DNA from: a bacterium
GTDB taxonomy: Bacteria; Patescibacteriota; Minisyncoccia; Phycocordibacterales; CAIZLB01
DNA length: 64,000 nucleotides
Reading direction: 5' to 3'
Assembly (NCBI GenBank): GCA_027490575.1
Contig: JAIXXV010000032.1
Location: 13,211-77,210, forward strand
Shown: one piece after another, positions 1-64,000 of the stretch
Numbering within the stretch: the stretch's first letter is position 1
Layout: every line of letters starts with the position of its first letter
The notes under the pieces: generated by a model
What the model was told of the DNA's origin: nothing
What the model saw: the letters and a program-made list of their open reading frames with translations, nothing else
Databases searched by the model: none
Translations under genes and position numbers: made by a program

Positions 1-191
1 TGGCACCTTATCTCCATAAGTGAAATCTTCACCGCCGTTCATATCCGGGTGCTCTAGAGTCTGAAGCACAATATCTGCACCAAACTTATTTATCTTAAAA
101 GGTGAATTTTTAGATGGAGGATTGATAGCTATAGTCAAATCTCCATATTGAATCTTAAAACATTCGTGTCCAAAGTATGTAACAATCATAT
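1..191 (-). CDS. Partial (N-terminal part, truncated by window edge) MBL-fold metal-dependent hydrolase (UPF0173-like)
   Basis: Reverse-strand translation from ATG at 189-191 reads MIVTYFGHECFKIQYGDLTIAINPP..., resembling the N-terminus of UPF0173/MBL-fold hydrolases (MKITYLGHSCF). Truncated by the window edge and absent from the ORF track. Confidence 0.4.
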
Positions 192-292
192 GCCGACTAT
201 TTTACATTAGTTTTGAAAATGGTGCTAGTTGATGCGTATTTACGCATTCTAGATAAACATACTCAAACTGTAAATCAACTGTACATCAACTG

Positions 293-322
293 TACATCCC
301 GCCATTTTTATGTATAATACTG
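293..322 (+). promoter_or_regulatory. Putative sigma70-type promoter for rpsA (TGTACA -35-like, extended TGTATAAT -10)
   Basis: TGTACA, a 16-nt spacer, then TGTATAAT lie about 90 nt upstream of the rpsA ATG. A TGTACA tandem repeat and the 16-bp perfect palindrome ATGCGTATTTACGCAT (232-247) sit just upstream. Confidence 0.35.
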
Positions 323-413
323 GGACAATCTTTTATTAACCGAAAGTACGTGTAATCCCTGCTGTGCCATTCAGTCAATCCATGCAGAAGCTCGTATTTT
401 CAAAAACTAACAA

Positions 414-1541
414 ATGACAAATACAAAAGATTTGGAAAATGTGTCAGTTTCTAAAGAAGAAATGGCTCAGGCTCCCGTAAACCCAACGTACATGGGTAAA
501 CTATTAGCAGATACAGCCAATCCACCTAGTGTTGGAGACCTTGTAGAGGGTCCGGTTATCGCCATCGACAAAAAAGGTGTATTCATAGACCTGAAGCCGT
601 ATGGTACTGGTATTATCTTCGGAAGAGAGTACATCAACGCCAGAGATATCATCAGAAAGGTAAATGTTGGTGACAATATTGCCGCTAAGGTTGTAGAAAT
701 CAGTAATACTGATGGATACGTAGAACTTTCACTTAAAGAAGCTAAACAAGCCCTTATTTGGAATGAGGCTGAAGACGCTATCAAGTCAAAAGTCACATTT
801 GATATACCTGTACTTGAAGCAAACAAAGGAGGTCTACTACTATCATGGCAAGGTATTCACGGATTCCTTCCAGCATCTCAACTTAAAGCTGATCACTACC
901 CACGTGTAGAAGATGGTGATAAAGACAGAATCCTAGAAGAACTAAAAAAGCTTGTAGGCCAAAAGCTTTCAGTTACTATCATTGGTGCATCTCCAAAAGA
1001 AGGTAAACTTATCTTCTCTGAGAAAAACCCTGAGACTAAGGAGAAAGAACAAGCAGCTGGTAAGTACTCTGTAGGTGATGAAGTTGAAGGTACTGTTACA
1101 GGTGCAGTTGATTTCGGAGTCTTTATCAAGATAGAAGAAGGTCTAGAAGGACTTGTTCACATATCTGAGATAGACTGGGCACTTGTTGAGGACCCTAGAC
1201 TTCTATACAAAGTCGGAGACAAAGTTAAAGTTAAGGTTATAGAAATCAAAGACGGCAAGATATCTCTATCTATCAAGGCTCTAAAGGAAAATCCTTGGAA
1301 AGAAGCTGAGAAGAAATACAAGAAAGACGATATCGTTAAAGGTGTTGTTATCAAATTCAACAAGCACGGTGCACTTGCTAGTATCGAAGAAGGTGTTGCA
1401 GGACTTGTACACGTTTCAGAATTCGGTAGTGATATCAAACTTAGAGAAAAACTAGAGCTAGGAAAGATTTACACATTCAAGATCAATCTATTTGATGCAA
1501 AAGATCAAAAGATGGCGCTTGGGTTTGTCGACAAAAAATAA
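414..1541 (+). CDS. rpsA: 30S ribosomal protein S1 (short, multi-S1-domain form)
   Basis: Repeated S1-domain signatures (GDxVxGxVxxIxxxGxFIDL, KVGDKVKVKVIEIK, VKGVVIKFNKHGALASIEEGVAGLVHVSE). A hairpin plus T-run follows. Confidence 0.8.
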   Translation: MTNTKDLENVSVSKEEMAQAPVNPTYMGKLLADTANPPSVGDLVEGPVIAIDKKGVFIDLKPYGTGIIFGREYINARDIIRKVNVGDNIAAKVVEISNTDGYVELSLKEAKQALIWNEAEDAIKSKVTFDIPVLEANKGGLLLSWQGIHGFLPASQLKADHYPRVEDGDKDRILEELKKLVGQKLSVTIIGASPKEGKLIFSEKNPETKEKEQAAGKYSVGDEVEGTVTGAVDFGVFIKIEEGLEGLVHISEIDWALVEDPRLLYKVGDKVKVKVIEIKDGKISLSIKALKENPWKEAEKKYKKDDIVKGVVIKFNKHGALASIEEGVAGLVHVSEFGSDIKLREKLELGKIYTFKINLFDAKDQKMALGFVDKK

Positions 1542-1570
1542 AAATCTTCGCAACTATTTTTAGAGAACAA

Positions 1571-1600
1571 AACCTCGAAACAATCGGGGTTTTTGTTTTT
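1571..1600 (+). terminator. Intrinsic terminator after rpsA
   Basis: Hairpin CCTCGaaacaatCGGGG followed by TTTTTGTTTTT. Confidence 0.5.
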
Positions 1601-1784
1601 CCTAATACTAGTAAATGCTATTTGATGGCCATATTTAAGCCCTATCTTGAGCCACATTTTGTATTTGACAAGCCATATAGTGCTGGTATAATACTATTCC
1701 AGTACAAGGCGCAAGTTTTGTACAACCTCAACAATTTAGAAGGTGTTCATGTGATCACCTTAGCACCCGAATTGAAAGGCGGGT

Positions 1785-1991
1785 TTGAACATTATGGCAG
1801 CCATGTTTAACGACGGAAGACCTATTCAAAACGTCTTCCAAGTAAGTCAGAGAGCATTGCTTTCGGAGGAAAGCCTACTTCTTGAAGAAATGAGAGAAGC
1901 ATCACTTGCTGATTTCCATCCAGTTCACGCTGGATTCGCTGGTGCCCTCGCACTAATTCTGGAGGTAGGTGCCGACGACAACGAACTCTGA
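1785..1991 (+). CDS. Small hypothetical ORF (62-68 aa) in a GC-richer patch, followed by a strong terminator
   Basis: ORF ends ...GADDNEL. The terminator is at 2012-2050. No family recognised; this could instead be an ncRNA. Confidence 0.25.
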   Translation: MNIMAAMFNDGRPIQNVFQVSQRALLSEESLLLEEMREASLADFHPVHAGFAGALALILEVGADDNEL

Positions 1992-2011
1992 GCCTCAAAA
2001 GCTCCCAATAG

Positions 2012-2050
2012 CCGACTCTCACCCTCGTGGTGGCAGTCGGCTTTTTTTAT
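2012..2050 (+). terminator. Intrinsic terminator
   Basis: GCCGACTCTCACCCTCGTGGTGGCAGTCGGC followed by TTTTTTTATTT. Confidence 0.6.
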
Positions 2051-2087
2051 TTCCCAAAGATTGCTACTGGTCAGACTCACACTTAAA

Positions 2088-2699
2088 CTAACCCTGATTA
2101 AACTCACCCATTGCCTTTTCCCTACCTTCACTTATACACATGTAAATTGCTTCTGCGACTTTTTTTGATATTTTCTTTATCTCATCAAACTCAGCTGGCT
2201 TGAACTCACCTACTATAAAATCCATGATTTTATCTGAACCTGGCTTTTTGGGTTTACCAGAAGGAGTTGTTGGACATATGCCGACTTTTATTCTGGCAAA
2301 TGCTTCTGTCTTTATAGCTTTTTTTATTGACTCTATACCCCTGTGCCCACCTGATCCTCGATTGAAAAGTATTTTTATCTTTCCAATGGGCATATCTAGG
2401 TCGTCTTGCACGACTATCAGCTTTTCAGCTTTTTTTGCACTTGTCACCAAGGGTGCGACACTGGCACCAGACTTGTTCATATAGGTCTCAGGTAAAACGA
2501 GAGTGACTTTTTCTACACCTGTTTTTGCGTTTTCTGAATCAATCTCATCTTGAGAAATCATTGCCGAATACTTAGAACTTTTTACAAACTCAGGAAACTT
2601 ATACTTTTTTGCAAATTGTTCAACTCCAATACGACCAGCATTATGTCTGGTATTTTTGTACTCTTCACCTGGGTTTCCTAGTCCAACGACAATATACAT
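2088..2699 (-). CDS. pth: Peptidyl-tRNA hydrolase
   Basis: N-terminus MYIVVGLGNPGEEYKNTRHNAG matches the Pth signature (GLGNPG...RHN). Confidence 0.9.
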   Translation of the reverse strand: MYIVVGLGNPGEEYKNTRHNAGRIGVEQFAKKYKFPEFVKSSKYSAMISQDEIDSENAKTGVEKVTLVLPETYMNKSGASVAPLVTSAKKAEKLIVVQDDLDMPIGKIKILFNRGSGGHRGIESIKKAIKTEAFARIKVGICPTTPSGKPKKPGSDKIMDFIVGEFKPAEFDEIKKISKKVAEAIYMCISEGREKAMGEFNQG

Positions 2700-2751
2700 A
2701 TTATTTTATTTATATTTTGATTATAACATAAAAGTGTAGTATCATGCTGAT

Positions 2752-3303
2752 ATGAGTTTTTTATCAAGACAATTTAAAGAGTGGCGTTATACGATTTTGC
2801 TTTTCATTGTATTGATATCTATCCGACTATTTGTTGCAGAGCCATTTCTAGTTTATGGAAGTTCTATGGATCCCACGTTTACATCCGGTGATTATCTGGT
2901 GGTTGATGAGATAAGTTACAAGCTAGAAAATCCAAAGAGAGGTGAAGTCATAGTTTTCATACCACCATATGACAACACCAGACATTTTATAAAAAGGATT
3001 ATAGGGCTTCCAGGTGAGACAGTTATAGTTGATGGTTCAGTTATAAAGATTATAAATGACCAGAATCCAAAAGGATTTATCTTGGATGAGCCATATGTAA
3101 AGTTCCAGAGCAATAGAAAATCCACAGTAAAACTCAGCGAAAATGAGTATTATGTGGCTGGTGACAACAGAAATGTCAGCTACGACTCTAGAAGCTGGGG
3201 TGCCTTGCCATCTGAGAATATTACTGGTAGAGCATTATTGAGATTGTATCCTTTCCAAAGTATAGGTATACTCCCTGGAAATGAGCACATTACGGCTGAA
3301 TAA
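2752..3303 (+). CDS. lepB: Signal peptidase I
   Basis: N-terminal TM segment, the catalytic Ser motif GSSMDPTF, a Lys-box region and GDNRNVSYDSRSWG. Confidence 0.85.
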   Translation: MSFLSRQFKEWRYTILLFIVLISIRLFVAEPFLVYGSSMDPTFTSGDYLVVDEISYKLENPKRGEVIVFIPPYDNTRHFIKRIIGLPGETVIVDGSVIKIINDQNPKGFILDEPYVKFQSNRKSTVKLSENEYYVAGDNRNVSYDSRSWGALPSENITGRALLRLYPFQSIGILPGNEHITAE

Positions 3304-3432
3304 GGGCCAAATCCTGCATAATAGCCTTACATAGGCCGCAGACAGCTCAATGCAGGGCCAAGGGTCCAGATTTAGACGCAATATCGGACACAGCATATAG
3401 CTGGATTTAGCATAAATAAATCAAACAAAAAA

Positions 3433-4713
3433 ATGGCTGAGAAGAAAACAAAAAGCAAAACTGACCAAAAAAACATTTTGACTGATAAAAACCCAATTTT
3501 CAAAGGACATGAACATGCAAGCCACACTGCAAAACACTATGGCTTTCACCCATTTGCAGGACTACAGGTAGAAAAACAAGACCTGGTAAAAGCTAAAAAC
3601 TTCAAAGATAGTAAGAAAACCGCCTTCAACGACAAGGACTCTCTTTTGAGTTTTGATAAGTTACTTGAAGAGAAGATTGCCATCATGAGAATGTATGTCG
3701 AGAAACAAATGGCTGACATTCATCAACCACCGATGATTTCATACAGTGGTCCTCTTACTGGAAACCCTCATGCATCTGATAAAACTAAACTCAAGACATT
3801 TAACCTTGATATAGTTGCCAATCCAAAAAGTATTGCCGATGCACTAGTTATCGAAACAGCTTTTGTTATTTTGAAAGAGCAGATTGATGCTGATTCTGAG
3901 TTAATGATTGAGATAAACTCTATTGGAGATAAAGAATCATTCCAAAAATTCACTAAAGACTTGATAGTATTTTCAAAAAAGAGAGCGCCGGATATGCCGA
4001 CTAGCATCAGGCAAGCATTTAAGAAAGACCCTTTTACTTTGTACTCATGTAAAGACGAAGAGTGTCTAGCTATACAAGAAGAGGCTCCAAAGCCCATGAG
4101 CTACCTTTCAGAAGAAAGTCGTGATCATTTTAGAGAAGTACTTGAGTATATTGAGTCATTGTCTATCCCCTACACCATCAATCATTCACTTATAGGCAGT
4201 AGACACTATTCTTCTGGGACAATATTTCAAATCGTGAAAGTTCCGAAAGCAGGCAAAGGTCCAAAAGATGGCAAGATAAAAAGAGAGGTATTGGCTATTG
4301 GCGAAAGATACAACAATGTATCAAAGAAAGCTTGGAACAAAAAAGAAGTTCCTGCTGTTGGTGTAACAATGCTAATAGATGAAAAAGCTATAAAGAATCT
4401 ACCACCAAAAAAGATTATCATTGAAGAGGCAAAGTTTTACTTTATACAGCTTGGTTATGATGCAAAGCTAAAGAGTCTTTCTATTATAGAAATGCTTCGT
4501 GTTGCAAATATCCCTGTTCATCAATCTCTATCTAGAGATAAGATAACGAGCCAGCTTGCTGCCGCGGAGAAACTAAACGTACCGTATATCATCTTGCTTG
4601 GCCAAAAGGAGGCTATAGAAAACAGTGTAACTATTAGACATGTCCAGACTAGAGTACAGGAAACAGTAAAACTCCATGAACTAGTGGATTATATAAAGAA
4701 ATTATTAAAATAA
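3433..4713 (+). CDS. Histidyl-tRNA synthetase family protein (divergent HisS/HisZ-like)
   Basis: IGERYNNV...VPAVGVTMLIDE resembles class-II HisRS motif 3 (GGGRYD...vPavG). The C-terminal anticodon-binding-like segment is VPYIILLGQKEAIENSVTIRHV. Motif 2 is not obvious. Confidence 0.55.
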   Translation: MAEKKTKSKTDQKNILTDKNPIFKGHEHASHTAKHYGFHPFAGLQVEKQDLVKAKNFKDSKKTAFNDKDSLLSFDKLLEEKIAIMRMYVEKQMADIHQPPMISYSGPLTGNPHASDKTKLKTFNLDIVANPKSIADALVIETAFVILKEQIDADSELMIEINSIGDKESFQKFTKDLIVFSKKRAPDMPTSIRQAFKKDPFTLYSCKDEECLAIQEEAPKPMSYLSEESRDHFREVLEYIESLSIPYTINHSLIGSRHYSSGTIFQIVKVPKAGKGPKDGKIKREVLAIGERYNNVSKKAWNKKEVPAVGVTMLIDEKAIKNLPPKKIIIEEAKFYFIQLGYDAKLKSLSIIEMLRVANIPVHQSLSRDKITSQLAAAEKLNVPYIILLGQKEAIENSVTIRHVQTRVQETVKLHELVDYIKKLLK

Positions 4714-4833
4714 TATTAAGAAAGGCTCAAATATACCTAAATATATCTTTACGGCGCATTAGGATTGCTAGAATTGGTAATAATTCTATATGATTTGCAA
4801 GAATTAGCCATTCATGATATATTTTGAAACCAT

Positions 4834-5076
4834 ATGATAAACGTTAATATCCAGAAGAACCCAACAGAAAGTGCTGCTTCTATTTTGAGAAGATTTACTA
4901 AGAAAGTACAAGAGTCAGGTGTACTTAACAGAGTTAGATCTATCAAATACGCAGAGAGAAACCTTTCATACTACAAAAAGAAAAAAGGTGCTCTTGAAAA
5001 GCTTAAAAGACAACTTGAAAGAGAGAACTTGATCAAGCTTGGAAAACTCACAGTTGTTACAAGAAAAGGTAGATAG
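4834..5076 (+). CDS. rpsU: 30S ribosomal protein S21
   Basis: SILRRFTKKVQESGVLNRVRS...YAER...RQLERENL parallels bS21 ([21 protein letters not shown]..YEKP..). Confidence 0.75.
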   Translation: MINVNIQKNPTESAASILRRFTKKVQESGVLNRVRSIKYAERNLSYYKKKKGALEKLKRQLERENLIKLGKLTVVTRKGR

Positions 5077-5164
5077 TTGGTCACTAGATAACTAAGTTCA
5101 CTTATCTAGTATAAGTGTCTTCAAGCCTTAGTGCTGTCTAAAAGTCATAGTCAAAGTTACAATT

Positions 5165-5569
5165 ATGAATACTTTATACACACAAGACACATTCGAAATA
5201 TCTACAACCGTAAAAAAGGCGCCTAAGATTGATGGCGCTCTTTTTTATAAGTTAAAAAACCATGTTTTAGGTAAGAACTATGACCTGAGTTTTGTTTTTA
5301 TCGGACAAAAGCGTATGAGACACCTGAATAACACTCATAGACGAAAAGATTATGCGACTGATATTTTGAGTTTTACTATTGATAATGAGAACGGAGAAAT
5401 ATTTATTTATCCAAAAAAAGCAGAACAAAAATCAAAAGATTTTGATAAAACTTTTAAAGAATATTTACCTTTTTTATTTATCCACGGGTTAATGCATTTG
5501 AAAGGATTCGAACATGGTAGTATTATGGATAGTGAAGAAGCTCGAGTTAGAAGCTTGTTCAAAGTTTAA
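5165..5569 (+). CDS. ybeY: Endoribonuclease YbeY (rRNA maturation factor)
   Basis: HGLMHLKGFEH matches the YbeY zinc-binding motif H-x3-H-x5-H. Confidence 0.8.
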   Translation: MNTLYTQDTFEISTTVKKAPKIDGALFYKLKNHVLGKNYDLSFVFIGQKRMRHLNNTHRRKDYATDILSFTIDNENGEIFIYPKKAEQKSKDFDKTFKEYLPFLFIHGLMHLKGFEHGSIMDSEEARVRSLFKV

Positions 5570-5593
5570 ATAATCTTTTCAAGAAATATACAA

Positions 5594-6781
5594 ATGGCAT
5601 TAGGTCGAAATACAGCTGTCGGCATTGACGTAGGAACTCATCAAGTAAAAGTGATCGTCGGTGAATCTGACCCTAAAAATGAAAAATCTATGCCTCGAAT
5701 CATTGGCTCTGGTATCGCAGAATCAAAAGGTATTCGTCATGGATTTGTAACAAACGTTGATGATATTGCAAAGAGTATCAGGACAGCGGTATCTATGGCC
5801 GAGAAATCATGTGGTTCCCCTATCAAAAAAGCCTATATATCAGTAGGTGGTGTAGGACTAGGTGCCATCATATCTTTTGGAAGTGTAGCAACCACCAAAG
5901 CAGACTCAGAGATCACAGAGCTAGATATCAAACGTGCCATAGAGGAGAGCGAAAAGGAGCTACCAAACACATACATACAAAACAGAAAGATTATACATAC
6001 AGTACCGCTCGAGTTTAGAGTAGACGGAAAAAGGATACTGGGCAGACCTGTTGGCCTAAAGGGCGTCAAACTAGAAGTGAAAGTTTTATATATCACATGT
6101 CTATCGCACCACCTCAACGACTTACTATCTGCATTTGACGAAGCAGACATAGAAGTTCTAGACGTCACAGCTTCACCTATAGCAGCAAGTCTTGTCACCC
6201 TAAGTAAAACTCAAAAGATTGCAGGTTGTATACTAGCTAACATTGGCGCTGAGACTACATCTATCATAGTATTTGAAAACAACACACCAGTTTCTATGGA
6301 GGTATTTCAGATAGGTTCAAATGATATAACCAACGACTTGGCATTAGGTCTCAAGATATCAATAGAAGAAGCCGAGGATATAAAGCGAGGTACAGGACGC
6401 ATTGGAGAATTTTCAAAAAGAAAGATTGAGGAAATCATCGTCGCTCGTCTATCAGACATATTTGACCTAATAGAAGATCACCTAAAACGTATAGATAGAA
6501 ACGGCCTACTTCCAGCAGGTATCATCATGACAGGTGGAGGATCAAATATCCACAGTATCGAAGAGTTAGCAAAAGTAACACTTAGACTACCTTCAAAACA
6601 ATCAAGGCTGCGCTTCGAAGGAAACATAAAAAACATGCAAAATGACACTGAATGGGCGGTTTGCTATGGTTTAGCCCTTTTGAACCTTACAGACACTCCA
6701 GGAGACGATTTTAAGCCTTTAAACGAGTTTAAAAAGGTCAGTAGATTCATGATTAGATTCTTTAAGAAGTTTCTACCTTAG
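5594..6781 (+). CDS. ftsA: Cell division protein FtsA
   Basis: Actin-like ATPase N-terminus VGIDVGTHQVKVIVGE, MTGGGSNIHSIEELAK near the C-terminus, and a position directly upstream of ftsZ. Confidence 0.8.
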   Translation: MALGRNTAVGIDVGTHQVKVIVGESDPKNEKSMPRIIGSGIAESKGIRHGFVTNVDDIAKSIRTAVSMAEKSCGSPIKKAYISVGGVGLGAIISFGSVATTKADSEITELDIKRAIEESEKELPNTYIQNRKIIHTVPLEFRVDGKRILGRPVGLKGVKLEVKVLYITCLSHHLNDLLSAFDEADIEVLDVTASPIAASLVTLSKTQKIAGCILANIGAETTSIIVFENNTPVSMEVFQIGSNDITNDLALGLKISIEEAEDIKRGTGRIGEFSKRKIEEIIVARLSDIFDLIEDHLKRIDRNGLLPAGIIMTGGGSNIHSIEELAKVTLRLPSKQSRLRFEGNIKNMQNDTEWAVCYGLALLNLTDTPGDDFKPLNEFKKVSRFMIRFFKKFLP

Positions 6782-7058
6782 TTACATAGGGCTACTTGTT
6801 GCACCTTGGCATATTTAGACGTCCTTTACATGTCTTTTAAAATACTTATATTTTAGGCAATACTTTGCCATTATTGTCGCCTTTTACATTTAAAATGGTA
6901 GTGGTATTATTGTCTCATATTAACCAGTGCGGTTGATTTGTCTGTTTGACTTTTACATGCTAGAAAAAACTTTATAAATAATTCATTATTTATAAGTATC
7001 ATTGTGTATGACAAGTTTAAGACATTGTCCGTAATTATTTCAGAATTTTATAAATACT

Positions 7059-8315
7059 ATGCCTCAAGTAAAACCAGAAATAGAAACATTCGCTAGAATC
7101 AAAGTCATCGGTATCGGTGGCTCAGGAAAAAACGCAACTAATCACATGATTAATGCGAAAGTTAAAAGTGTAGACTTCTTAGCTATCAATACTGATGCTC
7201 AAGATCTACACCACTCACTTGCAAAGAAAAAAATTCACATTGGAAAAAATCTAACACGAGGACTAGGTGCTGGTATGAATCCTGAAGTAGGTAAAAGAGC
7301 TGCTGAAGAAACAAAAGAAGAGATTCAAGAGGCTTTGAAAAACTCTGACATGGTGTTTGTTGCTGGAGGTCTAGGTGGTGGTACTTGTACTGGTGCTTCC
7401 CCTATCGTAGCAAAGATTGCTAGAGAGATGGGTGCTTTGACTATCGGTGTAGTTACAAAACCTTTCATGTTCGAAGGTCAATCTCGTATGAGACTTGCAG
7501 ACCAAGGCCTAGAAGAACTAAGTAAAGCCGTTGACGCTCTAGTAGTTATCCCTAACGACAAGCTTCTAGCCGCAGTTGGCAAAGACACTACTGCAAAGCA
7601 AGCTTTCAGTATGTGCGATGAGGTTCTTAGACAAGCAGTAGAGGGTATTTCAGACCTTATCACTATGCCTGGTACAGTCGGAAACATTGACTTTGCTGAC
7701 ATCAGAGCGGTCCTAGAGGACGCTGGATCAGCACTTATGGGTATTGGTAGTGCTAGTGGTGAAAAGAGAGCTGAGGAGGCCGCTAAAGCCGCTATCAGTT
7801 CCCCACTTATCGATATTTCTATCCATGGTGCCAAAGGAGTACTATTCTCTATCGCATCTGGAGACGACCTCACTATGTGGGAGATCCAGGAAGCTGCCAA
7901 GATCATTACTGACTCAGTTGATCCAAATGCCAAGATTATCTTCGGTACTGTAAAAGACGAAAAGCTCAAGAAAAATGAAATAAAGATCACTGTTATCGCC
8001 GCCAACTTCCCTGATTCATCAGCTTCTAGGAGATCATTTTCTATGAATCCAACTCAAGTAGTAGAGAGAGAAGAGATTGTTGAACCAAAAAGAGGTATAT
8101 TCAACTCATTTGGAGGAGGTTCATCTTCACAACCAGTACAGCAACAACCTCAGCCAGAACAAGCACCTGCTCCAGCTCCAGTGCACACACCTACTCAAGC
8201 AAGCCCTATAGTGGAGACAAAGCGCACTGAGGCTCCTACACCTATACAGACAGTACAAGATGATGACGACGAATGGGGTGCTGTGCCAGCGTTCCTAAGG
8301 AGAAGTAAGAAGTAG
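7059..8315 (+). CDS. ftsZ: Cell division GTPase FtsZ
   Basis: GIGGSGKNATNHMI and the tubulin signature GGLGGGTCTGASPIVAKIARE, with a disordered Q/P-rich C-terminal tail. Confidence 0.92.
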   Translation: MPQVKPEIETFARIKVIGIGGSGKNATNHMINAKVKSVDFLAINTDAQDLHHSLAKKKIHIGKNLTRGLGAGMNPEVGKRAAEETKEEIQEALKNSDMVFVAGGLGGGTCTGASPIVAKIAREMGALTIGVVTKPFMFEGQSRMRLADQGLEELSKAVDALVVIPNDKLLAAVGKDTTAKQAFSMCDEVLRQAVEGISDLITMPGTVGNIDFADIRAVLEDAGSALMGIGSASGEKRAEEAAKAAISSPLIDISIHGAKGVLFSIASGDDLTMWEIQEAAKIITDSVDPNAKIIFGTVKDEKLKKNEIKITVIAANFPDSSASRRSFSMNPTQVVEREEIVEPKRGIFNSFGGGSSSQPVQQQPQPEQAPAPAPVHTPTQASPIVETKRTEAPTPIQTVQDDDDEWGAVPAFLRRSKK

Positions 8316-8321
8316 TATTAA

Positions 8322-8420
8322 TAATAACCTTTTTCAAGAGAACAGAGATTTTCTGCTGAAAATCTCTTCTGTTCGTTACAACTACCAAGTCTCTTGAAAA
8401 AGGTTATTATTTTATATACA
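8322..8420 (+). terminator. Compound (nested inverted-repeat) terminator after ftsZ
   Basis: Outer inverted repeat AATAACCTTTTTCAAGAGA...TCTCTTGAAAAAGGTTATT encloses the inner hairpin GAACAGAGATTTTC...GAAAATCTCTTCTGTTC. Confidence 0.55.
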
Positions 8421-8573
8421 AAAGGAGACAACCGACACTTGCAACTCGCAAGCCTATCTAAAACACTTGTTTATCATTTAATGACAAGAACATTTGAAAC
8501 AACAATATTTACTGAATAAAAAAGAAGCTGGTGGGTTTGATTACCCTACCAGCTTTTTGATTTTGATTTTTGG

Positions 8574-8954
8574 TCAAGTGAAAGAACTTGCTGAGGAGCG
8601 GGATCTTTTGATAAAAACCAGCCTGCTAACAACTTGACCCAAGTACATAGCAGAAAAGGCCAGCATCATCCCTACAAATGAAGATATTGTTCGACTAAAA
8701 GCTATAACAACATCAGAATACGTGTATCCTAACTTGTGATACAAATCAAAAATACCAAGGTCTTTTGTCACCCTCCCGCCTGTCTCCTGCATTATATACA
8801 TGTAGATATACGGGTATCCGATATAGCTTTGGAAAATCCTGTATCCATTGTACCAAAGGCACAAAAATACAAGACAAATAATCACCTTGGCCAAATTGAT
8901 TGTGGTTGCTGTGACAAGTGGTTTATCCTCCATCAGGAATCGATGCTTGCTCAT
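8574..8954 (-). CDS. Hypothetical membrane protein
   Basis: 126-aa ORF with hydrophobic segments; no recognisable family. Confidence 0.3.
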   Translation of the reverse strand: MSKHRFLMEDKPLVTATTINLAKVIICLVFLCLWYNGYRIFQSYIGYPYIYMYIMQETGGRVTKDLGIFDLYHKLGYTYSDVVIAFSRTISSFVGMMLAFSAMYLGQVVSRLVFIKRSRSSASSFT

Positions 8955-9162
8955 ATTATATTAATTTTGGTTTTAATTTTGGTTTTTGAATTAGCGTTGT
9001 TTTTTATATTATTGTTTTTATTATTTTACTTGTGCTTGTTTATAGTTGTCTTTGTATGAAAATGTGCATTTAAATATGCATAGGAACAAAGAACAAAACT
9101 GCAATGAGAGTACATCTGTTATGGTACAAAATCAAGTGACGTGGTGACGAAAAAATTATATA

Positions 9163-10143
9163 ATGTGCTTTATGAATTCTTCAGAAAATATTTATGATCT
9201 TATCATTATTGGTGGTGGTCCTGCAGGCGTTGCAGCAGGTGTTTATGCATCTCGTAAAAAGCTTCGCACGCTCTTTTTGACAACAGACTTTTTAGGACAG
9301 AGCTCTGTTTCAGAAGGCATTGAAAACTGGATTGGTACTATCAAGATTAGTGGCACAGATCTATCAAAAGACCTTGAGGCTCATTTGCGTGCCTATGCTG
9401 GCGATATTGTGGATATAAAGACAGGTATATGGGTTAAGGATATCAAAAATCTCTCAGAACCTTCGCCTGCATCTACCCTATTTGAAGTAACAACAAAAGA
9501 CTATTCAGAAAAAGAAAGCTCGTACAAAGGCAAGACGGTACTTATAACCACTGGTAGTACACGTCGAAAACTTCCAGCTAAAAATGCTGATGTATTTGAG
9601 CATAAAGGTCTTACTTATTGTGCAACTTGTGATGGGCCTATCTTCTCTGGACAAGATGTTGCAGTCATCGGTGGAGGTAACGCTGCTTTTGAAAGTGCGG
9701 CTCAACTCGCTGCTTACTGTAAATCAGTGACTATAGTTAACCGTACTGACAAGTTTAGAGCTGACCCTGTTACAGTTGAGAAAGTTTGTGCTATGCCAAA
9801 CATGAAGGTTGTGACAGGTGTAGTTGTCGAAGAAATACTTGGAGATAAGTTTGTCAGTGGTTTTACATACAAAAAAGACGGATCAGATGTACTCGAGACA
9901 CTAGCGGTTACCGGTATCTTTGTGGAGATAGGACTAATACCAAACACTAGTTTCGCAAAGGAGGTAGTAGAGATAGACGCATATGGAAAGATAGCCGTTG
10001 ACCCTCGAACACAACAGACCAAAACAGCTGGCATATGGGCAGCTGGTGACTGTACAGATGGACTTTACCACCAAAACAACATTGCAGCAGGTGATGCAGT
10101 GAAGGCTTTGGAAGATATATATGTGAATTTGTTTACGAGGTAA
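9163..10143 (+). CDS. trxB: Thioredoxin-disulfide reductase
   Basis: FAD-binding GGGPAG, the redox-active CATCDG motif and the NADPH-binding GGGNAA motif. Confidence 0.88.
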   Translation: MCFMNSSENIYDLIIIGGGPAGVAAGVYASRKKLRTLFLTTDFLGQSSVSEGIENWIGTIKISGTDLSKDLEAHLRAYAGDIVDIKTGIWVKDIKNLSEPSPASTLFEVTTKDYSEKESSYKGKTVLITTGSTRRKLPAKNADVFEHKGLTYCATCDGPIFSGQDVAVIGGGNAAFESAAQLAAYCKSVTIVNRTDKFRADPVTVEKVCAMPNMKVVTGVVVEEILGDKFVSGFTYKKDGSDVLETLAVTGIFVEIGLIPNTSFAKEVVEIDAYGKIAVDPRTQQTKTAGIWAAGDCTDGLYHQNNIAAGDAVKALEDIYVNLFTR

Positions 10144-10361
10144 TTTCAGCACTTCAGAAACTTTAAAAAACAATCTTTATTTTATTTGACACCCCTTTGT
10201 CAAAATGGTTTTATATATCACAGAAACGACTGTCGGGTCGCTAGCGATATGGTATAAAAAGTGGTCTGGCTTTCAGTCAGCTCTCTTAGGGTAGCAATTT
10301 CCCTACCTATCAGGATCATTCAAAAACATAGGGGCCGACAACCCTTAGGAGGATAATAATC

Positions 10362-11222
10362 ATGCAAAGCGAATTAGAAAAACAAGTAGAAGGAGCAGAA
10401 GATGGTGCAGAAAAAGACGAAATCGACTCGAGCATCTCGAGTGAGGTAGTTACCACGACAACAACAGCGCAAGGTGTCAAGCTTACCGAGCGAGAGCTCA
10501 GGATGCTGTTTGTCAGGACAAATCTGATTGACGACCTTGTCATGAGTATCGCAGGGAAAGTCCCTAAGAATGAAAAGGATGCCGGCCGGATCAAGAAACT
10601 CATTATTGCGACTCCTGCACAAATCTTGATCTTTGTTATCATTATGATACTGGCAATATTCACAATTTCGTCAGCGAAACATCTTGATCAACTATTCACA
10701 GGGACTGTGTCCAGTGCACTACTCAGTGTATCAGCAATCATGCTAGTTTTTTCCATCATCTTCACGTTGATTTCTGCGATTCGATGGTGGTATGACTACA
10801 AAAAAGAGCAGATTGACGGTTTGAAGAAGGTTGAACTCTTCATCGAGCACTTCCTCGATTCAATCATCCCAATAGAACGAGTCGATCAGGATAAAGTAAT
10901 CCATGAACTAGATGAGTTCGTCTTGGAAAGACTAACAAAAGTCTATCTTCATCTGCAAGCATATGTGGAATATTGCTCTATAAATCACATGATTTCTGTG
11001 TACGGTGTTCCGGAAAATTACGCTGAGTACGAAGAAGAGTGTGAAGTCATGTTTGATATTGCAATTAAAATTGGATGGAGCGTTGGAAATATTAGCCATT
11101 CAAGAGGTCGAATTGCAGGTGCTATCAAACGTCGAATCGATGAACTTGGAGGAGACGGTCTCTGGTCTAATACCTACTACCAGAGATGTGTTCATGGGCA
11201 CACTTGGATATTCCCAACATAA
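10362..11222 (+). CDS. Hypothetical membrane protein (acidic N-terminal region, 2 central TM helices, C-terminal soluble domain)
   Basis: ORF with an AGGAGG Shine-Dalgarno 9 nt upstream and higher GC (~46%) than neighbours. Shares a leader motif with the next gene. Confidence 0.5.
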   Translation: MQSELEKQVEGAEDGAEKDEIDSSISSEVVTTTTTAQGVKLTERELRMLFVRTNLIDDLVMSIAGKVPKNEKDAGRIKKLIIATPAQILIFVIIMILAIFTISSAKHLDQLFTGTVSSALLSVSAIMLVFSIIFTLISAIRWWYDYKKEQIDGLKKVELFIEHFLDSIIPIERVDQDKVIHELDEFVLERLTKVYLHLQAYVEYCSINHMISVYGVPENYAEYEEECEVMFDIAIKIGWSVGNISHSRGRIAGAIKRRIDELGGDGLWSNTYYQRCVHGHTWIFPT

Positions 11223-11242
11223 GTACATGGTATAACCCGGTT

Positions 11243-11272
11243 TGTTTGATGATCCAGTATGCGCTCCGCCTG
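11243..11272 (+). terminator. Intrinsic terminator
   Basis: GCGCTCCGCCtgaaaatGGCGGAGCGTTTT. Confidence 0.6.
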
Positions 11273-11448
11273 AAAATGGCGGAGCGTTTTAATTATTTAC
11301 CTATTTACTTATAGTACAAAAATGCTTTAATCTACCTAGATTTTGGTTGTCGGACCATATCTCCAAACACGTAGCATGGAGTAACGGCCGAAAACCGTTG
11401 TTTCCTGGACCCGAAAAGTCCCGTTAATTTGGCACATTCAAAATACAA

Positions 11449-12249
11449 ATGAGGGGCCGACACTTCTCGCACTCAAATACAATGAAACTCAGTGAAATCA
11501 ACTACCGCTTTACAGTCGAACCTGTATTGAGACTAATCCAATCCATGATGAAAAATGGCAATTACATCACTCCACAGAGCTCAAGCAGAACTCTGTCGAT
11601 GATGTTTTGGCTAAATTCGTCCATACGAAACGAGCTGATGCAATGGACTTTCAAAATTGGTCCATCGTGGCCAGAAGATCCAAATCCTCTAAAATCAATT
11701 ACAGGCGCAATGATTGCATTCATCATTGCATTAGCAGCAGGAGTGGCGCAGTACTTATTTCCAAATTTAGTACCATTTTTGATCATTTTCTTGCCCTCAG
11801 CAGTACTGTGTATTTACTGGACCACACTGTCTTTAGCCGCTGTGGTAGTCAGAATCAAAAAAGCATGCTTTCTTACTGACTTTATCAACATAGTTGGTAC
11901 AATACCGCTAATAAGGAGGCAGCATCTCATAAACCCTGGACATCGTGAAAGTAGCTATGATTACCTTGTCGTGGTGATGCTTTTGCAACAACTCATGAGT
12001 GTTTCCAAAAAGGTCAAAGGTAATACTGAAGACCCGAAGCTAAAAGATGAAGAGAAAAGGCTATATGACTCAGCCTTCAAACTTGGTGTACTAGGAGATG
12101 ACATCTCGGCCGTATACACGTTGGTATATCGGTTGATTGAGGAAAAGGAGCAAGGTAAACCTATAGGATCGGGTCAAAATAGCGGCGGAGATGGAGACGG
12201 CTTTCCAGAACCTGACCCAGACGCACTCCCGACAAGCGTCCTTGGTTAA
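11449..12249 (+). CDS. Hypothetical membrane protein (2 TM hairpin; probable true start at 11482, MKLSEINY)
   Basis: The ORF track start is 11449. The conserved leader motif AGGGGCCGACA lies exactly 20 nt before ATG 11482, mirroring the arrangement of the upstream gene. Confidence 0.45.
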   Translation: MRGRHFSHSNTMKLSEINYRFTVEPVLRLIQSMMKNGNYITPQSSSRTLSMMFWLNSSIRNELMQWTFKIGPSWPEDPNPLKSITGAMIAFIIALAAGVAQYLFPNLVPFLIIFLPSAVLCIYWTTLSLAAVVVRIKKACFLTDFINIVGTIPLIRRQHLINPGHRESSYDYLVVVMLLQQLMSVSKKVKGNTEDPKLKDEEKRLYDSAFKLGVLGDDISAVYTLVYRLIEEKEQGKPIGSGQNSGGDGDGFPEPDPDALPTSVLG

Positions 12250-12383
12250 AGAGACAACGGAAGAGCGCCTGAGAAATCTGAGTAATAGAACGAGATTCTA
12301 GGACTGTGACCACTGTACCTGATAGCAAAGGTATGGTGGTTTTTTATTTGTAAATTATTAGCACCACCCACCTTTTGCACCCA

Positions 12384-12458
12384 ATTCTTAATCCTTAATT
12401 CTTAATTTGCCGGTTCTGTTAATTCTGCGGGCAATTGTCAATTGCTAATTACTAATTA
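12384..12458. repeat. Heptamer-periodic tandem repeat (ATTAGTA/ATTAGCA type), immediately after the nhaP stop
   Basis: cttaatc cttaatt cttaatt ... tgctaat tactaat tactaat shows 7-nt periodicity. Confidence 0.6.
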
Positions 12459-13832
12459 CTAATTGCTCACCTCCAACTTCCTCGCAACCCATTTAGTCAA
12501 AGGCGGTTGTATCACCAGAGTCATAATTATCACCCACATACCTATTGAGATAAGCATTTCAGGGTTACCAATATCGTATTTTGTCAAAAGACCACTGTAT
12601 GCAACTTGCACAAGAAGTACTGCTGGGATAACGCCAGTCTCTCGGACCCATGACATGAAGAGAAGCTCGCGAGTGTTAAGATCAATCTTCTTTGAAAAGA
12701 AACCGAGTGATAGAAATACTGAGGCAGGACGCACGATGAACATAAAGACAAGTCCGGCGAGTATTCCAAACCAAGCGTATTGTAGTAGCATTTGCACATT
12801 GACCAATGCTCCTAGGAGTATAAAGATACTTGGCTTTGCAATCCCCTCCACCAGCTGATTGAAAAATGTTTCTGTCTTGTGCACTTTTTCGTTCAATACA
12901 ACTAGAAGCCCTGCGATGAATGATGCTAAGTAACCACTTCCGCCAAACAGTACCGCAAATGCATATGCCATAATAGGGATAGCGATGAAGAAACCGATGT
13001 CGGCGTGGCACTCCGCACGCATTACCCTTTGTCTAACAAAAAATCGGATTGCAAAGAATCCGATAATACCAACTATTGACCCTACTACTAGCTCTTTTGA
13101 TAGGAAAATCATTGATTCCATAGAGACTAGTGCGCTAATACCTTGTGACATGTGCGTAAAAGCCCCTGCTCTTTCTACATACGTGATAAATGCCAATGTG
13201 ACCAAAGTACCAACCACGTCCGTCAATGCACTTTCTGAAACCAAGATGTCTTTGATACGGTCTTTCTTGAGCTTAAGCTCTTTGAACACAGGGATGATGG
13301 CTGCTGGATCAGTCGATGCAAGTATTGCCCCCAAAAGTAGTGCTAGCGACACGGACATTGTCATACCTGTCACTGTGCCGAGGACCGATAGACCTTGTGC
13401 CATAAAGAGAGTAGATGCCACAAGTCCGATGAAAGATAGTAGTACGGTAGGTAAAACTATTTTTCTAAATGATGAAAACGATATCTCCAAGCCTCCACCA
13501 AAAAGTATATATACCGCTGATATAGTAACTATCATGTTTAGAGCTGCGCTGTTTTCTATAAGTGGTTCCAACAAGTTGTGCATACTTAAACCTATAAACA
13601 AGGCAACTAGAAACGATGGAAATATTGTCCCCCTAGAGAGCGAGTGACAGATGGTACCCAGAAGAAACATTCCTCCTATCAAAAACAGTGGGGTTATACC
13701 CCCTACATGATCCACAGGAATCATTTCCGAATACTGTACAAACAATGCATTGAATATTGCAAAAACCGTAACACTGGTCAAAAGTATAAATGATGATGAA
13801 TGTCTCTTAAGCTTGCTTAGTTTGGCTATCAT
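12459..13832 (-). CDS. Na+/H+ (cation:proton) antiporter, CPA1/NhaP family
   Basis: About 12 TM helices and a typical CPA1 core (ILFGGGLE...ILASTDPAAIIPV). Confidence 0.8.
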   Translation of the reverse strand: MIAKLSKLKRHSSSFILLTSVTVFAIFNALFVQYSEMIPVDHVGGITPLFLIGGMFLLGTICHSLSRGTIFPSFLVALFIGLSMHNLLEPLIENSAALNMIVTISAVYILFGGGLEISFSSFRKIVLPTVLLSFIGLVASTLFMAQGLSVLGTVTGMTMSVSLALLLGAILASTDPAAIIPVFKELKLKKDRIKDILVSESALTDVVGTLVTLAFITYVERAGAFTHMSQGISALVSMESMIFLSKELVVGSIVGIIGFFAIRFFVRQRVMRAECHADIGFFIAIPIMAYAFAVLFGGSGYLASFIAGLLVVLNEKVHKTETFFNQLVEGIAKPSIFILLGALVNVQMLLQYAWFGILAGLVFMFIVRPASVFLSLGFFSKKIDLNTRELLFMSWVRETGVIPAVLLVQVAYSGLLTKYDIGNPEMLISIGMWVIIMTLVIQPPLTKWVARKLEVSN

Positions 13833-14024
13833 ATTGGTGATTAATTTTTAATATATCTTTTCTAAAAAATCAAAAAACCACATGGCGCGCGGCTTTTGTA
13901 TCTGAGGAGAAAATGATCGATGAGCTGATTTGAGATCAGACCACCAACTTTCTCAAACTGAGTTCTAAACCTTTTAGTTACATCAGTACTCAAGTCGTGG
14001 AGGCTATAATTATATTGATTCTTG

Positions 14025-14046
14025 TGGGCGGTAGAGGATTCGGTCC
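14025..14046 (-). repeat. Partial duplicate of the tRNA-Val 3' end (T-arm/acceptor fragment)
   Basis: TGGGCGGTAGAGGATTCGgtCC here versus TGGGCGGTAGAGGATTCGaaCC at 14181-14202. Confidence 0.6.
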
Positions 14047-14180
14047 TTACAGGACCAGTACAGGTTTCCTATTTTCTCAAAGCTCGACAAATCTCGCTTT
14101 TCAAAAATATAGGATAACCTTTTCGAATCCTCCAGAAGCGATGCTTCTGCCGCCTATAACCGTACTTCGTACGATCACTG

Positions 14181-14253
14181 TGGGCGGTAGAGGATTCGAA
14201 CCTCTGACATCAACAACGTCAATGTTGCGCTCTACCAACTGAGCTAACCGCCC
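14181..14253 (-). tRNA. tRNA-Val (anticodon GAC)
   Basis: Reverse complement GGGCGGTTAGCTCAGTTGGTAGAGCGCAACATTGACGTTGTTGATGTCAGAGGTTCGAATCCTCTACCGCCCA folds as a cloverleaf. The anticodon loop is TTGACGT. CCA is not encoded. Confidence 0.85.
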
Positions 14254-14361
14254 ATGCCCTGTTTTTGTCTAGTTTTACAGCTTTATATCTTACCTTTCAG
14301 TAAATATATCGACTAGTAATTTTTAACAAAACGCATTTTTTAGTGTAGCAAATACACGTAA

Positions 14362-15195
14362 TTATTTCAACATAAATTGACACATTATTGCCATATGATC
14401 TGAAACATTACCTACAACCTTTGCTTTGTCTAGGTAAAACCTATTTCCTGAGAACATACAGTCTACCACTAGCATTAACCCGCCTGCTCTATGCAAGGTT
14501 TTATCAATTGTGGTTTTACAATCTTTTGGAACATTGTCGTTAAGGATACTGGACAAGCTATCGTACAGACACTTCCCTCTTGGTGAATTCAGGTCACCGC
14601 AAAGTATCGTGTTTTCTAAATCTTTTTTTGATAAAAAGTTTATAAGATTTTCATAATGACGCATTTGTTCACCTGTAACCCCCCCTTTACCAGACCAAGT
14701 AAAGTGAATATTTGCTATTGAAAAAGACGTTTCCCTTTCCTTCCCATTTACTACAAAATTTGCCAAAGTTAAATTTCTTCGATAAGTTTCCGAGTGTTTA
14801 TTTTTGTCATGGTAAACAATCTCTTTATCTGGAAAATCTCCATAGGAAAAAATCTCACTTGAGCCTATTTTGTGTTTTGAAAGTATCAATGTCCCTGATT
14901 TTGAGAAATCATACTTTTCTAAAGCACCTTTTTCTTCATTTACTACTATTTCATAATGATTCATCAGCTTACTATAAAGAAAATCACCTGTAGGCGTCAT
15001 GGTCTTTTCCTTGTAAGGTAAAATGGTTGCCGGCGAAAATAAATGGTGATGCATATTCAAGGAATGAGAGAGGTAATCTATATCTTTCTCAAAGACCTCC
15101 TGTAGACAAGCAACGTCTGGGTTTTGCTCTTTTATGAAAGGTATAAATTTGTCAAAATGCTTATCCAGTTCAATGTTTAATGTTATAACTTTCAT
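14362..15195 (-). CDS. Endonuclease/exonuclease/phosphatase (EEP) family protein
   Basis: N-terminus MKVITLNI...NPDVACLQEV and a C-terminal SDHMAI motif are typical of the EEP fold. Flanked by two tRNA genes. Confidence 0.7.
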   Translation of the reverse strand: MKVITLNIELDKHFDKFIPFIKEQNPDVACLQEVFEKDIDYLSHSLNMHHHLFSPATILPYKEKTMTPTGDFLYSKLMNHYEIVVNEEKGALEKYDFSKSGTLILSKHKIGSSEIFSYGDFPDKEIVYHDKNKHSETYRRNLTLANFVVNGKERETSFSIANIHFTWSGKGGVTGEQMRHYENLINFLSKKDLENTILCGDLNSPRGKCLYDSLSSILNDNVPKDCKTTIDKTLHRAGGLMLVVDCMFSGNRFYLDKAKVVGNVSDHMAIMCQFMLK

Positions 15196-15322
15196 AGATT
15201 TATGATTACTAATATATCATAAGTCAGAAAATCACCTTACCTTTATATATTTTGCTTTTTTTAACAAAAATGTTATATTGTTGACCACGCAATGGCTGTA
15301 TAGTACAGCTTGAGCAAACCAT

Positions 15323-15385
15323 GGCCCTATCGTCTAACCTGTTTAGAATATAGCGGACACGGCCTTTTCAATGAAAAGGTAGGTT
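15323..15385 (+). pseudogene. tRNA-Glu 5'-half pseudo-copy (D-arm with insertion plus anticodon arm; no T-arm or acceptor 3' strand)
   Basis: GGCCCTATCGTCTAAC...GGACACGGCCTTTTCAA repeats the first ~40 nt of the downstream tRNA-Glu, then diverges into a CCTTTTCAATGAAAAGG hairpin. Confidence 0.55.
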
Positions 15386-15403
15386 TGGTAAAAAACAATA
15401 TAT

Positions 15404-15475
15404 GGCCCTATCGTCTAACGGTTAGGACACGGCCTTTTCAAGGCTGTAATCGGAGTTCGATTCTCCGTAGGGTCA
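15404..15475 (+). tRNA. tRNA-Glu (anticodon TTC)
   Basis: GGCCCTATCGTCTAACGGTTAGGACACGGCCTTTTCAAGGCTGTAATCGGAGTTCGATTCTCCGTAGGGTCA folds as a cloverleaf. The anticodon loop is TTTTCAA. Confidence 0.85.
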
Positions 15476-15584
15476 CAGATTTTAACGAACAAAGTGAGTA
15501 TAAAATCGTGATGCAGGGGTACTTCATATTTTCGAGCTTGCAATGAAAATATGTTAGTACCAGCTGCGCACAGATTTTAACGAA
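15474..15584 (+). repeat. 16-bp direct repeat CACAGATTTTAACGAA (15474-15489 and 15569-15584) flanking ~79 bp, starting at the tRNA-Glu 3' end
   Basis: Exact 16-nt duplicate. The first copy overlaps the discriminator and 3' end of tRNA-Glu, giving an att-site-like footprint. Confidence 0.5.
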
Positions 15585-15684
15585 ACAGTTCTCAAGCATA
15601 TAAATCTTTTTTTGCTTACATAGCTATCACAATCATAAGTAAAAAGGGGTTGAAAATCAGATTATTTGATATACTTACTTCTAT

Positions 15685-16128
15685 ATGGAAACCAAAAAAG
15701 TAGGAGCTGGTTTTGGAATAATGATACTCCGAGACAATAAAGTATTACTCGGACAAAGACACATTGACCCCGAGAAAGCTGACAGTGAATTAAACGGCGA
15801 AGGCACGTGGACTATGCCCGGAGGAAAACTAGAGTTTGGAGAAAGCTTCGAGGAAGGAGCAGTGAGAGAAGTTCAAGAAGAGACGGGTATAGATTTAGAC
15901 ATAAAGGATGTAAAGGTTATTAGTCTTTCCAATGATATGGTTCCGACTGCTCATTTTGTAACTATCGGTCTTTTGTGTTTAAACTGCCCACAAGATCCGA
16001 AAGTAATGGAACCTGACGAAATAACCCAGTGGAACTGGTTTGACTTAGAAAATCTTCCTGAACCACTTTTCGAGCCAAGTAGAAAGATTATTCAAAATTA
16101 TTTGAGCGGTGTGTTTTATAATGGTTAA
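15685..16128 (+). CDS. NUDIX hydrolase
   Basis: Nudix box GGKLEFGESFEEGAVREVQEETG. Confidence 0.8.
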   Translation: METKKVGAGFGIMILRDNKVLLGQRHIDPEKADSELNGEGTWTMPGGKLEFGESFEEGAVREVQEETGIDLDIKDVKVISLSNDMVPTAHFVTIGLLCLNCPQDPKVMEPDEITQWNWFDLENLPEPLFEPSRKIIQNYLSGVFYNG

Positions 16129-16218
16129 TGTTGACTACATCTTTTTATAATTGTAACATCTTCGGCAGAACCCAGAGTTCCAAATACAAACCTCAAAACA
16201 TGAAAGGAAACGACATAG

Positions 16219-16860
16219 ATGAACATTTCAGAAGAGATTTCAATTAGGGTCAACAGAAACTTGACAGATCGCCTTGGCGGCCTGGAAAGCCAACTGGTTG
16301 AAACAATGAGTAAGGAGAGGGTAAAAATGGCCAAAAGGCAAATGCTTTCAAAGTACACAGCTGCCATTGCAGTCAATTTCACCGATTGGATAGGAAAAAC
16401 CTACCCGTGGACAAGAAGCCTTGAAGCTCAGTTGGCGCTCATGGATCTTCTTAACCAAGAGCAGACTAATGATCGAATCGGGGCGCTGCACAGGCTTGCT
16501 AAACAATGCCAAGCAATGCCACAGGAAGAGCATTTTGCCGTCGTTGAAGAAAAAGTTTCTGCTGTTCGCCACCTACTCACGAACATCAAGACAGTAGGTA
16601 TTAGTGGTTTAGCCGTAATAGCAATACTTGAAAATGCATCTGAGGTTTTTATGCCCACACTTGAAAGTTGGGCTATATCACTTGGTTGCATCGACTTTGA
16701 GTATTTTGAAGTGAAGGAAAAGCCAAACGGCAAACATGCTAGTTCCCTGCTAAATGGTCTAGAAATCGAATTGTCTCGGAATTATCGCAACTTGGACCAA
16801 CTTCTCAGTACTGCAGAAGCTCACAGTCTCAAGCTATTATCCAGCATCTTCAGTATCTAG
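16219..16860 (+). CDS. Hypothetical protein
   Basis: 213-aa ORF, mostly helical by composition; no family recognised. Confidence 0.4.
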   Translation: MNISEEISIRVNRNLTDRLGGLESQLVETMSKERVKMAKRQMLSKYTAAIAVNFTDWIGKTYPWTRSLEAQLALMDLLNQEQTNDRIGALHRLAKQCQAMPQEEHFAVVEEKVSAVRHLLTNIKTVGISGLAVIAILENASEVFMPTLESWAISLGCIDFEYFEVKEKPNGKHASSLLNGLEIELSRNYRNLDQLLSTAEAHSLKLLSSIFSI

Positions 16861-16943
16861 ATTGTGGCCAAAGTCCTGTTTATCGTACCCCTACCCTGCC
16901 ACTTCACGGTGCGCAGGGCTTTTATATAAAGAAGCAACATGCA

Positions 16944-17237
16944 TTAGGCCTTGGACATATACTCAGTATTAAATATTTCTAGCATTTCAGACTCAGTAAA
17001 ATCTTCTTGTTTGTAACAATCATCGTGGTTCTCATTTGCGAAAGCCAGAGTATATTTTCCATCATCTTGTTTTTTCACACCATACAAACTTATAGCACCG
17101 TACTCTATTGAGTGAATGATTTGAGACATAGTACCAATCAACTCTTCCTTATCCTCCTGATACTCATGATCATGAAAATGATACATAAGCAGCGCTTTGT
17201 CGATTGGTGGGTTTTCACCTTGGTGTGGATTTTCCAT
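16944..17237 (-). CDS. Hypothetical small acidic protein
   Basis: 97-aa ORF. Confidence 0.35.
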   Translation of the reverse strand: MENPHQGENPPIDKALLMYHFHDHEYQEDKEELIGTMSQIIHSIEYGAISLYGVKKQDDGKYTLAFANENHDDCYKQEDFTESEMLEIFNTEYMSKA

Positions 17238-17296
17238 TTGTTTTGATTATAACATTATCTGACAACTACTACACGTTAACATATATCTGCTACTTG

Positions 17297-18016
17297 CTAA
17301 CACCCTCCCCACAACCCAACTCCCGCACTCTTTGCAACTCCCTCAGCCGTCCTAAACACATTTTGCATCTTTGTATCTGGCTTATATGCCTTAGCACGAG
17401 CGTAACCACCCTCAACTAGTTTTAGGTTTACAAAACCGACATCAACGTACTCACCTGTCACATTATCTTTTTCGACTACATAAACATAACGAAGCAGTCT
17501 TCCAAAACGGTCCTTGTCGCTGACATCTTTTTCTAACCTAACTACTTTTCCAAAAACCAACTCTTCGTTTTTCAACTTCGCATTCAGACCATAGCACTGT
17601 ACCTCCTCAGTCGGATGCGCCGTCTCAGGTGCATCGATACCGATATATCGAACCTTCCACTCACCTTCTCTGTTTCGTACCTCTACAGTGTCACCATCGA
17701 CAATCCTAGTCACTAGATATTGCCCTGCTTGAAGTTGATTTAAAGTATTTTGAACAAATGATTCGTCCAAGACGCGCACATTTGGAGTATCTACTTCTGT
17801 GCCTTTATTATTCTCCGCTTCAGAATCATTAAGCTGTGTTGATTGATTTAGAGATTTATTTCCAATATTAAAATTTTCAGAAAGTATGTTGTTCGCAAGG
17901 ATGTCATAACCAAAAAACACCAAAAGTAAGGCGACTATCAAATACAGTATTTTTTTGGTGTTTTTAGAGCTCATTATGTTTAGTGAAGGTATTATATTAT
18001 AATCAGACCAGAACAT
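17297..18016 (-). CDS. Membrane-anchored/secreted thermonuclease (staphylococcal nuclease-like, SNase)
   Basis: N-terminal TM/signal segment (KKILYLIVALLLVFFGY), then DGDTVEV...VRYIGIDAPE and YGRLLRYVY, the SNase catalytic core pattern. Confidence 0.8.
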   Translation of the reverse strand: MFWSDYNIIPSLNIMSSKNTKKILYLIVALLLVFFGYDILANNILSENFNIGNKSLNQSTQLNDSEAENNKGTEVDTPNVRVLDESFVQNTLNQLQAGQYLVTRIVDGDTVEVRNREGEWKVRYIGIDAPETAHPTEEVQCYGLNAKLKNEELVFGKVVRLEKDVSDKDRFGRLLRYVYVVEKDNVTGEYVDVGFVNLKLVEGGYARAKAYKPDTKMQNVFRTAEGVAKSAGVGLWGGC

Positions 18017-18086
18017 GAAACTCGGTCAGGTAAAAAACAGTTAAAAAAACCGACATATTAGTACAAATCATTAACTACACAAAATC

Positions 18087-18443
18087 ATGCCACTACCTAT
18101 GCCAAATGCTGTTCCTGAACCAGGATACTACTATCACTACAAACATGACGCAGAGGGTTCTGTAGACAACTACGCCTACTATGTTGTTGGAGTCGGATTC
18201 CACACTGAGGATGATCCACGTGAAGGAGAGGCTCATTTCTTGATTTACCAACCTCTTTATCCTGCCGCTGTCTATACAGCATCTACAGAACTTGGACTAC
18301 CTTGCTTTGACGCTCGGCCACTGAGTATGTGGATGGAATCTGTTGAGTACAAAGGTCAAACATTGCCAAGATTTAGCAAAATCACTGACCCAGCAGTGCT
18401 GTCACAGTTGGAAGCAAAGCGTGCGGAGATGTATGGTGTTTAG
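18087..18443 (+). CDS. DUF1653 domain protein
   Basis: YYHYKHD...YYVVGVGFHTEDD...FLIYQPLY...RPLSMWMESVEYKGQTLPRF matches the DUF1653 consensus (YRHYKG..Y.V.G.A.H.ET...VVY..LY...W.RP..MF...V...G..VPRF). Confidence 0.6.
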   Translation: MPLPMPNAVPEPGYYYHYKHDAEGSVDNYAYYVVGVGFHTEDDPREGEAHFLIYQPLYPAAVYTASTELGLPCFDARPLSMWMESVEYKGQTLPRFSKITDPAVLSQLEAKRAEMYGV

Positions 18444-18487
18444 TTGTATTGAATGATTAAGAAGCTCTATTATTAAATATTGAAACG

Positions 18488-18976
18488 ATGACACCAGAAA
18501 TAAAAAGCAGGAAAGATTACCTCAAAAAGCTCAACTATTTAAACAAGGAAAAAATCTGCGGATTTTGTAATATTAAAAAAGAATTTATCATTAAAGAGTT
18601 CAAAAATTGGATATGGGTATTTAGTGAGTTTCCGTACTGGAAGTACAATACGATTATCATCTCAAAAAAGCATAAGACCAATTTTTCAGAACTAACATCT
18701 AGAGAAGTATCTGAATTAAAAGATATTTTTGTATTTGCTGAAAATAGTTACAAAAAAGCAGATATAGTAAAAGACGATTCTACTTGGGGAATGGATATAT
18801 TGTGGAGACAAAGAGCAAAGACCAATGGTTACGAGACAAGGTCACATATTCATATACATTTATGCCCACAACCCGAAGGCAGGTTTAATCCTATTCTAGA
18901 CAACAAATCACATAAAATAAAGCCAGAACTACTAATTAGCGCTGCAAAAACATTGAGAACAAAGCAGATAAAGTAG
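18488..18976 (+). CDS. HIT (histidine triad)-like nucleotide-binding protein
   Basis: C-terminal SHIHIHLCP resembles the HxHxHxx triad. Assigned to the HIT superfamily only. Confidence 0.5.
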   Translation: MTPEIKSRKDYLKKLNYLNKEKICGFCNIKKEFIIKEFKNWIWVFSEFPYWKYNTIIISKKHKTNFSELTSREVSELKDIFVFAENSYKKADIVKDDSTWGMDILWRQRAKTNGYETRSHIHIHLCPQPEGRFNPILDNKSHKIKPELLISAAKTLRTKQIK

Positions 18977-18978
18977 AC

Positions 18979-19509
18979 CTAAACCAAACTCCCCCACCTC
19001 TCCACATGACACGTATACCCACCTGGATTCTTCTGTAGGTAGTCTTGGTGATAATCCTCAGCTGACCAAAACTTTTTAAATGGTTCTAGTGTAGTGACGA
19101 CTGGATCTTTCCAAAGACCACTTTCATTTACAATCTTTATCATTTTTTCAGCATCTTGTTTTTCTTCTTCATCTTGATAGAAAATTGCGGATCTGTATGA
19201 AGAACCGATATCATTTCCCTGACGATTGACCGTAGTTGGATTATGAATTCTGAAGAAATAATCAAGTATTTTTAAATAACTCGTAACTGCTGGGTCGTAT
19301 GTTATTTCCATTGCCTCAGCGTGCGATTCTGCAGAATCGTGTCGCGCAATGTCCATTGAAGCGCGACCGTGACGCTCGTATGTAGGATTATCATTTTGTC
19401 CACCACTATAACCTACCTCAGAATCAATCACACCTTCTTGCTTTCTAAATAGCTCTTCCATTCCCCAGAAACATCCACCTGCAATATATGCTTTTTTATA
19501 GTTGTTCAT
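18979..19509 (-). CDS. msrA: Peptide methionine sulfoxide reductase MsrA
   Basis: [15 protein letters not shown] matches the MsrA active site GCFWG. Confidence 0.9.
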
Positions 19510-19542
19510 AATTACTAATTGTTAACTACCAATTGATAATTG
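19510..19542. repeat. Heptamer-periodic repeat filling the msrB-stop to msrA-start gap exactly
   Basis: taattac taattgt taactac caattga taattgc. Confidence 0.5.
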
Positions 19543-19947
19543 CTATTCCTCCTTTTTAAAATCCAAAGAAATACTATTGATACAGTACCTATCACACACT
19601 CCGCCACTTGCTTTCACGGGACCATCTGGAAAAACATGACCTAGGTGTGCTCCGCATTTTTTACACAAAACCTCAGTCCTTCTCATACCATGCGTATCAT
19701 CTGGCACCAAAGTCACAGCTTCTACATCAGCAGGGTCTGTAAATGATGGCCATCCCGAACCACTGTCAAACTTTGTATTCGAAGAAAAAAGCTCAGTACC
19801 GCATACGGCACAGTGATACATACCGTTACCTTTCTCATTTACATGTTTCCCTACAAAAGGCGCCTCGGTTCCTTTTTCAAATGCGACTTTGTATAGTTCC
19901 GGATTTTTTTCTTTTAATTCCTCATGATTAGTGTTGGTGTTATTCAT
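19543..19947 (-). CDS. msrB: Peptide methionine sulfoxide reductase MsrB
   Basis: Two CxxC zinc motifs ([21 protein letters not shown]) and GWPSF. Confidence 0.9.
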
Positions 19948-19975
19948 GTACTAATTATACTCCTATTGATCGAAA

Positions 19976-21379
19976 TTGTTATTAAGTAATAAATATGGCA
20001 TTATGTTTTATCTAAATAAATTGGCTTTTGCCGTAGCCTGTAAGCACCAAATGACTAAAAACAAGGATAAATTGAGAATATTATCAATAGAAACCAGCTG
20101 TGACGAGACAGCAGTTTCAATAATAGACGCTGAAGGAGGTGTTGATACACCTGTTTTCAAAGTTCTTGGAAATGCACTCTACTCACAAATAGACTTACAT
20201 GCCGAATACGGTGGTGTATTCCCGATGCTTGCCAAAAGAGAGCATGGTAAAAATCTGGTTCCACTACTTGATCAAGCAGTTGATATTGCTTTAAAATCAG
20301 CTGACATAACTGACAGTACTGCACAATCCACAGAATCACAAAACTCATTCACAAACCTCACCGAGCAAACTACTCTCATCACAAGCATCCTAGAGAAAGA
20401 GCAAGGTCTATCAGAGACTCTACTAAAATACCTTGAAGAAAATATAAATAAATTATCAAGTTTAAATATAGATTATATTGCGGTAACAAAAGGACCAGGG
20501 CTTGAACCCGCTCTTTGGGTAGGTATTAGTTTTGCAAAAGCACTTTCTATAGCTGTGCAAAAACCATTGATACCTATAAATCACATGGAAGGTCATATTG
20601 TTTCTGTTTTGACTGACGATACTCTGAACGGAGCCCCTAGCGACTCGGTAGAGCACAGAGTAAACTTCCCCGCTCTCGCATTACTAATCTCTGGTGGCCA
20701 CACCGAGCTAGTAGAATGCAAAAACTGGAATGAATACAAGATAATCGGACACACTGTGGATGATGCTATAGGTGAAGCCTTCGACAAAGTAGCTAGACTC
20801 ATCGGTATACCATATCCCGGTGGACCAGTCATATCAAAGCTTGCAAAGGAAAGTCGAGATCAAGACACAACTGCTGAATACGAAAGAACTCATGGAAACA
20901 GACCATGGTCACTCCCTCGACCAATGATACATAGTAAGGATTTAAACTTTTCGTTTTCAGGTATCAAGACCGCTGTTCTATACGCTGTTAGGGAAAAAAC
21001 AGCACAATCAAAGGGTGCAGAACTATCGGACACTGACAAAAAAACATTAGCAGAAGAATTTGAAAATGCTGTAACTGAAGTTATTATCAAAAAAACTGAA
21101 AGGGCCATTGAACAAACTCACTCCGAAACACTCATAGTGGGTGGCGGTGTTATTGCAAATACATACATACGAAATGAACTGAAAAAAATGATTTCAGAAA
21201 AGTTCTCACATGTATCACTTTTGATACCGACCCTTGATATGACAACAGATAACTCAGTCATGATTGGAGTTGCTGGGTATTTGAAAGCTATTTCTAAACC
21301 TGAAAACATCATCCTGCCTGGTGATATAGAAAAACTCACTGCACTTGGTGCCAAAGGTAGTCTTGGACTAGAAGAATAA
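19976..21379 (+). CDS. tsaD: tRNA N6-adenosine threonylcarbamoyltransferase TsaD (Kae1/Gcp family), with a ~60-aa low-complexity insertion
   Basis: RILSIETSCDETAVSIID...FPMLAKREHG...GPGLEPALWVGISFAKALS...LISGGHT. The true start is probably at MTKNKDKLRILSIE. Q/S/T-rich insert lies around residues 110-165. Confidence 0.85.
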   Translation: MLLSNKYGIMFYLNKLAFAVACKHQMTKNKDKLRILSIETSCDETAVSIIDAEGGVDTPVFKVLGNALYSQIDLHAEYGGVFPMLAKREHGKNLVPLLDQAVDIALKSADITDSTAQSTESQNSFTNLTEQTTLITSILEKEQGLSETLLKYLEENINKLSSLNIDYIAVTKGPGLEPALWVGISFAKALSIAVQKPLIPINHMEGHIVSVLTDDTLNGAPSDSVEHRVNFPALALLISGGHTELVECKNWNEYKIIGHTVDDAIGEAFDKVARLIGIPYPGGPVISKLAKESRDQDTTAEYERTHGNRPWSLPRPMIHSKDLNFSFSGIKTAVLYAVREKTAQSKGAELSDTDKKTLAEEFENAVTEVIIKKTERAIEQTHSETLIVGGGVIANTYIRNELKKMISEKFSHVSLLIPTLDMTTDNSVMIGVAGYLKAISKPENIILPGDIEKLTALGAKGSLGLEE

Positions 21380-21429
21380 TCCGACTTGCGTTCAATCACA
21401 CCGTGAGTTTTCAGGTGGGATTTTCTAAT

Positions 21430-21771
21430 CTACATCACAAACTCAATACTCAAAGTACAAGTATCTCCTTGTTGCAAACCTTCAGCTCTCCGTATTTTCG
21501 CATTTATAGGTAAAATGTATTCTGTGACACCTTTAGTATTTAAAGTCTTAGTCGGAAATACTGATGATGACCATGTCGACTTTCCCACCAAAACATTTAC
21601 CTTTACAGTACCAAAATCTCTACCAACTTTCTTTATCTCTTTTCTACGATTGTTAATGATCTCCGAATACCCGCTCGGCAAAGTCACAAAATGCCAACTC
21701 GCCGATTCACTCGGATATATCCATATTTGAGCTGTGAATGGTTTTAACTTCACTTTCACATATTTTGCCAC
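21430..21771 (-). CDS. DUF1905 domain protein
   Basis: WHFVTLP...GTVKVNVLVGKSTWSSSVFP...ILPINAKIRRAEGLQQGDTCTLSIE fits the DUF1905 pattern. Confidence 0.5.
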   Translation of the reverse strand: MAKYVKVKLKPFTAQIWIYPSESASWHFVTLPSGYSEIINNRRKEIKKVGRDFGTVKVNVLVGKSTWSSSVFPTKTLNTKGVTEYILPINAKIRRAEGLQQGDTCTLSIEFVM

Positions 21772-21970
21772 ATATTCTATTAATTATGTAATAAATCTAT
21801 CTATTTACAAATATATGTATTAATGATATAATATAGGCACTTTTGGTTTAGTTAAAAGCTTCCCTTTTGTCTAAAGGTGAGCTCATAAGCCCAAGGTATT
21901 GTTCATTGAAAAGTATAAGGTGGCGCATTAGTCATCTTTACCAAAAAACAAAAAAGAAAGGATTAGAAAA

Positions 21971-23038
21971 GTGAAATCATTAAGGCAACTAAGTGTTGAG
22001 GTGAAAAAAATGGGCCGTGAACTCAGAGTGGTCACCCACGACGGCATGAGCCATCCAGATGAAGCATTTGTACTCGCCATGATCAAGTGGCTCTGTATCA
22101 ATGTTTTGAATGTCAAATACAAATTCAAACGCACACGGGATCCAGGCCTCATAAATGCTGCGGACATTGCAATCGATGTCGGCAACGTTTATGACCCTGA
22201 GCATTTCCGGTACGATCATCACGGTCCAGAAGGTGCTGGAAGGCGTCCTGAAAAGGCAGGTCACCAAGGAATCAGCTACTCTTCTTTCGGGATCTTTTGG
22301 AAAGATCATGGTCTAGAATTCGTATCAGGTGTCGTAAAAAAGCTTACTGATTACGAAATTCCAACATGGATACTTGAAAAAGCCGTTGGAGAAGTCGACA
22401 GAAATCTGGTTGAAGGGACATGCGCCTTAGATACCGGAGAAGCGAAGGTCAGGTCAAACAACATCAGAGTACCTTCGTTGCATTCAGCTTTTTCAGTAAT
22501 AAACCCGACGTGGATTGAGGCTTCCGGAAAAGATGCACGTGACAACGCGCTCTGGAACTCTCTTCCTATGATGGGTGACATACTGATTGGCTACATCATG
22601 AGGTCGGTCGAACATCACTACTCCGAAAGCTACGTGATGCAAGGAATCAATTCATGTCGTGACGGGATCTTGGTACTCAAAACACCGACCCAGGCATGGA
22701 GAAGACTTGTCAACAAATCAAGACGAGGGAATGAAATCCTTACTGTGGTTCAGCCACAGATGGATGACGCTCAAACTTGGTGTGTTCATGCGGTAGAGGA
22801 TGGAGAAGGTACTCTGAGGATTCGCTTTCCTGAAGAGTGGGGTGGTCTGGAGCAAGATAGCTTGCGTAGTGTCACTGGTAACGAAAAAGTAACCTTTGTA
22901 CACACAGCGGGTTTTATCGCTGCAGCTGAAGACAAACAAAGCGCGATTATGTTAGCAAAGCTGGGTATCGCCAAGTATCAAAAAGAAGACGAATACGAAG
23001 GGGCAGGTTTGGATTCAGAAACTGCTACCGTAAACTAA
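21971..23038 (+). CDS. MYG1/UPF0160 family metal-dependent hydrolase
   Basis: VVTHDGMSHPDEAFVLAMIKWL parallels the MYG1 N-terminal motif IGTHxGxFHCDEalAcxlLr. The likely start is MGRELRVV at ~22010. Confidence 0.65.
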   Translation: MKSLRQLSVEVKKMGRELRVVTHDGMSHPDEAFVLAMIKWLCINVLNVKYKFKRTRDPGLINAADIAIDVGNVYDPEHFRYDHHGPEGAGRRPEKAGHQGISYSSFGIFWKDHGLEFVSGVVKKLTDYEIPTWILEKAVGEVDRNLVEGTCALDTGEAKVRSNNIRVPSLHSAFSVINPTWIEASGKDARDNALWNSLPMMGDILIGYIMRSVEHHYSESYVMQGINSCRDGILVLKTPTQAWRRLVNKSRRGNEILTVVQPQMDDAQTWCVHAVEDGEGTLRIRFPEEWGGLEQDSLRSVTGNEKVTFVHTAGFIAAAEDKQSAIMLAKLGIAKYQKEDEYEGAGLDSETATVN

Positions 23039-23072
23039 CAATCTCACTGACATAAGTCAGTCGAGGTCGTAG

Positions 23073-23100
23073 GGCTCCCCCAGTGGGAGCCCTATATTTT
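23073..23100 (+). terminator. Intrinsic terminator
   Basis: GGGCTCCCCCAGTGGGAGCCC followed by TATATTTTTTT. Confidence 0.6.
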
Positions 23101-23251
23101 TTTATATAAAACTTGCTTAAATAGATAGATGCATAAATAAAAACCCACCGGCGAAACAAGTCGCTCGGTGGGCACACTAACTTGTTGATACACTTGTGGA
23201 CAGACAAATGCATGCAAGCAGGTAGCAAAGCTAACGAGACTGGCCAACTCT

Positions 23252-23878
23252 TCAAGGTACAGGATTCGCAAGTACAGTTAAGAGCCAAATTAGACCCACA
23301 ACACTAGCGAGGACAGAACCTACTGTAAGTACGAGTACCCATCTGAACCTTGAAGATTTGCTTTCCTTCATCTCCAATATCAAGGATTTTCTTTTCACCA
23401 GTCTTTCAGCAAGAAGCTTGCAAAAAGTATCCATCAGCTTTGTTCCACTGCCTGCCAATCTCAACTCTTCAGATGTTGGCTTAGGTACCTTGATTGAATC
23501 ATTGAAAAATGTCCAATCTTTTGAGAAGAGATGAGAATGAGAGTAAAGCCTGATCAAACTCGACAACCTCGGCACATCCCCCCAAGTAAGATTGTTCCAA
23601 AAAGAAGCAATGTGACTTGAATGCATGCTTCCTGGACCGAAAGGATCGGTGACCATATCAACAATCTTCTCGTAGACATAGTCAAAACTCGAATTCATCG
23701 TGCGAGGGATTTCCTGATCTGGATTGAATGGTCTTTTCTTACCCCTACGACCCAGTACTCTTCTTATCGCATTGTTACGACGACGTAACTTTTCCCTTCG
23801 TCTCGCTTCCTCTTTCTTTGCCAGTTTTCTTTGTTCCGACACCGCCTTTTCACTGTGCTTAATTCCACTAAGATTCAT
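23252..23878 (-). CDS. Hypothetical tail-anchored membrane protein with an Arg/Lys-rich N-terminus
   Basis: A single C-terminal TM helix (WVLVLTVGSVLASVVGLIWLLTVL) and a basic N-terminal 50 aa. Confidence 0.4.
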   Translation of the reverse strand: MNLSGIKHSEKAVSEQRKLAKKEEARRREKLRRRNNAIRRVLGRRGKKRPFNPDQEIPRTMNSSFDYVYEKIVDMVTDPFGPGSMHSSHIASFWNNLTWGDVPRLSSLIRLYSHSHLFSKDWTFFNDSIKVPKPTSEELRLAGSGTKLMDTFCKLLAERLVKRKSLILEMKESKSSRFRWVLVLTVGSVLASVVGLIWLLTVLANPVP

Positions 23879-24082
23879 AAACAGCCTCCTTTTTTATTGG
23901 TTTAGTTTTGACTTGAGAATGAGCTATACCGACGGACATGTGTAGCCGAGGTAACTGTATTTTCCTGACTACATATTACATAATATCTAGACATTATCAA
24001 TGTGTCCGCTATCTACTAACGGCACCCCTACTCCTACTATCTGCAAACTGACAACCCCTTAAAAATCTGATAATATCTACCT

Positions 24083-26560
24083 ATGACCAATAATACAAAT
24101 AGTGGTGGTCCTGGTTTTGAACATAACCAAGAGCCTGCCACTCAAAACAATCCTAAAAACAATATCCGAGACACAGACAAGCCTATTTACAAAGAGCCTA
24201 ATATCCCTGCGCCACTACTCTCACCTTACAACCCTGCATTATCAGAACCTGTTGCCATATCTATCAACGAGAAAAGTGGACTTGCTAATCCTGATAAATG
24301 CATAGAGCTTGGACTGACATCAACAGACGCACCGCACTACTCCATAGTACTTCCCCCACCAAATGTTACAGGCACACTTCACTTAGGACATGGTCTGATG
24401 GCGACTCTACAAGATATCAGTATTCGTTTTGAGCGTATGCGTGGCAAGCAGGCACTTTGGATACCAGGTACCGACCACGCTGCCATTGCTACTCAATCAA
24501 AAGTAGAAAAAGATATTTCAAAGAAAGAAGGTAAAAGCCGTTATGACCTTGGTCGCGATGAGATGCTTAAGCGCATAGACGCATTTGCAACTGAAAGTCA
24601 TGACACTATAGTCACTCAGATAAAGAGAATGGGTGCATCTTTGGATTGGTCACGAGAAGCATTTACACTCGATGAAGCTCGTAACAAAGCAGTGAGAACA
24701 GTTTTCAAAAAAATGTACGACGATGGTTTGATATATCAAGGATCGCGCATAGTAAACTGGGACCCAAAAGGACAGACTACGATTTCTGATGATGAGATTG
24801 TGCATGAAGAGAGGAAAGCAAAGCTATACACATTTAAATACAGCAAAGATTTCCCTATCTCTATCTCAACGACTAGACCTGAGACAAAGGTTGGAGATAC
24901 AGCAGTAGCAGTACACCCAGAAGATGAAAGATATGCAGAGTATGTTGGTAAAACATATGACCTAGATTTTTGTGGGTCAAAGATTTCTGTAAAGATTATT
25001 GCTGATCATGCAGTTGAAAAAGACTTCGGTACAGGTGCTCTCGGAGTAACACCTGCCCACAGTATGGTTGACTGGGAAATGTCTCGTAGACATGACTTGC
25101 CAGTTGTACAGGTCATAGATGAAAAGGCTCGAATGATTGTTTCTCAAGACTCCCCTCTCTATGACAAAGAAAAAAATATCGGTATGAAGACTACTGATGC
25201 ACGCGAAAAGGTCGTCGAGTGGTTACGTGAGCAAGGTCTTCTAGAAAAAGAAGAAGATATTATACAAAGAATCGGTACAGCAGAGAGAACAGGTGGTATC
25301 ATCGAGCCTCTTCCGAAGAAACAATGGTGGGTAGCTGTTACAAAACCATTTACAATCAAACACTCAAATATCAGTGGTGTACAAAGCGGTCAACAAACAA
25401 CTCTAAAAGAGATAATGCAAAAAGCTGTTTCAGAAGGACAGATTGCTATTATGCCCGAGCATTACAATAAGACTTATTTCCACTGGATAGATAACCTCAA
25501 CGACTGGTGTATTTCTAGACAGATTTGGTATGGGCATAGGATACCTGTTTGGTACAAGATGGGTTCAAGCGACCAAAGTTCAGGTGCGATTTCTAGCTCA
25601 GCAAAAAGCGAAGTGTACTGCGATGTTCTATCACCTACCGAAGCTGGTCTACCTGATGCTGACATGTATGTACAAGATGAAGACACCCTAGACACTTGGT
25701 TCTCATCTGGTCTTTGGACTTTCTCGACGCTTGGATGGCCAGACAACATTGACGCTAAAACTGGAGAAACAATGGCTGGCTCTGACCTTTCTCGTTTTCA
25801 CCCTACAAACCTGCTTATCACTGGACCTGACATACTTTTCTTCTGGGTTGCACGAATGATCTTGATGACAGGATACGCACTTGGTGAAATACCATTTTCA
25901 AAAGTATACCTAAACGGTATCGTTCGAGATATCAAGGGTCAAAAGATGAGTAAGTCACTTGGAAACGGTGGAGACCCGGTAGAGATATCTGAAAAGTACG
26001 GCGCGGATGCACTTCGTATGTTCTACGCTATGAGTACAGCGCCAGGAACTGATTCTAGGCTAGATGAAAACAAGATAAAGGGCTTTAAGCATTTTGCAAA
26101 TAAGATTTGGAATATCGTAAGGTTCGTGCTGACTGCAACAGAAAACCATACATATGATAAAAGCTTCAGTGGATGGACAGAAAAAGACTCAGTACTGCGC
26201 GCAGAGAGAGATGATATTTTCAAAGCTGTAACCAGAGAGATAGAAGAGAGCAAATACCACCTAGCATCTGAAAAAGTTTATCAATATACATGGAGTACCC
26301 TTGCTGATGTAATACTTGAGGATAGCAAGTTCGTATTCGCAGGTAATGACGAGGAGGCAAAATTATCTCGAGCAAAGTTTCTACTTGAGACAATCAGACT
26401 TATCACGATAGTCGCGCACCCTTTCATGCCACATGTCACTGAAGAAGTTTGGTCATTGTTAACCACAGGTAAAAGTCTAATAGAGCGAGTACAAAACGAT
26501 ACTTCACATGCTACAATAAATCCAAGCGATCTATTGATGGCACAAAAATGGCCTTTTTAA
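24083..26560 (+). CDS. valS: Valyl-tRNA synthetase (short form lacking the long C-terminal coiled coil)
   Basis: PPPNVTGTLHLGHGLM (HIGH region), WIPGTDHAAIATQ and KMSKSLGN. Confidence 0.9.
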   Translation: MTNNTNSGGPGFEHNQEPATQNNPKNNIRDTDKPIYKEPNIPAPLLSPYNPALSEPVAISINEKSGLANPDKCIELGLTSTDAPHYSIVLPPPNVTGTLHLGHGLMATLQDISIRFERMRGKQALWIPGTDHAAIATQSKVEKDISKKEGKSRYDLGRDEMLKRIDAFATESHDTIVTQIKRMGASLDWSREAFTLDEARNKAVRTVFKKMYDDGLIYQGSRIVNWDPKGQTTISDDEIVHEERKAKLYTFKYSKDFPISISTTRPETKVGDTAVAVHPEDERYAEYVGKTYDLDFCGSKISVKIIADHAVEKDFGTGALGVTPAHSMVDWEMSRRHDLPVVQVIDEKARMIVSQDSPLYDKEKNIGMKTTDAREKVVEWLREQGLLEKEEDIIQRIGTAERTGGIIEPLPKKQWWVAVTKPFTIKHSNISGVQSGQQTTLKEIMQKAVSEGQIAIMPEHYNKTYFHWIDNLNDWCISRQIWYGHRIPVWYKMGSSDQSSGAISSSAKSEVYCDVLSPTEAGLPDADMYVQDEDTLDTWFSSGLWTFSTLGWPDNIDAKTGETMAGSDLSRFHPTNLLITGPDILFFWVARMILMTGYALGEIPFSKVYLNGIVRDIKGQKMSKSLGNGGDPVEISEKYGADALRMFYAMSTAPGTDSRLDENKIKGFKHFANKIWNIVRFVLTATENHTYDKSFSGWTEKDSVLRAERDDIFKAVTREIEESKYHLASEKVYQYTWSTLADVILEDSKFVFAGNDEEAKLSRAKFLLETIRLITIVAHPFMPHVTEEVWSLLTTGKSLIERVQNDTSHATINPSDLLMAQKWPF

Positions 26561-27333
26561 GCACACTAAATAATCTAGCATCGACACCGGTTGAGAGTCT
26601 GATAAGTACTCCTAGTATTTTTAGCCTGGAAGTTTTCGGTATTGCACTTATAGGAGGACTCCTACCCGCACTGGTATGGCTTTGGTTCTGGATGCATGAA
26701 AGTCATGACCACCATGAGCCAAAAAGCGTGCTTTGGAGTGTATTCATACTTGGCATGGCCAGTGTTTTTTTAGTACTACCAATACAAGCACTTTTGTCTA
26801 GGTATATGGACTTACCAATGGTGCCCGATAACTCATTCAGCATTATACTTTGGGCTGGTATTGAAGAAATTATAAAATACTCAGTTGCATTTGCTGCAGC
26901 ACTTAGATTTAAACCTGATGTATTTGATGAGCCTATAGACGCATTTGTCTATTTGATGACGGCGGCACTTGGCTTTGCTGCTATGGAAAATATACTTTTC
27001 TTGATTGGGCCACTACTACAAGGCGAGACAATCCTGACTATCATGACAGGTAATATGCGCTTTATGGGTGCCAACTTATTGCATGTTGCTTCATCAGGTG
27101 CACTGTCTATATTTATAGCCTATGGATATTACAAATCAAAAACTGCTCAACTTGGATACTTGATATCAGGACTTGCTGCGGCTACTCTATTGCATGCATT
27201 GTTTAATTTTCTTATAATACTATTAACAGAAATACAAAAGGAAATGATCTTTGTTGCATTCTCATACGTTTGGGTCACTCTGATCATTCTGATTCTGGCA
27301 CTTGAAAAGGTGAAAAAGATAAAACAATTTTAG
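26548..27333 (+). CDS. PrsW-like intramembrane protease family protein
   Basis: Multi-TM protein carrying GIEEIIKYS, GFAAMENILF and a LHVASSG...GYY region, resembling the PrsW EExxK / FxxxE / H motifs. Overlaps the valS stop by 13 nt. Confidence 0.5.
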   Translation: MAFLSTLNNLASTPVESLISTPSIFSLEVFGIALIGGLLPALVWLWFWMHESHDHHEPKSVLWSVFILGMASVFLVLPIQALLSRYMDLPMVPDNSFSIILWAGIEEIIKYSVAFAAALRFKPDVFDEPIDAFVYLMTAALGFAAMENILFLIGPLLQGETILTIMTGNMRFMGANLLHVASSGALSIFIAYGYYKSKTAQLGYLISGLAAATLLHALFNFLIILLTEIQKEMIFVAFSYVWVTLIILILALEKVKKIKQF

Positions 27334-27392
27334 TCAGTTAGCAGGTATCAGATGACAGATATCAGTTGTCAGATAGCAGGTATCAGTTAGGG
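27331..27392 (+). repeat. Heptamer-periodic (NNTANCAG)n repeat immediately after the prsW-like stop
   Basis: tagtcag ttagcag gtatcag atgacag atatcag ttgtcag atagcag gtatcag. Confidence 0.65.
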
Positions 27393-27447
27393 GCAAAAAA
27401 AGGCGGGCAAATTAATAATTAGTAACTTCAAGCATTAAGCAAAAACC

Positions 27448-27933
27448 ATGAAAAAAAGATCATTTTTTGAAAGACTGACAGGTAGTGTAAATCTCGATGA
27501 TGACGATTTCATCTTGGACGAAGATGCAGAGGCTAGCGAACCAAAAGAGATCCGTCGAACAATACAACCAGGCGCGTCTTCATGGATGGATGAGCAGGCT
27601 GGTGAAGGTGAGCTTTCTGTAGATGTGTACCAAACTCCTGATGAAATAATTGTAAAAGCCCTTATACCTGGTGTTAGAAAAGATGATGTTGATATATCTA
27701 TATCTCGAGACTCTATAACTATTCGCGGTAGCAGAAAAGAAGAAAAAACTATCTCAGACGATAACTACATTGTTCAAGAGCTATATTGGGGAGCATTTTC
27801 AAGAACTGTTAGACTTCCCCATGAAGTAGACATCGAGCACTCAGATGCTACTGAAAGCCAAGGGGTGCTTACGATAAAACTTCCTCGAGTAGACAAGGAC
27901 AGACAAGCGAAGCTTAGGGTGAAGTCTGTTTAG
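27448..27933 (+). CDS. Hsp20/alpha-crystallin small heat-shock protein
   Basis: Alpha-crystallin domain: ELSVDVYQTPDEIIVKALIPGVRKDDVDISI...GVLTIKLPR. Confidence 0.85.
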   Translation: MKKRSFFERLTGSVNLDDDDFILDEDAEASEPKEIRRTIQPGASSWMDEQAGEGELSVDVYQTPDEIIVKALIPGVRKDDVDISISRDSITIRGSRKEEKTISDDNYIVQELYWGAFSRTVRLPHEVDIEHSDATESQGVLTIKLPRVDKDRQAKLRVKSV

Positions 27934-27986
27934 GTTTAGGGTTGATGTTGAGCTCTTTGGATAAGTTAAATATATACACAAGAAAA

Positions 27987-28011
27987 AAGACCCTAAACGG
28001 GTCTTTTTTAC
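27987..28011. terminator. Bidirectional intrinsic terminator between hsp20 (+) and rpsP (-)
   Basis: AAGACCCtaaacGGGTCTT with an A-run before and a T-run after. Confidence 0.6.
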
Positions 28012-28029
28012 ATCTCTTTATATCTTTGA

Positions 28030-28353
28030 CTATGCAGCTACCGCTTCTTCTTTCTTTGCAACAGTCTTCTTTGGAAGTACGTTTTTCTTTTTAGCATCTA
28101 GAACCTTGCTAGTAACTAGTAGGTTGTGAGCAGTATCAGAAACTTGGGCTCCTTTTGAAATCCAATGCTTAATCCTATCAGCTTTTATAATAGTACCATC
28201 CTTTCTAAAGTTGTGAGAACCTAGGATCTCAAGAAACTTACCGCTTTTTGTAGAGTTTTGAGATTCAGTCAAAACAAGTCTAAAAGACGGCTCGTTTTTC
28301 TTCCCTACTCTTTGTAGTCGTATTTTTAACATAAGTGGCTTAGATAGTATCAA
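28030..28353 (-). CDS. rpsP: 30S ribosomal protein S16
   Basis: MLKIRLQRVGKKNEPSFRLVL is the canonical bS16 N-terminus. Confidence 0.85.
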   Translation of the reverse strand: MILSKPLMLKIRLQRVGKKNEPSFRLVLTESQNSTKSGKFLEILGSHNFRKDGTIIKADRIKHWISKGAQVSDTAHNLLVTSKVLDAKKKNVLPKKTVAKKEEAVAA

Positions 28354-28448
28354 AAAAGCCCCTAAGCGTCAATGACCATTATGAAATTGGCCTGTTTTCT
28401 GGTAGCATATACACAATAAACGCCCGATAAACATAAAATCAATACAAT

Positions 28449-30569
28449 ATGAACAATAAAAGAATAGGTACAATATCCCTAAACTCCAAGGGAAAAGGCT
28501 TCGTCGAGATAGAGGGTCAGGAGCTAGATATACCGGTAGAGCCTAGGGACATATCTACAGCGCTTCCAAGCGACACAGTTGAGATAGAGCTATACAGCGG
28601 TTTTAGAGGCGCTGAATACGGCAAAGTACTTCGGGTGATAGAGCGCAAGAAAACCCAGTACGTAGGGACGATCATAAAGGGTGAAAATACGTCTTGGTAC
28701 AACCAGGACCCTGAAAGCTATGCCGACCTAAAAGATGTTTTGGTTTTGGCACCAGATGACAAGAGGGCTAATATAATCATTAAGATAGATCAAGATGGTT
28801 TCGAAGACGAATCTCATGACAAAGACATCGCGCTTACGGGTGCTGGCGCAGTCATAAACAATGTCACCAAGCACGAGATACGTGAGAGCTTTAAAGCTAT
28901 AGCAAAAATAGACCTTGAGACATGGTCAGATAGAGATGGTCGAGTTCCTCATGGATACATCACTAGGGTTATTGGAGAAAAAGGCGAAAACAATGCCGAA
29001 ATGGAGTCTATAGTACTAGAAAGAGGTTTTGATACGACTTTCTCATCAGAGGTTATCAGAGAGGCCGAGGAAGCTGCCAAGGACTATAGTTCTCTATCCC
29101 CTTCTGCAGAAGAGCTGTCTTCGAGAAGAGACATGCGAGGAGTATTCACATGTACTATCGACCCATTTGATGCAAAAGACTTCGACGATGCTCTTTCCAT
29201 AAGAGTTCTTTCTGACTCAGAGAAAAAGGCTTGGTCTGACGAGACGAAGAGTTATAGTGGTACGGACTTACCTGAGGCTCATTTTGAAATAGGTATACAC
29301 ATCGCTGACGTTGCACACTATGTACGTCCCGGGACTGCACTTGATATGGAAGCAAGACGTAGAGCTTTTTCTGTGTACTTAGTAGATAGAACTATCCCTA
29401 TGCTTCCATCAGTACTTTCAAATGGTATGTGTAGTCTAAACCCGCATGAGGATAGATTCGCATTTTCTACTATTTTCCTGATGACAAAAGACGGGCGTAT
29501 TTTGGACAAATGGTTTGGGCGGACAATCATTTACTCAGATAGACGTTTTTCATACGAAGAGGCCCAAGATGTTTTAAATGGCAAACTAGAAAGTGAATAT
29601 GCACAGCAGATAAAAGATTTTGACCATATTGCAAAGATAATGCAAAAGCAAAGAAAAGATAAAGGTTCTATCGACTTTGAGACAACTGAGATAAAGTTCA
29701 AACTAGACGAGCAAGGTCGCCCTATAGCTGTATACAAAAAAGAAAGACTTGATGCTCACAGACTTGTAGAAGAATACATGCTCTTGGCCAACAGAGAAGT
29801 TGCCGAGTATATCTCAAAGAAAAATAAAGAAATAAAAACTGAAAAAGCTGGAGTATACCGTGTCCACAATTCACCAGACTTTGAAAGACTTACTGACCTT
29901 GGTATCTTTGTGAGAGCACTAGGATTTGAATTTCATCCAACCAAAAACATTACCCCTAAGGACGTACAGAAGCTTCTCAGTGACGTTGAAGGTTCGCCTG
30001 CCGAAGCCGTCATCAAAGTAGCAACTCTACGCTCTATGGCAAAGGCCACTTATGCTACTTCCAACACTGGTCACTTTGGACTAGCTTTTGATTTCTACAC
30101 CCAGTTCACTTCACCTATCAGACGTTACCCTGACTTGATGGTTCACCGTATTCTTGCCCTGCTACTAGAAGGTAAAGTTGTACCGCACCAGATGGCTATA
30201 ACACTTGAAAAGATATGTCTCGACTCATCAAAACGTGAAGTAGAGGCCGCCGATGCAGAACGCGCATCTGTAAAGTACAAACAAGTAGAGTTTATGATGA
30301 ATAAGATTGGTCAGACTTTCGAAGCAACAGTTTCTGGTATCTCTGATTGGGGTATGTATGTTGAGGAGCCTGAGTCAAAAGCAGAAGGTCTCATAAGACT
30401 TAAGGACCTAAAACCTGACGACTTCTACAGCGTAGATCAAAAGAACTACAAGATCATTGGTCAAAATACTAAAAAGGAATTCAATATTGGTGACAAGATA
30501 ACTGTAAAATTAGTTAGTGCTGACTTGGATGCGAAGATGTTGGATTTTCAGGTTGTGACTCAAAGCTAA
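28449..30569 (+). CDS. rnr: Ribonuclease R / exoribonuclease II family (RNB domain plus C-terminal S1)
   Basis: RNB catalytic region (CTIDPFDAKDFDDALS, HIADVAHYV), a following NSPDFERL region and a C-terminal S1-like domain. Confidence 0.85.
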   Translation: MNNKRIGTISLNSKGKGFVEIEGQELDIPVEPRDISTALPSDTVEIELYSGFRGAEYGKVLRVIERKKTQYVGTIIKGENTSWYNQDPESYADLKDVLVLAPDDKRANIIIKIDQDGFEDESHDKDIALTGAGAVINNVTKHEIRESFKAIAKIDLETWSDRDGRVPHGYITRVIGEKGENNAEMESIVLERGFDTTFSSEVIREAEEAAKDYSSLSPSAEELSSRRDMRGVFTCTIDPFDAKDFDDALSIRVLSDSEKKAWSDETKSYSGTDLPEAHFEIGIHIADVAHYVRPGTALDMEARRRAFSVYLVDRTIPMLPSVLSNGMCSLNPHEDRFAFSTIFLMTKDGRILDKWFGRTIIYSDRRFSYEEAQDVLNGKLESEYAQQIKDFDHIAKIMQKQRKDKGSIDFETTEIKFKLDEQGRPIAVYKKERLDAHRLVEEYMLLANREVAEYISKKNKEIKTEKAGVYRVHNSPDFERLTDLGIFVRALGFEFHPTKNITPKDVQKLLSDVEGSPAEAVIKVATLRSMAKATYATSNTGHFGLAFDFYTQFTSPIRRYPDLMVHRILALLLEGKVVPHQMAITLEKICLDSSKREVEAADAERASVKYKQVEFMMNKIGQTFEATVSGISDWGMYVEEPESKAEGLIRLKDLKPDDFYSVDQKNYKIIGQNTKKEFNIGDKITVKLVSADLDAKMLDFQVVTQS

Positions 30570-30730
30570 TATTTTCCAAGAAGAGATACTAGCTTGACGA
30601 TTTTATGCCGTTGAGTATTATGTAGGTGTAAAGCTAGTATATTTTGATTGGGGCGAAGAGCAGAAAATCGGCTCGGCTGCCAGCGACTCATTCATGAGTT
30701 ATGCGATGGAGGAATTGCCGACCTCCCACC

Positions 30731-31015
30731 TCAATCAATCTGTATTAGCTTTTTGAATTTCCTACGTGTATATTTTATATCGACAATCATTGCAGTTACA
30801 GCGCTGTTTATTCCATTTACTTCGATTACCACACCTACGTACCTGTCATTCACTCTAGACACCAGTATAAACCTTCTTTTGGCTAGGTCTTTTAAACTTT
30901 TTTTATCACTTATATATATTTCACTACAATTGTTTAATGTGTTTTGAATATTGTTAATTAAATATTCATGTACAACATGTTTACACATAATATGATTCAG
31001 TGTTCTACCAGACAT
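30731..31015 (-). CDS. Hypothetical small protein, possibly a DUF4258-like toxin remnant
   Basis: 94-aa ORF in a ~30% GC degenerate stretch. The C-terminal RRFILVSRVNDRYVGVVIEVNGINSAVTAMIV weakly resembles the DUF4258 beta-core. Confidence 0.25.
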   Translation of the reverse strand: MSGRTLNHIMCKHVVHEYLINNIQNTLNNCSEIYISDKKSLKDLAKRRFILVSRVNDRYVGVVIEVNGINSAVTAMIVDIKYTRRKFKKLIQID

Positions 31016-31252
31016 GTATAAACTATGCCTTTTAATTTTAAACTTTAATTACACTGGTTGACAACTCAAACTCACTATCATTTTCTTTACACATCAAAAA
31101 ATACTACCGCCATGTGTATTAAGAAAACTTGAAGGAAATATAAATAAAAAAGCAGATACTAGAGGATCCAACAGACTGGAGCCTATTGTTTCTTAGTATC
31201 CGCCTTGGGCGAGGGTTGTTAGTGTTGGGATGACTGCTCCACCTATGTGGAT

Positions 31253-31666
31253 TTAGATCCGTTGCAGAACTGACTTGGATGTTACTTTACCAGCTAATCC
31301 GAGAGAGAACCAGCGGTCAATTTTCAACGCCGCCTCGTGAGTGTCGCATTTTTCCATCACGGCAACGAAATCAAGTTGGTTACCACGGCACCTACATGCA
31401 TGGTTGTGACAGACCCAGCGATTCCTGGAGAGAGTCACTTTAAATACGTTTCCGCTATCGCCTGGGTGAATAGGACAAGGACCAACCAGACTACTGCCAT
31501 TGCGAGTTGGCTGCATTTTTGATTTGAAGCCGTAGTATCCCAACAACCTCTCTAGGGATACAGCGGCCTTAACCGCTTTAAGATCAATAGATATTCTCTT
31601 CATATACAGAACGAACAATTTGAGTTTATTGGGTATCTGCACTTTACAGACACTTCCACTACTCAT
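31253..31666 (-). CDS. Stand-alone CHC2-type zinc-finger protein (primase/TraC-like zinc-binding domain only)
   Basis: GPCPIHPGDSGNVFKVTLSRNRWVCHNHACRCRGNQLDFV matches the CHC2 zinc finger (CP.H.e.tpSf.v......w.CfgC...GD.i.F). GC is ~50% against ~38% background. The start overlaps the nudix stop by 4 nt (ATGA). Confidence 0.6.
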   Translation of the reverse strand: MSSGSVCKVQIPNKLKLFVLYMKRISIDLKAVKAAVSLERLLGYYGFKSKMQPTRNGSSLVGPCPIHPGDSGNVFKVTLSRNRWVCHNHACRCRGNQLDFVAVMEKCDTHEAALKIDRWFSLGLAGKVTSKSVLQRI

Positions 31667-32151
31667 ATTACCAGACCGTTGGCTTTATGTAAATTTGACA
31701 CCGGAGAAATGGATTGAAGGATTAACTCTTTATGTGATGGAATTAATCCGTCAGGAAGGTTGTTTAAGTTGAAAAATTCCGCTTCGATTATTTCCTTAGG
31801 ATCAAGCAATTGTGTTCCACCGGTGAGCCGTGCAACGAATGTAATCTCCAGACGCAATTTAAAGCCACTTTTAATTCGTAGTAATCGCTCCACATGAACC
31901 TCGTACCCAGTTTCTTCCTTTAACTCTCGTTGGACAGTCTGTTCTATTGTTTCGCCGGAAATTGCATACCCACTCGGTAACCCCCAAGAACCGGATTTCC
32001 AAAAACGGTGCCTTAAAAGTAAAATCCGACCATCATTATCAAACACCACTGCCGATGTACCTAAAATAAATTTTGAATGGAAAATCCAAAGTATTCTCCA
32101 CTGAAGATATCCTCCCATTTTTCTCCAAAAAGTTGCTAGTGTTGAATACAT
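31663..32151 (-). CDS. NUDIX hydrolase
   Basis: Nudix box GYAISGETIEQTVQRELKEETG. Confidence 0.75.
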   Translation of the reverse strand: MYSTLATFWRKMGGYLQWRILWIFHSKFILGTSAVVFDNDGRILLLRHRFWKSGSWGLPSGYAISGETIEQTVQRELKEETGYEVHVERLLRIKSGFKLRLEITFVARLTGGTQLLDPKEIIEAEFFNLNNLPDGLIPSHKELILQSISPVSNLHKANGLVI

Positions 32152-32160
32152 GGTGGTAAT

Positions 32161-34539
32161 TTATTTAGCAACCGCCACCGCCTCATCAAAAGCTATAGAC
32201 AACAACTTAGAGTATCCCTCACCTCCCATCGTCACTCCGTATATAACACCAGCACGTGACATTGTCTCTCTATTGTGAGTTATAAGTATAAGCTGTGAAT
32301 GTTTAGACAAAGCCTCAATCATATCTCCATACTTTCTAGAGTTAGCCTCGTCGAGCGCTGCGTCTGTTTCATCTAGTATTACAAATGGTGGTGGATTTAC
32401 CTGTGACATTGCAAAGAGTAGTGCAATAGATGTTAGCGCTCGTTCACCTCCTGAGAGCATTGTAAGTCCCTTTATGCGTTTATGTGGCAAAGAAACATTG
32501 ATCTCAATACCTTCTTCGGCCGGTTCGTCACCATCTAGCTCTTCAGCAAGAGCAACTGACAAGTCACCACTGTCATCCTCCAGGTCACCCTTCTTTTTCT
32601 TTCGCTTTATTTCTTTTATGAGTTTAAGCTCGGCTGTACCACCTCCAAACATTAGTCCAAAAAACTTTCCAAACTCTTTATTGATTTTAGAAATACCATC
32701 CTTGAAAAGTTCACTGAGTTTTTGATTTAACTCATCTATCAGAAGTTTCAATGATTCTGAAGAAGTTATCAAATCTTGTAGCTCTTTCGCCAAGAAAATA
32801 TCCCTTTCCTCCGCATCTTTGTATTCTCGAACTATATCGTCGCCTCCACCGCCACCCATTTCCTCAAGTCTGATCTTTGATTTTTCCACAGCACGTCTTC
32901 TATCCACTTGGGCATGTCTATCTTCGACAACAGAGAAGTCAACTTCGGCGTTTTCATAATCCACAGCGTCTCTACCAACAAGCATGTGCGCCTCTTGTAT
33001 TTCACTTTTAAATTCTTCCTCCTCAACTCGAAGTCTTTCTTCTTTGGCCTTTACGGTCTCTATATGAGAATGTAACTCATTTTGCTTGGACATTATCACA
33101 AGTACAGCCTTTTCACTTTCAACATTCTTATCACGTTCTTTGTCTATATCCACTTTTATCTGTGTATATCTTTCTGATTGCTTTAATTCTTCTTCAGAAA
33201 ATGTTCTGAGTTTTTCCTCAAGAGTTTTCATTTCCTCGGATATGCGCTTTATCTCAGCTTCCTCTGTCTCAGTGCTGTTTTGCGGCTTCTCAACGTGATC
33301 TGATTCTTTGTGATAATTTACAAAACTACTAATACGCTCATGAATATCTTGGATAGATTGTTTTACGTAAGCCAATCTTTGTTCTGGAGATGCATTTGCA
33401 TGATCACCAATGCCGTCTATGGCTTCCAGAGCAACAGTTGCTTTGACGTCTATATCTTTTTGAATGAGCTCCACATCTTTCAAGTAGACTTGCTTAGTAC
33501 TTTGCACATCAATGTGGTTTTCTGACTCCTTTATCTTTTTATCTATAACTCTTTTTAGATATGAAATCTCACCTTCTAGTCGCCCTATCTCCCTGGTGCA
33601 AGAGTCTTTCTTGGCTCTAGTATCTCGCATCTCTTGCTCAAGTGACAAGAGTCCAGACATACTACTGCTTTGCCCTAGGTTGGCCTTTGCTTCATCCAGT
33701 ATAGACTTGTGGTGAACTAGCTCTTGGTGCAACTTTTCTAGCTCTTCTTGCGGAGCTTTCTTTTCATTTGACAGTCTAGCTTTCTCCATTTTTATATAAT
33801 GATTTTCACGAGCAAAATACTCTTTGTACATACCAACCAACTCTTGGCGCAAAACCACAGCCTTTTCAATCTTCTCCACCTGCTTCTTCAAAAATTTTAT
33901 ATGTGGTGCGATCTCACGCCTAAGTGACTCAATCTCTTTGATGTGATTACCCGTTTTCTCTAGCTTCTTTTCACTTTCTTGTTTTTTGTATTGATACACC
34001 TTTAGACCTAGTGCATCCTCTATCATCTCTCGCCTATCTTTTGGTTGAGCTGACAAAAGTCTATCAGCTTCACCTTGCGAAATGATATGGTGACCAGACG
34101 AGCCTATATTGGCATAAGCCAAAAGCTCCACGACATCTTTTAGTCGCACAAGCGTGCCGTTTATAAAATACTCATTAACACCATCTCTATGGACCACACG
34201 CTCTATAGAAATCTCATCGAAGTCCATGTTGAACATCCGGTTCGTATTATCGAAAACAACTTTCACTGACGCCCTGTTTGCACGCGCACTGTCCTTACCT
34301 CCGTTGAAGATAAGATCCTCGCCTTTTTTCCCTCTCATAGACTTGAGTGATTGCTCACCAAGCACAAAACGAAAAGACTCCGCCACATTTGACTTACCCG
34401 AGCCGTTTGGACCAACAATAGATGTTATAGGAGAAGTGAAGGTCAAAGATCCCTTTTTTGAAAATGATTTGAATCCGTTTATTTCTAGGGATTTTAGACG
34501 TGAGACGAAGGACATGGTTTTACAGTTATCAGTTAGCAA
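32161..34539 (-). CDS. smc: Short SMC-family chromosome segregation ATPase (probable true start at Met 34516, MSFVSRLKSLEINGFKSF)
   Basis: N-terminal Walker A GPNGSGKSN, long coiled coils, and a C-terminal signature LSGGERALTSIALLFAM with Walker B FVILDETDAALD. The rnc-smc gene order is as in Firmicutes. The ORF-track start is an in-frame TTG. Confidence 0.75.
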   Translation of the reverse strand: MLTDNCKTMSFVSRLKSLEINGFKSFSKKGSLTFTSPITSIVGPNGSGKSNVAESFRFVLGEQSLKSMRGKKGEDLIFNGGKDSARANRASVKVVFDNTNRMFNMDFDEISIERVVHRDGVNEYFINGTLVRLKDVVELLAYANIGSSGHHIISQGEADRLLSAQPKDRREMIEDALGLKVYQYKKQESEKKLEKTGNHIKEIESLRREIAPHIKFLKKQVEKIEKAVVLRQELVGMYKEYFARENHYIKMEKARLSNEKKAPQEELEKLHQELVHHKSILDEAKANLGQSSSMSGLLSLEQEMRDTRAKKDSCTREIGRLEGEISYLKRVIDKKIKESENHIDVQSTKQVYLKDVELIQKDIDVKATVALEAIDGIGDHANASPEQRLAYVKQSIQDIHERISSFVNYHKESDHVEKPQNSTETEEAEIKRISEEMKTLEEKLRTFSEEELKQSERYTQIKVDIDKERDKNVESEKAVLVIMSKQNELHSHIETVKAKEERLRVEEEEFKSEIQEAHMLVGRDAVDYENAEVDFSVVEDRHAQVDRRRAVEKSKIRLEEMGGGGGDDIVREYKDAEERDIFLAKELQDLITSSESLKLLIDELNQKLSELFKDGISKINKEFGKFFGLMFGGGTAELKLIKEIKRKKKKGDLEDDSGDLSVALAEELDGDEPAEEGIEINVSLPHKRIKGLTMLSGGERALTSIALLFAMSQVNPPPFVILDETDAALDEANSRKYGDMIEALSKHSQLILITHNRETMSRAGVIYGVTMGGEGYSKLLSIAFDEAVAVAK

Positions 34540-34560
34540 TTAACAGTTAAAGAATTAAGA
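34521..34560. repeat. Heptamer-periodic repeat immediately upstream of smc
   Basis: cagttat cagttag caattaa cagttaa. Confidence 0.5.
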
Positions 34561-34655
34561 AATCAATAGTTAATCCAATGTTGATTGTTGGCTATATTTT
34601 AGCATCTTTGAAGGAGGATACAAAGGAGGGTTTGCGCTAATTTAAAAGTTAATGA

Positions 34656-35348
34656 CTACACCTCCCATCCCTTCAACTGTATAGCCTTCTGCGCCGCATC
34701 TTGTTCAGCCTCTTGTTTAGATTTACCCTCACCTGTTGTCACTAAGTCATCTTTCAAGTAAACACCAACTGTAAAAACTTTGTTGTGGTCTGGACCGATT
34801 TCTTTGATGATTTTATAAGATGGTGTTATAGCTGTTTTTTCTTGAGCTAATTCTTGGAAAAAACTTTTTGAGTCTATGAACTTTCTCTCAGCAATCATAT
34901 CGTCTGTAAGATCAAATAGCTGGCTGGCAACGAAGTCACGAGCTTTGTCATAACCACTGTCTATATATATGGCACCAATGATAGCCTCGAAAGCATTTGC
35001 AAGTATAAACTGCCTAGCGCGTCCCGTATCTTTTGCCTCACCTTTTGAAAGCATCATGAAAGAGTTCACGCCAAGCTTTTCAGCTGCAGTTGCCAATGTA
35101 TTTGAGTTAACCAGAGCCGATCTGTACGCAGTCAAATCACCTTCTGGCTTATCAGGGTACTTGTTGTATAGATAATCAGTGATGACGAGTTCGAGTACAG
35201 CATCACCCAAAAACTCCAGACGCTCATTGTGCTCCAGCTTTGTGTTTTTATTTTCGTTTAGATATGAACGATGGATAAATGCTTGCCTAAGCAAGTCTTT
35301 ATTGTTGAATTCTATAGCTATACTTTTTTCGAATATATTGAAATCCAT
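34656..35348 (-). CDS. rnc: Ribonuclease III
   Basis: RNase III signature ERLEFLGDAVLELVITDYLY and a C-terminal dsRBD. Confidence 0.9.
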   Translation of the reverse strand: MDFNIFEKSIAIEFNNKDLLRQAFIHRSYLNENKNTKLEHNERLEFLGDAVLELVITDYLYNKYPDKPEGDLTAYRSALVNSNTLATAAEKLGVNSFMMLSKGEAKDTGRARQFILANAFEAIIGAIYIDSGYDKARDFVASQLFDLTDDMIAERKFIDSKSFFQELAQEKTAITPSYKIIKEIGPDHNKVFTVGVYLKDDLVTTGEGKSKQEAEQDAAQKAIQLKGWEV

Positions 35349-35395
35349 TTTGTTAATTCGTATTTATATTTTTGTTTGTTTTTGTCTTTTGTCGG

Positions 35396-35438
35396 GCCAA
35401 CTGTTAACTGCTATCTGATATCTGTCATCTGACACCTG
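35396..35438 (-). repeat. Heptamer-periodic (NNTANCAG)n repeat between the nusB-nudix stop and the rnc start
   Basis: On the minus strand: gtgtcag atgacag atatcag atagcag ttaacag. Confidence 0.6.
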
Positions 35439-36362
35439 TTAAGCTACCACGTTCTGTTTTTTAAGCAATATCTGTACCGCCTTCGTAACTATTGGCAAAA
35501 TGTCATTATAAAAATTGAGCGTTAGTAGATCTTTTGCATTAAACCACCTTGCATCTGTTAGTCCTCCACTGGTTCCAAGTGTAAGCGGTATAAAGTCGGA
35601 CTTTGCCAGGTAGTAACAAACTTGCTTTCGAATCTTGCCATCTTCTGGATGAGATGCAATGTACTCATTGTTAGCCAACTCTTCCTCTATCTCAATATCT
35701 ATACCCATCTCCTCCTTAATCTCACGCATGATGCCATCTTTCATATCTTCGTCACCTTCTAATTTACCTTTTGATAGAGTCCAGTGCCCAAAAACATCAT
35801 GAACTAGAGCGAACTGCATCTCACCATCGTGCATGGCATATACCACAGCACCTCCTAGTTTTTGTATTGGCATTTCTTCATAAGGAACTTCCTTTTTCTC
35901 CTTTTTTTGCTTTTTTGTAGAAACCTCCTCCTTTCCTGGCTCGCCCATCTCTTTGTAGACAGCACCGAGTACTCCGTTTACGAACTTGCCGGATGTTTCC
36001 CCTCCGAAAGACTTCGCCAGCTCAATAGCCTCGTTGATGGCCACTTTAGCTGGTACCTCCTTCCTATCGCCAAAAATTAGCTCAAAAAGGCCTATTCTGA
36101 GCACATTTCGATCAACTATCGCAATCTTGGGTATTGGCCACTCAGGAGCTGCTTTTTCAATGATTAGGTCTATTTCAGGGTTCTTTTTAACCACACCATC
36201 TACAATGTTTTTAATAAACGAAAAATCGCCCATACCAGGAGCGAATTCTTCAACATTTCTTTGAACAATTTCACCAACAACAGCAGAGTCTGAAATACCT
36301 CGAAAGTCTCTTTCGAAAAGTGATTGTAGTGCTATTGATCGTGAAAGGTGCCTATTTGCCAT
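35439..36362 (-). CDS. nusB: NusB (transcription antitermination) and NUDIX hydrolase fusion protein
   Basis: N-terminal ~140 aa is NusB-like (SRSIALQSLFERDF...AINEAIELAK). C-terminal ~150 aa carries a Nudix box (GKLEGDEDMKDGIMREIKEEMG). Confidence 0.7.
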   Translation of the reverse strand: MANRHLSRSIALQSLFERDFRGISDSAVVGEIVQRNVEEFAPGMGDFSFIKNIVDGVVKKNPEIDLIIEKAAPEWPIPKIAIVDRNVLRIGLFELIFGDRKEVPAKVAINEAIELAKSFGGETSGKFVNGVLGAVYKEMGEPGKEEVSTKKQKKEKKEVPYEEMPIQKLGGAVVYAMHDGEMQFALVHDVFGHWTLSKGKLEGDEDMKDGIMREIKEEMGIDIEIEEELANNEYIASHPEDGKIRKQVCYYLAKSDFIPLTLGTSGGLTDARWFNAKDLLTLNFYNDILPIVTKAVQILLKKQNVVA

Positions 36363-36447
36363 ATCAAAGATATATTTTTGTAACCAACCGAATATACTTT
36401 TAGTATATATTAAGTCGTATTGTTTATCAACCGTCTATATCAACCGC

Positions 36448-36678
36448 TTACTTTGTCTTTGTAGTCTTTTTAGCTTTACTTGTGACTTCTGCTTTGTCAG
36501 CTTTAGCTTGAATACCTAGAATATCTTTCCCTTTGTAAAAACCACAATGAGAACATGCGAGGTGTTTCTTCTTCGGCTGACCACATTTTTCACATAGGAT
36601 AAAGCCTACTCCAGAAAGGGCGTGGTGACTTCTTCGGTTCCGAGTGTGACCTCGGGTATGTCGCATTTGATTTACCAT
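36448..36678 (-). CDS. rpmF: 50S ribosomal protein L32
   Basis: RNRRSHHALS...CEKCGQPKKKHLACSHCGFYKG matches bL32 (RR.H.AL....C..CGe.k..HrvC..CGyY.G). Confidence 0.75.
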   Translation of the reverse strand: MVNQMRHTRGHTRNRRSHHALSGVGFILCEKCGQPKKKHLACSHCGFYKGKDILGIQAKADKAEVTSKAKKTTKTK

Positions 36679-36784
36679 AGATGACTATTATACTGATTTT
36701 AAGAAGGTTTGCAACAGGGCCAATGCGCTTGGTATTACGCGCGCATTTCCACGAGTTTTTCAGCGTACTTAGGAGTATTTGCAT

Positions 36785-36817
36785 AAAAAAAGGCTCTCCG
36801 GTACTGGACCGGGAGCC
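36785..36817 (-). terminator. Intrinsic terminator (minus strand) ending the GC-rich unit
   Basis: Minus-strand GGCTCCCGGTCCAGTACCGGAGAGCC followed by TTTTTTTATGC. Confidence 0.55.
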
Positions 36818-36898
36818 TAGGGGTTGATTAGGGCGAAATTCAATCATTATTTGTGAGACTTGGCTCAATGATTGGTTTCTATGTTCTTAGAAAAACTA

Positions 36899-37051
36899 TC
36901 AGCTTGCTCGGCCAGGCCTGCGACGAATGTGCCCGCCTGGGTTATCACGTTCGTCCAGGTAGTGAACCACCCTGTCGTGCTCGTTTCTTGGTGTACGCGG
37001 CCGCTTGTGGCCGTTTCTTGGATTCCGCTTTAACTGACGTCCTTGTGCCAT
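36899..37051 (-). other. GC-rich (~57%) unit encoding a 50-aa extremely Arg/Lys-rich ORF (MAQGRQLKRNPRNGHKRPRTPRNEH...) with an SD-like AAGGAAA, or alternatively a structured ncRNA
   Basis: Compositional outlier between rnhB and rpmF. An ATG at 37049-37051 is preceded by AAGGAAAtcgt. The terminator lies at 36785-36817. No confident match to a known ribosomal protein or RNA family. Confidence 0.3.
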
Positions 37052-37114
37052 ACGATTTCCTTTTTTTTCGATTTTATGTGTGACCATTGTCGACTCCTGC
37101 TACCAAGCAGAAAT

Positions 37115-37888
37115 TTAGATGGATTTACGTATATTACGACAATAACTCTCTCTATGCAAGTCAGATAATCCATGTTGTGATATAAGGCGCCGGTGAGACT
37201 CCGTACCGTACCCTTTGTGCTTTTCAAAGCCATATTTTCCGTATTCTGGATTATTCGCACATTTGGCCATATTTAGATCCCTTTTCACCTTTGCATAGAT
37301 AGAAGCAAATGATATGACCATCTCTTTTTCATCACCTTTTGTAAATGTTTCCTGGTTTTCGAAATCCGCCGGAGCTTTCAGTCCACCGTCGAGTAAAATG
37401 CAATATTCAGATTCAGTTGATCCAGTATCTCTCATGTGTTTTTGAAGACCGTCACCGATGCAACTTTTTATACACATACTTATACCTTGGTTATCAATTT
37501 GCCTAGCTGTTTTTGATAGGTAAATGAAACTTGCAGAGGAGCCTAGCTCTGCGTCCTTAAAAAATCTTGACCAAGATTCCCTCAGCGCTGATGAAAGTTT
37601 TTTTGAATCTTTTTCATACACATATGAGAGTTTATGCTTTTTAAGATTCTCTTTGTTTTTCTTTAAAAATTCTTTATATGAATTTGAGACATTCTTCACA
37701 AAGGGCATGAAGCAGATACCTACACCTACTGGACCTGCCAGAGGCCCTCTTCCTACCTCATCTATACCTACGAGCCACTTTGGTTTATGACTTTTCAGTG
37801 TGTTTTTTGGTGTACTTTTTCTCGCCCGTATTTGCACAGGTTTTTGCGCAGGTCTTTTCACGATCATTTGTTTAGCCATTAGTGTCAT
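37115..37888 (-). CDS. rnhB: Ribonuclease HII with a basic N-terminal extension
   Basis: LVGIDEVGRGPLAGPV matches the RNase HII catalytic motif. The first ~45 residues are Lys/Arg-rich. Confidence 0.8.
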   Translation of the reverse strand: MTLMAKQMIVKRPAQKPVQIRARKSTPKNTLKSHKPKWLVGIDEVGRGPLAGPVGVGICFMPFVKNVSNSYKEFLKKNKENLKKHKLSYVYEKDSKKLSSALRESWSRFFKDAELGSSASFIYLSKTARQIDNQGISMCIKSCIGDGLQKHMRDTGSTESEYCILLDGGLKAPADFENQETFTKGDEKEMVISFASIYAKVKRDLNMAKCANNPEYGKYGFEKHKGYGTESHRRLISQHGLSDLHRESYCRNIRKSI

Positions 37889-37962
37889 TATTTACCCATT
37901 ATACAACACACAAACCTTATCCACTTCTTTATGTTTCTTAATAAAAATTTTATAATAGCTTC

Positions 37963-40900
37963 ATGACTTCTAAGGACCCTATCGTTCCCGACAATGAAAC
38001 AGCAAAAAAGAGATTTGTGCACTTGCACACTCACACTCACTATAGTCTACTCCAAGCACTACCAAAGATCCCGGATTTGATAAAAAAAGCAAAAGAGTCA
38101 GGTATGGACGCATTGGCAATCACTGACAATGGAAACATGTATGCAACTATCGAGTTCGTAAAAGAAGTTGATGGGAAAGATATCAAACCAATCATCGGTG
38201 TAGACTTTTTCGTGGCAGTCAGAACAAGACATGACAAAGAGCCTCGCATAGACAATCGTAGTAAAAAACTTTTATTGTTGGCAAAAGATTCTGTTGGTTA
38301 TCAAAGTCTAAAGATGCTTGTGACTCGTTCAAACTTTGAAGGTTTCTATTATCGTCCACGTATTGATAAGGAACTTATAGAAGAGTACAAAGATGGTGTG
38401 ATTGCTATCATGCCGTCTTTCGGTGGTGAAGTCGCGTCTTTAGCTAGCACAGGTAACATAGATGAAGCCAAGAAAGTATTAGAATATTATAAAGAAGTAT
38501 ATGGTTCATCAAAAGACCCTAAAGAGAGTAACCTATTCATAGAAATCACAAAACATGATGATGTGGAAGATCATAAAGTGACTATGGAACGCATGATAGA
38601 GATTGCGAGAGACTGTGATGTACCTATAGTTGCTGCTCATAACATTTTCTATACAAATCCTGACGATAAAAAAGCACGTACGACCCTACTCTCAGTTCAG
38701 AAAAGCTTTTCAAGTGGCCCGGTTGAAGATGCTGAGGGAGATTTTTCATTTCAAAGTACAGATCAAATGCTTGAGCATTTCAAAGACTTACCTGAAGCTA
38801 TAGAAAACACTGGTATCATAGCTGACAGATGCAACCTTGAGATACCACTTGGAAACTGGGTTTTTCCAAAACTAGAAGTAAGTGATCATCATAAAAATTC
38901 TGAAAAACCATATGATGAGGAGTTGCGCGAAGTTGTATATAAAGGATTCGCCAGAAGAAAAGTAGAAAAAACTGAAGAAGTTATAAAGAGAGTTGAATAC
39001 GAATTGGAAGTTATACGAAATAAAGGTTATGCACCTTACTTCTTGGTGGTAGCCGACCTTCTAAGGTATGCAAAAGAAAATGGCATACTCTCAAATATTA
39101 GAGGATCTGTATCTGGTTCGATGGTGACTTACCTTTCTGGTATTACAAATATTGACCCTATTGAGTACGAAATACCATTTGAAAGATTCCTAAACCCCGA
39201 TCGTCCATCAGCTCCCGATATCGATATGGACTATGCCGATAACCGTAGAGATGAGATGGTGGAATACACAAGACAAAAATACGGTAGAGACAAAGTGGCA
39301 CAGATTGGAACTTTCGGTACGATGGCAGCCCGCGGATCAGTTAGAGATGTGACACGTGCACTTGGCTTTCCTATCTCACTTGGAGATCAAGTCGCCAAAC
39401 TTATACCTATGGGTAAGCAAGGTTTTCCTATGACTATAGAGTTAGCGCTTGCGACAGTTCCAGAGCTAGCTGACTTGTACAAAGAAAATGCTGATGTAAA
39501 GCAAGTGATAGACATGGCAAAAAAGATTGAAGGTTGTGCAAGACATATCTCTATCCACGCAGCAGGTGTAGTTATTTCCCCAACTGATATCACTGACTAT
39601 ACACCTTTGCAATACGACCCTAAAGGTGAGATGAAAATCATTACTCAATACGATATGTACTCTATCGAGGATGCAGGTCTTTTGAAGTTTGACTTCCTCG
39701 GCTTGAAAAACCTCTCTATCATCGCCGATGCCATAGAGATTGCCGAGGCTCGTAACAAAGATAAAAACTTGCACATTGATATAGACACGATACCTCTCGA
39801 TGATGTTAAGACTTTTGAAATGCTTCAGCGTGGTGAGACGGAAGACTTGTTCCAATTAAACGGCGATGGTATGACACGTTTCCTAAAAGAGCTAAAACCC
39901 AACTCTATCCACGACATCAATGCGATGGTGGCACTATATCGTCCCGGACCACTTCAGTTCATCCCAGACTATATCGAGAGAAAGCATGATCCGAAAAAGA
40001 TTCCTGACATGGACCCTGATGTTTATGAAATCTTGAAGAAAACTTTTGGTGTACTAGTGTATCAAGATGACCTTTTGATGATGGCGCACAAGCTAGCTGG
40101 ATATAGTTGGGGCGAAGTAGATAAGTTCCGTAAAGCTGTAGGAAAGAAGATTCCAGAGGAAATGGCAAAGCAGAGAGAGAAGTTTATCCAGGGCTGTATA
40201 GAACACAGTGGTTGGGACAAAAAGCGTGCAGAGGAAGTGTGGGTAAAGATAGAACCATTTGCATCATACGGTTTCAACAAAGCTCACTCTGTATCATACG
40301 GACGAGTTGCGTATATCACGGCATATCTAAAAGCCAACTATCCCGCTGAGTATATGAGTGCTGTACTTACTCATGAATCAGGTGACGTTGAAAAGATTGC
40401 AGTATCTGTACAGGATTGTAAAAGAATGAAGATAGAGGTATTGCCTCCAAATGTAAATGAGAGTTATGGAAACTTTGGTGTGGTCGAAGATAAGATAATA
40501 CGTTTTGGACTATACAGTGTGAAAAACTCTGGTGAAGGCATAGCGGATGCGATTATCGCTGAGCGTAAGAAAAATGGAAAATATAAAACTCTTGAAGATT
40601 TTCTAAAGAGAGTTAAGGACCGAAACCTCAACAAGAAGTCTATGGAATCTTTGATCAAGGCTGGTGCTTTTGATGAGTTTGGAGACAGAGGAATCCTACT
40701 TGCCAACCTCCCTGACCTTCTCGAATACAACAAGGAACTTGCAAAGATGCCAGAAAACCAAGATTCACTCTTTGGCGCATTTGGCATGGATGACTCCGAC
40801 GGCTTGAGTACAGATGCAAATCATCTAAAACTTCAAGATGCACAGCCCGCCGATCCTACAGAAAAACTTCTTTGGGAAAAAGAGCTTCTCGGTTTGTACA

Positions 40901-41517
40901 TCTCAGGTCACCCTCTCGACAAACATCGCGCAACTTTGGACCAGCGTGAGCACAACATCGCTCGAGTAAAGCGAATGATTATGGAAGACGCTGAAGCCTT
41001 TGAGGCAAAGCAACAACGCGATGCTGAAAAAGCAGCTTTCCGACTGGCTCAAATGATACAGTATCGAAAAGAGCGAGGTCTACCTATAGAAGACATGGAC
41101 ATTGATGCAAGTGATGATGGAAAGTTGGCAGCGAGCGCTGGTAACAACGGTGTTGCGGAGGCAAACGGATCGGCGGAAAAAGGTAATGAACCAAAACCAA
41201 CAAAACCTGCTAAAAAAATGACACGTGAAGAAATACGAAAACAACAAGAAGCATCTCGTCCGAAAGAAAGAGTCTTGGTTATTGCAGGTATCATTGAATC
41301 AGTAAAAGAAATCCCTACCAAAAAAGATCCTACTCAAAAAATGATGTTCCTAAACGTCGCCGACTTCACTGGTTCTATAGAAGTAGTGGTCTTTCCAAAA
41401 TCATATGAACTCCATAAAGCCATGTTAAAACCTGATGCATGTGTAGCCATAAAAGGCAGGACTTCTAGTAGAAATGGTACACCGAGTTTGATGTTGGAGA
41501 ATATTAAGGTTTTGTAA
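37963..41517 (+). CDS. dnaE: DNA polymerase III alpha subunit (DnaE type)
   Basis: PHP domain FVHLHTHTHYSLLQA, a polymerase core and a C-terminal OB region; 1184 aa. Confidence 0.9.
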   Translation: MTSKDPIVPDNETAKKRFVHLHTHTHYSLLQALPKIPDLIKKAKESGMDALAITDNGNMYATIEFVKEVDGKDIKPIIGVDFFVAVRTRHDKEPRIDNRSKKLLLLAKDSVGYQSLKMLVTRSNFEGFYYRPRIDKELIEEYKDGVIAIMPSFGGEVASLASTGNIDEAKKVLEYYKEVYGSSKDPKESNLFIEITKHDDVEDHKVTMERMIEIARDCDVPIVAAHNIFYTNPDDKKARTTLLSVQKSFSSGPVEDAEGDFSFQSTDQMLEHFKDLPEAIENTGIIADRCNLEIPLGNWVFPKLEVSDHHKNSEKPYDEELREVVYKGFARRKVEKTEEVIKRVEYELEVIRNKGYAPYFLVVADLLRYAKENGILSNIRGSVSGSMVTYLSGITNIDPIEYEIPFERFLNPDRPSAPDIDMDYADNRRDEMVEYTRQKYGRDKVAQIGTFGTMAARGSVRDVTRALGFPISLGDQVAKLIPMGKQGFPMTIELALATVPELADLYKENADVKQVIDMAKKIEGCARHISIHAAGVVISPTDITDYTPLQYDPKGEMKIITQYDMYSIEDAGLLKFDFLGLKNLSIIADAIEIAEARNKDKNLHIDIDTIPLDDVKTFEMLQRGETEDLFQLNGDGMTRFLKELKPNSIHDINAMVALYRPGPLQFIPDYIERKHDPKKIPDMDPDVYEILKKTFGVLVYQDDLLMMAHKLAGYSWGEVDKFRKAVGKKIPEEMAKQREKFIQGCIEHSGWDKKRAEEVWVKIEPFASYGFNKAHSVSYGRVAYITAYLKANYPAEYMSAVLTHESGDVEKIAVSVQDCKRMKIEVLPPNVNESYGNFGVVEDKIIRFGLYSVKNSGEGIADAIIAERKKNGKYKTLEDFLKRVKDRNLNKKSMESLIKAGAFDEFGDRGILLANLPDLLEYNKELAKMPENQDSLFGAFGMDDSDGLSTDANHLKLQDAQPADPTEKLLWEKELLGLYISGHPLDKHRATLDQREHNIARVKRMIMEDAEAFEAKQQRDAEKAAFRLAQMIQYRKERGLPIEDMDIDASDDGKLAASAGNNGVAEANGSAEKGNEPKPTKPAKKMTREEIRKQQEASRPKERVLVIAGIIESVKEIPTKKDPTQKMMFLNVADFTGSIEVVVFPKSYELHKAMLKPDACVAIKGRTSSRNGTPSLMLENIKVL

Positions 41518-41563
41518 TGAAAACACCCTCCCAAAACCCCAAAAATCTGCTATCATAGACACC

Positions 41564-43405
41564 ATGAATAAAGATAACCAAGAAGCGCAAAGCGCTCAAA
41601 ACATAGAACATATTCGCCATTCCCTAGCCCACCTATTGGCGACGGCGACCTTGGAAATCTTTCCTGACACTCTTTTGACTATAGGCCCTGCCGTGGACGA
41701 TGGATTCTACTATGATATGGATTTTCAAAAACCTCTTGTTGAGAGTGACCTAAAAAGTATAGAGGAAAAGATGGGGGATATTTTGAAACAATGGTCTAAA
41801 CTACCCGATGGAGAAAGAGGTTTCAGACACAAGGAGGTTTCAGTCGATGAGGCTCGAGCACTTTTTGCCAACAACCATTACAAGCTAGAGCTTATAGAAG
41901 ACATCGCCAAAAAAGGTGAAGCTATCACTTTATATACATGTGGTCACAGTATAGATACTTCTGCGCAACCAACGCATCCTAAAAATCACATTCCCGAATT
42001 TACAGACTTATGCCGTGGAGGACATGTTGAAGACTTGTCAGAGATTGATCCAAAATCATTTAAGCTAACTCGTATTGCAGGAGCATACTGGCGAGGTGAT
42101 GAAAAGAACAAGATGTTAACTAGAGTTTACGGTATTGCTTTTGGAAGTAAAGACGAACTTCAAGCGTATATAACTCAACAAGAAGAAGCTAAAAAGAGAG
42201 ATCATAGAAAACTCGGACGCGAACTAAAACTTTTCACTATATCTGATCTTGTAGGATCTGGCCTTCCCCTTTTCCAACCAAAAGGTACAGTGCTCAGAAA
42301 AGCACTTGAGGATTATCTATGGGAACTACATGAACCTAGAGGCTACAGCAGAGTATGGACACCTCACCTTGCAAAAGCTGACCTATATATGACATCAGGT
42401 CACGGTATGCACTATCTTGCGGATATGTTCTCAGTACATGGTGGTACTAGTAAAGAAGACTTCTATGTAAAACCTATGAACTGTCCTCACCACATGCAGT
42501 TGTTTGCTGACAATCAGTTTTCATACAGAGATATGCCTGTAAGATACTTCGAACCTGCTACAGTATATAGAGACGAAAAAACGGGACAACTAGGAGGTCT
42601 TACTCGTGTGCGTTCAATCACCCAAGACGATGGCCACCTTTTCTGCAGAGTATCTCAACTTCACGAAGAAGCGTCTAGTATAGTTGATATCATTAAAACT
42701 TTTTATGGGACTATGGGAATGCTCGATGGTTACAAAGTCCGTCTATCACTACGAGGCGACGACAAAGAAAACTATTTAGGGAGCGATGCGGTTTGGGAAA
42801 CAGCTGAAAACGCACTGACTGAAGTATGTAAAAGCAAAGACCTTCCTTATTTCGAAGGTAAAGGTGAGGCGGCTTTCTACGGACCAAAGCTAGACTTCAT
42901 GTTCAAAGATGCTATCGGCCGTGAGCACCAACTGGCAACTGTACAGTGTGATTTCAACTTACCTGAGAGGTTCGATTTGTCATTTGTTAACGAGAAAGGC
43001 GAAAAAGAAAGACCTGTCGTTATCCACCGAGCAATATCAGGTTCACTAGAGAGATTCTTAGGAGTAATGATAGAGCACTTTGCAGGAGCATTCCCACTTT
43101 GGATGTCACCCGTTCAAACAAAAGTCGTACCTATTGGCGAAAGACAATTTGAGTATGCACAAGAAGTTCAACAGCAACTGCGTGCGAAAGGTATCAGATC
43201 AGAAGTAGATCTGTCTGGAGACTCATTAGGTAAAAAAATCCGTAATGCAAAAACTGAAAAAATTCCATATGTACTCGTACTAGGAGACAAAGAGGTTGAA
43301 ACAAAAACTGTGACTATCGAAAGTAGAACTGGCAATGAAGGTGCTGTTTCTGTTGAAGACTTTTTGGTGAGATTGAAGAGTGAGATTGATGGCAGGGAGT
43401 TATAA
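41564..43405 (+). CDS. thrS: Threonyl-tRNA synthetase (N-terminal TGS domain absent)
   Basis: Editing domain HSLAHLLA and a class-II core (RDHRKLGREL, FRxE-like VYRDEKTGQLGGLTRVR, GREHQLATVQCDF), plus an anticodon-binding domain. Confidence 0.9.
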   Translation: MNKDNQEAQSAQNIEHIRHSLAHLLATATLEIFPDTLLTIGPAVDDGFYYDMDFQKPLVESDLKSIEEKMGDILKQWSKLPDGERGFRHKEVSVDEARALFANNHYKLELIEDIAKKGEAITLYTCGHSIDTSAQPTHPKNHIPEFTDLCRGGHVEDLSEIDPKSFKLTRIAGAYWRGDEKNKMLTRVYGIAFGSKDELQAYITQQEEAKKRDHRKLGRELKLFTISDLVGSGLPLFQPKGTVLRKALEDYLWELHEPRGYSRVWTPHLAKADLYMTSGHGMHYLADMFSVHGGTSKEDFYVKPMNCPHHMQLFADNQFSYRDMPVRYFEPATVYRDEKTGQLGGLTRVRSITQDDGHLFCRVSQLHEEASSIVDIIKTFYGTMGMLDGYKVRLSLRGDDKENYLGSDAVWETAENALTEVCKSKDLPYFEGKGEAAFYGPKLDFMFKDAIGREHQLATVQCDFNLPERFDLSFVNEKGEKERPVVIHRAISGSLERFLGVMIEHFAGAFPLWMSPVQTKVVPIGERQFEYAQEVQQQLRAKGIRSEVDLSGDSLGKKIRNAKTEKIPYVLVLGDKEVETKTVTIESRTGNEGAVSVEDFLVRLKSEIDGREL

Positions 43406-43488
43406 TTAGGAACTAACAATTGAAAATTGTCGATTGACACAAAGTCTGTCCGTGATAAAATACAATCACAATGGACTACAAAATGTAG

Positions 43489-43926
43489 TCAGTCGAGGAA
43501 GCCATCTCTAGTAAATAGAGATGGCTTTCGATCTTTTAGGGCTGCTATTATAAGGTTCTTGATATTTTTAAAGTCTAGGTTTGAAATCCTACTTATATTA
43601 TTAACTTGCCTAAGAAATCTCTTTGAGCTCATCATCTTAATCTGTGATATCAGAACAGTATAAGGTTTATTATCAATGTGAATCCTGTAATCAAATATTC
43701 CGAGATTAGTTTTTGAGGACAAAGGTAAAACCCAAGCCATATTTTTGCTAAACTTCCTAAGGATTAATATCGGCCACTCAAAGTTTTGATTTTTTCCATC
43801 TTGTTCATGGCCAACATTCAAACCAATGGAAGACCACCAAATTTCTCTTTCTCTAAAAAAAATCAGGGAGTCATCTCTCTGATTAATTACTGACTTTAAA
43901 TCACCCCAATCTGAAAAATCCTTCAT
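43489..43926 (-). CDS. Hypothetical protein, possibly a solitary MazF/PemK-like toxin
   Basis: RPILILRKF...WVLPLSSK...TVLISQIKMMSSKRF...ISNLDFKNIKNLIIAALK loosely follows the PemK/MazF beta-barrel pattern (RPavVlS...v.PlTs...tvvl.dQiRtid..Rl......l....i..i..al). No adjacent antitoxin ORF. Confidence 0.35.
   Translation of the reverse strand: MKDFSDWGDLKSVINQRDDSLIFFREREIWWSSIGLNVGHEQDGKNQNFEWPILILRKFSKNMAWVLPLSSKTNLGIFDYRIHIDNKPYTVLISQIKMMSSKRFLRQVNNISRISNLDFKNIKNLIIAALKDRKPSLFTRDGFLD
43499..43525. terminator. Hairpin (bidirectional terminator candidate) after thrS, overlapping the last codons of the minus-strand ORF
   Basis: GCCATCTCTAgtaaaTAGAGATGGC followed by a T-rich tract. Confidence 0.4.
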
Positions 43927-43983
43927 GTATACAATTTAGCACTTAAACACTTAAGAAATATTAAATTTTTTATAAATTAAACA

Positions 43984-44727
43984 TTGATGTATAGTTACAG
44001 GACCAAAGCAATGACACCCTTAAACCTCGACATATCATGGAAAAACCCTCTCTCTGCCGAACTACAAAAGCCCTATTTCATAGATCTTATGAAAGTTGTA
44101 GATGACCTGTACGAACAAAACCCAGACAGTGTATTCCCCTCCCACCAAAACCTATTTAAGGCTTTTGAGGAGTGCTCATTTGATAATGTGAAAGTGGTAA
44201 TACTTGGCCAAGACCCATATCACCGCACTGACAGCAAAGGAGCGCCTCAGGCAACAGGTCTAGCATTTGCTGTGCCCTGCGACCAAAAGCTACCGCCATC
44301 TCTTAAGAATATCTTTAAGGAAATTTCATCTGACTTGTGCATAGACACTAGCGACAACACCAAAAACCAGACTAATGGTGACCTAACTCGCTGGGCAAAG
44401 CAAGGGGTGCTTTTGCTAAACTCCACACTGGCTGTCGAGCATGCGAAGCCTGGTTCACATTATGGATATGGTTGGGAAACATTTACAGACTCAGTCATAA
44501 AAGTACTTTCAGACCAAAGAGAAAACTTAGTCTTTATGCTTTGGGGAAATTATGCAAGGGAAAAGTCACAGCTTATAGACAAAACAAAGCACCTAGTCCT
44601 AGAGTCATCTCATCCATCTCCTTTCTCGGCACATAACAAGATAGATGGATTTATCGGATGCAAGCATTTCAGTAAAGCAAATGATTATCTGGTACAGCAC
44701 GGCAAGCGAATTATAGACTGGCGCTAG
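43984..44727 (+). CDS. ung: Uracil-DNA glycosylase (family 1)
   Basis: VVILGQDPYH, GLAFAV/GVLLLN and HPSPFSA are UNG family motifs. Confidence 0.85.
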   Translation: MMYSYRTKAMTPLNLDISWKNPLSAELQKPYFIDLMKVVDDLYEQNPDSVFPSHQNLFKAFEECSFDNVKVVILGQDPYHRTDSKGAPQATGLAFAVPCDQKLPPSLKNIFKEISSDLCIDTSDNTKNQTNGDLTRWAKQGVLLLNSTLAVEHAKPGSHYGYGWETFTDSVIKVLSDQRENLVFMLWGNYAREKSQLIDKTKHLVLESSHPSPFSAHNKIDGFIGCKHFSKANDYLVQHGKRIIDWR

Positions 44728-44817
44728 AACAAAACACGAATCACTACACGCACAAAAAGACCGCACACAAGGCGCGGTCTTTTGTTTGAAAATTGTAGAT
44801 ATTTTCTCAGCAGATTA

Positions 44818-46161
44818 TTAACCGATAATCCCCTTTTTCAACATGTTTTGTCTTTTGAATTCAGCAATTCTATTGTCGATACTTGGTTTGTTGTATTTGT
44901 AGAATGCATAACCAGCGATCGAACTCCACAGTATCATTGCCAATGTTATAACTATCATCTTTGGACCAAAGTCTATACCTGTTGCAGGTACTTGGTTTAG
45001 GAATACTCCAGATACAGGTACACCAGTTACAGGTGTTTGATCTCTGATAACTGTTACGTTAGAAGCTACAGTGTTTGCAAAGATGGTTGTAGCACAAGTA
45101 GCGCTTACACTTTGACCATTTACAAATGCAGTAACACTCGCTGTCTTGTATCCAGGTATGTTGTAAGATCTAGTTAACTGAGCAGAATTTCCGAAAAGTC
45201 CATCAGTTCCTGACCAGTTGTATGAAGTTGCACCCCAGATATTTCCATTTACATACATAGTCCATGTAACGTTTTGGTTTATGAATGCAGTTGCAGGTGT
45301 AGCTACACAGTAAGCTCCGATAGGATTTACAGGTGGTACATAAGTGTCTTGTATAAGAACATTACATGATCTAGTGATTGATTGATTACCAGATGTGATA
45401 GTTACATAAGCTGTCTTGTATCCAAGTGATGCAAATCTTCCCGTAAATGATTGACCTGATGCACTTATACCATCACTTCCTGACCATACGTATGTGTAGT
45501 TTCCAGAACCTCCAGAAGCAGTTGCCATGAAAGTTAGGTTTTGATTAACAAATGCAGTTGAAGGACTAATGATACAGTTACCATTTAGAGTAGGTTCGGA
45601 AGGAGTGTTTGTATTTGAACCACCGCCACCTAGTACAACTAGACTGATGTTGTTGTTGTTTACAGGGTTAAATGTGTTTGAGTTGTTGTTTGTTGCACTA
45701 GCTGTACTGTTGTTTGTGTTAGTGTTTGTATTTCTGTTGGTATTTGTGTTTGTATTAGTATTTGAAGTATATACATACGAAAGCTGAGGGGCAGGTGTAA
45801 ATCCAAAACCTCCTCCACCACCTACATTGTTGTAGACATATCTTTGAGCTGGGGCCGCAACGAATCCTCCACCTACACGGTTTTGAACAGGTTGTACGTA
45901 TCTTTGCGTAGGGGCTGAAAATACAGGGTTTGAATATGTTGTATTCAATCTATATCCTGAAGAAGGACTTGAGTATACAGGGTTAGAGTAAGTTGTATTC
46001 AATCTATACCCAGAACCCGTTGTTCCAACACCTGACAAGCCAGAGCTTGTTTTAGATGCAAAAGTAACTCCTGGAAACAGCGTCACAGAAGAGACCAAAA
46101 TGGCTAGAAATATGAATTTCCCCGCTTTTTGTAGACTTTTTATATTTGTAATTGTTTTCAT
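44818..46161 (-). CDS. Secreted surface protein with an NT-repeat low-complexity linker, two Ig-like repeats and the C-terminal module PVSGVFLNQVPATG + TM + charged tail (candidate sortase substrate)
   Basis: Signal peptide (FIFLAILVSSVTLFPGVTFA), a TNTNTNTNRNTNTNTN linker, and two ~90-aa repeats (YTYVWSGSDGISASGQ... and SYNWSGTDGLFGNSAQ...). The C-terminal motif is shared with ORF 62616-63764. Confidence 0.6.
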   Translation of the reverse strand: MKTITNIKSLQKAGKFIFLAILVSSVTLFPGVTFASKTSSGLSGVGTTGSGYRLNTTYSNPVYSSPSSGYRLNTTYSNPVFSAPTQRYVQPVQNRVGGGFVAAPAQRYVYNNVGGGGGFGFTPAPQLSYVYTSNTNTNTNTNRNTNTNTNNSTASATNNNSNTFNPVNNNNISLVVLGGGGSNTNTPSEPTLNGNCIISPSTAFVNQNLTFMATASGGSGNYTYVWSGSDGISASGQSFTGRFASLGYKTAYVTITSGNQSITRSCNVLIQDTYVPPVNPIGAYCVATPATAFINQNVTWTMYVNGNIWGATSYNWSGTDGLFGNSAQLTRSYNIPGYKTASVTAFVNGQSVSATCATTIFANTVASNVTVIRDQTPVTGVPVSGVFLNQVPATGIDFGPKMIVITLAMILWSSIAGYAFYKYNKPSIDNRIAEFKRQNMLKKGIIG

Positions 46162-46202
46162 AATGTCAAAACTATATATTATATTTAAATAAAGTCAAGT
46201 AA

Positions 46203-46228
46203 AAAGGCCGACGTCCTGGGACGCCGAC
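46203..46228 (-). terminator. Intrinsic terminator (minus strand)
   Basis: GGCCGACGTCCtggGACGCCGACC hairpin (two mismatches), with a T-run on the minus strand. Confidence 0.45.
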
Positions 46229-46250
46229 CTTGTTGCTCTTTTTGTTTTTT

Positions 46251-46817
46251 TCACCTTCGTGCATCGGGAGGTGGTTGGTAGAGCGAACCAACCGTCCTGC
46301 CTGCCTGTGGAATCATCTGCGGAGGTCCATTTTGACCCTGAAGGTCACCGGGTGCGTAGATCATGCCAGTGGCATGATCCATGAACCATGGTTTGGAATC
46401 GTCCAGTGTCACCTTACTTTCGCGAGGAGCTCCGTGGGTCCTTTGGAACTCACGGAGTTGCTCGTCGTTGAAGTGATGGACGGTGCCGTCGTCCATAGTG
46501 ACGGTGTGTGTACGCGTAGCATAGCCGAGCAGACGTCTACCGTCTGGCATAGCCTGGCCGACATGATTGTCGGCTGAGCCTTGGACCACTTGTCCATGGC
46601 CCCACTGGTGATTTGGAGGTTGACCTCCGTTTTCTACAGTTTGACCATTGAATGCCATGGGCGCTTGACCCATAACCACCCCAGGTTGTTGGACAACTTG
46701 GCGCCGCTGTGGAACAGCAATGCAAGAGACGAAGCTGATCATGGTGACCAGTGCCAATACTAACAATTTCACTTTTTTCATGATAATGAACGATTTTAGG
46801 GTTTGCTGAATGTACAC
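46251..46817 (-). CDS. Hypothetical secreted/lipoprotein (signal peptide plus Cys), Pro/Gly/Gln-rich, high-GC gene
   Basis: Begins MKKVKLLVLALVTMISFVSCIA. GC is ~55% against a ~38% background. Confidence 0.5.
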   Translation of the reverse strand: MYIQQTLKSFIIMKKVKLLVLALVTMISFVSCIAVPQRRQVVQQPGVVMGQAPMAFNGQTVENGGQPPNHQWGHGQVVQGSADNHVGQAMPDGRRLLGYATRTHTVTMDDGTVHHFNDEQLREFQRTHGAPRESKVTLDDSKPWFMDHATGMIYAPGDLQGQNGPPQMIPQAGRTVGSLYQPPPDARR

Positions 46818-46975
46818 TTTCGGTGCTTTACCGTGTGTAGTTGACTAGTATAATAGTATATTATGTCATATTTGTCAATAGTAATAATTGACTTTTATTA
46901 AAAATAGTGATATTAATATAAGCAGACAGATTCATTCTGAAATACCCTCAACCCAAAAATCCAAGACAAAACGAG

Positions 46976-47728
46976 ATGTCAGAAAACATGAAAAGCGCGT
47001 TCCTTACATACATCATGCTAGGTTTTACCAGCTTGATGGCCCAATACAACATCATAGTAGACGCAAGTCTGCAGATGGCCACCCTCTTCCAGGATGGCAA
47101 AATAGTTCAAGGTTTTGCCGAAATACCCATTGCCACCGGCATGCTAGGGCACGAGACCCCGGAGGGTACATGGAGTGTGCTGTCAGCTAAAGCCAGCGAC
47201 CGATCCAACAAATTTGGAGTGAATATGCCTTACTGCTTCAGAACCAACGCGATTGGTGGTGGTATCTGCATGCATGAAGGGCCGGTTTATCCAGGAGCAG
47301 CATCACACGGGTGCATTCGTATTCGTCACGACTTCGCCAAAAATCTTTTTGATAAAGTTGGCGATAACTGGAAATCTATGAAGATTGTAGTGGTTGGGTC
47401 AATTAAGGATTACATCAAGACAAGACTTGGTGGACTGGTGAGCTTTGACAAAGACGGTAGACCTGTAAAGTTTATCAGGGATTCGTCAGGTAGGCTTCCA
47501 GATGAGTTCCTAAAAGCTCTACATGACGGAAGAGTTACGCTCTTCTGCGAGAATAAAAGTGGTACGATTTCATTTGACCAAAATCAATGGTTCATATCGC
47601 TTGAATTTTGGCAAGACAAGAGGTTAAAAGGAGTGACTCTATCAGAGCTACAATCAAGATTTGGCCAAAGGGTTAACCTCACTGAGAACCAAATCAAAGA
47701 ACTTCACAGGAGAGTTGAAAGGTATTAG
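46976..47728 (+). CDS. L,D-transpeptidase (YkuD domain)
   Basis: GHETPEGTWSV...HGCIRIRHD matches the catalytic His/Cys of the YkuD fold. Confidence 0.75.
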   Translation: MSENMKSAFLTYIMLGFTSLMAQYNIIVDASLQMATLFQDGKIVQGFAEIPIATGMLGHETPEGTWSVLSAKASDRSNKFGVNMPYCFRTNAIGGGICMHEGPVYPGAASHGCIRIRHDFAKNLFDKVGDNWKSMKIVVVGSIKDYIKTRLGGLVSFDKDGRPVKFIRDSSGRLPDEFLKALHDGRVTLFCENKSGTISFDQNQWFISLEFWQDKRLKGVTLSELQSRFGQRVNLTENQIKELHRRVERY

Positions 47729-47744
47729 TTACCAAATCAACCCT

Positions 47745-47775
47745 CAGAGGCGCCGCCCAAAAGGTGGCGCTTTTT
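47745..47775 (+). terminator. Intrinsic terminator after the L,D-transpeptidase gene
   Basis: GCGCCGCCcaaaaGGTGGCGC followed by TTTTTTT. Confidence 0.55.
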
Positions 47776-47903
47776 TTAATGCACTGATTTTTATCTCGTA
47801 CGATTTATATAAAAAACCTATTGATAAATATAAAAAACCGCCCACTCCACGAATGGAGCAGACGGGCTTTGAGGGTATCTAAAGTCCTCACACCTAGAGA
47901 CAA

Positions 47904-48356
47904 CTACCAGAACCCTGGCTGGCACCCGCCACCAATACCACTACGGTCTGGATTCTGGTTGTAGATGTACTGCAGCTGGCCATAAGGATTCTGTGACCCG
48001 ATATGCGGTATAGGTCCACCACCGTGTAGATAGATAGGGTGACCAGATCTGGAGAATCCTCCGAATACCTGACCGCCTCCCCATCCACCAAAGCCTTGGT
48101 TGAAACCTTGGTTGATCCAAGGGTCAGCACAAGCACCGACAGGTGCAAGGCCTACACCGTCAAAGACAGGAAACCCGTCATCACAGATGACTGCACCTCC
48201 TCCGAAGCCATCGTCTAGAACGAGACAACTCGGCAAAGCCAAGCTACACACCAAAGCCATCAAGACAAGCTTGATTGCCTTTAGGAAGCGCACTGACCGC
48301 GAGACCAAGGGTAGCCGAGCTCCAGTGACAACACAACTGACTGATTTGTTTTTCAT
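47904..48356 (-). CDS. Hypothetical secreted glycine-rich, Cys-containing protein, high-GC (probable start MKNKSVS at 48356; the track ORF extends to 48443)
   Basis: Signal peptide (AIKLVLMALVCSLALPSC), then G-rich repeats (GFGGGAV, GFGGWGGGQVFGG). A minus-strand hairpin terminator lies at 47838-47870. Confidence 0.45.
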   Translation of the reverse strand: MKNKSVSCVVTGARLPLVSRSVRFLKAIKLVLMALVCSLALPSCLVLDDGFGGGAVICDDGFPVFDGVGLAPVGACADPWINQGFNQGFGGWGGGQVFGGFSRSGHPIYLHGGGPIPHIGSQNPYGQLQYIYNQNPDRSGIGGGCQPGFW

Positions 48357-48581
48357 ACTGACAACCCGCCTTTCAACCGGGTTCGAGCAAGGTTTTTTAG
48401 ACCCACTCTTTTGGTTTGGTTTTTGATTTCGATTTGATACCAATGTCTGACATTTTCACGCCAAATAAAGTTGGTATATTTCAAGCGAACACTGCCCCTA
48501 AAGAAGAATGCTCGTAACTAACCTGTAAAAATATTGCATTAGTTGAGACTAACTGTCAACCCCAACTTAGCCTGACACCGA

Positions 48582-48863
48582 TTATTTAAAACCGCCCATC
48601 ACAGCACCCTCCTCTTTCAATATCTCAATCTTCTTTTCCTTTCCCCTATTGTACCCGCCCGCCTTACCATCCGACCTGACAACTCTATGACACGGTACAG
48701 CAGTATTGTAGTTTTTGTTTAATATATTTCCCACAGCACGAAAAGCATTTGGACTTCCAGCACGAAGAGCCACCTCTTTATAAGTCAAAGTCTTGCCTTT
48801 TGGTATGGACCTGACAGCATCGTATACGCTTTCAGAAAAAGTTTTTATTGTTTGAGACTTCAT
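48582..48863 (-). CDS. ogt: Methylated-DNA-protein-cysteine methyltransferase (MGMT/Ogt, DNA-binding C-terminal domain only)
   Basis: TYKEVALRAGSPNAFRAVGNILNKN...PCHRVV carries the PCHRV active-site motif. Confidence 0.75.
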   Translation of the reverse strand: MKSQTIKTFSESVYDAVRSIPKGKTLTYKEVALRAGSPNAFRAVGNILNKNYNTAVPCHRVVRSDGKAGGYNRGKEKKIEILKEEGAVMGGFK

Positions 48864-48979
48864 CGTTATTATTTTTTATAAAATTATCTCATTGTTTCGC
48901 GAGGGTTTGGCACAGCCCGCCCTTTTTTCTCTCACATACAGTCATCCTTTTTTTCTTTCGCCTTTTTTCTTTCGCTCAT

Positions 48980-49804
48980 TTACCCCCTAGTCCCAACATA
49001 ATCCGCCTCCACCACATATCTATCATTCTTTGTTCCAAAACTATCACATGTCGATATGGTTAGCATATTTCTTGTTGTATCAAACTTTATCAAAGCTTCG
49101 TTTTTGTCTACCTTATTAACACTTTTTACTTTGTATACAAAAGTAGTACTACCTGATTGCAAAAGTATCTCGTCGCCAGCTCTCACTTTGTGGAGCTCAT
49201 TGAAAACCCTATATGCTTGGTTTTGCACAACTCTAAAACCAGTACTATGCCCGAAGATAAACATATTACCTTTTCCTATAGACCCTGATCCAGGATATCG
49301 CACAGCTCCCTTTTTAAGCTCATTATCAAGTACGGTAATACTAGTTGAGCTAGGATTTTTTACTATAGTGTTTATATCAAGTGAAGGTACTATCAATCTA
49401 TCTGGCACAATGATTTTTCCGTCACCAATACCTGGGCCACTTGTTCCACCAGAACTATTGGCGTCTGAAGATTGAGCAGATGGATTTGTTGAGTTTAGTA
49501 TTCCCAAGGCTGAATGACCCGGTCTATCACCCGCCAAAGGCTCCTGTCCTGAAGTAGGATTATTGAAAAGAGTGTCTACGATGCCGCCATCGGAGCTTTG
49601 TCTAAGTTCACTCGGCAATAAGCCTGTGACAGCCAATAACAAAGCCGATCCTAAAAATACCATGGCAAAAAAACCGATAAATCGGACCTCATTAGTTGAA
49701 AATATATTTTTGAACCATTTTTCCATATTATTTATATGTATTTTATATGAGCTATGTTTATACAAGTATTTTAAACAAGCGTTTATAAGAGTATTATAGC
49801 CCAA
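48980..49804 (-). CDS. Sortase family transpeptidase
   Basis: N-terminal TM anchor, a His motif (FIFGHSTGF), a TLxTC-like catalytic Cys (LTISTCDS) and a downstream Arg. Confidence 0.75.
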   Translation of the reverse strand: MGYNTLINACLKYLYKHSSYKIHINNMEKWFKNIFSTNEVRFIGFFAMVFLGSALLLAVTGLLPSELRQSSDGGIVDTLFNNPTSGQEPLAGDRPGHSALGILNSTNPSAQSSDANSSGGTSGPGIGDGKIIVPDRLIVPSLDINTIVKNPSSTSITVLDNELKKGAVRYPGSGSIGKGNMFIFGHSTGFRVVQNQAYRVFNELHKVRAGDEILLQSGSTTFVYKVKSVNKVDKNEALIKFDTTRNMLTISTCDSFGTKNDRYVVEADYVGTRG

Positions 49805-49873
49805 CCTTTACCTGTATTATAGCCCGAATCCCAAAGATTGACAATATATCTATATATGATATAATTTATTTAT

Positions 49874-51127
49874 ATGAAAAACTTTATTAAAATCATTATC
49901 ATAGTAGCAATACTGGTTATACTGGTATTTCTAAGTGTTGGTATAGTGCGTATTGTACCTAGAGTAGTGTCTTCCCTAGCCTCAGCTACGGTGTCACTTG
50001 GCTCATTTTTTACTGGTGGTTCAGACAGCAATGCCACTTCAACTTCAAGTAGTGGTAACAGTACTAACAATAATGGTACTCAAACATCTACATCTACAAG
50101 TGGAAATGGTTTTGTAGTGATTAATGGAACATCAACAAATTCTAGCAATGAAGATGATAGATCATTGGTCAATATACTTAGACCAAACAATACTTCAGGG
50201 CAACCTACTCAAGGTTCAAACAATTCAAACACTTCGAATGTAAAGAACTCTGTAAACAATTCTGCAAACGCAGGTACAGGCAACGTCTCTTATGTTGCAA
50301 ATACATGTACTAACGGTCGTGTATCTGATCTTGCCGTGAGAGTGCTTTCTCGTGGTGTTATGAACAAGGCTACAGGTCAATACATAGAGACCAACTCATT
50401 TACATCAGCTGACACTGTCATCGTAAAGTTTATAGCTGAAAACAGAGGAAGCTGTCCTACGGGCACATGGAGTCTAAGAGTAGACATGCCATCACAAAAC
50501 ACAGCTGATAGAGTTAGAAATATAGTAAACGTAGCTAGTCTTCCTGCTGGTTCTACAGTAACAGGTGAAGTTAACTTCACTACACCTGTAGTTGGAAATT
50601 CAAATGTAACTCTAACAGTAACTGATAACTCAGGTAGAGATTCAAATCTTTCAAACAATACAGTACCGACTTCGATTACGACTATTGCTACTAACACAGG
50701 TACAAATCCTGGAACACCTATCACAGGTGATGGAAGACCTGACCTGGCAGTGCGAATACTTAGAATGGGTACACTTGGATTCAATAACCAATTCGTCCCT
50801 ATCGCAAATACTTCATCTAACTTCGGCGGTAACTTCAGAGTTGGTGAAAGAGTTGCAGTACAATTTGAAGTCATTAACCAAGGACAAACACCTACTGGTG
50901 CATGGACATGGAGAGCTGACTCTGTAGCATTTCAAAATGGAAGCTATACAAACAATCAGTATGAAAATTCAATCCCTGCAGGAGGCAGACTTGTATACAC
51001 TATTGGATTTGATAGTCAGACTATAGGTACAAACAATATCTCTGTCACAGCAGATCATTTGAACCAAGTAAATGAGTTCAATGAATCAAACAATATCGCT
51101 GGTGTTAGTTTCAATGTTGGATACTAA
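49874..51127 (+). CDS. Membrane-anchored extracellular protein with an S/T/N-rich linker and two CARDB-like domains
   Basis: N-terminal TM segment, a low-complexity N/S/T region and a two-fold repeat containing (R)PDLAVR(V/I)L...GxW(S/T)(L/W)R. Confidence 0.55.
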   Translation: MKNFIKIIIIVAILVILVFLSVGIVRIVPRVVSSLASATVSLGSFFTGGSDSNATSTSSSGNSTNNNGTQTSTSTSGNGFVVINGTSTNSSNEDDRSLVNILRPNNTSGQPTQGSNNSNTSNVKNSVNNSANAGTGNVSYVANTCTNGRVSDLAVRVLSRGVMNKATGQYIETNSFTSADTVIVKFIAENRGSCPTGTWSLRVDMPSQNTADRVRNIVNVASLPAGSTVTGEVNFTTPVVGNSNVTLTVTDNSGRDSNLSNNTVPTSITTIATNTGTNPGTPITGDGRPDLAVRILRMGTLGFNNQFVPIANTSSNFGGNFRVGERVAVQFEVINQGQTPTGAWTWRADSVAFQNGSYTNNQYENSIPAGGRLVYTIGFDSQTIGTNNISVTADHLNQVNEFNESNNIAGVSFNVGY

Positions 51128-51193
51128 TTTACAGGTAAACATCTTCTCCATAAGTACGGCGCTATAAAAATCCAATATCTTACATAAAAAATA

Positions 51194-51232
51194 AGTAAAC
51201 CTCAGTAGAAATACTGGGGGTTTACTTTTTTG
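51194..51232 (+). terminator. Intrinsic terminator
   Basis: GTAAACCtcagtagaaatactgGGGGTTTAC followed by TTTTTT. Confidence 0.55.
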
Positions 51233-51416
51233 TATCTGTATGACAACATTATGTTCAGAAAGCGACTGAAAAGTTGCAATCTCTGAGCATAGCCTTATGG
51301 GCCGTATCCTCAGGGGTATAGCTTAAATGGTCAAATGTTCTGTTAAAAGTTCAACAAATTCAACAAAAATCAAACCGAGCGAAAGCTCACGGCCTTTAGA
51401 AAGGGGCCTTTAGTAT

Positions 51417-52052
51417 ATGAGCAATGACAATGTTACTGGTATTGATTGTACAAATTGTGCTAAGGCCAAGCTAGCCGCTTGGTTTATGCAACAGTGGATA
51501 AACGAACATGTAGGTCACTACATCTCGTGTGATCCAATGCAACTTGAAGGCAGGGTTTGGTGGCAACAACTGTCATCGAAGACAGCAATCATTTCGTTTA
51601 TAATTCTTGTGGCATTTTGTTTAGTGACCGCATTTATTGGACCCGAGGAGACTGAAAAGCTGCGCTTTTTGGTAACTTACGGATTGTTCGTATTGTGCTT
51701 GCTAGCAGTGTCATTCATCGGCAACCTTGCCTTCATGACCTCTCAAGAACACATTGCAATGACATTGGCTTGGATGAAACACTTCAAGCACCTGTCTAAG
51801 ACCAGGGCATACTTGTTCTTGGTCCAACAAATGAAAGTACCGAAAGCGAATAGGCAACCGGGTTTCTGCAGGGAAACTCAGAACAAGTTCGAAGAACGGT
51901 TGCGTGCTGAGTTAGCCGATCTTGCAGGCAGATCCAGAAAAGGTAAACCAGGTTCAGCTGGACCATGCCACAAAACAAGCAAAGAGTTCAGGCACAAGCG
52001 AGAGGCCGCTGAAGCATTCGGTATTGTGGCGCGCTCTACTGGTACACCCTGA
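51417..52052 (+). CDS. Hypothetical membrane protein
   Basis: Two or three TM helices and a basic C-terminus. A terminator follows (ATGCCGTGTGGaaaacCCACACGGCAT TTTTAT at ~52070-52100). Confidence 0.4.
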   Translation: MSNDNVTGIDCTNCAKAKLAAWFMQQWINEHVGHYISCDPMQLEGRVWWQQLSSKTAIISFIILVAFCLVTAFIGPEETEKLRFLVTYGLFVLCLLAVSFIGNLAFMTSQEHIAMTLAWMKHFKHLSKTRAYLFLVQQMKVPKANRQPGFCRETQNKFEERLRAELADLAGRSRKGKPGSAGPCHKTSKEFRHKREAAEAFGIVARSTGTP

Positions 52053-52179
52053 GTAAGTAATGGTACGACATGCCGTGTGGAAAACCCACACGGCATTTTT
52101 ATGTATTTAAAACTTGTGTATAAATAGTATTTTTAGTGGTGCAACATTATTACACAACTATGCCAGTCTATGGATCAAA

Positions 52180-54363
52180 CTAGAAATCAATATTAGCCAT
52201 CTTGGCATTTGTTTGGATGAATGTTTTTCTTGAAGGAACGTCATTACCCATCAACACTTCGATGATTTTGTCAGCATCAACCGCATCTTCAACAGTAACC
52301 TGCTTCAATACTCTCTGTTTGATGTCCATAGTAGTTTCTCCAAGCTCTTCGGCATTCATTTCTCCAAGACCCTTGTAACGTTGGATATGAATCTTTGATG
52401 ATTTTACCTTTTCCTTATCACCTTTACCTTTTTTCTTTGCAGAAGTTTCTCCTTCCTCACCCTCTTCTTCTGATTCTTCTTCGTCACCTTCATTTTCACC
52501 AGACCCATCCTCCACTTCTTGGACCTCACTGATATCTACTCCCTCCTTTTTCAAGAAAGTATTTTTTTCATCATCGTTGTAGAAATAGTGAACCTCTTTA
52601 CCTTTCTTAACCTTGTACAAAGGTGGTTGAGCAATATATACAAAACCTCCGTCGATAAGTGGTCTGAAATATCTGTACATCAAAGTAAGGATAAGTGTAC
52701 GAATGTGTGCACCGTCAACGTCGGCATCGGTTGCTATGATGATCTTGTGGTATCGAAGTCTCGATATATCAAATGTGTCACCAATAGCAGTACCAAGTGC
52801 GATGACTAAGTTTCGGATCTGCTCTGAAGCAAGCATCTTGTCGAGTCTGGCTCTCTCGATGTTTAGGATCTTACCTCGCAAAGGCAAGACCGCTTGAGTA
52901 CGTCTGTCACGTCCCATCTTTGCTGTACCACCCGCTGAGTCTCCCTCCACTATGAAGAGCTCTGACTCCTCTGCTCGTTTACTTTGGCAGTCTGCGAGCT
53001 TACCAGGGAGTGTCATGCCTTCTAGTGCACCCTTTCTAAGAACTGAGTCCTTTGCAGCTTTAGCAGCCTTTCTAGCTCTTAGGGCAAGAAGTCCTTTGTT
53101 AATGATAGCCTTAGCATCGTCTGGATTCTCCTCCATGAACTCACTAAATGCTTCTGCGAATACAGACGCTGTAGCAGCTTGTGCCTCAGTCGATCCAAGC
53201 TTGGCTTTTGTCTGACCTTCGAATTGGATTTCAGGTAGTTTTACAGAAACAACAGCAACCAAGCCTTCCAGTACGTCTTCACCCGCTAGGTTATCTTCTG
53301 ACTCTTTTATCAGATTATTTTTCTTTGCGTACTGGTTGATAGTACGAGTAAGTGCTGTACGAAAACCTGCTATATGAGTACCCCCCTCTGAGTTGTATGT
53401 ATTGTTGGCGAATGCAACTATCTTTGTATTGATATCGTCTACATACTGAAGTGCTACCTCTACAAACACACTAGCGTTTCGAGCTTGATTGGCATCAGCA
53501 GAACCTTTCTCAAGTACGTACTCTTTGTCTGTATGGAAAATGTTTTTATGGACCGCCTTTTGAGTTCGGTTATAAAAAGCCACAAGCGATCGTAGTCCTC
53601 CTTCAAAGAAGAATGTCATAGACGGAACATCAAGACCTGCTTCTTTTACAAAATATGCATCGTCTTCTTTTGGATCCAAAATCTTTTCTATAGCTTTTGC
53701 ATCATATCCACGTGCATCAACGACGTTTATCTCAACACCTCTCACAAGGTACGCTTGCTGTCGCAGGTGGTTAACAATCTTACTCCAGTCAAAGTTTATA
53801 CCTTCTTTGAAAATCTCAACGTCTGGCTTAAACATCACAACTGTTCCATGTCTCTTTGATGTACCAATCTTCTTAGTAGGAGCTTTAGGCTTACCTATAT
53901 TGTACTCTTGCATGTGAAGACCTCCGTCTTGGTGAACTACAACTTTTGTATGCACTGACAAAGCATTTACAACCGATGCACCTACACCGTGAAGACCTCC
54001 AGAAACCTTGTATGCATTGTTATCGAACTTACCTCCGGCGTGAAGAACGGTCATGATTGTCTCCAGTGCAGAAACTTTTGTCTTTGGGTGAATACCTACG
54101 GGAATACCGTTACCATTGTCAGCAACACGAACATAACCATCCGGCAAAAGCGCTACCTCTATATGACTACATCTACCTGCCATAGCCTCATCTCTGGCAT
54201 TGTCAAAAATCTCCCAGATCAAGTGGTGAAGACCCTCAGGACCTGTTGTACCAATGTACATACCAGGACGCTTTCGTACGGGTTCTAGGCCCTCTAGGAC
54301 CGTGATCGACGATGCGTCATATACGTCCTCTTTCTTTGTTTTTTTGGTTTCTTCTTTTGCCAT
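52180..54363 (-). CDS. gyrB: DNA gyrase subunit B (type IIA topoisomerase B subunit) with an acidic low-complexity insertion
   Basis: GHKL ATPase (EIFDNARDEAMAG...DNGNGIP), TOPRIM (EGDSAGG) and a C-terminal region; includes an EGDEEESEEEGEEGE insert. Confidence 0.85.
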   Translation of the reverse strand: MAKEETKKTKKEDVYDASSITVLEGLEPVRKRPGMYIGTTGPEGLHHLIWEIFDNARDEAMAGRCSHIEVALLPDGYVRVADNGNGIPVGIHPKTKVSALETIMTVLHAGGKFDNNAYKVSGGLHGVGASVVNALSVHTKVVVHQDGGLHMQEYNIGKPKAPTKKIGTSKRHGTVVMFKPDVEIFKEGINFDWSKIVNHLRQQAYLVRGVEINVVDARGYDAKAIEKILDPKEDDAYFVKEAGLDVPSMTFFFEGGLRSLVAFYNRTQKAVHKNIFHTDKEYVLEKGSADANQARNASVFVEVALQYVDDINTKIVAFANNTYNSEGGTHIAGFRTALTRTINQYAKKNNLIKESEDNLAGEDVLEGLVAVVSVKLPEIQFEGQTKAKLGSTEAQAATASVFAEAFSEFMEENPDDAKAIINKGLLALRARKAAKAAKDSVLRKGALEGMTLPGKLADCQSKRAEESELFIVEGDSAGGTAKMGRDRRTQAVLPLRGKILNIERARLDKMLASEQIRNLVIALGTAIGDTFDISRLRYHKIIIATDADVDGAHIRTLILTLMYRYFRPLIDGGFVYIAQPPLYKVKKGKEVHYFYNDDEKNTFLKKEGVDISEVQEVEDGSGENEGDEEESEEEGEEGETSAKKKGKGDKEKVKSSKIHIQRYKGLGEMNAEELGETTMDIKQRVLKQVTVEDAVDADKIIEVLMGNDVPSRKTFIQTNAKMANIDF

Positions 54364-54516
54364 TGATTTGAAAGTTTTCTTGAAAGTGTTGATAATTTAT
54401 ACCGTTATATTATAACAGATTGCGGACATTTGGTGGTTATTGACATGATGGTGGTTTGTTGTACTATGTCGTAGGTTCTCAATAATGTTCCTAAAAATCT
54501 AACCCGGGAGGTATTT

Positions 54517-55074
54517 ATGCCGATTAATACGAATTATAGAGTTTATGACAGTTTTTCTCAAGGTGACAGGAGGTTGTTCTCAATGATATTAAGGTTTTGT
54601 CTGGAAATACAAAACAATCTGATTGAAAAGTCTAAGTCTGGTAAGGAAATTCCTAGCTGGGAGTGTCACACAATGGCAAGATTGGTCCACCTAGCCTATC
54701 CTTCTACAATTGTTACCGATGGAAGAATGGTCGGCTTCAAAAGGATTGAAATGTTTTCAAAGCCTGGCGAACCTGAGGGTGAACTTGTACCGAGTATGTC
54801 AGCTGAATTCTCTGTACCAAGAACGACATTGAGAATGTTTACATGTGCTCACTCTTGGTTAAAAACACCGGATGGGAACATTATTGATGTCTATCCATGC
54901 GGTATCTATGCAATAGGACCTATAATGGTTACCGCCGACGATACTTACGGACATTTTGGTGCAAACCAGTACCAAGAGCTTGCTGAAGCAAAAGGCCAGT
55001 TCGATGAAGAGGGATCCCTTAGCACAGCAAAGAAATTGCTAGAAATTGCAGGGATTACTTATCCAGTCGTCTGA
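54517..55074 (+). CDS. Hypothetical protein with a papain-like Cys...His...Asp arrangement
   Basis: WECHTMARLV, then CAHSWLKTPDGNIIDVYP. Followed by the strong terminator GCCGCACTCCACCCGGAGTGCGGTTTTTT at ~55108-55140. Confidence 0.4.
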   Translation: MPINTNYRVYDSFSQGDRRLFSMILRFCLEIQNNLIEKSKSGKEIPSWECHTMARLVHLAYPSTIVTDGRMVGFKRIEMFSKPGEPEGELVPSMSAEFSVPRTTLRMFTCAHSWLKTPDGNIIDVYPCGIYAIGPIMVTADDTYGHFGANQYQELAEAKGQFDEEGSLSTAKKLLEIAGITYPVV

Positions 55075-55329
55075 TAGCATTCCTAAGTATACAGCCCCGA
55101 TGAGCAAATCGGCCGCACTCCACCCGGAGTGCGGTTTTTTAATTCAGTATTTTTAAAATTGTTACTGGTATCGGGACTCAAGATGATGCAAAAGACCTTT
55201 GGTTCACAGGTCAATACAAAACATACCTCTTTTAGAAAATCATGCTAAAATAACAATTGCTAGATCTTTTCACTAAAACATTCTCAGTAGAATACAAAAT
55301 AAACATCGAAACAAAAGGAGGACTAAATA

Positions 55330-55992
55330 ATGAAATCAAAAAAGTACCCTTATTTGATCACACAGGCACAACAATGCATTGTATTCATGGCAATCCCGAA
55401 AAGCCGTGAAGGTGGCAGTCTAACTGAAATCGATCAAAATAGATTGCAGGCTGTTACCAGAAGGGTTGTTGCAGACATCCTAATTCGGACAGTTTTAGGG
55501 ACTGACAGCTACGCATTGCGCAAAAATCTGCTCATGAGGCAATCACGGATAGTCGATACCTGCGGCGGACCGGATATCAGCACCACCTGCGGCATCGTTT
55601 GCATGGAGGTTGCAAAATCAGAATCCCAAATATTTCAATTTGAACCTTGCGGTGAAGGTCTGAGTGATAACCCTGAACATTTTGCTGCACTTGAAGAGTT
55701 TATCAAAGGCTGCTTTTCAACCGGGTCGATTGCTGAAGGGTCACTAGCTATGTTTACATGGATCCCCGTCAAAATGCGAACAGAAGAGCGAGGTACACTG
55801 ACAGATGGTATCTACAGCTATCCAGTACACAGCTTTCTCAAGGAAGTCTTCCCTGACGCAAGCAAAGGCATGGATTTCATTAAGCTGATGAGGCTCTGTT
55901 ACGCTGATGACCCGCATGCGATAGTCGTCTACCCAGACACAGAGCGAGTAGCATTGATGACAGAGTTTACCACCGAAAGGCTTTCATACTGA
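55330..55992 (+). CDS. Hypothetical Cys-rich protein
   Basis: 220-aa ORF with an SD GGAGG, GC ~46%, and its own terminator GCCGGTCACCaatcacacGGTGACCGGC TTTTT at ~56012-56045. Confidence 0.4.
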   Translation: MKSKKYPYLITQAQQCIVFMAIPKSREGGSLTEIDQNRLQAVTRRVVADILIRTVLGTDSYALRKNLLMRQSRIVDTCGGPDISTTCGIVCMEVAKSESQIFQFEPCGEGLSDNPEHFAALEEFIKGCFSTGSIAEGSLAMFTWIPVKMRTEERGTLTDGIYSYPVHSFLKEVFPDASKGMDFIKLMRLCYADDPHAIVVYPDTERVALMTEFTTERLSY

Positions 55993-56119
55993 TTTCAATC
56001 TACCCCTTGCCGGTCACCAATCACACGGTGACCGGCTTTTTATTTTATTTTTATTTTATCTAGAACATGTAGTCCTGCATATAGACGGGTGCATTCTGCG
56101 CACATTTATAAGAATAAGA

Positions 56120-56920
56120 CTAGGCCTTAGTCGCCTCAATACACATAAACAATGGGATCTCCTTTCTTGCCAAATCTTCTATCTTTGCCTTTGGGCCACT
56201 TTGACTCTTTTTATGTGATGACCATTCTTCAAGCTTTGTTATTGAAAAGCCGTTCTTTGTAAGCCATTTTACAAAAACCTGTAGAGGTCTGTGATATGAC
56301 ACTGTGTATTGTTTTAAGTCTTTCTTGTGAGAAGGCACGCTTGGATTCATATCTATCTTTATCATTCCTTCACTTAGATATCTGTATACTACCCTGCCTT
56401 GTTTGCCGATATTTGGATCATCGCCCACTCTTTTGCTTTCATTGAAATACCAATCAGAACTTTGGGGTATGCGAAACGATGGATGGTTTAGAACCAAAAC
56501 AAGTCTTCCACCTTTAGCTAATACACGTGAAGTTTCTTTAAAAACAATATCAAGCTCTTGGATATTTTGAGCAGCTAGTATGCAAATTGCCACATCCATT
56601 GAGCCTGTTGCGATCTTTGATAGATCATGAGCTGGAGAAACTAAAAATCTAGCGTTCTTGTGATTCATCTTTATGGACTGCTCTTTTGCCATAGATACCA
56701 ACTCAGATGATATATCTAACCCTACCAGACTTTTAACCTCAGGTGCGAATTGCATACTAAAAAAACCTTGTCCACAGGCAATATCTAACAATGACTGATT
56801 CTTGTTCAGAGAAAGTATCCTCTTTAGATTCGGAAGGATTACCTTGTTTTGATAAGAGTCCTCATCTTTTAAATACTGATCGTACCAATTCGCTACACCA
56901 CCCCATGAAGTTTTTGACAT
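56120..56920 (-). CDS. Class I SAM-dependent methyltransferase
   Basis: SAM-binding motif I LLDIACGQGFF and VGLDIS. Confidence 0.75.
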   Translation of the reverse strand: MSKTSWGGVANWYDQYLKDEDSYQNKVILPNLKRILSLNKNQSLLDIACGQGFFSMQFAPEVKSLVGLDISSELVSMAKEQSIKMNHKNARFLVSPAHDLSKIATGSMDVAICILAAQNIQELDIVFKETSRVLAKGGRLVLVLNHPSFRIPQSSDWYFNESKRVGDDPNIGKQGRVVYRYLSEGMIKIDMNPSVPSHKKDLKQYTVSYHRPLQVFVKWLTKNGFSITKLEEWSSHKKSQSGPKAKIEDLARKEIPLFMCIEATKA

Positions 56921-56968
56921 TAATTCTTAATTGCTATCTGATAACTGTTATCTGCTACCTGTAACCGT
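56921..56968 (-). repeat. Heptamer-periodic (NNTANCAG)n repeat filling the intergenic gap exactly
   Basis: On the minus strand: acag gtagcag ataacag ttatcag atagcaa ttaagaa, abutting the methyltransferase ATG. Confidence 0.6.
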
Positions 56969-56972
56969 TTTG

Positions 56973-57422
56973 TTATTTTACTGCGTTGACTGCTTTGTTT
57001 GCTACTTTCTTGGCAACCTTAGTAGCCTTTTTTACTGTCTTCTTGGCAACTTTAGAACCTACAGAAAGTTCTTTTTTAATATTTTTCCAGTGACTCTTAA
57101 GCTCATTTGCAATAGACTGAACCTCAGTTGTATCAATGTTTTTAACATTTTGATAACGAGTCATAACGGCATCTACAGCTTTGTTGTACAAGTCTTCATT
57201 CACCTCCTTTAGAGATTCTACTTTTTGAAGAACCTCGCCCTTAGCTTTTAGGGCCCATCCTTTTACTTGTTTTATCTTCTTTTGAGCTGGTTTGTTGCCG
57301 TGTATAAAGTAAGCACCTGCAATAGCTGCAGCGGCAAGTCCCCCTAGTATTGCTAGACCGTGACCAGAACCATTATCTGAAGCTTTTGCTGTCTTGTTTG
57401 TTTTTGAATTATTTTTTGGCAT
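56973..57422 (-). CDS. Hypothetical membrane-anchored coiled-coil protein with a Lys/Ala-rich tail
   Basis: A TM segment near the N-terminus (LAILGGLAAAAIAGAYFI) and a C-terminal KKTVKKATKVAKKVANK tail. Confidence 0.4.
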   Translation of the reverse strand: MPKNNSKTNKTAKASDNGSGHGLAILGGLAAAAIAGAYFIHGNKPAQKKIKQVKGWALKAKGEVLQKVESLKEVNEDLYNKAVDAVMTRYQNVKNIDTTEVQSIANELKSHWKNIKKELSVGSKVAKKTVKKATKVAKKVANKAVNAVK

Positions 57423-57499
57423 ATGTTTATTTGTTTATGAGTTTATTATATCACATATAAAAAGCATACACCGCAAACTCCCACTATCAGACCGACACA

Positions 57500-57799
57500 T
57501 TAATCCTCCTTCTTTTTCCGAGCCTTCTTGTAAACTGCTTGTCCGAAAAGAAATGCTGATATCCATTTACCAAGACCTGAAACCTTTTGACCTTCCTCCT
57601 TTATACGCGTCCTGAGGTTTTCGATATCGTCTGCCACTTTTTCACTTTCTAACTCTATTCTTTTTACAATACGACTCATTGATCTGGCAACTTTAGCTAC
57701 GTAAAACAAGACTATTGCTAAAATAATAGCCATTACCACAAATCCAATCGATGCAATGAAGAAAAATATGTCTGCTTGTATAATATTTGATGTATTCAT
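57500..57799 (-). CDS. DUF948-like small membrane protein
   Basis: N-terminal TM segment plus a coiled coil. Confidence 0.4.
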   Translation of the reverse strand: MNTSNIIQADIFFFIASIGFVVMAIILAIVLFYVAKVARSMSRIVKRIELESEKVADDIENLRTRIKEEGQKVSGLGKWISAFLFGQAVYKKARKKKED

Positions 57800-57841
57800 T
57801 TTATAATTTTAAATGATGTTTATAGATACTAACTATCTGTA

Positions 57842-58609
57842 CTATAGGTTGAATATACGTCTGAAAAAAGATCCTTTACTCTCCGGATGAGCGCCGTGTA
57901 AGTTGGGTTCTGGATGACCTTTTTTTGTTATCATAAGTACAAATAAAACCACCATAGCCAAGTAAAGCGCAAGTATCAATGGATCAGCTACCACAAAAGA
58001 TGTAGGTAAGAAAAATACTAGAAATAGCCAACTAAGATTGCCTGGTAGCTCAAGGTTGTGTAGCCTCCTAGTAATCATTGACATCATCATAAGCGTAACT
58101 GGCGCAAGTATAAATGGGATGGTTGTGATAAAGAGCCCTTCTTGGTCTGACTCAATAGCCGTAGTGATTGCTTCCCAAAGATTTGGAGAAAGTACAGATA
58201 TAGCAACAGCTCCTATGACGAGCGATAGATAGCCGACACTAAAGAAAAACAGAAAACCTAATATGAAGTCCTTTCTGCGAAGTCTACCGGCAAAAAGACC
58301 TTCGTGCTTTGCCACATGAGCGATTTTGCTCTTAGATACGCCTTCGATATGCCTAGTATCAACACGCCCTGATTCACTTGGTACACTGGATGCACTAGGT
58401 GTACCAGGCATACTTAGCGGTGGCAAGAAATCATTTTGAGCAACTAGGTCTTGATGGATATTTTTGTGCTGTCTCCTAACCTCATTGAATCCGTCCGTAA
58501 TATCTGCTTCTGAAAAACCAGCTCTTAGAAGCATCTGCTTTATATGCTCAGGAGATGTTGAATGCTCTAACTTTAGTCTTATAAAAGAAACTATTCCTTG
58601 TTCAGTCAT
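57842..58609 (-). CDS. DUF805 family inner membrane protein with an N-terminal cytoplasmic extension
   Basis: GRLRRKDFILGFLFF...ITRRLHNLELPGNLSWLFLVF resembles the DUF805 pattern (GRIgRkeFW...RRLHD.G.SGWW.LL). Confidence 0.5.
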   Translation of the reverse strand: MTEQGIVSFIRLKLEHSTSPEHIKQMLLRAGFSEADITDGFNEVRRQHKNIHQDLVAQNDFLPPLSMPGTPSASSVPSESGRVDTRHIEGVSKSKIAHVAKHEGLFAGRLRRKDFILGFLFFFSVGYLSLVIGAVAISVLSPNLWEAITTAIESDQEGLFITTIPFILAPVTLMMMSMITRRLHNLELPGNLSWLFLVFFLPTSFVVADPLILALYLAMVVLFVLMITKKGHPEPNLHGAHPESKGSFFRRIFNL

Positions 58610-58645
58610 GTAAAAATTATATCACAGAAAAATTATTCAACTACA

Positions 58646-59173
58646 CTAAACAATACTTAGGATGTGATTAAAGTGCTTTTCTGAAACTGGTTGTATGGAA
58701 AGTCTGCTACCTTTTTGACAAACAATCATATCTTTCAACACAGGATCCATTTTTAAATGTTTTAAACTTATCGGCTTGTTAAACTTTTTGACGAACTTAA
58801 AATCAACCAGTACCCAAATTGGCACAAAATTATTTCCATCTTTTTCTGCTTGCTTTTTAAGCTTAAGTGACCTGGGATCAAAGTGCTCATCTTTTGCATC
58901 AAGAGCACTTGGGTCACCGTACGGTGAAGATGCAACCTTTGCCAAGCCATATATACCGGTGGGGTTATCTATATATTTTGAGTTTGAATGATAAAACAAA
59001 GCCAAATCACCAATCTTCATGCTATCCCTCATAAAGTTTCTTGCTTGAAAATTTCTAACACCTGTCCACGGAGAAACACTTTCTCTTTTTAGGTCGTCTA
59101 TTGAAAAGCAATCTGCCTCTGACTTTATCAGCCAAAATGATTTTGCAGGGGTTTTACTCATCTTTTCTACCAT
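58646..59173 (-). CDS. EVE (PUA-like) domain protein
   Basis: FWLIKSEADCFSIDDLKRE...WTGVRNFQARNFMRDSMKIGDLALFYHS is the EVE domain signature. Confidence 0.6.
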   Translation of the reverse strand: MVEKMSKTPAKSFWLIKSEADCFSIDDLKRESVSPWTGVRNFQARNFMRDSMKIGDLALFYHSNSKYIDNPTGIYGLAKVASSPYGDPSALDAKDEHFDPRSLKLKKQAEKDGNNFVPIWVLVDFKFVKKFNKPISLKHLKMDPVLKDMIVCQKGSRLSIQPVSEKHFNHILSIV

Positions 59174-59188
59174 TCTTTATCGTCCTTA

Positions 59189-60058
59189 TTATTTAGTTAA
59201 TAGGGTAAATTCAGTAACTGAGATGTTTGATCCGCTTACCGCATAGCTTACCGCTGCATTATAAGTAGAACGTCCGTCCGTGTATGTAACCACAGCTCTG
59301 TTTGTACCATCGAATCTAATACTTGCTATTGTGAATGGAGAAGCAGATTTTACTGGAGACAAAGAATTAATGTTTTGCTTTATAAATGCATTAAACAACT
59401 CTCTTGCTGTAGGCGCTCTTGATGGTTGATTTGTAGTAGTGTCAACCGGTCTGTTCTGAATAGGATTAGCAGTTACAGCACTAGGGAAAGCTGATCTGTT
59501 ATTTTCATCAACAACAACTTCAGCTTCAGGTATAGTACTCATTGAATAAAAATAATATCCTACTCCAGCTAATGCAAGAATGACGAATATAGAAATAATA
59601 GTCCACCATACCTTGGCCATACTGTGAGGAGTGGTACTAACATGGGTATTAGTATGAGTAACTGGAGTGAATGCAGAAACTGAAGGCGTGGAATTTGAAA
59701 AAGTAGTACTTGTTACTGAAGGCTGTGGCTTGAGAGCCGAATAGCTAGATGCAGGTTTTGGTGAGTCTTGAACAGGTGTTTGAACTGGTGATTGAACAGA
59801 TGTAACTGGTATATGTTGAGGTGCAACACGAGAAGAAGATGTATTCATACCGATAAATGCAGGTGTTGTTTCTACAGTCGCTTTGTCATTGTGATCTGCC
59901 ACAGGCATAGCACCTGGTAAAACCACATCGCTCTTAGTAACTGGTTCGTGAGAAAACCCAGTAGATTGCCCTTGGTTCTGTATAGTATTAATTTGACCCA
60001 GACCAGTTGTATTACCAGCTAAATTTCCGTCTTGTTTAGGTATTAAATTATCATTCAT
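59189..60058 (-). CDS. Hypothetical single-pass membrane protein (S/T/P/Q-rich N-terminal region, central TM, C-terminal extracytoplasmic domain)
   Basis: Central TM segment WWTIISIFVILALAGVGYYFY. Adjacent to lexA. Confidence 0.4.
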   Translation of the reverse strand: MNDNLIPKQDGNLAGNTTGLGQINTIQNQGQSTGFSHEPVTKSDVVLPGAMPVADHNDKATVETTPAFIGMNTSSSRVAPQHIPVTSVQSPVQTPVQDSPKPASSYSALKPQPSVTSTTFSNSTPSVSAFTPVTHTNTHVSTTPHSMAKVWWTIISIFVILALAGVGYYFYSMSTIPEAEVVVDENNRSAFPSAVTANPIQNRPVDTTTNQPSRAPTARELFNAFIKQNINSLSPVKSASPFTIASIRFDGTNRAVVTYTDGRSTYNAAVSYAVSGSNISVTEFTLLTK

Positions 60059-60080
60059 GATACGACAATTGTAACATAAA

Positions 60081-60656
60081 CTATAATTTACGTATAACCG
60101 CTTTAACTACAGCAGCAATTTTGAGGTCATACTCAGGGTATATATTTTTAAATTTTTTATTTGCCGGTTCAAGGTATATCTGACCTTTTTTATCTCTCCT
60201 AAAATACTTCATCGTCCAACCTCCGTCGACTTCTGCGATTACAATATCTCCCACCTTTGCATTTTCAGTTCTCTCAACAAGAACAAGGTCACCTTCAGCT
60301 ATGTGAGCTTCTATCATTGATTCCCCTTTCACTTCGAGCATATACGTTGAGCCTTTTGTACCTTCCAAAAGGAGCTCGTCTATAGAAGTAGAATCAAGTA
60401 CATCTTCTTCTGCCACTGTTGGCATACCAGCTTCTACTAGTCCAAGTAAAGGAATCTCATTTGAAAGCTTTTGGGGTGTAAGCTTGCCCCTCGAGTCCTT
60501 GTTGAATACACCTTCCTCTACAAGTTTGTTAATGAGTTTATAGACAGCATTTTTGGACTTGAATCCAAGCATATCCATAATCTCATTATACCCAGGCACA
60601 CGCCTATTGGTCTTATAGAAATTAAGTATTTTTTGTTTGTAATCTTGGTAAGTCAT
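60081..60656 (-). CDS. lexA: LexA repressor (S24 peptidase)
   Basis: N-terminal wHTH, the Ala-Gly cleavage region (VEAGMP) and Ser/Lys catalytic motifs (VKGESM...). Confidence 0.85.
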   Translation of the reverse strand: MTYQDYKQKILNFYKTNRRVPGYNEIMDMLGFKSKNAVYKLINKLVEEGVFNKDSRGKLTPQKLSNEIPLLGLVEAGMPTVAEEDVLDSTSIDELLLEGTKGSTYMLEVKGESMIEAHIAEGDLVLVERTENAKVGDIVIAEVDGGWTMKYFRRDKKGQIYLEPANKKFKNIYPEYDLKIAAVVKAVIRKL

Positions 60657-60661
60657 TTTTT

Positions 60662-60755
60662 GCAGTTATCAGGTGGTGGTTAGCAGATATCAGGTATCAG
60701 ATGACAGATATCAGGTATCAGGTATCAGGTATCAGATGACAGATATCAGGTATCC
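60662..60755 (+). repeat. Longest heptamer-periodic (NNTANCAG)n tandem array (about 13 units), directly upstream of lexA
   Basis: cagttat caggtgg tggttag cag atatcag gtatcag atgacag atatcag gtatcag gtatcag gtatcag atgacag atatcag gtatcc. Confidence 0.7.
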
Positions 60756-61100
60756 ATTAAATGCTAATGCTTAGATGCTGGAGTCTATTAAAACATGAAT
60801 GAGGCGAGTGAGAATGTTCTAGCTAATGAAGCCTCACTTTCAAGTCTTCTCAATTGTAGCATGAGGTTCTTATGCTTTCGAGATTCCTTTTCATATGATT
60901 CTCCTTTTATGATTTTAAAATCTATTCTTTTGTTGATTGAGTTAAGCTCTCTTCTTATTGCAAACATAATTGTCATTTTTCTCATGGTATTTATTTTGTT
61001 ATTTTTTAATGTTCTTTGTCTTTCCTTGTATGTTTATATAATAGGTGAACTATAGTTCACTGTCAAACATTTAGTATAAAAATACTGTGGATAAGTCTTA

Positions 61101-61140
61101 AACAGATAACAGTTGGTAATTATCAGGTGACAGTTAGCAG
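61101..61140 (+). repeat. Heptamer-periodic repeat abutting the helicase stop codon
   Basis: aacagataacag ttggtaa ttatcag gtgacag ttagcag. Confidence 0.55.
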
Positions 61141-62610
61141 TTAGGTGCTTATCAAAAAATCAACAACTCTCTGGTCTACTTGTATATCTCTTCTCGTTAT
61201 AGGTTTGGTGAGCTGAATCCCCTCGAGACTTCTAACGCGACTTAGCGCCACATAAGCTTGTCCATGTGCAAAAGTCCCCTTTCCAAAATCTATGATTGCA
61301 TTATCGAACGTTTTACCTTGACTCTTGTGTATAGTAACTGCCCAAGCAAGTTTTACCGGTATTTGTATGTACTTTCCAACAACCTCAGAAGAAACTCTGT
61401 TTTGCTTTGAGTCAAATTCATATCTAACTGATTCCCAACTTTCACTTTCAACTTCCTCGGTCTTGCCATTACGAAGTTGTACATTGATGGAAGTTGAGTT
61501 TAGCTTTTTTACAATACCAAGATCTCCATTGACCCATCTGCCCATAGGATCATTTCTAAGCATCATGACTTGTGCGCCAACTTTCAGCACCAGAGCTTCA
61601 GGCGCTGGTGTAGTTTTTCTATCAAAAGCTCCTTGTACATGACCTTTGTATGTTTTAGCGGCACCATATATTTCAGTTAGCTTTTTGTTATTGATTACCT
61701 CAGCTGATGCATTGGTAGAAACTAGATATATGGCATCACTTGGCATTTTTTTCTTTTTATTTAAACTGCTTTTGCCTGCATTTTTTGAATGAGCGCCAGA
61801 CTTAGTTTTTCCACCAATCCCCTCACTACTATCATTGTCCATATCAATCACTAGCTCATAATCACCTCCGAATTGATAGTCAGACTCTGATTGAAATCCA
61901 CCTGAATCTGACACGGAGTCTTGATTGAAATTTTGTGAAAAATCTAGACAGCACACTGAATTGATTTTATAAAGATCATTTTCATCCATACGACCTGTAC
62001 GAATCCTATCAAGGATAGAGACGAACTCAGTATCACTTTGTCTATAAACTTCTGTAAGCTCAGCTATCTGGAAATTGCCCTTGGGATATGACTTTGAATC
62101 AAAAAAGTATGGGCTCTGATAATGATCTATGAAGACGTACTGTTCATGTGGAGCAACTACCGGAGGCAACTGAAACATGTCTCCAATAGCCACCATTTGT
62201 ACACCACCAAAAAACTCACCAGGCTTTGGACCGTTGAGTCTAAGGAATCTCTCAACACAATCAAAAAGATCTGCACGGACCATAGATATTTCATCTATTA
62301 CAAGTGTGTCTAGCTTTTTGTAAAGCTTAGATAAGGTCTCATCTGAGATAATGCTTATATCTCTATCTATCACACCTATCTTAAACTTAAAGAAGCTGTG
62401 TATGGTCTGACCTTTGATATTTAGTGCTGCTATGCCTGTGGGTGCAACTACGGCTATGTTTTTCTTGGTGGTATCTCGAAAATGTTGCAGCAAAGTAGAT
62501 TTACCAGTACCAGCTCTACCAGTAATGAATATGTTTTGGCTAGAATTTTCAAGCAAATCTAATATATCTTTTGACTCGTCAGATAATTTCATATCTGAAT
62601 AATACTCCAA
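61141..62610 (-). CDS. Pif1/RecD-like SF1 DNA helicase with an internal low-complexity insertion
   Basis: Walker A GRAGTGKST, then VVAPTGIAALNIKGQTIHSFF...DEISMV, then the C-terminal VTIHKSQGKTFD and AYVALSRVRSLEGI motifs typical of the Pif1 family. A S/D/G-rich insert lies at ~residues 225-290. Confidence 0.75.
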   Translation of the reverse strand: MEYYSDMKLSDESKDILDLLENSSQNIFITGRAGTGKSTLLQHFRDTTKKNIAVVAPTGIAALNIKGQTIHSFFKFKIGVIDRDISIISDETLSKLYKKLDTLVIDEISMVRADLFDCVERFLRLNGPKPGEFFGGVQMVAIGDMFQLPPVVAPHEQYVFIDHYQSPYFFDSKSYPKGNFQIAELTEVYRQSDTEFVSILDRIRTGRMDENDLYKINSVCCLDFSQNFNQDSVSDSGGFQSESDYQFGGDYELVIDMDNDSSEGIGGKTKSGAHSKNAGKSSLNKKKKMPSDAIYLVSTNASAEVINNKKLTEIYGAAKTYKGHVQGAFDRKTTPAPEALVLKVGAQVMMLRNDPMGRWVNGDLGIVKKLNSTSINVQLRNGKTEEVESESWESVRYEFDSKQNRVSSEVVGKYIQIPVKLAWAVTIHKSQGKTFDNAIIDFGKGTFAHGQAYVALSRVRSLEGIQLTKPITRRDIQVDQRVVDFLIST

Positions 62611-62615
62611 TCAAT

Positions 62616-63764
62616 CTAACCCTGCATCTTCTTTTTTGTCTTTTGTTGTTGCATTAGTTTAAATGCAGTAGCTATGTCTGAAACAGAGGCTTGTGCATTG
62701 GCACTAGATGATACAGTTGACGCATCAGACGCATTTGAGAAAGACACGAGTCTCTGATTTCCAAATGAGTAATATTTATGGAATACAAGTGCACCCAGTA
62801 AACTACTTAGCATTAAGCCCGTAAGCAAGATTGCGCTTTTTACGCCAGGAGTTACTCCTGTTGCAGGAACTTGGTTTAGGAATACACCCGAGACCGGCTG
62901 TCCAGAAACACCAGAAGTGTACTGGTACGTAGGTTGAACATAAGTATAAGTAGTCGGTTGTGTATATACAGGTTGTGTATATGTTTGTTGGTAGTTGTAG
63001 TCGTAAGGATAATAGTATTGATTTGGATTTTGATATTGCCAATTCCAAGTTTGATTTTGCCAAGTATTGTTCCAACTACTATTATTCCAGCCATTATTCC
63101 ATGTATTGTTCCAATTATTATTCCAGTTGTTATTTGTTCCATAACCAACTTGTACAAATAAACTTGCACAAGAAGTATTATTAAATGATGAGCAAATTGT
63201 GTAAGACATTGTACCTAATTGATTACCTGTAACTGTTATCTGGCTACCACTTATATAAGCACTAGCAATACTTGAGTTATTGTTATTTGAAATAAAATAT
63301 CCTCCGCCAGTACCTGAGATATTTACAGATTGAGTTTGCCCCACATTCAGAGTAAGACTTGTCTGACTTAAGCTTATGGTTTGATTATTCCATGTTCCAC
63401 CTGTCACATTGACCTGAAGCGTTGCACAAGGAGCCATAGACGCTTGCGAACATATAGTTAGACTTGATGTTCCTTGAGATAGACCTTGAACTTGCACTAG
63501 TCCACTTGATGATCCTGCACTTACCACGGTACTGTTTGAGTTTGCTGATACGTAGTAGTTACCTGATCCACCTGACACATTTACAGTAACTGTTTGACCT
63601 GAGTTTATATTTATAAATGACTGACTAAGATATATTGGTCCGTAGTAAGGGGTTGACTGTGCACTAGCAAAACCACCTGGCACCAAAAAAGATAGTGCAG
63701 ATAGGCATACTGAAACTGCGAAAATGGTGCTTTTTATAGCTATTTTTTTAGATATATTTGTCAT
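62616..63764 (-). CDS. Secreted surface protein with two Ig-like repeats, an N/W-rich low-complexity region and the C-terminal module PVSGVFLNQVPATG + TM + long tail
   Basis: Signal peptide, repeats (NYYVSANSNSTVVSAGSSS...; GYFISNNNNSSIASAYISGSQ...), an NNWNN repeat tract, and a C-terminal motif identical to that of ORF 44818-46161. Confidence 0.55.
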   Translation of the reverse strand: MTNISKKIAIKSTIFAVSVCLSALSFLVPGGFASAQSTPYYGPIYLSQSFININSGQTVTVNVSGGSGNYYVSANSNSTVVSAGSSSGLVQVQGLSQGTSSLTICSQASMAPCATLQVNVTGGTWNNQTISLSQTSLTLNVGQTQSVNISGTGGGYFISNNNNSSIASAYISGSQITVTGNQLGTMSYTICSSFNNTSCASLFVQVGYGTNNNWNNNWNNTWNNGWNNSSWNNTWQNQTWNWQYQNPNQYYYPYDYNYQQTYTQPVYTQPTTYTYVQPTYQYTSGVSGQPVSGVFLNQVPATGVTPGVKSAILLTGLMLSSLLGALVFHKYYSFGNQRLVSFSNASDASTVSSSANAQASVSDIATAFKLMQQQKTKKKMQG

Positions 63765-64000
63765 AATGAGCCTATAGTACGCTTATTATTTATAATTTCA
63801 AGTAAAAAACACCGTATTTAATCGGTGCTTTTTACTTAATTTAGACCCAATAAACCATTTACACGGAGATCTGTGGAGGAAATGATTGAGCTTATATCTC
63901 AAATACTACTTGCTCTTTTGGATATCTAACTTTTGCATACTTTGCTGATTCATCACTTTCGTCTCTATAACCTAAAGCAATAACTACTTTAGACTTTAGA

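Follow-up and report, generated by a model that had tools for sequence, protein, structure and literature searches.

Two orphan membrane-protein genes lying between trxB and nhaP are each preceded by a leader with the same set of motifs. We tentatively read these leaders as one lineage-specific cis-regulatory element, common to two probable paralogues, that would act at the RNA level and co-regulate both genes. A shared cis-regulatory box is the best reading of the region because the box is non-random, is conserved in all orthologous loci and forms part of a larger set of collinear features. The window referred to below is the whole 64 kb stretch of DNA that was analysed, and loci related to the two-gene unit are numbered L001 and onwards.

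A shared box ahead of two transcription units

The gene order is trxB-g1-g2-nhaP. The two open reading frames that had been predicted in the window, 10362-11222 (gene 1) and 11482-12249 (gene 2), are both present on the + strand. Of the flanking genes, trxB does encode a protein like thioredoxin reductase (Pyr_redox_2, 8.9e-38), and nhaP a Na+/H+ exchanger (8.5e-43). The box AGGGGCCGACA is found at 10330-10340 and 11452-11462, once before each open reading frame, and these are the sole matches in the window even when one mismatch is allowed (chance expectation, 0.23). The composite motif CATTCAAAA-N(2-12)-AGGGNCCGACA matches the window only at 10317-10340 and 11435-11462, a result reached in 0 of 100 shuffles, and the box preceded by CATTCAAAA is kept in all orthologous loci. 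An element shared upstream of both genes, as originally predicted, is thus present and non-random, with two occurrences in the window, each before one open reading frame. Its geometry is less regular than had been claimed. The common element, put at ~27 nt, differs in length by a 4-nt indel (24 nt in leader 1, 28 nt in leader 2), and the box ends 21 nt before ATG 10362 and 19 nt before ATG 11482, not exactly 20 nt before both. The equal position relative to the start codon therefore holds only approximately, and for gene 2 it depends on the ATG chosen. On inspection, the spacing from CATTCAAAA (or GGxxCA) to CCGACA differs by 4 nt between the leaders, and a sigma-70/ECF-type promoter inside the box was rejected on this ground.

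The motif does not occur irrespective of gene starts, since its two sites in the window both lie before genes. Nor is it a known repeated element, because no related copies were found beyond the orthologous loci in the window, among the GTDB representatives or among the metagenome matches listed. As the same held for viral contigs, a multi-copy repeat or regulon-wide element was rejected. Matches to the composite motif in 55 GTDB stretches, in 79 of the 80 metagenome stretches listed and in 4 viral stretches were unrelated or due to chance, and the one related stretch among those 80 (L072) lies on the same contig as L006. A match in Saccharibacteria (L008) is a chance match within a high-GC coding region, and a triple match in an Ignavibacteria MAG falls at the 3' end of a multi-copy gene. 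The palindrome CCGACA-N4-TGTCGG at 46558-46573 lies inside a coding region and was rejected as an operator. Like REP and MITE sequences, the elements described here are short imperfect palindromes repeated between genes; in the 64 kb window, however, they are confined to two places, each 5' of a gene, and they are neither multi-copy nor mobile.

Each gene has its own promoter-like site and terminator. Putative promoter 1 (10186-10214, + strand), read off the sequence, consists of TTGACA (10186-10191), a 17-nt spacer and the extended -10 TGgTTTTAT (10206-10214). It is invariant across L001, L002 and L003, and it is absent from the list of a strict consensus promoter scan. Putative promoter 2 (11304-11331, + strand) has TTTACT at 11304-11309, a 16-nt spacer and the extended -10 TGcTTTAAT at 11323-11331, and conservation in L005 starts exactly at TTTACT, the proposed -35. 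Terminator-like hairpins lie at 11261-11287, where the predicted terminator is strong, and at 12308-12341. In the candidate intrinsic terminator of gene 1 (11261-11295, + strand), a 10-bp stem with 8 GC pairs is followed by a T-tract; it is kept in L001, L003 and L006, and at the same site L005 has a hairpin and T-tract of different sequence. For the candidate terminator of gene 2 (12308-12350, + strand), the region 12310-12358 is 100% identical in L005. Between gene 1 and gene 2 lie a terminator, present there in every locus, and another conserved promoter-like site, and co-transcription as an operon was rejected on this ground. The layout is that of two transcription units in their own right: a promoter-like site and a terminator enclose each coding sequence, and each leader measures ~110-145 nt as counted from the transcription start sites that the promoter-like sites predict.

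The original prediction had described the unit as a co-regulated accessory module with 45-46% GC against a background of ~38%. The measured values are 41.9% for the segment and 39.8% for the window, and the neighbouring genes lie at 41-44% (trxB 41.4%, nhaP 42.1%, ftsZ 43.8%). The order trxB-g1-g2-nhaP is kept in relatives of ~85% DNA identity, and searches of plasmids and phages gave no matches to the unit. With a GC content close to that of its neighbours and with synteny kept in L001, L002, L004 and L006, a horizontally acquired island was rejected. Co-regulation through a shared cis box stands as the best reading, and the accessory module was given up for lack of a GC anomaly, for the kept synteny and for the absence of plasmid or phage matches. 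An invertible segment, suggested by a 16-nt inverted match in leader 2 to the leader-1 box, was also rejected, since the orientation is the same in all six related contigs (6/6).

Conservation and folding of the leaders

Leader 1, the predicted 5' UTR of gene 1 (10221-10361, + strand; ~141 nt), is 83% identical to that of L001. Identity is 93-95% over 10120-10240, ~87-90% over the last ~30 nt before the ATG and ~80-83% in the middle, where some substitutions break predicted pairs. Near its 5' end lies the hairpin CGACU[GUCG]GGUCG (10227-10240), invariant in the orthologues, whose TGTCGG (10231-10236) is complementary to the box loop. The shared block of this leader (10317-10347, + strand) contains CATTCAAAA at 10317-10325 and the box at 10330-10340, within the hairpin UAGGGG[CCGACAA]CCCUUA (10329-10347). 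The leader-1 box in L001 and L003 carries a single change, G to T, at a loop-adjacent position. Directly 3' of the box hairpin is a Shine-Dalgarno sequence, AGGAGG (10347-10352, + strand); a strong Shine-Dalgarno is rare in this genome, where most start codons have none and are preceded by A-rich sequence.

Leader 2 (11338-11481, + strand), also a predicted 5' UTR, is 111 nt long if gene 2 starts at ATG 11449 and 144 nt long if it starts at ATG 11482. Its 5' hairpin, UGGUU[GUCG]GACCA (11344-11357, with TGTCGG at 11348-11353), is invariant in four distinct sequences, and its stem differs from that of the leader-1 hairpin at 3 of 5 pairs with pairing retained. A hairpin CUCCA(A)[...](U)UGGAG (11361-11381) follows, and then come the twin hairpins (11383-11421) that had been pointed out before, AACGG[CCGAAAA]CCGTT at 11383-11399 and GGAC[CCGAAAA]GTCC at 11407-11421. 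One-sided changes in the twins (A-U to G-U, G-C to G-U) retain pairing. Shared block 2 (11435-11468, + strand) holds CATTCAAAA (11435-11443), an upstream ATG (11449-11451) and the box (11452-11462), the latter within the hairpin GAGGGG[CCGACA]CUUCUC (11451-11468). Three stem pairs of this hairpin vary on one side, and all remain paired. The features that the two leaders share in the same order are the extended -10 promoter-like site, the 5' GUCG-loop hairpin, the A-rich CAUUCAAAA stretch and the G-rich hairpin whose loop carries CCGACA.

Leader 2 is 93% identical to that of L001, where dS is 0.42-0.93 (neighbouring genes, 0.57-0.93), and 90-100% identical to that of L005, although the gene 2 protein of L005 is only 45% identical and the interior of its coding sequence 30-60%. 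Leader 2 identity stays at 93-96% even beside so diverged a protein. This sense-strand stretch ahead of a gene is thus non-coding and has changed more slowly than neutral sequence would. Small open reading frames are present, but the substitutions have no 3-nt periodicity in any of their frames, and leader peptides and antisense open reading frames were rejected on this basis. The regions upstream of ftsZ (95-100% over ~240 nt) and nhaP (93%) are equally conserved, so that high leader conservation is a property of the lineage and is not specific to the g1-g2 unit.

This general conservation bears on an explanation that we consider doubtful, namely that the shared blocks are left over from a tandem duplication and kept by general constraint, as a promoter, a stabilising 5' hairpin and an A-rich initiation region in a lineage poor in Shine-Dalgarno sequences, with no common regulator and no switch. 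It agrees with the equally conserved ftsZ and nhaP upstream regions, with the prevalence here of genes that lack a Shine-Dalgarno and are A-rich upstream, with the common protein architecture and weak C-terminal match (hhalign P = 0.022) of the two products, and with the lack of a folding-energy signal. Yet an exact 11-mer and an exact 9-mer survive between genes whose proteins have diverged past BLAST detection, which implies specific selection on those bases. Furthermore, hairpins with CCGA loops are confined to the two leaders, and the conserved ftsZ leader has none of the shared motifs.

The placement of the motifs in loops argues for the RNA-level leader. Counted on both strands, the leaders hold six CCGA[AC]A sites, and every one of them lies in a loop whose closing stem has 4 bp or more; in the rest of the window this is true of 1 site in 40 (Fisher p = 7e-7). 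TGTCGG occurs 12-13 nt into both predicted leaders (10231 and 11348) and has 5 other + strand copies in the 64 kb; the chance of both placements is roughly ~5e-6. It is complementary to the CCGACA of the box loop, and the UGUCGG:CCGACA duplex would be worth ~-12 to -13 kcal/mol. A fold of leader 1 in which this helix is forced lies only 1.4-1.6 kcal/mol above the MFE; for leader 2 the penalty is 2.7-6.5 kcal/mol. In the leader-2 stems, 7 of 7 one-sided changes keep a standard pair, and 99-100% of cells are paired, against 23-60% with slid partners. The G-U pairs and the pairing-preserving changes fit a sense-strand RNA better than a DNA palindrome.

The statistics of folding as a whole count against this reading. 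The comparative set comprised four or five distinct sequences; in four distinct sequences, ~96% identical, none of 24-26 pairs has a two-sided (compensatory) change, and with no covariation present this test cannot separate RNA-level from protein-level readings. Shuffle controls do not separate the proposed structure from chance, and folding stability shows no excess over shuffled sequence (z = -0.02 for leader 1, -0.44 for leader 2). Several mutually exclusive pairings are possible in the leaders, because CCGA and UCGG recur. Outside the shared blocks the two leaders are weakly similar to each other (55 of 1000 shuffles reach the global alignment score, 14 of 1000 the local one). At gathering thresholds Rfam 15 returned only two tRNAs from the whole window, and a cut-off of E <= 10 for region 10100-12450 gave nothing but two snoRNA matches, at 17-18 bits, that are due to chance; a known RNA family was therefore rejected.

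The same complementary motifs can be read at the DNA level, a reading that we regard as unlikely. In it, inverted TGTCGG and CCGACA half-sites ~100 bp apart, one a short way past the promoter and its partner adjoining the start region, would bracket each leader, and repression, by roadblock or looping, would come from a shared transcription factor that binds both. The inverted arrangement is indeed found in both units, with spacings of 98 and 103 bp; GG(G/T)CCGACAACC occurs in both orientations, and the leader-1 box of L001 is the reverse complement of the 5' element of leader 2. However, two sites of 6-12 bp cannot account for the near-complete conservation of the ~150 nt of leader 2, and the inverted repeats that flank the sites differ between them and contain G-T pairs, which are meaningless in duplex DNA. 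Moreover, the unit contains no regulator gene, and the intergenic regions of the 64 kb window contain no further sites.

The start of gene 2 and the two proteins

An in-frame ATG (11449) lies directly 5' of the leader-2 box, so that the box could be codons 2-5 of gene 2. Translation from this ATG would encode MRGRH, and the equal distance of the box from the two ATGs would be a coincidence of annotation. We take this to be a real possibility, somewhat short of an even chance, and it is compatible with an RNA-level or any other explanation of the motif. None of the four distinct sequences has lost ATG 11449 or its open frame, and the two ATGs do not differ in their A-rich context, TCAAA(A)TACAA(A)TG. 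The 33 nt between the two ATGs have 8 variable columns (24%), like the coding sequence that follows (20%) and unlike the upstream leader (7%); 5 of the 8 are at third positions, an excess that is not significant (~p = 0.09, binomial). Gene callers picked ATG 11449 in L001, L004 and L006, but the downstream ATG 11482 in L002 and L005. Against coding, too, is the near-invariance of the box at the nucleotide level, third positions included.

Gene 1 encodes an orphan protein of 286 aa with transmembrane segments at about residues 82-105 and 116-140. Gene 2 (11449-12249, + strand, in its longer form) encodes an orphan with two transmembrane segments, whose length is 266 aa with ATG 11449 as the start and 255 aa with ATG 11482. 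Both have two hydrophobic segments in mid-protein, in accordance with the predicted architecture, and they lack obvious homology to each other, again as predicted (BLASTP E = 1). There is a weak collinear C-terminal match, (M/L)(F/Y)DxAxK(I/L)G...IS (hhalign probability 2%, P = 0.022), and the two genes are most likely old paralogues. Relatives outside one small clade turned up neither in a word-seeded single-sequence and profile search nor when 1.84 billion representatives were searched exhaustively with HMMER. Searches of Pfam, NCBIfam, PHROGs, PADLOC and PDB gave nothing above cut-offs, the best being compositional matches to transmembrane regions (E = 0.0016-0.1), and the AlphaFold models of the two proteins (pLDDT 46 and 44) were too poor for a fold search. 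Relative to L001, dN/dS is 0.43 for gene 1 and 0.29 for gene 2, against 0.04-0.05 for neighbouring genes, which marks both as fast-evolving membrane-protein genes on the evidence of substitution rates.

A possible switch and its known counterparts

If the leaders act as RNA, the following arrangement may be proposed. Two tandem, independently transcribed units would each carry a 5' UTR of ~110-145 nt before an orphan gene for a protein with two transmembrane segments. Each UTR would comprise: i) a hairpin near the 5' end with the loop (U)GUCG(G); ii) one or more internal hairpins, of which leader 2 has two, both with CCGAAAA loops; iii) an unpaired A-rich stretch, CAUUCAAAA(A/U)ACA; and iv) a G-rich hairpin with CCGACA in its loop, adjoining the initiation region (the Shine-Dalgarno of gene 1, one or both AUGs of gene 2). 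The leader would alternate between a state with two local hairpins and one in which its 5' and 3' parts are in contact, through their loops or in a long-range helix, and an RNA-binding factor common to both leaders and specific for CCGA loops may determine which state prevails. Accessibility of the initiation region would be controlled in this way, and gene 1 and gene 2 would be co-regulated. A more specific form of the proposal, which we put forward only as a speculation and think improbable as it stands, is that the leaders form a lineage-restricted class of RNA switch. In it, the 5' GUCG-loop hairpin would kiss the CCGA-loop hairpins at the initiation region, possibly under the control of a ligand or of a protein that binds tRNA anticodon arms, and would co-regulate two rapidly diversifying paralogous membrane proteins.

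Known systems share parts of this arrangement. In the guanidine-II (mini-ykkC) riboswitch, tandem hairpins in a short 5' UTR have identical conserved loops that pair with each other and so gate the region where small membrane-protein genes start. The leaders described here are also 5' UTR hairpin series with recurring loops before membrane-protein genes. However, guanidine-II requires two hairpins capped by ACGR tetraloops and the leaders have none (their loops are CCGAAAA, CCGAAAA, CCGACA and GUCG); they gave no Rfam match at E = 10, and the downstream genes are orphans with two transmembrane segments, not SMR, EmrE or urea-carboxylase genes. Membership of that class was rejected. The thrS operator of E. 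coli is a translational operator that mimics the anticodon arm of a tRNA and is bound by protein to block initiation. Here too, hairpins with loops of ~7 nt lie just upstream of the start region, where protein binding could block initiation, and CCGACAA and CCGAAAA resemble anticodon loops with GAC and GAA, a likeness that may be accidental. Unlike in that operator, the regulated genes are not aminoacyl-tRNA synthetases, and loop position 33 is C, not the universal U. Finally, stabilising stem-loops at the 5' terminus, as in the ompA 5' UTR, have a parallel in a small hairpin that lies within the first ~25 nt of both predicted transcripts and whose structure is conserved despite the different stem sequences. 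Stabilisers of this kind do not depend on a particular loop sequence, whereas here both leaders have the same loop, which is complementary to another conserved one.

Long, highly conserved upstream regions seem general in this genome and not unique to gene 1 and gene 2. Because the element is known from one narrow clade, comparative proof is out of reach and its practical value is limited. The genomes of the host lineage are probably small. If the leader grammar is functional, its two complementary loops and series of CCGA-loop hairpins would offer a mutable handle on regulation in an uncultured bacterium with very few recognisable regulators, and the placing of two orphan, fast-evolving membrane proteins in one regulon would be a first clue to their biology.

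Gene layout, products and start codons

Both ORFs of the original prediction are present, gene 1 at 10362-11222 and gene 2 ending at 12249, and the thioredoxin-reductase-like (trxB) and Na+/H+ exchanger (nhaP) genes that flank them, the terminators and the twin hairpins with CCGAAAA loops in the leader of gene 2 were all found. The segment had also been described as GC-rich, which is incorrect: its GC content is 41.9%, against 39.8% for the window and 41.4, 42.1 and 43.8% for trxB, nhaP and the upstream gene ftsZ. Gene 1 is followed by a strong terminator (11261-11287; 8 GC pairs and a T-tract), and gene 2 by another (12308-12341). Promoter-like sites with an extended -10 were read from the sequence at 10186-10214 (TTGACA-17-TGgTTTTAT) and 11304-11331 (TTTACT-16-TGcTTTAAT); a strict consensus promoter scan listed neither. 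If these sites are real, the genes would form two transcription units and no operon, with inferred 5′ UTRs, here called leaders, of ∼141 nt for gene 1 and 111 or 144 nt for gene 2. The spacer beyond the gene 2 terminator (12380-12460) contains short reiterated motifs, AATTCTTAATTCTTAATT and CTAATTACTAATTACTAATTGCT, and its counterpart in L005, a related locus from another assembly, contains reiterated CTGCTAACTGT variants (1040-1142 of L005).

Homologues were found in one small clade only: besides the window's own proteins, two for gene 1 (83% and 78% identity) and three for gene 2 (88%, 77% and 45%). Neither a profile search nor an exhaustive HMMER scan covering 1.84 billion representatives revealed further homologues of either protein, and Pfam, NCBIfam, PHROGs, PADLOC and PDB sequence searches returned nothing significant. 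Syntenic loci with the order trxB-gene 1-gene 2-nhaP were recovered from five assemblies. The AlphaFold models were unusable (pLDDT 46 and 44). Each protein has two central hydrophobic segments, and the one similarity detected between their sequences is a weak collinear match at the C-terminus (hhalign P = 0.022); an origin as old paralogues is probable.

The box common to the two leaders, AGGGGCCGACA, is located at 10330-10340 and 11452-11462, the sole matches in the window even at 1 mismatch (0.23 expected). The composite CATTCAAAA-N(2-12)-AGGGNCCGACA also matched at these two leaders only, and in 0 of 100 shuffles. The box had been placed exactly 20 nt before both ATGs, but the measured gaps are 21 nt for gene 1 and 19 nt for gene 2, and an equal box-to-start distance is not a robust feature. 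Gene 2 has a second in-frame ATG, at 11449, abutting the box, and TCAAA(A)TACAA(A) precedes each of its two candidate ATGs (11449 and 11482). Since the 33 nt between them vary like a CDS (8 variable columns, 5 of them third positions), with 7% of columns variable in the leader upstream, ATG 11449 may be the true start, and the box would then be codons 2-5. That the gene 2 box is coding sequence is a serious possibility, if short of an even one; it is compatible with every other reading and competes with none. A Shine-Dalgarno (SD) sequence is missing from most genes in the window, which are preceded by A-rich sequence (about 18 of the 23 ORF starts examined have no SD-like sequence and an A/T-rich upstream region), and gene 1, with AGGAGG, is among the few exceptions. 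This suggests that SD-independent initiation predominates in this organism.

Shared motifs and folding of the leaders

Both leaders carry, in the same order, the extended -10 block, TGTCGG, CATTCAAAA and the box; outside these blocks their similarity is not significant. TGTCGG (at 10231 and 11348, 12-13 nt into the inferred transcripts) precedes the box core CCGACA by 98 and 103 nt, respectively, and the two sequences are reverse complements. TGTCGG falls in hairpins with a GUCG loop, CGACU[GUCG]GGUCG in leader 1 and UGGUU[GUCG]GACCA in leader 2; between the leaders, 3 of the 5 stem pairs differ on both sides. The box forms G-rich hairpins with CCGACA in the loop, UAGGGG[CCGACAA]CCCUUA and GAGGGG[CCGACA]CUUCUC, respectively, whose 3′ strands differ. 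With both strands counted and the twin hairpins included, all six CCGA[AC]A sites of the leaders lie in loops with a closing stem of 4 bp or more, compared with 1/40 in the rest of the window (Fisher p = 7e-7). The shared motifs could also be a pair of operators recognized at the DNA level, which we consider improbable: the G-U pairs, and the interchange of G-U, G-C and A-U, favour sense-strand RNA over duplex-DNA sites, although this is an argument and no proof.

The folding energy of the leaders showed no excess stability over shuffles (z = -0.02 and -0.44). Across four distinct leader 2 sequences, 99-100% of cells pair in the five proposed hairpins, compared with 23-60% for slid partners, and all 7 pairs that vary on one side are still paired; no two-sided change was found among these sequences, for which the shuffle control was uninformative. 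RNAalifold retained the box hairpin and a CUCCA/UGGAG hairpin, with the 5′ UCGG paired instead to the first CCGA. A fold forced to contain the UGUCGG:CCGACA helix, which as an isolated duplex has -12 to -13 kcal/mol, lies 1.4-1.6 kcal/mol above the MFE for leader 1 and 2.7-6.5 kcal/mol above it for leader 2. Several folds of the leader RNA are nearly equivalent, and the sequence by itself does not pick one.

We tentatively favour, at somewhat below even probability, a lineage-specific RNA-level regulatory leader common to the two probable paralogues. The complementary loops, one at the 5′ end and one in the initiation region, would together with the CCGA-loop hairpins govern how readily the start region can be reached, perhaps by way of a shared binding factor. 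The closest parallels are the guanidine-II riboswitch, with its tandem hairpins and kissing loops, operators like thrS that mimic an anticodon arm, and 5′ stabilising stem-loops; the leaders were assigned to none of the three, and none of the defining features open to testing was clearly present.

Conservation of the leaders and of neighbouring regions

Rates were compared with L001, a related locus with ∼85% DNA identity to the window. The dN/dS was 0.04 for ftsZ (dS 0.57), 0.05 for trxB (dS 0.73) and 0.054 for nhaP (dS 0.93), whereas it was 0.43 for gene 1 (dS 0.28) and 0.29 for gene 2 (dS 0.42); both proteins are therefore fast-evolving, with intact reading frames. Leader 2 is 93% identical to its L001 counterpart, leader 1 is 83% identical (93-95% at the 5′ end, ∼80-83% in the middle and ∼87-90% in the final ∼30 nt before the ATG), and the gene 2-nhaP spacer is 63% identical.

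The most telling comparison was with L005, whose gene 2 protein is merely 45% identical to that of the window. Identity is 90-100% over 11310-11535, which takes in the -10 region, the entire leader 2 and the first ∼18 codons; it is 83-93% over a C-terminal block of gene 2 (12075-12150; FKLGVLGDDISAVYxLVYRLIEE) and 100% over the terminator (12310-12358), whereas the remaining CDS is mostly 30-60% identical. The 5′ boundary of this conservation falls exactly at the proposed -35 of the second promoter-like site, upstream of which the L005 terminator has the same form but a different sequence. Such a mosaic suggests diversifying selection on the central and transmembrane part of gene 2, or allelic replacement between conserved ends.

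Other non-coding regions are equally conserved. A non-coding stretch of ∼240 nt that precedes ftsZ (6820-7058) is 95-100% identical to L001 despite the ftsZ dS of 0.57, and contains none of the leader motifs; for the nhaP-tRNA spacer the identity is 93%. High conservation of upstream regions is therefore characteristic of the lineage and not peculiar to the two-gene unit. Residual paralogy combined with generic constraints on leaders, and no dedicated regulation, would be the corresponding explanation of the shared motifs; we regard it as unlikely.

Three CTTT(T)ACAT repeats were observed in the region upstream of ftsZ. The ftsZ-trxB spacer (8316-9162) measures 847 nt in the window and 134 nt in L001 and in a further related locus, L002, so that the window appears to carry a ∼700-nt insertion, within which lies a 126-aa hydrophobic ORF (8574-8954, minus strand). 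Directly 3′ of tRNA-Val (14180-14253, minus strand) there is a strongly folding stretch of ∼150 nt (13990-14180, minus strand; MFE -66.3 versus -42.6 ± 4.2 kcal/mol for shuffles, z = -5.6) with a four-way-junction-like fold. The last 20 nt of the stretch (14023-14042) repeat the 3′ end of tRNA-Val exactly, and the nhaP-tRNA spacer around it shows mostly 92-100% identity to L001, against a background of ∼85%. It gave no Rfam family and no ARAGORN call; possible identities are a structured ncRNA derived from a tRNA and the scar of an att site.

Long upstream regions with almost no variation seem to be the general rule in this lineage. The pair of leader motifs that includes the predicted shared box shows no covariation, energetic signal or broad distribution, but within its narrow clade it is real, conserved and non-random, and it is a candidate for a new cis-regulatory leader.

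Follow-up and report, generated by a model that had tools for sequence, protein, structure and literature searches.

A structured element folded back on the 3' third of tRNA-Val in a Patescibacteria genome belongs to a widespread and apparently undescribed family

What occupies the space around a divergent pair of tRNA genes, tRNA-Val and tRNA-Glu, in a 64-kb stretch of Patescibacteria DNA (the window), and how did it arrive there? A sequence-only reading of this locus had proposed footprints of integrase-type insertion at tRNA 3' ends, with a decayed tRNA beside tRNA-Val, att-like repeats bracketing the interval, and a nuclease gene left inside as cargo. ARAGORN and Rfam bore out both intact tRNA genes and their coordinates, and the EEP-family gene is indeed the only sizeable gene between them:

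14181 to 14253, minus strand: intact tRNA-Val(GAC) (ARAGORN; Rfam tRNA match of 71.1 bits)
14362 to 15195, minus strand: EEP-family gene of 277 aa (Pfam Exo_endo_phos, E = 2.8e-10)
15404 to 15475, plus strand: intact tRNA-Glu(UUC) (ARAGORN and Rfam)

The repeat of the tRNA-Val 3' end is real and slightly longer than the 22 nt first noted. Positions 14023 to 14047 match 14179 to 14203 over 25 nt with 92% identity, including 20 nt that are exact. The two repeats are spaced 156 bp from start to start, and the 131-bp insert between them has no open reading frame. The minus-strand motifs that had suggested a T-loop and stable hairpins are all present: GGATTCGAA (14123 to 14131), CAGAAGCatcGCTTCTG (14133 to 14149), and GGTCCtgtaaGGACC (14042 to 14056). 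The minus strand of 14015 to 14180 folds with a free energy of -66.3 kcal/mol (z = -7.6), which none of 200 shuffled sequences equalled. The element is a hairpin formed by an inverted and a direct copy of the tRNA 3' third, plus two extra hairpins. In tRNA-Val, the part that is duplicated and mirrored is positions 51 to 75. The parts are as follows:

14023 to 14178, minus strand: whole element copy, an intact family member
14156 to 14178, minus strand: spacer hairpin GUGAUCGUAC-GAA-GUACGGUUAU, with a C-GAA-G triloop and three G-U pairs (fold)
14150 to 14154, minus strand: acc5' arm GGCGG, the complement of CCGCC (positions 67 to 71) in the acceptor 3' strand of tRNA-Val (folds)
14133 to 14149, minus strand: hairpin H1 (CAGAAGC-AUC-GCUUCUG), inserted between the two target-complementary arms (folds)
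14124 to 14132, minus strand: T5' arm GGAGGAUUC, followed by the junction GAA (covarying helix 1)
14062 to 14120, minus strand: P3, a long hairpin whose tip region has tandem G-A pairs (RNAalifold; covarying helix 2)
14042 to 14061, minus strand: 20-nt core, the junction GUACU plus hairpin P4 (GGUCC-UGUAA-GGACC) (exact 20-mer matches)
14032 to 14134, minus strand: match to the family covariance model R1 (77.2 bits, E = 1.5e-18)
14023 to 14047, minus strand: direct copy of tRNA-Val positions ~51 to 75, with 23 of 25 bases matching (repeat family D2; relatives)

The T5' arm is the reverse complement of tRNA-Val positions 57 to 65, or of positions 54 to 65 when the GAA is included. The 3' strand of P4 corresponds to tRNA positions 52 to 56, with U54 and U55 changed to A and C. 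Because the spacer hairpin lacks a U-run, it does not act as a terminator here.

The spacer had been described as looking like a decayed tRNA, which does not hold: neither ARAGORN nor Rfam reports a tRNA there, and the sequence belongs, intact, to a conserved family that shows covariation. The tRNA searches matched only the two real tRNAs and gave nothing at 14023 to 14178 or 15321 to 15385, even at E <= 10. No Rfam 15 family overlapped the element in the window (at the gathering score), in 13500 to 16000 (E <= 10), or at nine canonical loci (E <= 1). Group I and II introns, small self-cleaving ribozymes, a tmRNA piece, HEARO, and omega or IS605-related RNA were set aside, as none gave an Rfam match. 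A hammerhead core was also rejected, because the junction strands of the element (GAA, GUACU, and none) misfit by eye. Our literature searches found no published description of the element. One paper (PMC13011429) reports group I introns in anticodon loops and does not describe the element, and another (PMC12455944) does not mention tRNA or integrase. With no Rfam 15 match and no paper found in these searches, the family is uncatalogued, and it is apparently undescribed.

The family consists of structured elements of about 100 to 135 nt directly downstream of tRNA genes in the ultra-small Patescibacteria, and it is widespread. We propose the name "tRNA 3'-third foldback element." The 20-nt core, GTACTGGTCCTGTAAGGACC, had an exact match in at least 120 metagenome stretches among the matches listed, and its invariance is partly one of ascertainment, as this 20-mer served as the search key. 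Model R1 recovered 112 copies (E <= 1e-5) in 637 kb, and its one significant match in the window is the element beside tRNA-Val. On the tRNA-sense strand, the order of the 5' part is the reverse complement of tRNA positions 66 to 73, H1, the reverse complement of positions 57 to 65, GAA, and P3. The 3' part continues from P3 through GUACU, the P4 5' strand, and the loop UGUAA to a direct tRNA copy running from about position 51 to C74. The window element has every defining part (the T5'/T3' closing helix, GAA, P3, GUACU, and P4), all of its helices appear in the fold, and its 3' strand derives from the adjacent tRNA, as in the rest of the family. In most copies, the H1 position holds a hairpin of variable sequence.

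The family is real, and covariation backs its structure. In the family alignment, 17 of 19 pairs have changed on both sides; 92.5% of cells are paired overall and 93% in P3, percentages that are inflated because alignment A2 was fitted to the model. All seven P3 pairs show changes on both sides, and P4 (helix 3) covaries in the diverged copies. The covariation score was 0.528, compared with 0.159 for shuffled alignments, none of 500 of which reached it, and with at most 0.114 for slid controls. When folded singly, five diverged copies adopted the same architecture, with z-scores of -3.8 to -9. Across the family, G-U or U-G pairs outnumber A-C or C-A pairs by 166 to 25. Therefore, the strand that folds is the tRNA-sense strand.

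We then considered the linkage to tRNAs. Among the 103 copies with enough upstream sequence to be scored, 87 had a same-strand tRNA 3' end within 300 nt upstream, compared with 6% of random positions. The distance from tRNA to element is typically 45 to 80 nt, and the neighboring tRNAs represent 29 isoacceptors. The sequence after P4 is a copy of the neighboring tRNA from G57 onward, exact over 17 to 28 nt in about 25 loci. The 5' arms remain complementary to the functional tRNA although the downstream copy decays: the T5' arm favors the intact tRNA over the decayed copy as its pairing partner in 42 cases, favors the decayed copy in none, and pairs equally well with both in 5. The spacer and arm region is also specifically complementary to positions 66 to 73 of its own tRNA (p = 3e-12). 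The T5' and acc5' arms are thus target-complementary segments held against a live target, as in a guide RNA.

These arms do not match the mature CCA end of the tRNA; in the window and at locus L103 they match the genomic trailer instead (C74 plus trailer). This makes action in trans on mature tRNA unlikely, and it also led us to reject a retroelement primer-binding site for mature tRNA. An origin of the downstream copy from mature tRNA was rejected as well, because CCA is present in 6 of 45 downstream copies versus 2 of 45 upstream genes, which is not a significant difference. Co-transcription is not the general rule, since many loci have an intrinsic terminator that separates the tRNA from the element body. 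In one operon (L071), the element lies between tRNA-Thr and the elongation factor Tu gene.

Did the element insert at tRNA-Val? At the corresponding tRNA-Val of two related genomes, L001 and L003, the 156 bp are absent, and their flanking sequence (CACAAGAA...CCTCCACGACTT) is the one that follows the second tRNA-Val copy in the window. The comparison with relatives thus places the ancestral flank directly after the direct copy at 14023 to 14047. The element is present at tRNA-Glu in L001 and L004 and at neither tRNA in L002 and L003, which shows that its presence varies at orthologous tRNAs. Therefore, the element is insertion-derived and variably present. As read from these alignments, the comparison shows that the window copy added 156 bp at tRNA-Val without damage to the tRNA and displaced the old 3' end downstream. 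The earlier proposal of an integrase-type footprint was borne out to this extent: the partial tRNA-Val copy is the footprint of a 3'-end insertion, and the tRNA was restored, as is expected of an integrative element. The integrase itself is a different matter. Pfam searches of eight flanking proteins found none in or beside the insert, and none was seen around about 90 related loci, where the 486 neighboring open reading frames contained no recombinase cluster and likewise no reverse transcriptase or transposase cluster. Nor was a cognate recombinase or nuclease of the IS110 or IS200/605 type adjacent to the element in the window or at related loci. Clusters of LepA, the CCA-adding enzyme, UPF0102, and an HTH protein were rejected as partners, as they reflect synteny of a tRNA-Arg/Gly/Pro cluster, and the window contains no homolog of any of them. 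We also rejected a phage or plasmid origin: no exact 18-mer occurred in viral contigs, and blastn gave no match in phage and plasmid collections.

Copies occur in tandem arrays at L103, L035, and L039, and 15 loci carry two to four copies each. Solo copies border accessory genes, namely Abi_2 at L033 and KilA-N, an HTH protein, and Fic at L111, where element copies bound a 3.7-kb islet. Copies on the same contig differ strongly in P3 and H1 (L066, L068, and L071), and only tandem neighbors are alike. Such divergence within one genome (L066 and L068) argues against a recent transposition burst, and the many near-identical copies per genome typical of a miniature inverted-repeat element (MITE) were not seen. 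The arm and the downstream tRNA copy do form an inverted repeat, but it is target-derived and different at every tRNA, and the duplicated segment is 18 to 25 nt compared with 2 to 10 nt for a MITE target-site duplication. The tRNA-Glu copies in L001 and L004 have kept the fold while their P3 sequence changed. They look vertically inherited, and the kept fold argues for function in place and against selfish turnover.

The EEP gene is not part of this element. It had been suggested as cargo bracketed by att-like repeats; however, each tRNA stands between the gene and its own 3'-end repeat, so the repeats do not bracket the gene as they would for an element integrated at a tRNA 3' end. The gene sits between the 5' ends of the divergent tRNAs, outside every 3'-end duplication. 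Its closest non-self homolog (41% identity) lies on a contig with neither a tRNA nor the element, which also speaks against the cargo idea. EEP homologs are rare, and the GC content of the gene is about 33 to 36% versus about 40% in its flanks. As had been asked of related genomes, the interval between the two tRNAs is variable: it is gene-free in L001 and L003, which lack the EEP gene, and holds another gene in L002. The EEP gene is an independently variable gene that is unrelated to the element.

Two further structures lie on the tRNA-Glu side:

15321 to 15401, plus strand: 81-bp tandem duplication upstream of tRNA-Glu (repeat families D7 and D9)
15484 to 15574, plus strand: element B, a second structured insertion, lineage-restricted (fold z = -5.1; model R2)

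The 81-bp duplication contains the pseudo-copy of the tRNA-Glu 5' half that had been noted, covering positions -2 to 38 with the D-loop replaced. Two exact blocks (15321 to 15338 = 15402 to 15419, and 15355 to 15371 = 15425 to 15441) are separated by a 16-nt replacement, and a junction palindrome, CCUUUUCA-A-UGAAAAGG, lies at 15363 to 15379. The fold of the pseudo-copy is not significant (z = -1.25), and the duplication is absent from L001 to L003. Downstream of tRNA-Glu, the 16-bp direct repeat CACAGATTTTAACGAA was found as described, at 15474 to 15489 and 15569 to 15584. These are its only two copies in the window, where 0.05 would be expected by chance. It is not a shared att core, a possibility raised earlier, since the two copies flank a small hairpin element of their own. 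The intervening 79 nt fold into a hairpin (z = -5.1), and element B consists of GAGYGA-TATAWWWTCGTGATG, a long hairpin, and then ...CACA, with the 16-bp repeat on both flanks. Model R2 matched only three copies, all among close relatives: one in the window, one at tRNA-Glu in L002, and one at tRNA-Val in L004. We considered whether this hairpin is a degenerate R1 member and rejected the idea, because R1 does not match it and R2 covers only close relatives.

The element shares features with several known systems. Like tyrosine-integrase elements at tRNA genes and their gene-less, cis-mobilizable derivatives, it duplicates the 3' part of the tRNA beginning with the T arm, restores a functional tRNA while the old 3' end moves downstream, and accretes in tandem at the same tRNA, occasionally with accessory genes between copies. 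However, the unit here is only ~130 to 156 bp and no integrase was found; its interior is a fold conserved in sequence and structure; unlike att arms, it also contains the target in inverted form; and one scaffold serves 29 tRNAs. As in integron attC sites and the CTX-phage attP hairpin that mimics dif, covariation preserves the structure although the sequence changes, folding of one strand re-creates the target site in duplex form, and copies can separate accessory-gene cassettes (L033 and L111). Unlike these sites, the element targets a tRNA gene, its core junction and P4 are highly conserved in sequence, and we found neither an IntI/Xer-type partner among the neighboring open reading frames nor R/L box motifs; the attC R''/L'' and L'/R' boxes are not evident in the family consensus.

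A third likeness is to RNAs that pair with a target, namely the IS110 bridge RNA, the IS200/IS605 omega RNA, and the exon-binding sites of group II introns. In these, too, internal target-complementary segments flank a structured scaffold and stay complementary to a live target, and here a hairpin splits the arms so that pairing with the target would give a three-way junction. In contrast to these RNAs, the element has no DEDD recombinase, TnpB/IscB, or intron-encoded protein nearby, matches none of them in Rfam, is much smaller, and duplicates its target segment for ~18 to 25 nt. Finally, like mascRNA, viral tRNA-like structures, and tRNA trailers such as 3'ETS-leuZ, the element lies in a tRNA trailer, has a stacked helix of acceptor/T type that ends with the discriminator base and C74, and is plausibly excised by tRNA-processing enzymes. 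It differs from these RNAs in that it has no cloverleaf, T-loop U54 and U55 are replaced, half of its helix is an antisense tRNA copy, and the best tRNA-like Rfam matches fall on the real tRNAs only.

Taken as a whole, the locus probably holds a member of an uncatalogued tRNA-3'-third foldback family that is insertion-derived at tRNA-Val, with the EEP gene unrelated. Within this explanation, we consider the chances about even that the element is a small non-autonomous insertion element or the descendant of one. We infer that such an element would insert into the part of a tRNA gene that runs from the T-loop to the 3' end, with the help of a putative recombinase or nuclease acting in trans, and that insertion would regenerate the tRNA. 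The target-complementary arms may either specify the target or record it. The conserved P3/P4 junction may be the part bound by the putative protein partner, and the folded species may be the element transcript, which would be made together with the tRNA where no terminator intervenes, as in the window.

It is possible, though we propose it only tentatively, that the element supplies the RNA or single-stranded DNA part of a nucleic-acid-guided system directed against tRNA genes. In this scenario, the arms split by H1 would pair with positions 57 to 73 of the tRNA gene or precursor and generate the three-way junction, and the P3/P4 scaffold would recruit a putative enzyme encoded elsewhere in the genome. 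The duplicated segment would be exactly the segment covered by the guide, and a new tRNA target would need only a few arm mutations.

Another explanation, which we consider unlikely, is that the element is not mobile and is a functional resident RNA, a cis-encoded partner of each tRNA that is rarely gained and kept by selection. It could be a "punctuation" substrate, cut by RNase P or RNase Z so as to release the tRNA 3' end from transcripts that continue downstream, or it could be an antisense regulator or sponge for the 3' third of the precursor tRNA. The closing helices imitate the acceptor/T minihelix, which is the minimal RNase P substrate. On this explanation, the perfect complementarity of the arms to the functional tRNA, held while the downstream copy decays, points to purifying selection on the arms in place. 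The kept structure of the L001 and L004 copies despite P3 turnover, the excess of G-U over A-C pairs, the copies within operons (such as L071), and the age and divergence of copies within a genome fit it too. However, it leaves unexplained why 29 tRNAs each have a matched direct and a matched inverted copy, and why there are tandem arrays, solo copies beside Abi and Fic genes, and presence or absence among five related genomes. The frequent terminators between tRNA and element, and the fit of the arms to the genomic trailer in place of the mature CCA end, also speak against it.

It is highly improbable that an integrase-borne island was integrated here and almost wholly deleted, so that attL/attR-like repeats, a piece of its arm, and its cargo EEP gene are what remains. 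In favor of such a remnant, tyrosine integrases classically leave a duplicated tRNA segment that reaches from the T arm to the 3' end, relatives differ in what lies between the two tRNAs, the EEP gene has few homologs and a lower GC content than its flanks, and element copies bound the islet in L111. However, the ~130 nt between the repeats are not a random scrap, because the same covarying fold recurs at more than 100 loci and 29 isoacceptors. The missing integrase at this locus and among the neighbors of about 90 loci, the position of the EEP gene on the 5' side of both tRNAs, and its nearest homolog away from any tRNA or element count against a remnant as well. A decayed tRNA pseudogene or a simple local tandem duplication of tRNA-Val, suggested by the 25-nt repeat and the T-loop-like GGATTCGAA, is scarcely credible, because the tRNA searches found nothing there, GGATTCGAA does not copy the T-loop and T-stem but is their reverse complement, and the interior (H1, P3, and core) is unlike tRNA and conserved across unrelated tRNAs.

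Patescibacteria account for a large part of bacterial diversity, and their genomes are tiny and contain little non-coding DNA. Despite this scarcity, an element of ~130 nt stands at many of their tRNA genes. Annotation next to tRNA genes should allow for it, as the partial tRNA copies it contains can pass for pseudogenes or att sites. If the element is mobile, it would be a compact, protein-less module that targets essential genes without harm and can border islets of defense genes. If its arms are guides, they would provide a new and simple scaffold for programmable targeting, and a guided system would represent a new class of guide-directed mobile element or a tRNA-directed ribonucleoprotein in Patescibacteria. 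If it is a resident RNA, it would point to an unrecognized step of tRNA expression or processing in these bacteria. Either way, a large and well-supported RNA-structure family is missing from Rfam.

The two tRNA genes of the locus are divergent, and a gene of the Exo_endo_phos (EEP) family lies between their 5′ ends. ARAGORN and Rfam identified the tRNAs, and Pfam the EEP gene:

14181-14253, minus strand: tRNA-Val(GAC)
15404-15475, plus strand: tRNA-Glu(UUC)
14362-15195, minus strand: EEP gene, 277 aa

The sequence-only reading described repeats at both tRNAs, and our comparison within the window found all of them to be real. The 3′ end of tRNA-Val is copied at 14023-14047 (25 nt, 92% identity, 20 nt exact), and the 5′ half of tRNA-Glu is copied at 15321-15338 and 15355-15371. 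The 16-bp repeat CACAGATTTTAACGAA occurs in the window only at 15474-15489 and 15569-15584, against 0.05 copies expected by chance. The spacer between tRNA-Val and its copy had been taken for a decayed tRNA or tRNA-like element. However, ARAGORN and Rfam found no tRNA or other Rfam family there. The minus strand of this spacer folds far better than shuffled sequences (-66.3 kcal/mol, z = -7.6).

With the Na+/H+ exchanger (12459-13832) as a query, we found four Patescibacteria MAG loci (L001 to L004, 55 to 76% identity). In L001 and L003, tRNA-Val and tRNA-Glu are immediate divergent neighbors, 228 and 142 bp apart, without the EEP gene, and L002 has a different ORF between them. The content of this interval therefore varies among relatives. 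The suggestion that the EEP gene is cargo is not supported: nothing links the gene to the duplications, because it lies outside all of them, and its best non-self homolog (41% identity) is on a contig with no tRNA and no element. Only 12 EEP homologs were found at E ≤ 1e-10 in a database of 5.8 billion proteins, and the GC content of the gene is about 33 to 36%, versus about 40% in its surroundings. The gene is probably a recent acquisition.

In L001 and L003, tRNA-Val is followed directly by CACAAGAA...CCTCCACGACTT. Because the same flank comes after the second tRNA-Val 3′ copy in the window, the window has gained 156 bp, namely, a 131-bp insert and a 25-nt duplication. The gain left tRNA-Val intact and displaced its old 3′ end. 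A segment between tRNA-Val and the exchanger gene is conserved in three genomes (CCTCCACGACTT..GTACTGA..; window 13868-14002, minus strand; L001 6785-6870; L003 6899-6978). It ends in an intrinsic terminator (13873-13897), has roughly 50 nt of additional inserted sequence in the window, and has no Rfam match. It may regulate the exchanger as a leader or riboswitch-like element.

The gained DNA, which we call the tRNA 3′-third foldback element, has these parts in 5′-to-3′ order:

14156-14178, minus strand: spacer hairpin
14150-14154, minus strand: acc5′ arm
14133-14149, minus strand: hairpin H1
14124-14132, minus strand: T5′ arm
14062-14120, minus strand: hairpin P3
14057-14061, minus strand: GUACU
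14042-14056, minus strand: hairpin P4
14023-14047, minus strand: tRNA copy (includes T3′)

P4 covaries across diverged copies (GGTCC/GGACC, GAACC/GGTTC, GAAGC/GCTTC, GAATC/GATTC, and GAAGT/ACTTC). Therefore, its 3′ strand corresponds to tRNA positions 52-56, and the whole element reads in a tRNA-derived order: the reverse complement of 66-73, H1, the reverse complement of 57-65, GAA, P3, GUACU, the reverse complement of 52-56, UGUAA, and tRNA positions ~51-74. The element amounts to the 3′ third of the tRNA folded back on itself, with two hairpins inserted into it.

The 20-nt core GTACTGGTCCTGTAAGGACC had more than 120 exact matches in metagenome contigs among the matches listed, and the 18-nt ACTGGTCCTGTAAGGACC inside it had none in viral contigs. 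Aligned copies of core-bearing loci share one plan, and the RNAalifold consensus of 56 sequences (alignment A1) shows compensatory changes. We searched 637 kb of fetched loci with R1, a covariance model of the family, and obtained 112 copies at E ≤ 1e-5; in the window R1 has a single match (14032-14134, minus strand, 77 bits). In alignment A2, whose pairing and covariation figures must be read knowing that it was fitted to the model, 92.5% of cells pair, both sides change in 17 of 19 pairs, and the covariation score is 0.528; shuffles scored 0.159 (0 of 500 reached 0.528) and slid controls no higher than 0.114. Five diverged copies, folded singly and independently, gave the same architecture. 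The copies have 166 G-U/U-G pairs against 25 A-C/C-A pairs; therefore, the strand that folds is the tRNA-sense one, whether as RNA or as single-stranded DNA. The family had no match in Rfam 15 or in phage or plasmid records. We found no description of it in open-access papers and bioRxiv full texts, and one may exist elsewhere.

The copies track tRNA genes. For 103 copies, 300 nt or more of the sequence upstream was available, and 87 of these have a same-strand tRNA 3′ end within 300 nt upstream, compared with 6% of random positions. The gap is usually 45 to 80 nt, and the neighbors comprise 29 isoacceptors. The sequence after P4 copies the neighboring tRNA from G57, exactly for 17 to 28 nt in about 25 loci and degenerately elsewhere, and identity mostly stops at N73-C74. 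Fifteen loci hold two to four copies each, tandem arrays occur in L103, L035, and L039, and copies that share a contig differ strongly from each other. Solo copies adjoin accessory or defense-type genes. In L033 (1-3082) they flank an Abi_2 gene, and in L111 (3181-8003) a 3.7-kb islet that encodes an HTH protein and KilA-N and has Fic next to it. These islets somewhat resemble gene cassettes separated by recombination sites. Among the relatives, R1 placed an element 3′ of tRNA-Glu in L001 and L004, whereas the window's copy is 3′ of tRNA-Val; L002 and L003 had none at either tRNA. The L001 and L004 copies kept the fold while P3 turned over, which points to long residence and to selection at the site.

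The motif GA-RC-GNA-GY-GA, a C-GNA-G triloop mini-hairpin between G-A pairs (e.g., GAGCGTAGCGA and GAACGAAGTGAG), recurs in spacers and P3 tips, in the window at 14162-14172 (CGTACGAAGTACG) and in L008, L014, L034, L050, L098, L100, L103, L113, and L119. It may be a common module for protein binding or stability. A subfamily (L006, L017, L031, L074, L084, L117, and others) has an extra small hairpin inside the copied T-loop, GATAAGCGTACTCGCGG after P4, that holds a second GTACT motif. A further conserved module (..GAGGCGGGGTCG..GTGACC..) is nested upstream of the core in L007, L019, L023, L027, L028, and L090 (815-912), which suggests modular, composite variants.

A second hairpin element, element B, is present at three sites:

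Window 15484-15574, plus strand: 3′ of tRNA-Glu, flanked by the perfect 16-bp direct repeat
L002 754-847, minus strand: at tRNA-Glu
L004 5234-5326, plus strand: at tRNA-Val

It had no R1 match, so it is not a member of the main family. Model R2, built from the window's copy and two relatives, found just these three. Element B is a second, lineage-restricted tRNA-trailer element. It has a TATAWWWT motif similar to a promoter element, a long hairpin whose tip resembles the P3 tips of the main family, and a 3′ end of ...CACA. On the other side of tRNA-Glu, 15321-15401 (plus strand) is a window-specific 81-bp tandem duplication. It carries the 5′ half of tRNA-Glu up to and including the anticodon loop, and it has a perfectly palindromic junction, CCTTTTCA-A-TGAAAAGG, which echoes the left-end palindromic junctions of many main-element copies.

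We compared the arms with both potential partners. In 47 copies whose downstream T3′ differs from intact tRNA 57-65, the better pairing partner of the 5′ arm is the intact tRNA in 42 (about 8 of them extra-hairpin variants with imprecise T3′ extraction) and the downstream copy in none, with 5 ties. The complementarity of the spacer/arm region is specific to positions 66-73 of its own tRNA: the mean duplex energy is -9.9 kcal/mol there, whereas duplexes with other tRNAs (p = 3e-12) and with the downstream copy (p = 2.5e-7) both average -7.0 kcal/mol. The arms fit the genomic trailer, not CCA, so the sequence against which they are maintained is that of the gene or precursor rather than the mature tRNA.

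No enzyme partner emerged among 486 clustered neighbor ORFs, which gave just syntenic housekeeping genes with no homolog in the window. A diverged protein of ~225 aa with an N-terminal resolvase/transposase-type HTH occurs in 10 loci (L095 5217-5900, L061 1439-2122, L112 3176-3856, L069 102-782, L032 6518-7195, and five others; median pairwise identity, 28%). It lies directly upstream of a tRNA in most of them, the tRNA identities differ, and it has no homolog in the window.

The matched direct and inverted copies at 29 tRNAs, together with tandem arrays and the pattern of presence and absence, argue for an insertion element, which would enter the T-loop-to-3′-end segment of a tRNA gene and regenerate the tRNA. 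The arms may be produced by foldback copying during insertion, may be guides that help choose the target, or may have a role in a resident RNA, such as a processing signal or antisense control of the precursor. We consider fully guide-directed insertion conceivable but unlikely, and a purely resident functional RNA about equally so. Insertion by a protein-only integrase leaves unexplained why the arms track the target. We favor the insertion-element reading, in which the window's element probably, though far from certainly, belongs to a new family that is RNA-structured and derived from insertions.

Follow-up and report, generated by a model that had tools for sequence, protein, structure and literature searches.

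A NusB–Nudix fusion widespread in Patescibacteria pairs an invariant predicted nucleotide pocket with a variable catalytic glutamate

We found that the gene at positions 35439..36362 (minus strand) of the window, by which we mean the whole 64-kb stretch of DNA analysed here, is a real fusion of nusB to a C-terminal Nudix domain, an architecture shown to be ancient and widespread within Patescibacteria. NusB is a core rRNA transcription factor conserved across bacteria. Judging from residue conservation among relatives, the conserved function of the added domain is probably the binding of a nucleotide or of an RNA 5' end, with hydrolysis being optional. The open reading frame (ORF) runs uninterrupted from an ATG start to a TAA stop and encodes 307 aa, in which Pfam recognizes two domains, NusB (residues 7–137; 111.6 bits against a cutoff of 23.1) and NUDIX (residues 172–285; 41.7 bits against 21.1). 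With 114.6 bits, the protein also clears the 88.35-bit cutoff of TIGR01951, the NCBIfam equivalog model for nusB. These matches bear out the first-pass annotation, which had read the protein as NusB with a C-terminal Nudix domain.

That annotation had also raised the possibility of a frameshift at the domain junction (~35900). The junction (nt ~35868–35948, linker residues ~139–165) contains neither a stop nor a frameshift, and the identical 307-aa protein is present in at least four independent assemblies, those of three SRA runs and GCA_027484805.1 among them, with the same neighbours. The idea that assembly or a frameshift artificially joined two adjacent genes can draw on a single related contig (L093), in which NusB and Nudix are called separately, but the same contig also carries a split smc and a fragmented rnc, so that indel errors in the assembly are the likely cause, and we rejected this case (P0266) as a natural split for this reason. 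Against an artefact stand hundreds of full-length homologues, 80 species loci and the recurrence of the same ORF in the assemblies mentioned above; we therefore consider an artefact ruled out, its residual probability being negligible.

The fusion is far from a local peculiarity. Of the 120 database clusters closest to it, 119 have both domains, and the survey across CPR genomes suggested by the first reading of the sequence recovered the fusion from Patescibacteria (Parcubacteria/Paceibacteria and relatives) in hundreds of protein clusters and at least 80 species-level genomes, persisting to ~32% identity across many named lineages. Some relatives carry a stand-alone nusB, either at the same rpmF-nusB-rnc position (L091) or elsewhere, and NusB can therefore do without the Nudix domain. 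Among the relatives examined, no credible natural split of the fusion was found: two further candidates for a split or for a free-standing form of the Nudix half (P0230 and P0212) were rejected as contig-end fragments. In databases the fusion proteins are labelled "NusB" only, which leaves a second domain hidden in thousands of entries, and the searchable literature yielded no relevant paper on a NusB–Nudix fusion. Within that literature, the fusion appears to be undescribed so far.

The genomic context is equally stable, the fusion sitting almost always in a cluster of the order rpmF-nusB::nudix-rnc(-smc). In the window, rpmF (ribosomal protein L32; Pfam Ribosomal_L32p) lies directly upstream at 36448..36678 (minus strand), an arrangement found in 77 of 80 species loci and in divergent members too. 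Downstream, at a distance of 90 nt, follows rnc (RNase III; 34656..35348, minus strand; Pfam Ribonuclease_3 and dsrm), which occupies this position in 79 of 80 species loci (the exception is a contig end) and again in divergent members; in one locus (L085), the rnc start overlaps the stop of the fusion gene by 11 nt. No terminator-like site was found on the minus strand of the fusion–rnc gap. A gene for an SMC-like ATPase (32161..34539, minus strand; Pfam SMC_N, residues 15–775) comes after rnc, as smc does in ~70 of the 80 loci. Two promoter-like sites on the minus strand, TTGCAA-16-TATAAT upstream of rpmF (36687..36714) and TTGATA-17-TATACT in the rpmF–nusB gap (36402..36430), are consensus matches only, and promoter and terminator scans of the region returned no sites above chance. 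The boxA-like motif GYTCTTTRANA (1 mismatch allowed) occurs 39 times in the window against 30.5 ± 5 expected matches, none of them upstream of the fusion gene, and we accordingly dropped boxA-based autoregulation and an rRNA leader in the window as candidates. The window contains two tRNAs only, and neither rRNA nor an S10 gene nor an rRNA leader was found within its 64 kb. A structured RNA in the 436-nt GC-rich gap between rnhB and rpmF was rejected as a candidate: there was no Rfam match even at E ≤ 1, and a search for structured RNA on both strands gave a fold z-score of −1.39.

The N-terminal half (residues 1–138; 35949..36362, minus strand) aligns to Aquifex NusB (2jr0; E = 1e-20), in keeping with the similarity to NusB proposed at first reading. 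Its AF2 model shows seven helices across residues 2–138 (pLDDT > 86) in the all-alpha NusB fold, and Foldseek superimposes this half on M. tuberculosis NusB (1eyv) with a TM-score of 0.81. In the alignment with Aquifex NusB, F127 (codon at 35982..35984, minus strand) stands opposite F122, the residue (F122 in E. coli as well) that stacks on U8 of boxA and whose replacement in the F122D mutant renders NusB defective (PMC3177189). This phenylalanine is unchanged in 69/69 and 80/80 fusion proteins of two sets. The fusion also takes the same position between rpmF and rnc as the stand-alone nusB of the relative L091. Because the TIGR01951 score exceeds its cutoff, the fold is that of NusB, the boxA-stacking Phe is invariant and the locus position is that of a stand-alone nusB, we take the N-terminal half to be a true NusB and the fusion gene to be the probable nusB orthologue of its host, a Paceibacteria-type bacterium (Patescibacteria/CPR).

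Between the two halves lies a K/E/P-rich linker (residues ~139–165; 35868..35948, minus strand) that is predicted to be flexible and disordered. Its pLDDT drops below 50 at residues 145–153 of the AF2 model, homologues have linkers of 14–48 residues, made up of 19% K, 15% E and 10% P, and its mean per-site entropy of 1.67 is the highest of the three segments.

The C-terminal half (residues 166–302; 35457..35867, minus strand) matches the Aquifex Ap4A hydrolase 3i7u end to end by profile (residues 2–130 of 134; E = 8e-27) and by fold (TM 0.86; 0.84 to 1vc8). In further profile matches (1vc8, 4e-17; 4ilq, 6e-17; 3u53, 3e-14; 1kt9, 3e-13), the Aquifex enzyme is followed by Ndx1, CT771 and NUDT2, in that order. 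On the basis of the end-to-end profile match and the TM-scores, we assign this half to the NUDT2/aq_158/Ndx1 branch of dinucleoside-polyphosphate (Ap4A/Ap6A) hydrolases; Nudix domains of the ligand-sensing NrtR type are also among its structural neighbours in Foldseek. The Nudix box (residues 199–221; 35700..35768, minus strand), GKLEGDEDMKDGIMREIKEEMGI, proved as canonical as had been claimed: the string GKLEGDEDMKDGIMREIKEEMG(I) fits GX5EX7REUXEEXGU exactly in a regular-expression search, its codons were checked against the sequence, and the full set of catalytic residues is present in the window's copy. The earlier suggestion of RppH-like chemistry at RNA 5' ends stands in part. It fits the NUDT2-type subfamily, human NUDT2 being able to turn ppp-RNA into p-RNA (PMC8616924), but with the RppH equivalog models of NCBIfam the Nudix half reaches 14–20 bits against cutoffs of 116–259. 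The count of three Nudix proteins in the window was correct, as the ORFs at 15685–16128 and 31663–32151 were both confirmed as Nudix and no fourth was found among the other scanned window ORFs of at least 110 aa. The best partial matches of these two free-standing proteins are RppH and NAD diphosphatase, and none of the three reaches an NCBIfam equivalog cutoff as a Nudix protein.

We compared the conservation of the nucleotide pocket with that of the catalytic residues. K198, Y234, K246 and Y285 map to K42, Y82, K89 and F128 of NUDT2, residues engaged in P1-phosphate binding and adenine stacking; in NUDT2, Lys42 and Tyr82 are the P1-phosphate ligands, and Tyr82 and Phe128 form the adenine-stacking aromatic pair (PMC4734340). 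All four are unchanged in 80 species of the fusion family, W194 and W273 are likewise invariant, and in the 41 clusters with a degenerate Nudix box the pocket residues are kept in 37–41. The glutamate of the "RE" pair, E214 (codon at 35721..35723, minus strand), behaves differently. It corresponds to E58 of NUDT2, whose replacement in E58A abolishes activity on ppp-RNA (PMC8616924), and it ranks with the more variable positions when close relatives are compared: Glu is found in 38 of 80 close species (replaced in 42/80) and in 12 of 51 divergent clusters (~80% replaced), the residues seen at this position being E, K, A, V and G. The Nudix-box triad is complete in 10/51 divergent clusters, 34/79 species representatives and 73/85 members of a second branch. 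Parsimony places ~22–24 state changes of E214 on a neighbour-joining tree built from short sequences, which may be poorly resolved, and this is close to the value for shuffled tips (26.9); for this reason we regard the site as labile and refrain from counting discrete loss events. Loss of the triad leaves the domain as constrained as before, with a Nudix/NusB identity ratio of 0.72 in degenerate lineages and 0.73 in intact ones. Such variability argues that hydrolysis is not what selection maintains, and the free replacement of the E58-equivalent beside an invariant pocket suggests that binding is the conserved property. The assumption of a hydrolase in the first-pass annotation thus probably does not hold family-wide, and the intact Nudix box of the window's copy may not imply that hydrolysis is in use. 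With its pocket otherwise invariant, this natural variant series at a single position makes binding versus hydrolysis directly testable.

The most likely mechanism, which we advance tentatively and at somewhat less than an even chance, is that the fusion acts as a boxA-tethered reader or processor of the 5'-polyphosphate end of pre-rRNA. The NusB half would, together with S10, bind boxA on the nascent pre-rRNA through its C-terminal helix α7 with the invariant F127. Since the linker exits straight from this boxA-binding helix, the Nudix module would stay within a few nanometres of the leader RNA bound there. Its invariant Lys/Tyr/Lys/Tyr pocket, together with the conserved Mg-binding Glu217/Glu218, could then recognize a purine nucleoside 5'-polyphosphate as ligand, most likely the 5'-terminal ppp (or an Np4-type cap) of the same boxA-bearing transcript. 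That this ligand would be an RNA 5' end rather than a free nucleotide is what we infer from the tethering and from the NUDT2/RppH precedent. In species with a full box, such as that of the window, the module would probably hydrolyse the end and leave a 5'-monophosphate, like NUDT2 and RppH, and this would tie the state of the leader 5' end to RNase III-dependent processing; in lineages lacking the E58-equivalent Glu, the module would probably only bind the end. boxA is located just downstream of the rrn promoter, and the NusB–boxA tether retains the leader next to the polymerase until formation of the leader–trailer helix for RNase III (PMC10250234). Against a mechanism at the 5' end speak the lability of E214 among close relatives and the scores of the Nudix half far below every RppH cutoff. 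In addition, the two free-standing Nudix proteins of the window could perform 5'-end chemistry instead, and the window is without an rRNA operon or boxA. In its fullest form, the proposal makes the Nudix module a built-in 5'-end reader/processor of the Patescibacteria rRNA antitermination complex: while NusB–S10 holds boxA, the module would capture the 5'-triphosphate (or Np4N cap) on that nascent transcript, converting it to a monophosphate in some species and sequestering it in others. We regard this form as possible though somewhat unlikely; if true, 5'-end status, antitermination and RNase III processing would be linked during transcription in a way not known before.

The same pocket might instead serve a soluble ligand. 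The module would then bind, and in some species cleave, Ap4A/Np4N, ATP/GTP or another nucleoside polyphosphate rather than RNA ends, either tuning NusB-dependent antitermination to nucleotide or alarmone status or clearing Np4N near the polymerase. The nearest characterized relatives are indeed Ap4A/Ap6A hydrolases acting on free dinucleotides, the Ap4A-type pocket never varies although catalysis can be dispensed with, a parallel to the non-catalytic CF Im25/NUDT21, which binds Ap4A at ~2.4 µM without hydrolysis (PMC2425470), and the NrtR-type structural neighbours point the same way. Such a sensor would, however, leave the covalent tether beside the boxA-binding helix unexplained, and no allosteric interface is evident, because the linker is predicted to be disordered and is variable in length. 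The (p)ppGpp hydrolysis proposed in the first-pass annotation would belong under this heading; nothing was found in its support, nor any specific resemblance to Nudix enzymes known to hydrolyse ppGpp. Overall, we consider a soluble ligand an unlikely but real possibility.

Two further readings were considered. As a structural subunit, the Nudix fold would be a protein–protein or protein–RNA scaffold of the Patescibacteria rRNA antitermination complex without any nucleotide ligand, analogous to SuhB in the E. coli rrnTAC, where an enzyme-fold protein is an integral subunit (PMC6614797, PMC6614801). The repeated loss of catalytic residues from a domain that remains equally constrained relative to its NusB half would suit a scaffold. 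Yet the invariant residues are exactly the phosphate-binding and base-stacking ones of Ap4A hydrolases, plus the Mg-binding E217/E218, a pattern that speaks for a nucleotide pocket having been kept rather than for a generic interaction surface, and makes a pure scaffold improbable. Slightly less probable still is a functionally independent fusion, in which nusB and the gene of a housekeeping Ap4A hydrolase became joined as the genome was compacted and each half works on its own. Patescibacteria genomes are compact, the linker is long, disordered by prediction and poorly conserved, and relatives with a stand-alone nusB exist; on the other hand, the fusion has been kept down to ~32% identity across many named lineages with no credible natural split, and a housekeeping hydrolase would not tolerate free substitution of a key catalytic Glu beside an invariant pocket. 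The radiation-wide covalent link of NusB to an Ap4A-hydrolase-type pocket suggests that rRNA synthesis and processing are wired either to transcript 5'-end chemistry or to dinucleoside-polyphosphate signalling in these minimal-genome bacteria, the cellular roles of both being still debated.

The first 138 residues share with NusB (TIGR01951/PF01029) a score above the equivalog cutoff, an all-helical fold, helix α7 (KFVNGVL) with the boxA-stacking Phe and the rpmF-nusB-rnc locus, but canonical NusB has ~140 aa and ends after helix α7, whereas the fusion adds a linker and a 140-aa Nudix domain. The 16S rRNA methyltransferase RsmB/Sun likewise consists of an N-terminal RNA-binding domain of NusB fold followed by an enzyme domain acting on rRNA. 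In the fusion, however, the C-terminal domain is Nudix, and Pfam detects no methyltransferase domain; RsmB models match the N-terminal NusB-like part only (profile positions to ~145 of ~440), far below cutoff, and the N-terminal half scores 114.6 bits as true NusB versus 57.5 bits as RsmB N-domain. SuhB resembles the fusion as an enzyme-fold protein integral to a NusB-containing antitermination complex (PMC6614797, PMC6614801), yet it has the unrelated inositol monophosphatase fold and is a separate polypeptide. For the degenerate family members, CF Im25/NUDT21 provides a precedent by functional analogy only: in this subunit of an RNA-processing machine, a Nudix fold without the catalytic Glu residues binds Ap4A and ATP and leaves them unhydrolysed (PMC2425470), but the protein is eukaryotic, acts in 3'-end processing, binds its ligand in a different geometry and has no NusB fusion partner. 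The eukaryotic decapping enzyme Dcp2, which the fusion matches by sequence profile as well as by fold, also places a helical N-terminal domain before a Nudix domain acting on RNA 5' ends; the N-terminal domains are unrelated and two-domain superpositions give an rmsd of 10–14 Å, making this an architectural analogy and not whole-protein homology.

Closest to the Nudix half are the NUDT2-type hydrolases (human NUDT2, Aquifex aq_158, T. thermophilus Ndx1, Chlamydia CT771 and the C. elegans Ap4A hydrolase), which it matches over the full length in profile and fold. It carries their WTxxKG motif, their Lys and Tyr ligands of the P1 phosphate and their second stacking aromatic, and the window's copy has the complete Nudix box as well. 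Unlike the fusion, these are free-standing single-domain enzymes with a conserved catalytic Glu; the fusion family replaces the E58-equivalent in about half of the close species and in most divergent clusters. RppH, a Nudix enzyme related to the Ap4A hydrolases, converts 5'-ppp RNA to 5'-p RNA (PMC8616924). The fused domain is no RppH member by equivalog cutoffs, and RppH itself has no tether to an RNA-binding factor, but by analogy an RppH-type conversion is the activity that the fusion would most plausibly carry out in cis.

The nusB::nudix gene occupies positions 35439-36362 on the minus strand as an uninterrupted reading frame of 307 codons with an ATG start. The first-pass annotation, which omitted the strand, had proposed NusB with a C-terminal Nudix domain, and profile searches bear this architecture out: Pfam NusB matches residues 7-137 (E = 4.5e-32; 111.6 bits against a cutoff of 23.1), Pfam NUDIX matches residues 172-285 (E = 1.4e-10; 41.7 bits against 21.1), and TIGR01951, the NCBI nusB equivalog, scores 114.6 bits (cutoff 88.35). 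RsmB models cover only the NusB-like part of the protein and score far under their cutoffs. The Nudix box previously described as canonical proved to be an exact GX5EX7REUXEEXGU at residues 199-221. An AlphaFold2 model built from a 69-sequence alignment (mean pLDDT 91.2) places seven helices in residues 2-138, followed by a disordered stretch (residues 145-153, pLDDT below 50) and an alpha/beta/alpha Nudix fold at residues 166-302. The linker ranges from 14 to 48 residues among homologues, has a high K, E and P content, and is less conserved than either domain.

The first-pass annotation had also raised a frameshift or sequencing error at the domain junction. The uninterrupted frame speaks against this, as does the identical 307-aa protein, which three SRA runs and GCA_027484805.1 yielded independently, with the same flanking genes each time. 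Moreover, both Pfam domains are present in 119 of the 120 best-matching clusters (67-100% identity, about 300 aa) of a 5.8-billion-protein database; those clusters that their source names are called just "NusB". We therefore assign an artefactual joining of nusB and nudix next to no probability. An exhaustive search across 1.84 billion representatives clustered at 50% identity yielded 153 matches at E ≤ 1e-30, among them ~59 full-length fusion clusters, down to about 32% identity. Among GTDB species representatives, at least 80 loci carry the fusion, all listed ones full-length with 57-81% identity and with titles including Kaiser-, Nomura-, Taylor-, Adler-, Zambryski-, Yonath- and Lloydbacteria, Paceibacteria and Parcubacteria. 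A second branch, 36% identical to the window protein, bears names including Giovannonibacteria, Komeilibacteria, Pacebacteria and "Microgenomates" and contains a UniRef entry.

Many third-party MAG records of the fusion (L005-L084) are titled 'uncultured Candidatus Saccharibacteria bacterium', and all specifically named lineages among these titles are Parcubacteria/Paceibacteria groups; the Saccharibacteria title may be a generic submitter label and should not be taken to show the fusion in that group. Apparent free-standing Nudix halves were contig-end fragments or came from one error-prone contig (L093; ENA contig_145057), where NusB and Nudix are called separately, 16 nt apart, at 2523-3438. 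Because smc is also split there, into overlapping ORFs, and rnc is fragmented, these separate calls are likely due to indel errors rather than natural. Three homologues from apparently AT-rich lineages (P0244, P0252, P0270) have NusB followed by a C-terminal region of ~200 aa with a long K/E/N-rich low-complexity insert and at most barely recognisable Nudix similarity; they may represent the extreme end of a degeneration series.

On the minus strand, the gene order is rnhB, rpmF (L32), nusB::nudix, rnc (RNase III), an SMC-like ATPase, a second Nudix gene and a CHC2 zinc-ribbon gene. Upstream rpmF is found in 77 of the 80 species loci listed and immediately downstream rnc in 79, the sole exception being a contig end. 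Both flanks also hold for a degenerate-box member and for the 36%-identical member, in which rnc overlaps the fusion stop by 11 nt; a scan of the gap between fusion and rnc found no terminator-like site. A stand-alone 144-aa nusB occupies the same position between rpmF and rnc in one relative, which supports the fusion as a nusB orthologue. For the NusB half, alignment with Aquifex NusB gives E = 1e-20, and the predicted model superposes on M. tuberculosis NusB with a TM of 0.81. The crystal structure of NusB-NusE-boxA shows Phe122, in the C-terminal helix a7, stacked against U8 of boxA, and an F122D substitution renders the protein defective (PMC3177189). Alignment with Aquifex NusB places F127 of the window protein at this position, invariant in 69/69 fusion proteins and in 80/80 of the listed species set. 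The linker starts directly after helix a7, the boxA-binding helix by homology.

The remaining window content is ordinary housekeeping (S1, Pth, YbeY, FtsA/Z, LeuRS, ThrRS, DnaE, GyrB, RNase R and others); no NusA, NusG, S10, RNase J/E/Y or rRNA was found within the 64 kb. RNA-processing enzymes are abundant, with a MYG1/UPF0160-family protein (21971-23038, plus; 155 bits), the rRNA-maturation endoribonuclease YbeY (5165-5569, plus), RNase III, RNase R and RNase HII. TsaD (tRNA t6A; 19976-21379, plus, 467 aa) matches its domain at residues 146-431 only, leaving about 145 N-terminal residues unaccounted for, perhaps a further fusion. The SMC-like protein (32161-34539, minus, 792 aa, TTG start; called at 761-784 aa in other assemblies) matches Pfam SMC_N at residues 15-775 and gave no Pfam hinge match at E ≤ 0.001; possibly it is a type of SMC characteristic of the lineage, hinge-less or with a very short coiled coil. 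Directly after it follow the second Nudix gene (31663-32151, minus, 162 aa), best matched in NCBIfam by NAD+ diphosphatase (52 bits against a cutoff of 158), and, overlapping this by 4 nt, the DnaG-type CHC2 zinc-ribbon gene (31253-31666, minus, 137 aa); tblastn (E ≤ 1e-5) recovered the former in one and the latter in none of 80 related loci. The rnhB-rpmF gap (36679-37114) is unusually long at 436 nt, with GC peaking at 0.54 (36875-37024) compared with roughly 0.38 in the background. Within the gap lies a very basic 50-aa ORF (36899-37051, minus; MAQGRQLKRNPRNGHKRPRTPRNEH...) preceded by a Shine-Dalgarno-like AAGGAAA and called as a gene in an independent assembly. The gap and ORF gave no Pfam or Rfam match and no significant RNA fold (z = -1.39); relatives carry yceD or an unannotated gene of 171-240 aa in this position.

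By sequence and by fold, the Nudix half belongs to the NUDT2-type dinucleoside-polyphosphate hydrolases. Its profile aligns end to end with Aquifex Ap4A hydrolase (E = 8e-27); the next matches, in order, are Ndx1 (Ap6A hydrolase), Chlamydia CT771, human NUDT2 and the Ap4A hydrolase of C. elegans, with Dcp2 after these. Foldseek gave TM values of 0.86 to 3i7u and 0.84 to 1vc8. No NCBIfam equivalog cutoff was reached, that of RppH included. Aligning the family with PDB sequences equates K198, Y234, K246, Y285 and E214 with NUDT2 K42, Y82, K89, F128 and E58, and E218 with Ndx1 E50. Lys42 and Tyr82 of NUDT2 serve as ligands of the P1 phosphate, and adenine is sandwiched between this Tyr and a second Tyr/Phe (PMC4734340); the E58A mutant has no activity on ppp-RNA (PMC8616924). 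The ATP complex 1vc9 was made with Ndx1 mutant E50Q.

The window protein keeps the complete Nudix box. Of 51 divergent representatives that align well, 10 keep the Glu triad (E214, E217, E218) intact and 41 have it altered; two of the latter retain E214 (replacements I, K, V, A). Within this altered class, K198 is K/R and Y234 is Y/F in all 41, K246 is K/R in 37 and Y285 is Y in 39. The Nudix/NusB identity ratio is 0.72 in the altered versus 0.73 in the intact class, so the Nudix half is equally constrained relative to the NusB half in both. Across 79 species representatives plus the window protein, position 214 is E (38), K (17), A (8), V (8), G (4), S (2), I (2) or N (1); it ranks 32nd of 137 in variability within the domain, and its states require about as many changes on the tree as shuffled tips. 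These same proteins show no variation at W194, T195, K198, Y234, K246, W273, Y285 or E218, and 77/80 have an acidic residue at position 217. The second branch has an intact triad in 73/85. We read these patterns as suggesting that selection maintains the Mg-polyphosphate and purine binding pocket, with efficient hydrolysis being optional and lineage-specific.

In E. coli, boxA lies just after the rrn promoter, and NusB-boxA is thought to anchor the leader to the polymerase for as long as the trailer takes to emerge and the RNase III leader-trailer helix to form (PMC10250234). NUDT2, said to be the nearest counterpart of RppH among human Nudix proteins, converts ppp-RNA to p-RNA (PMC8616924). 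With boxA and the leader so arranged, a pocket for nucleoside polyphosphates, held close to the boxA-binding helix by a short flexible linker, would be in a good position to encounter the 5'-triphosphate of the transcript carrying that boxA, or a cap-like end. The Nudix module would hydrolyse this end in the window's species and only bind it in many relatives. A cis-acting 5'-end reader or processor is our leading, if tentative, candidate for the single most likely function. A third Nudix gene (15685-16128, plus, 147 aa) has as its top NCBIfam hit a partial match to RNA pyrophosphohydrolase (43 bits; the cutoff is 116); it is a candidate stand-alone RppH-like enzyme and would compete with the 5'-end hypothesis. 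A sensor or local hydrolase of free Np4N/NTP is a less probable function, with a precedent in CF Im25, which binds Ap4A without hydrolysis (PMC2425470). That the Nudix half is a purely structural subunit, SuhB-like by analogy, seems unlikely, and a functionally uncoupled fusion slightly more so.

NusB and Nudix domains are textbook families, and their fusion is abundant in databases under the name "NusB". We found no description of it in the literature searched, and a large survey of the Nudix clan (PMC5389931) makes no mention of NusB or antitermination. The fusion connects a factor at the core of rRNA transcription with the chemistry of 5' ends or of dinucleoside polyphosphates, and offers a natural variant series in which the key Glu is present or replaced.
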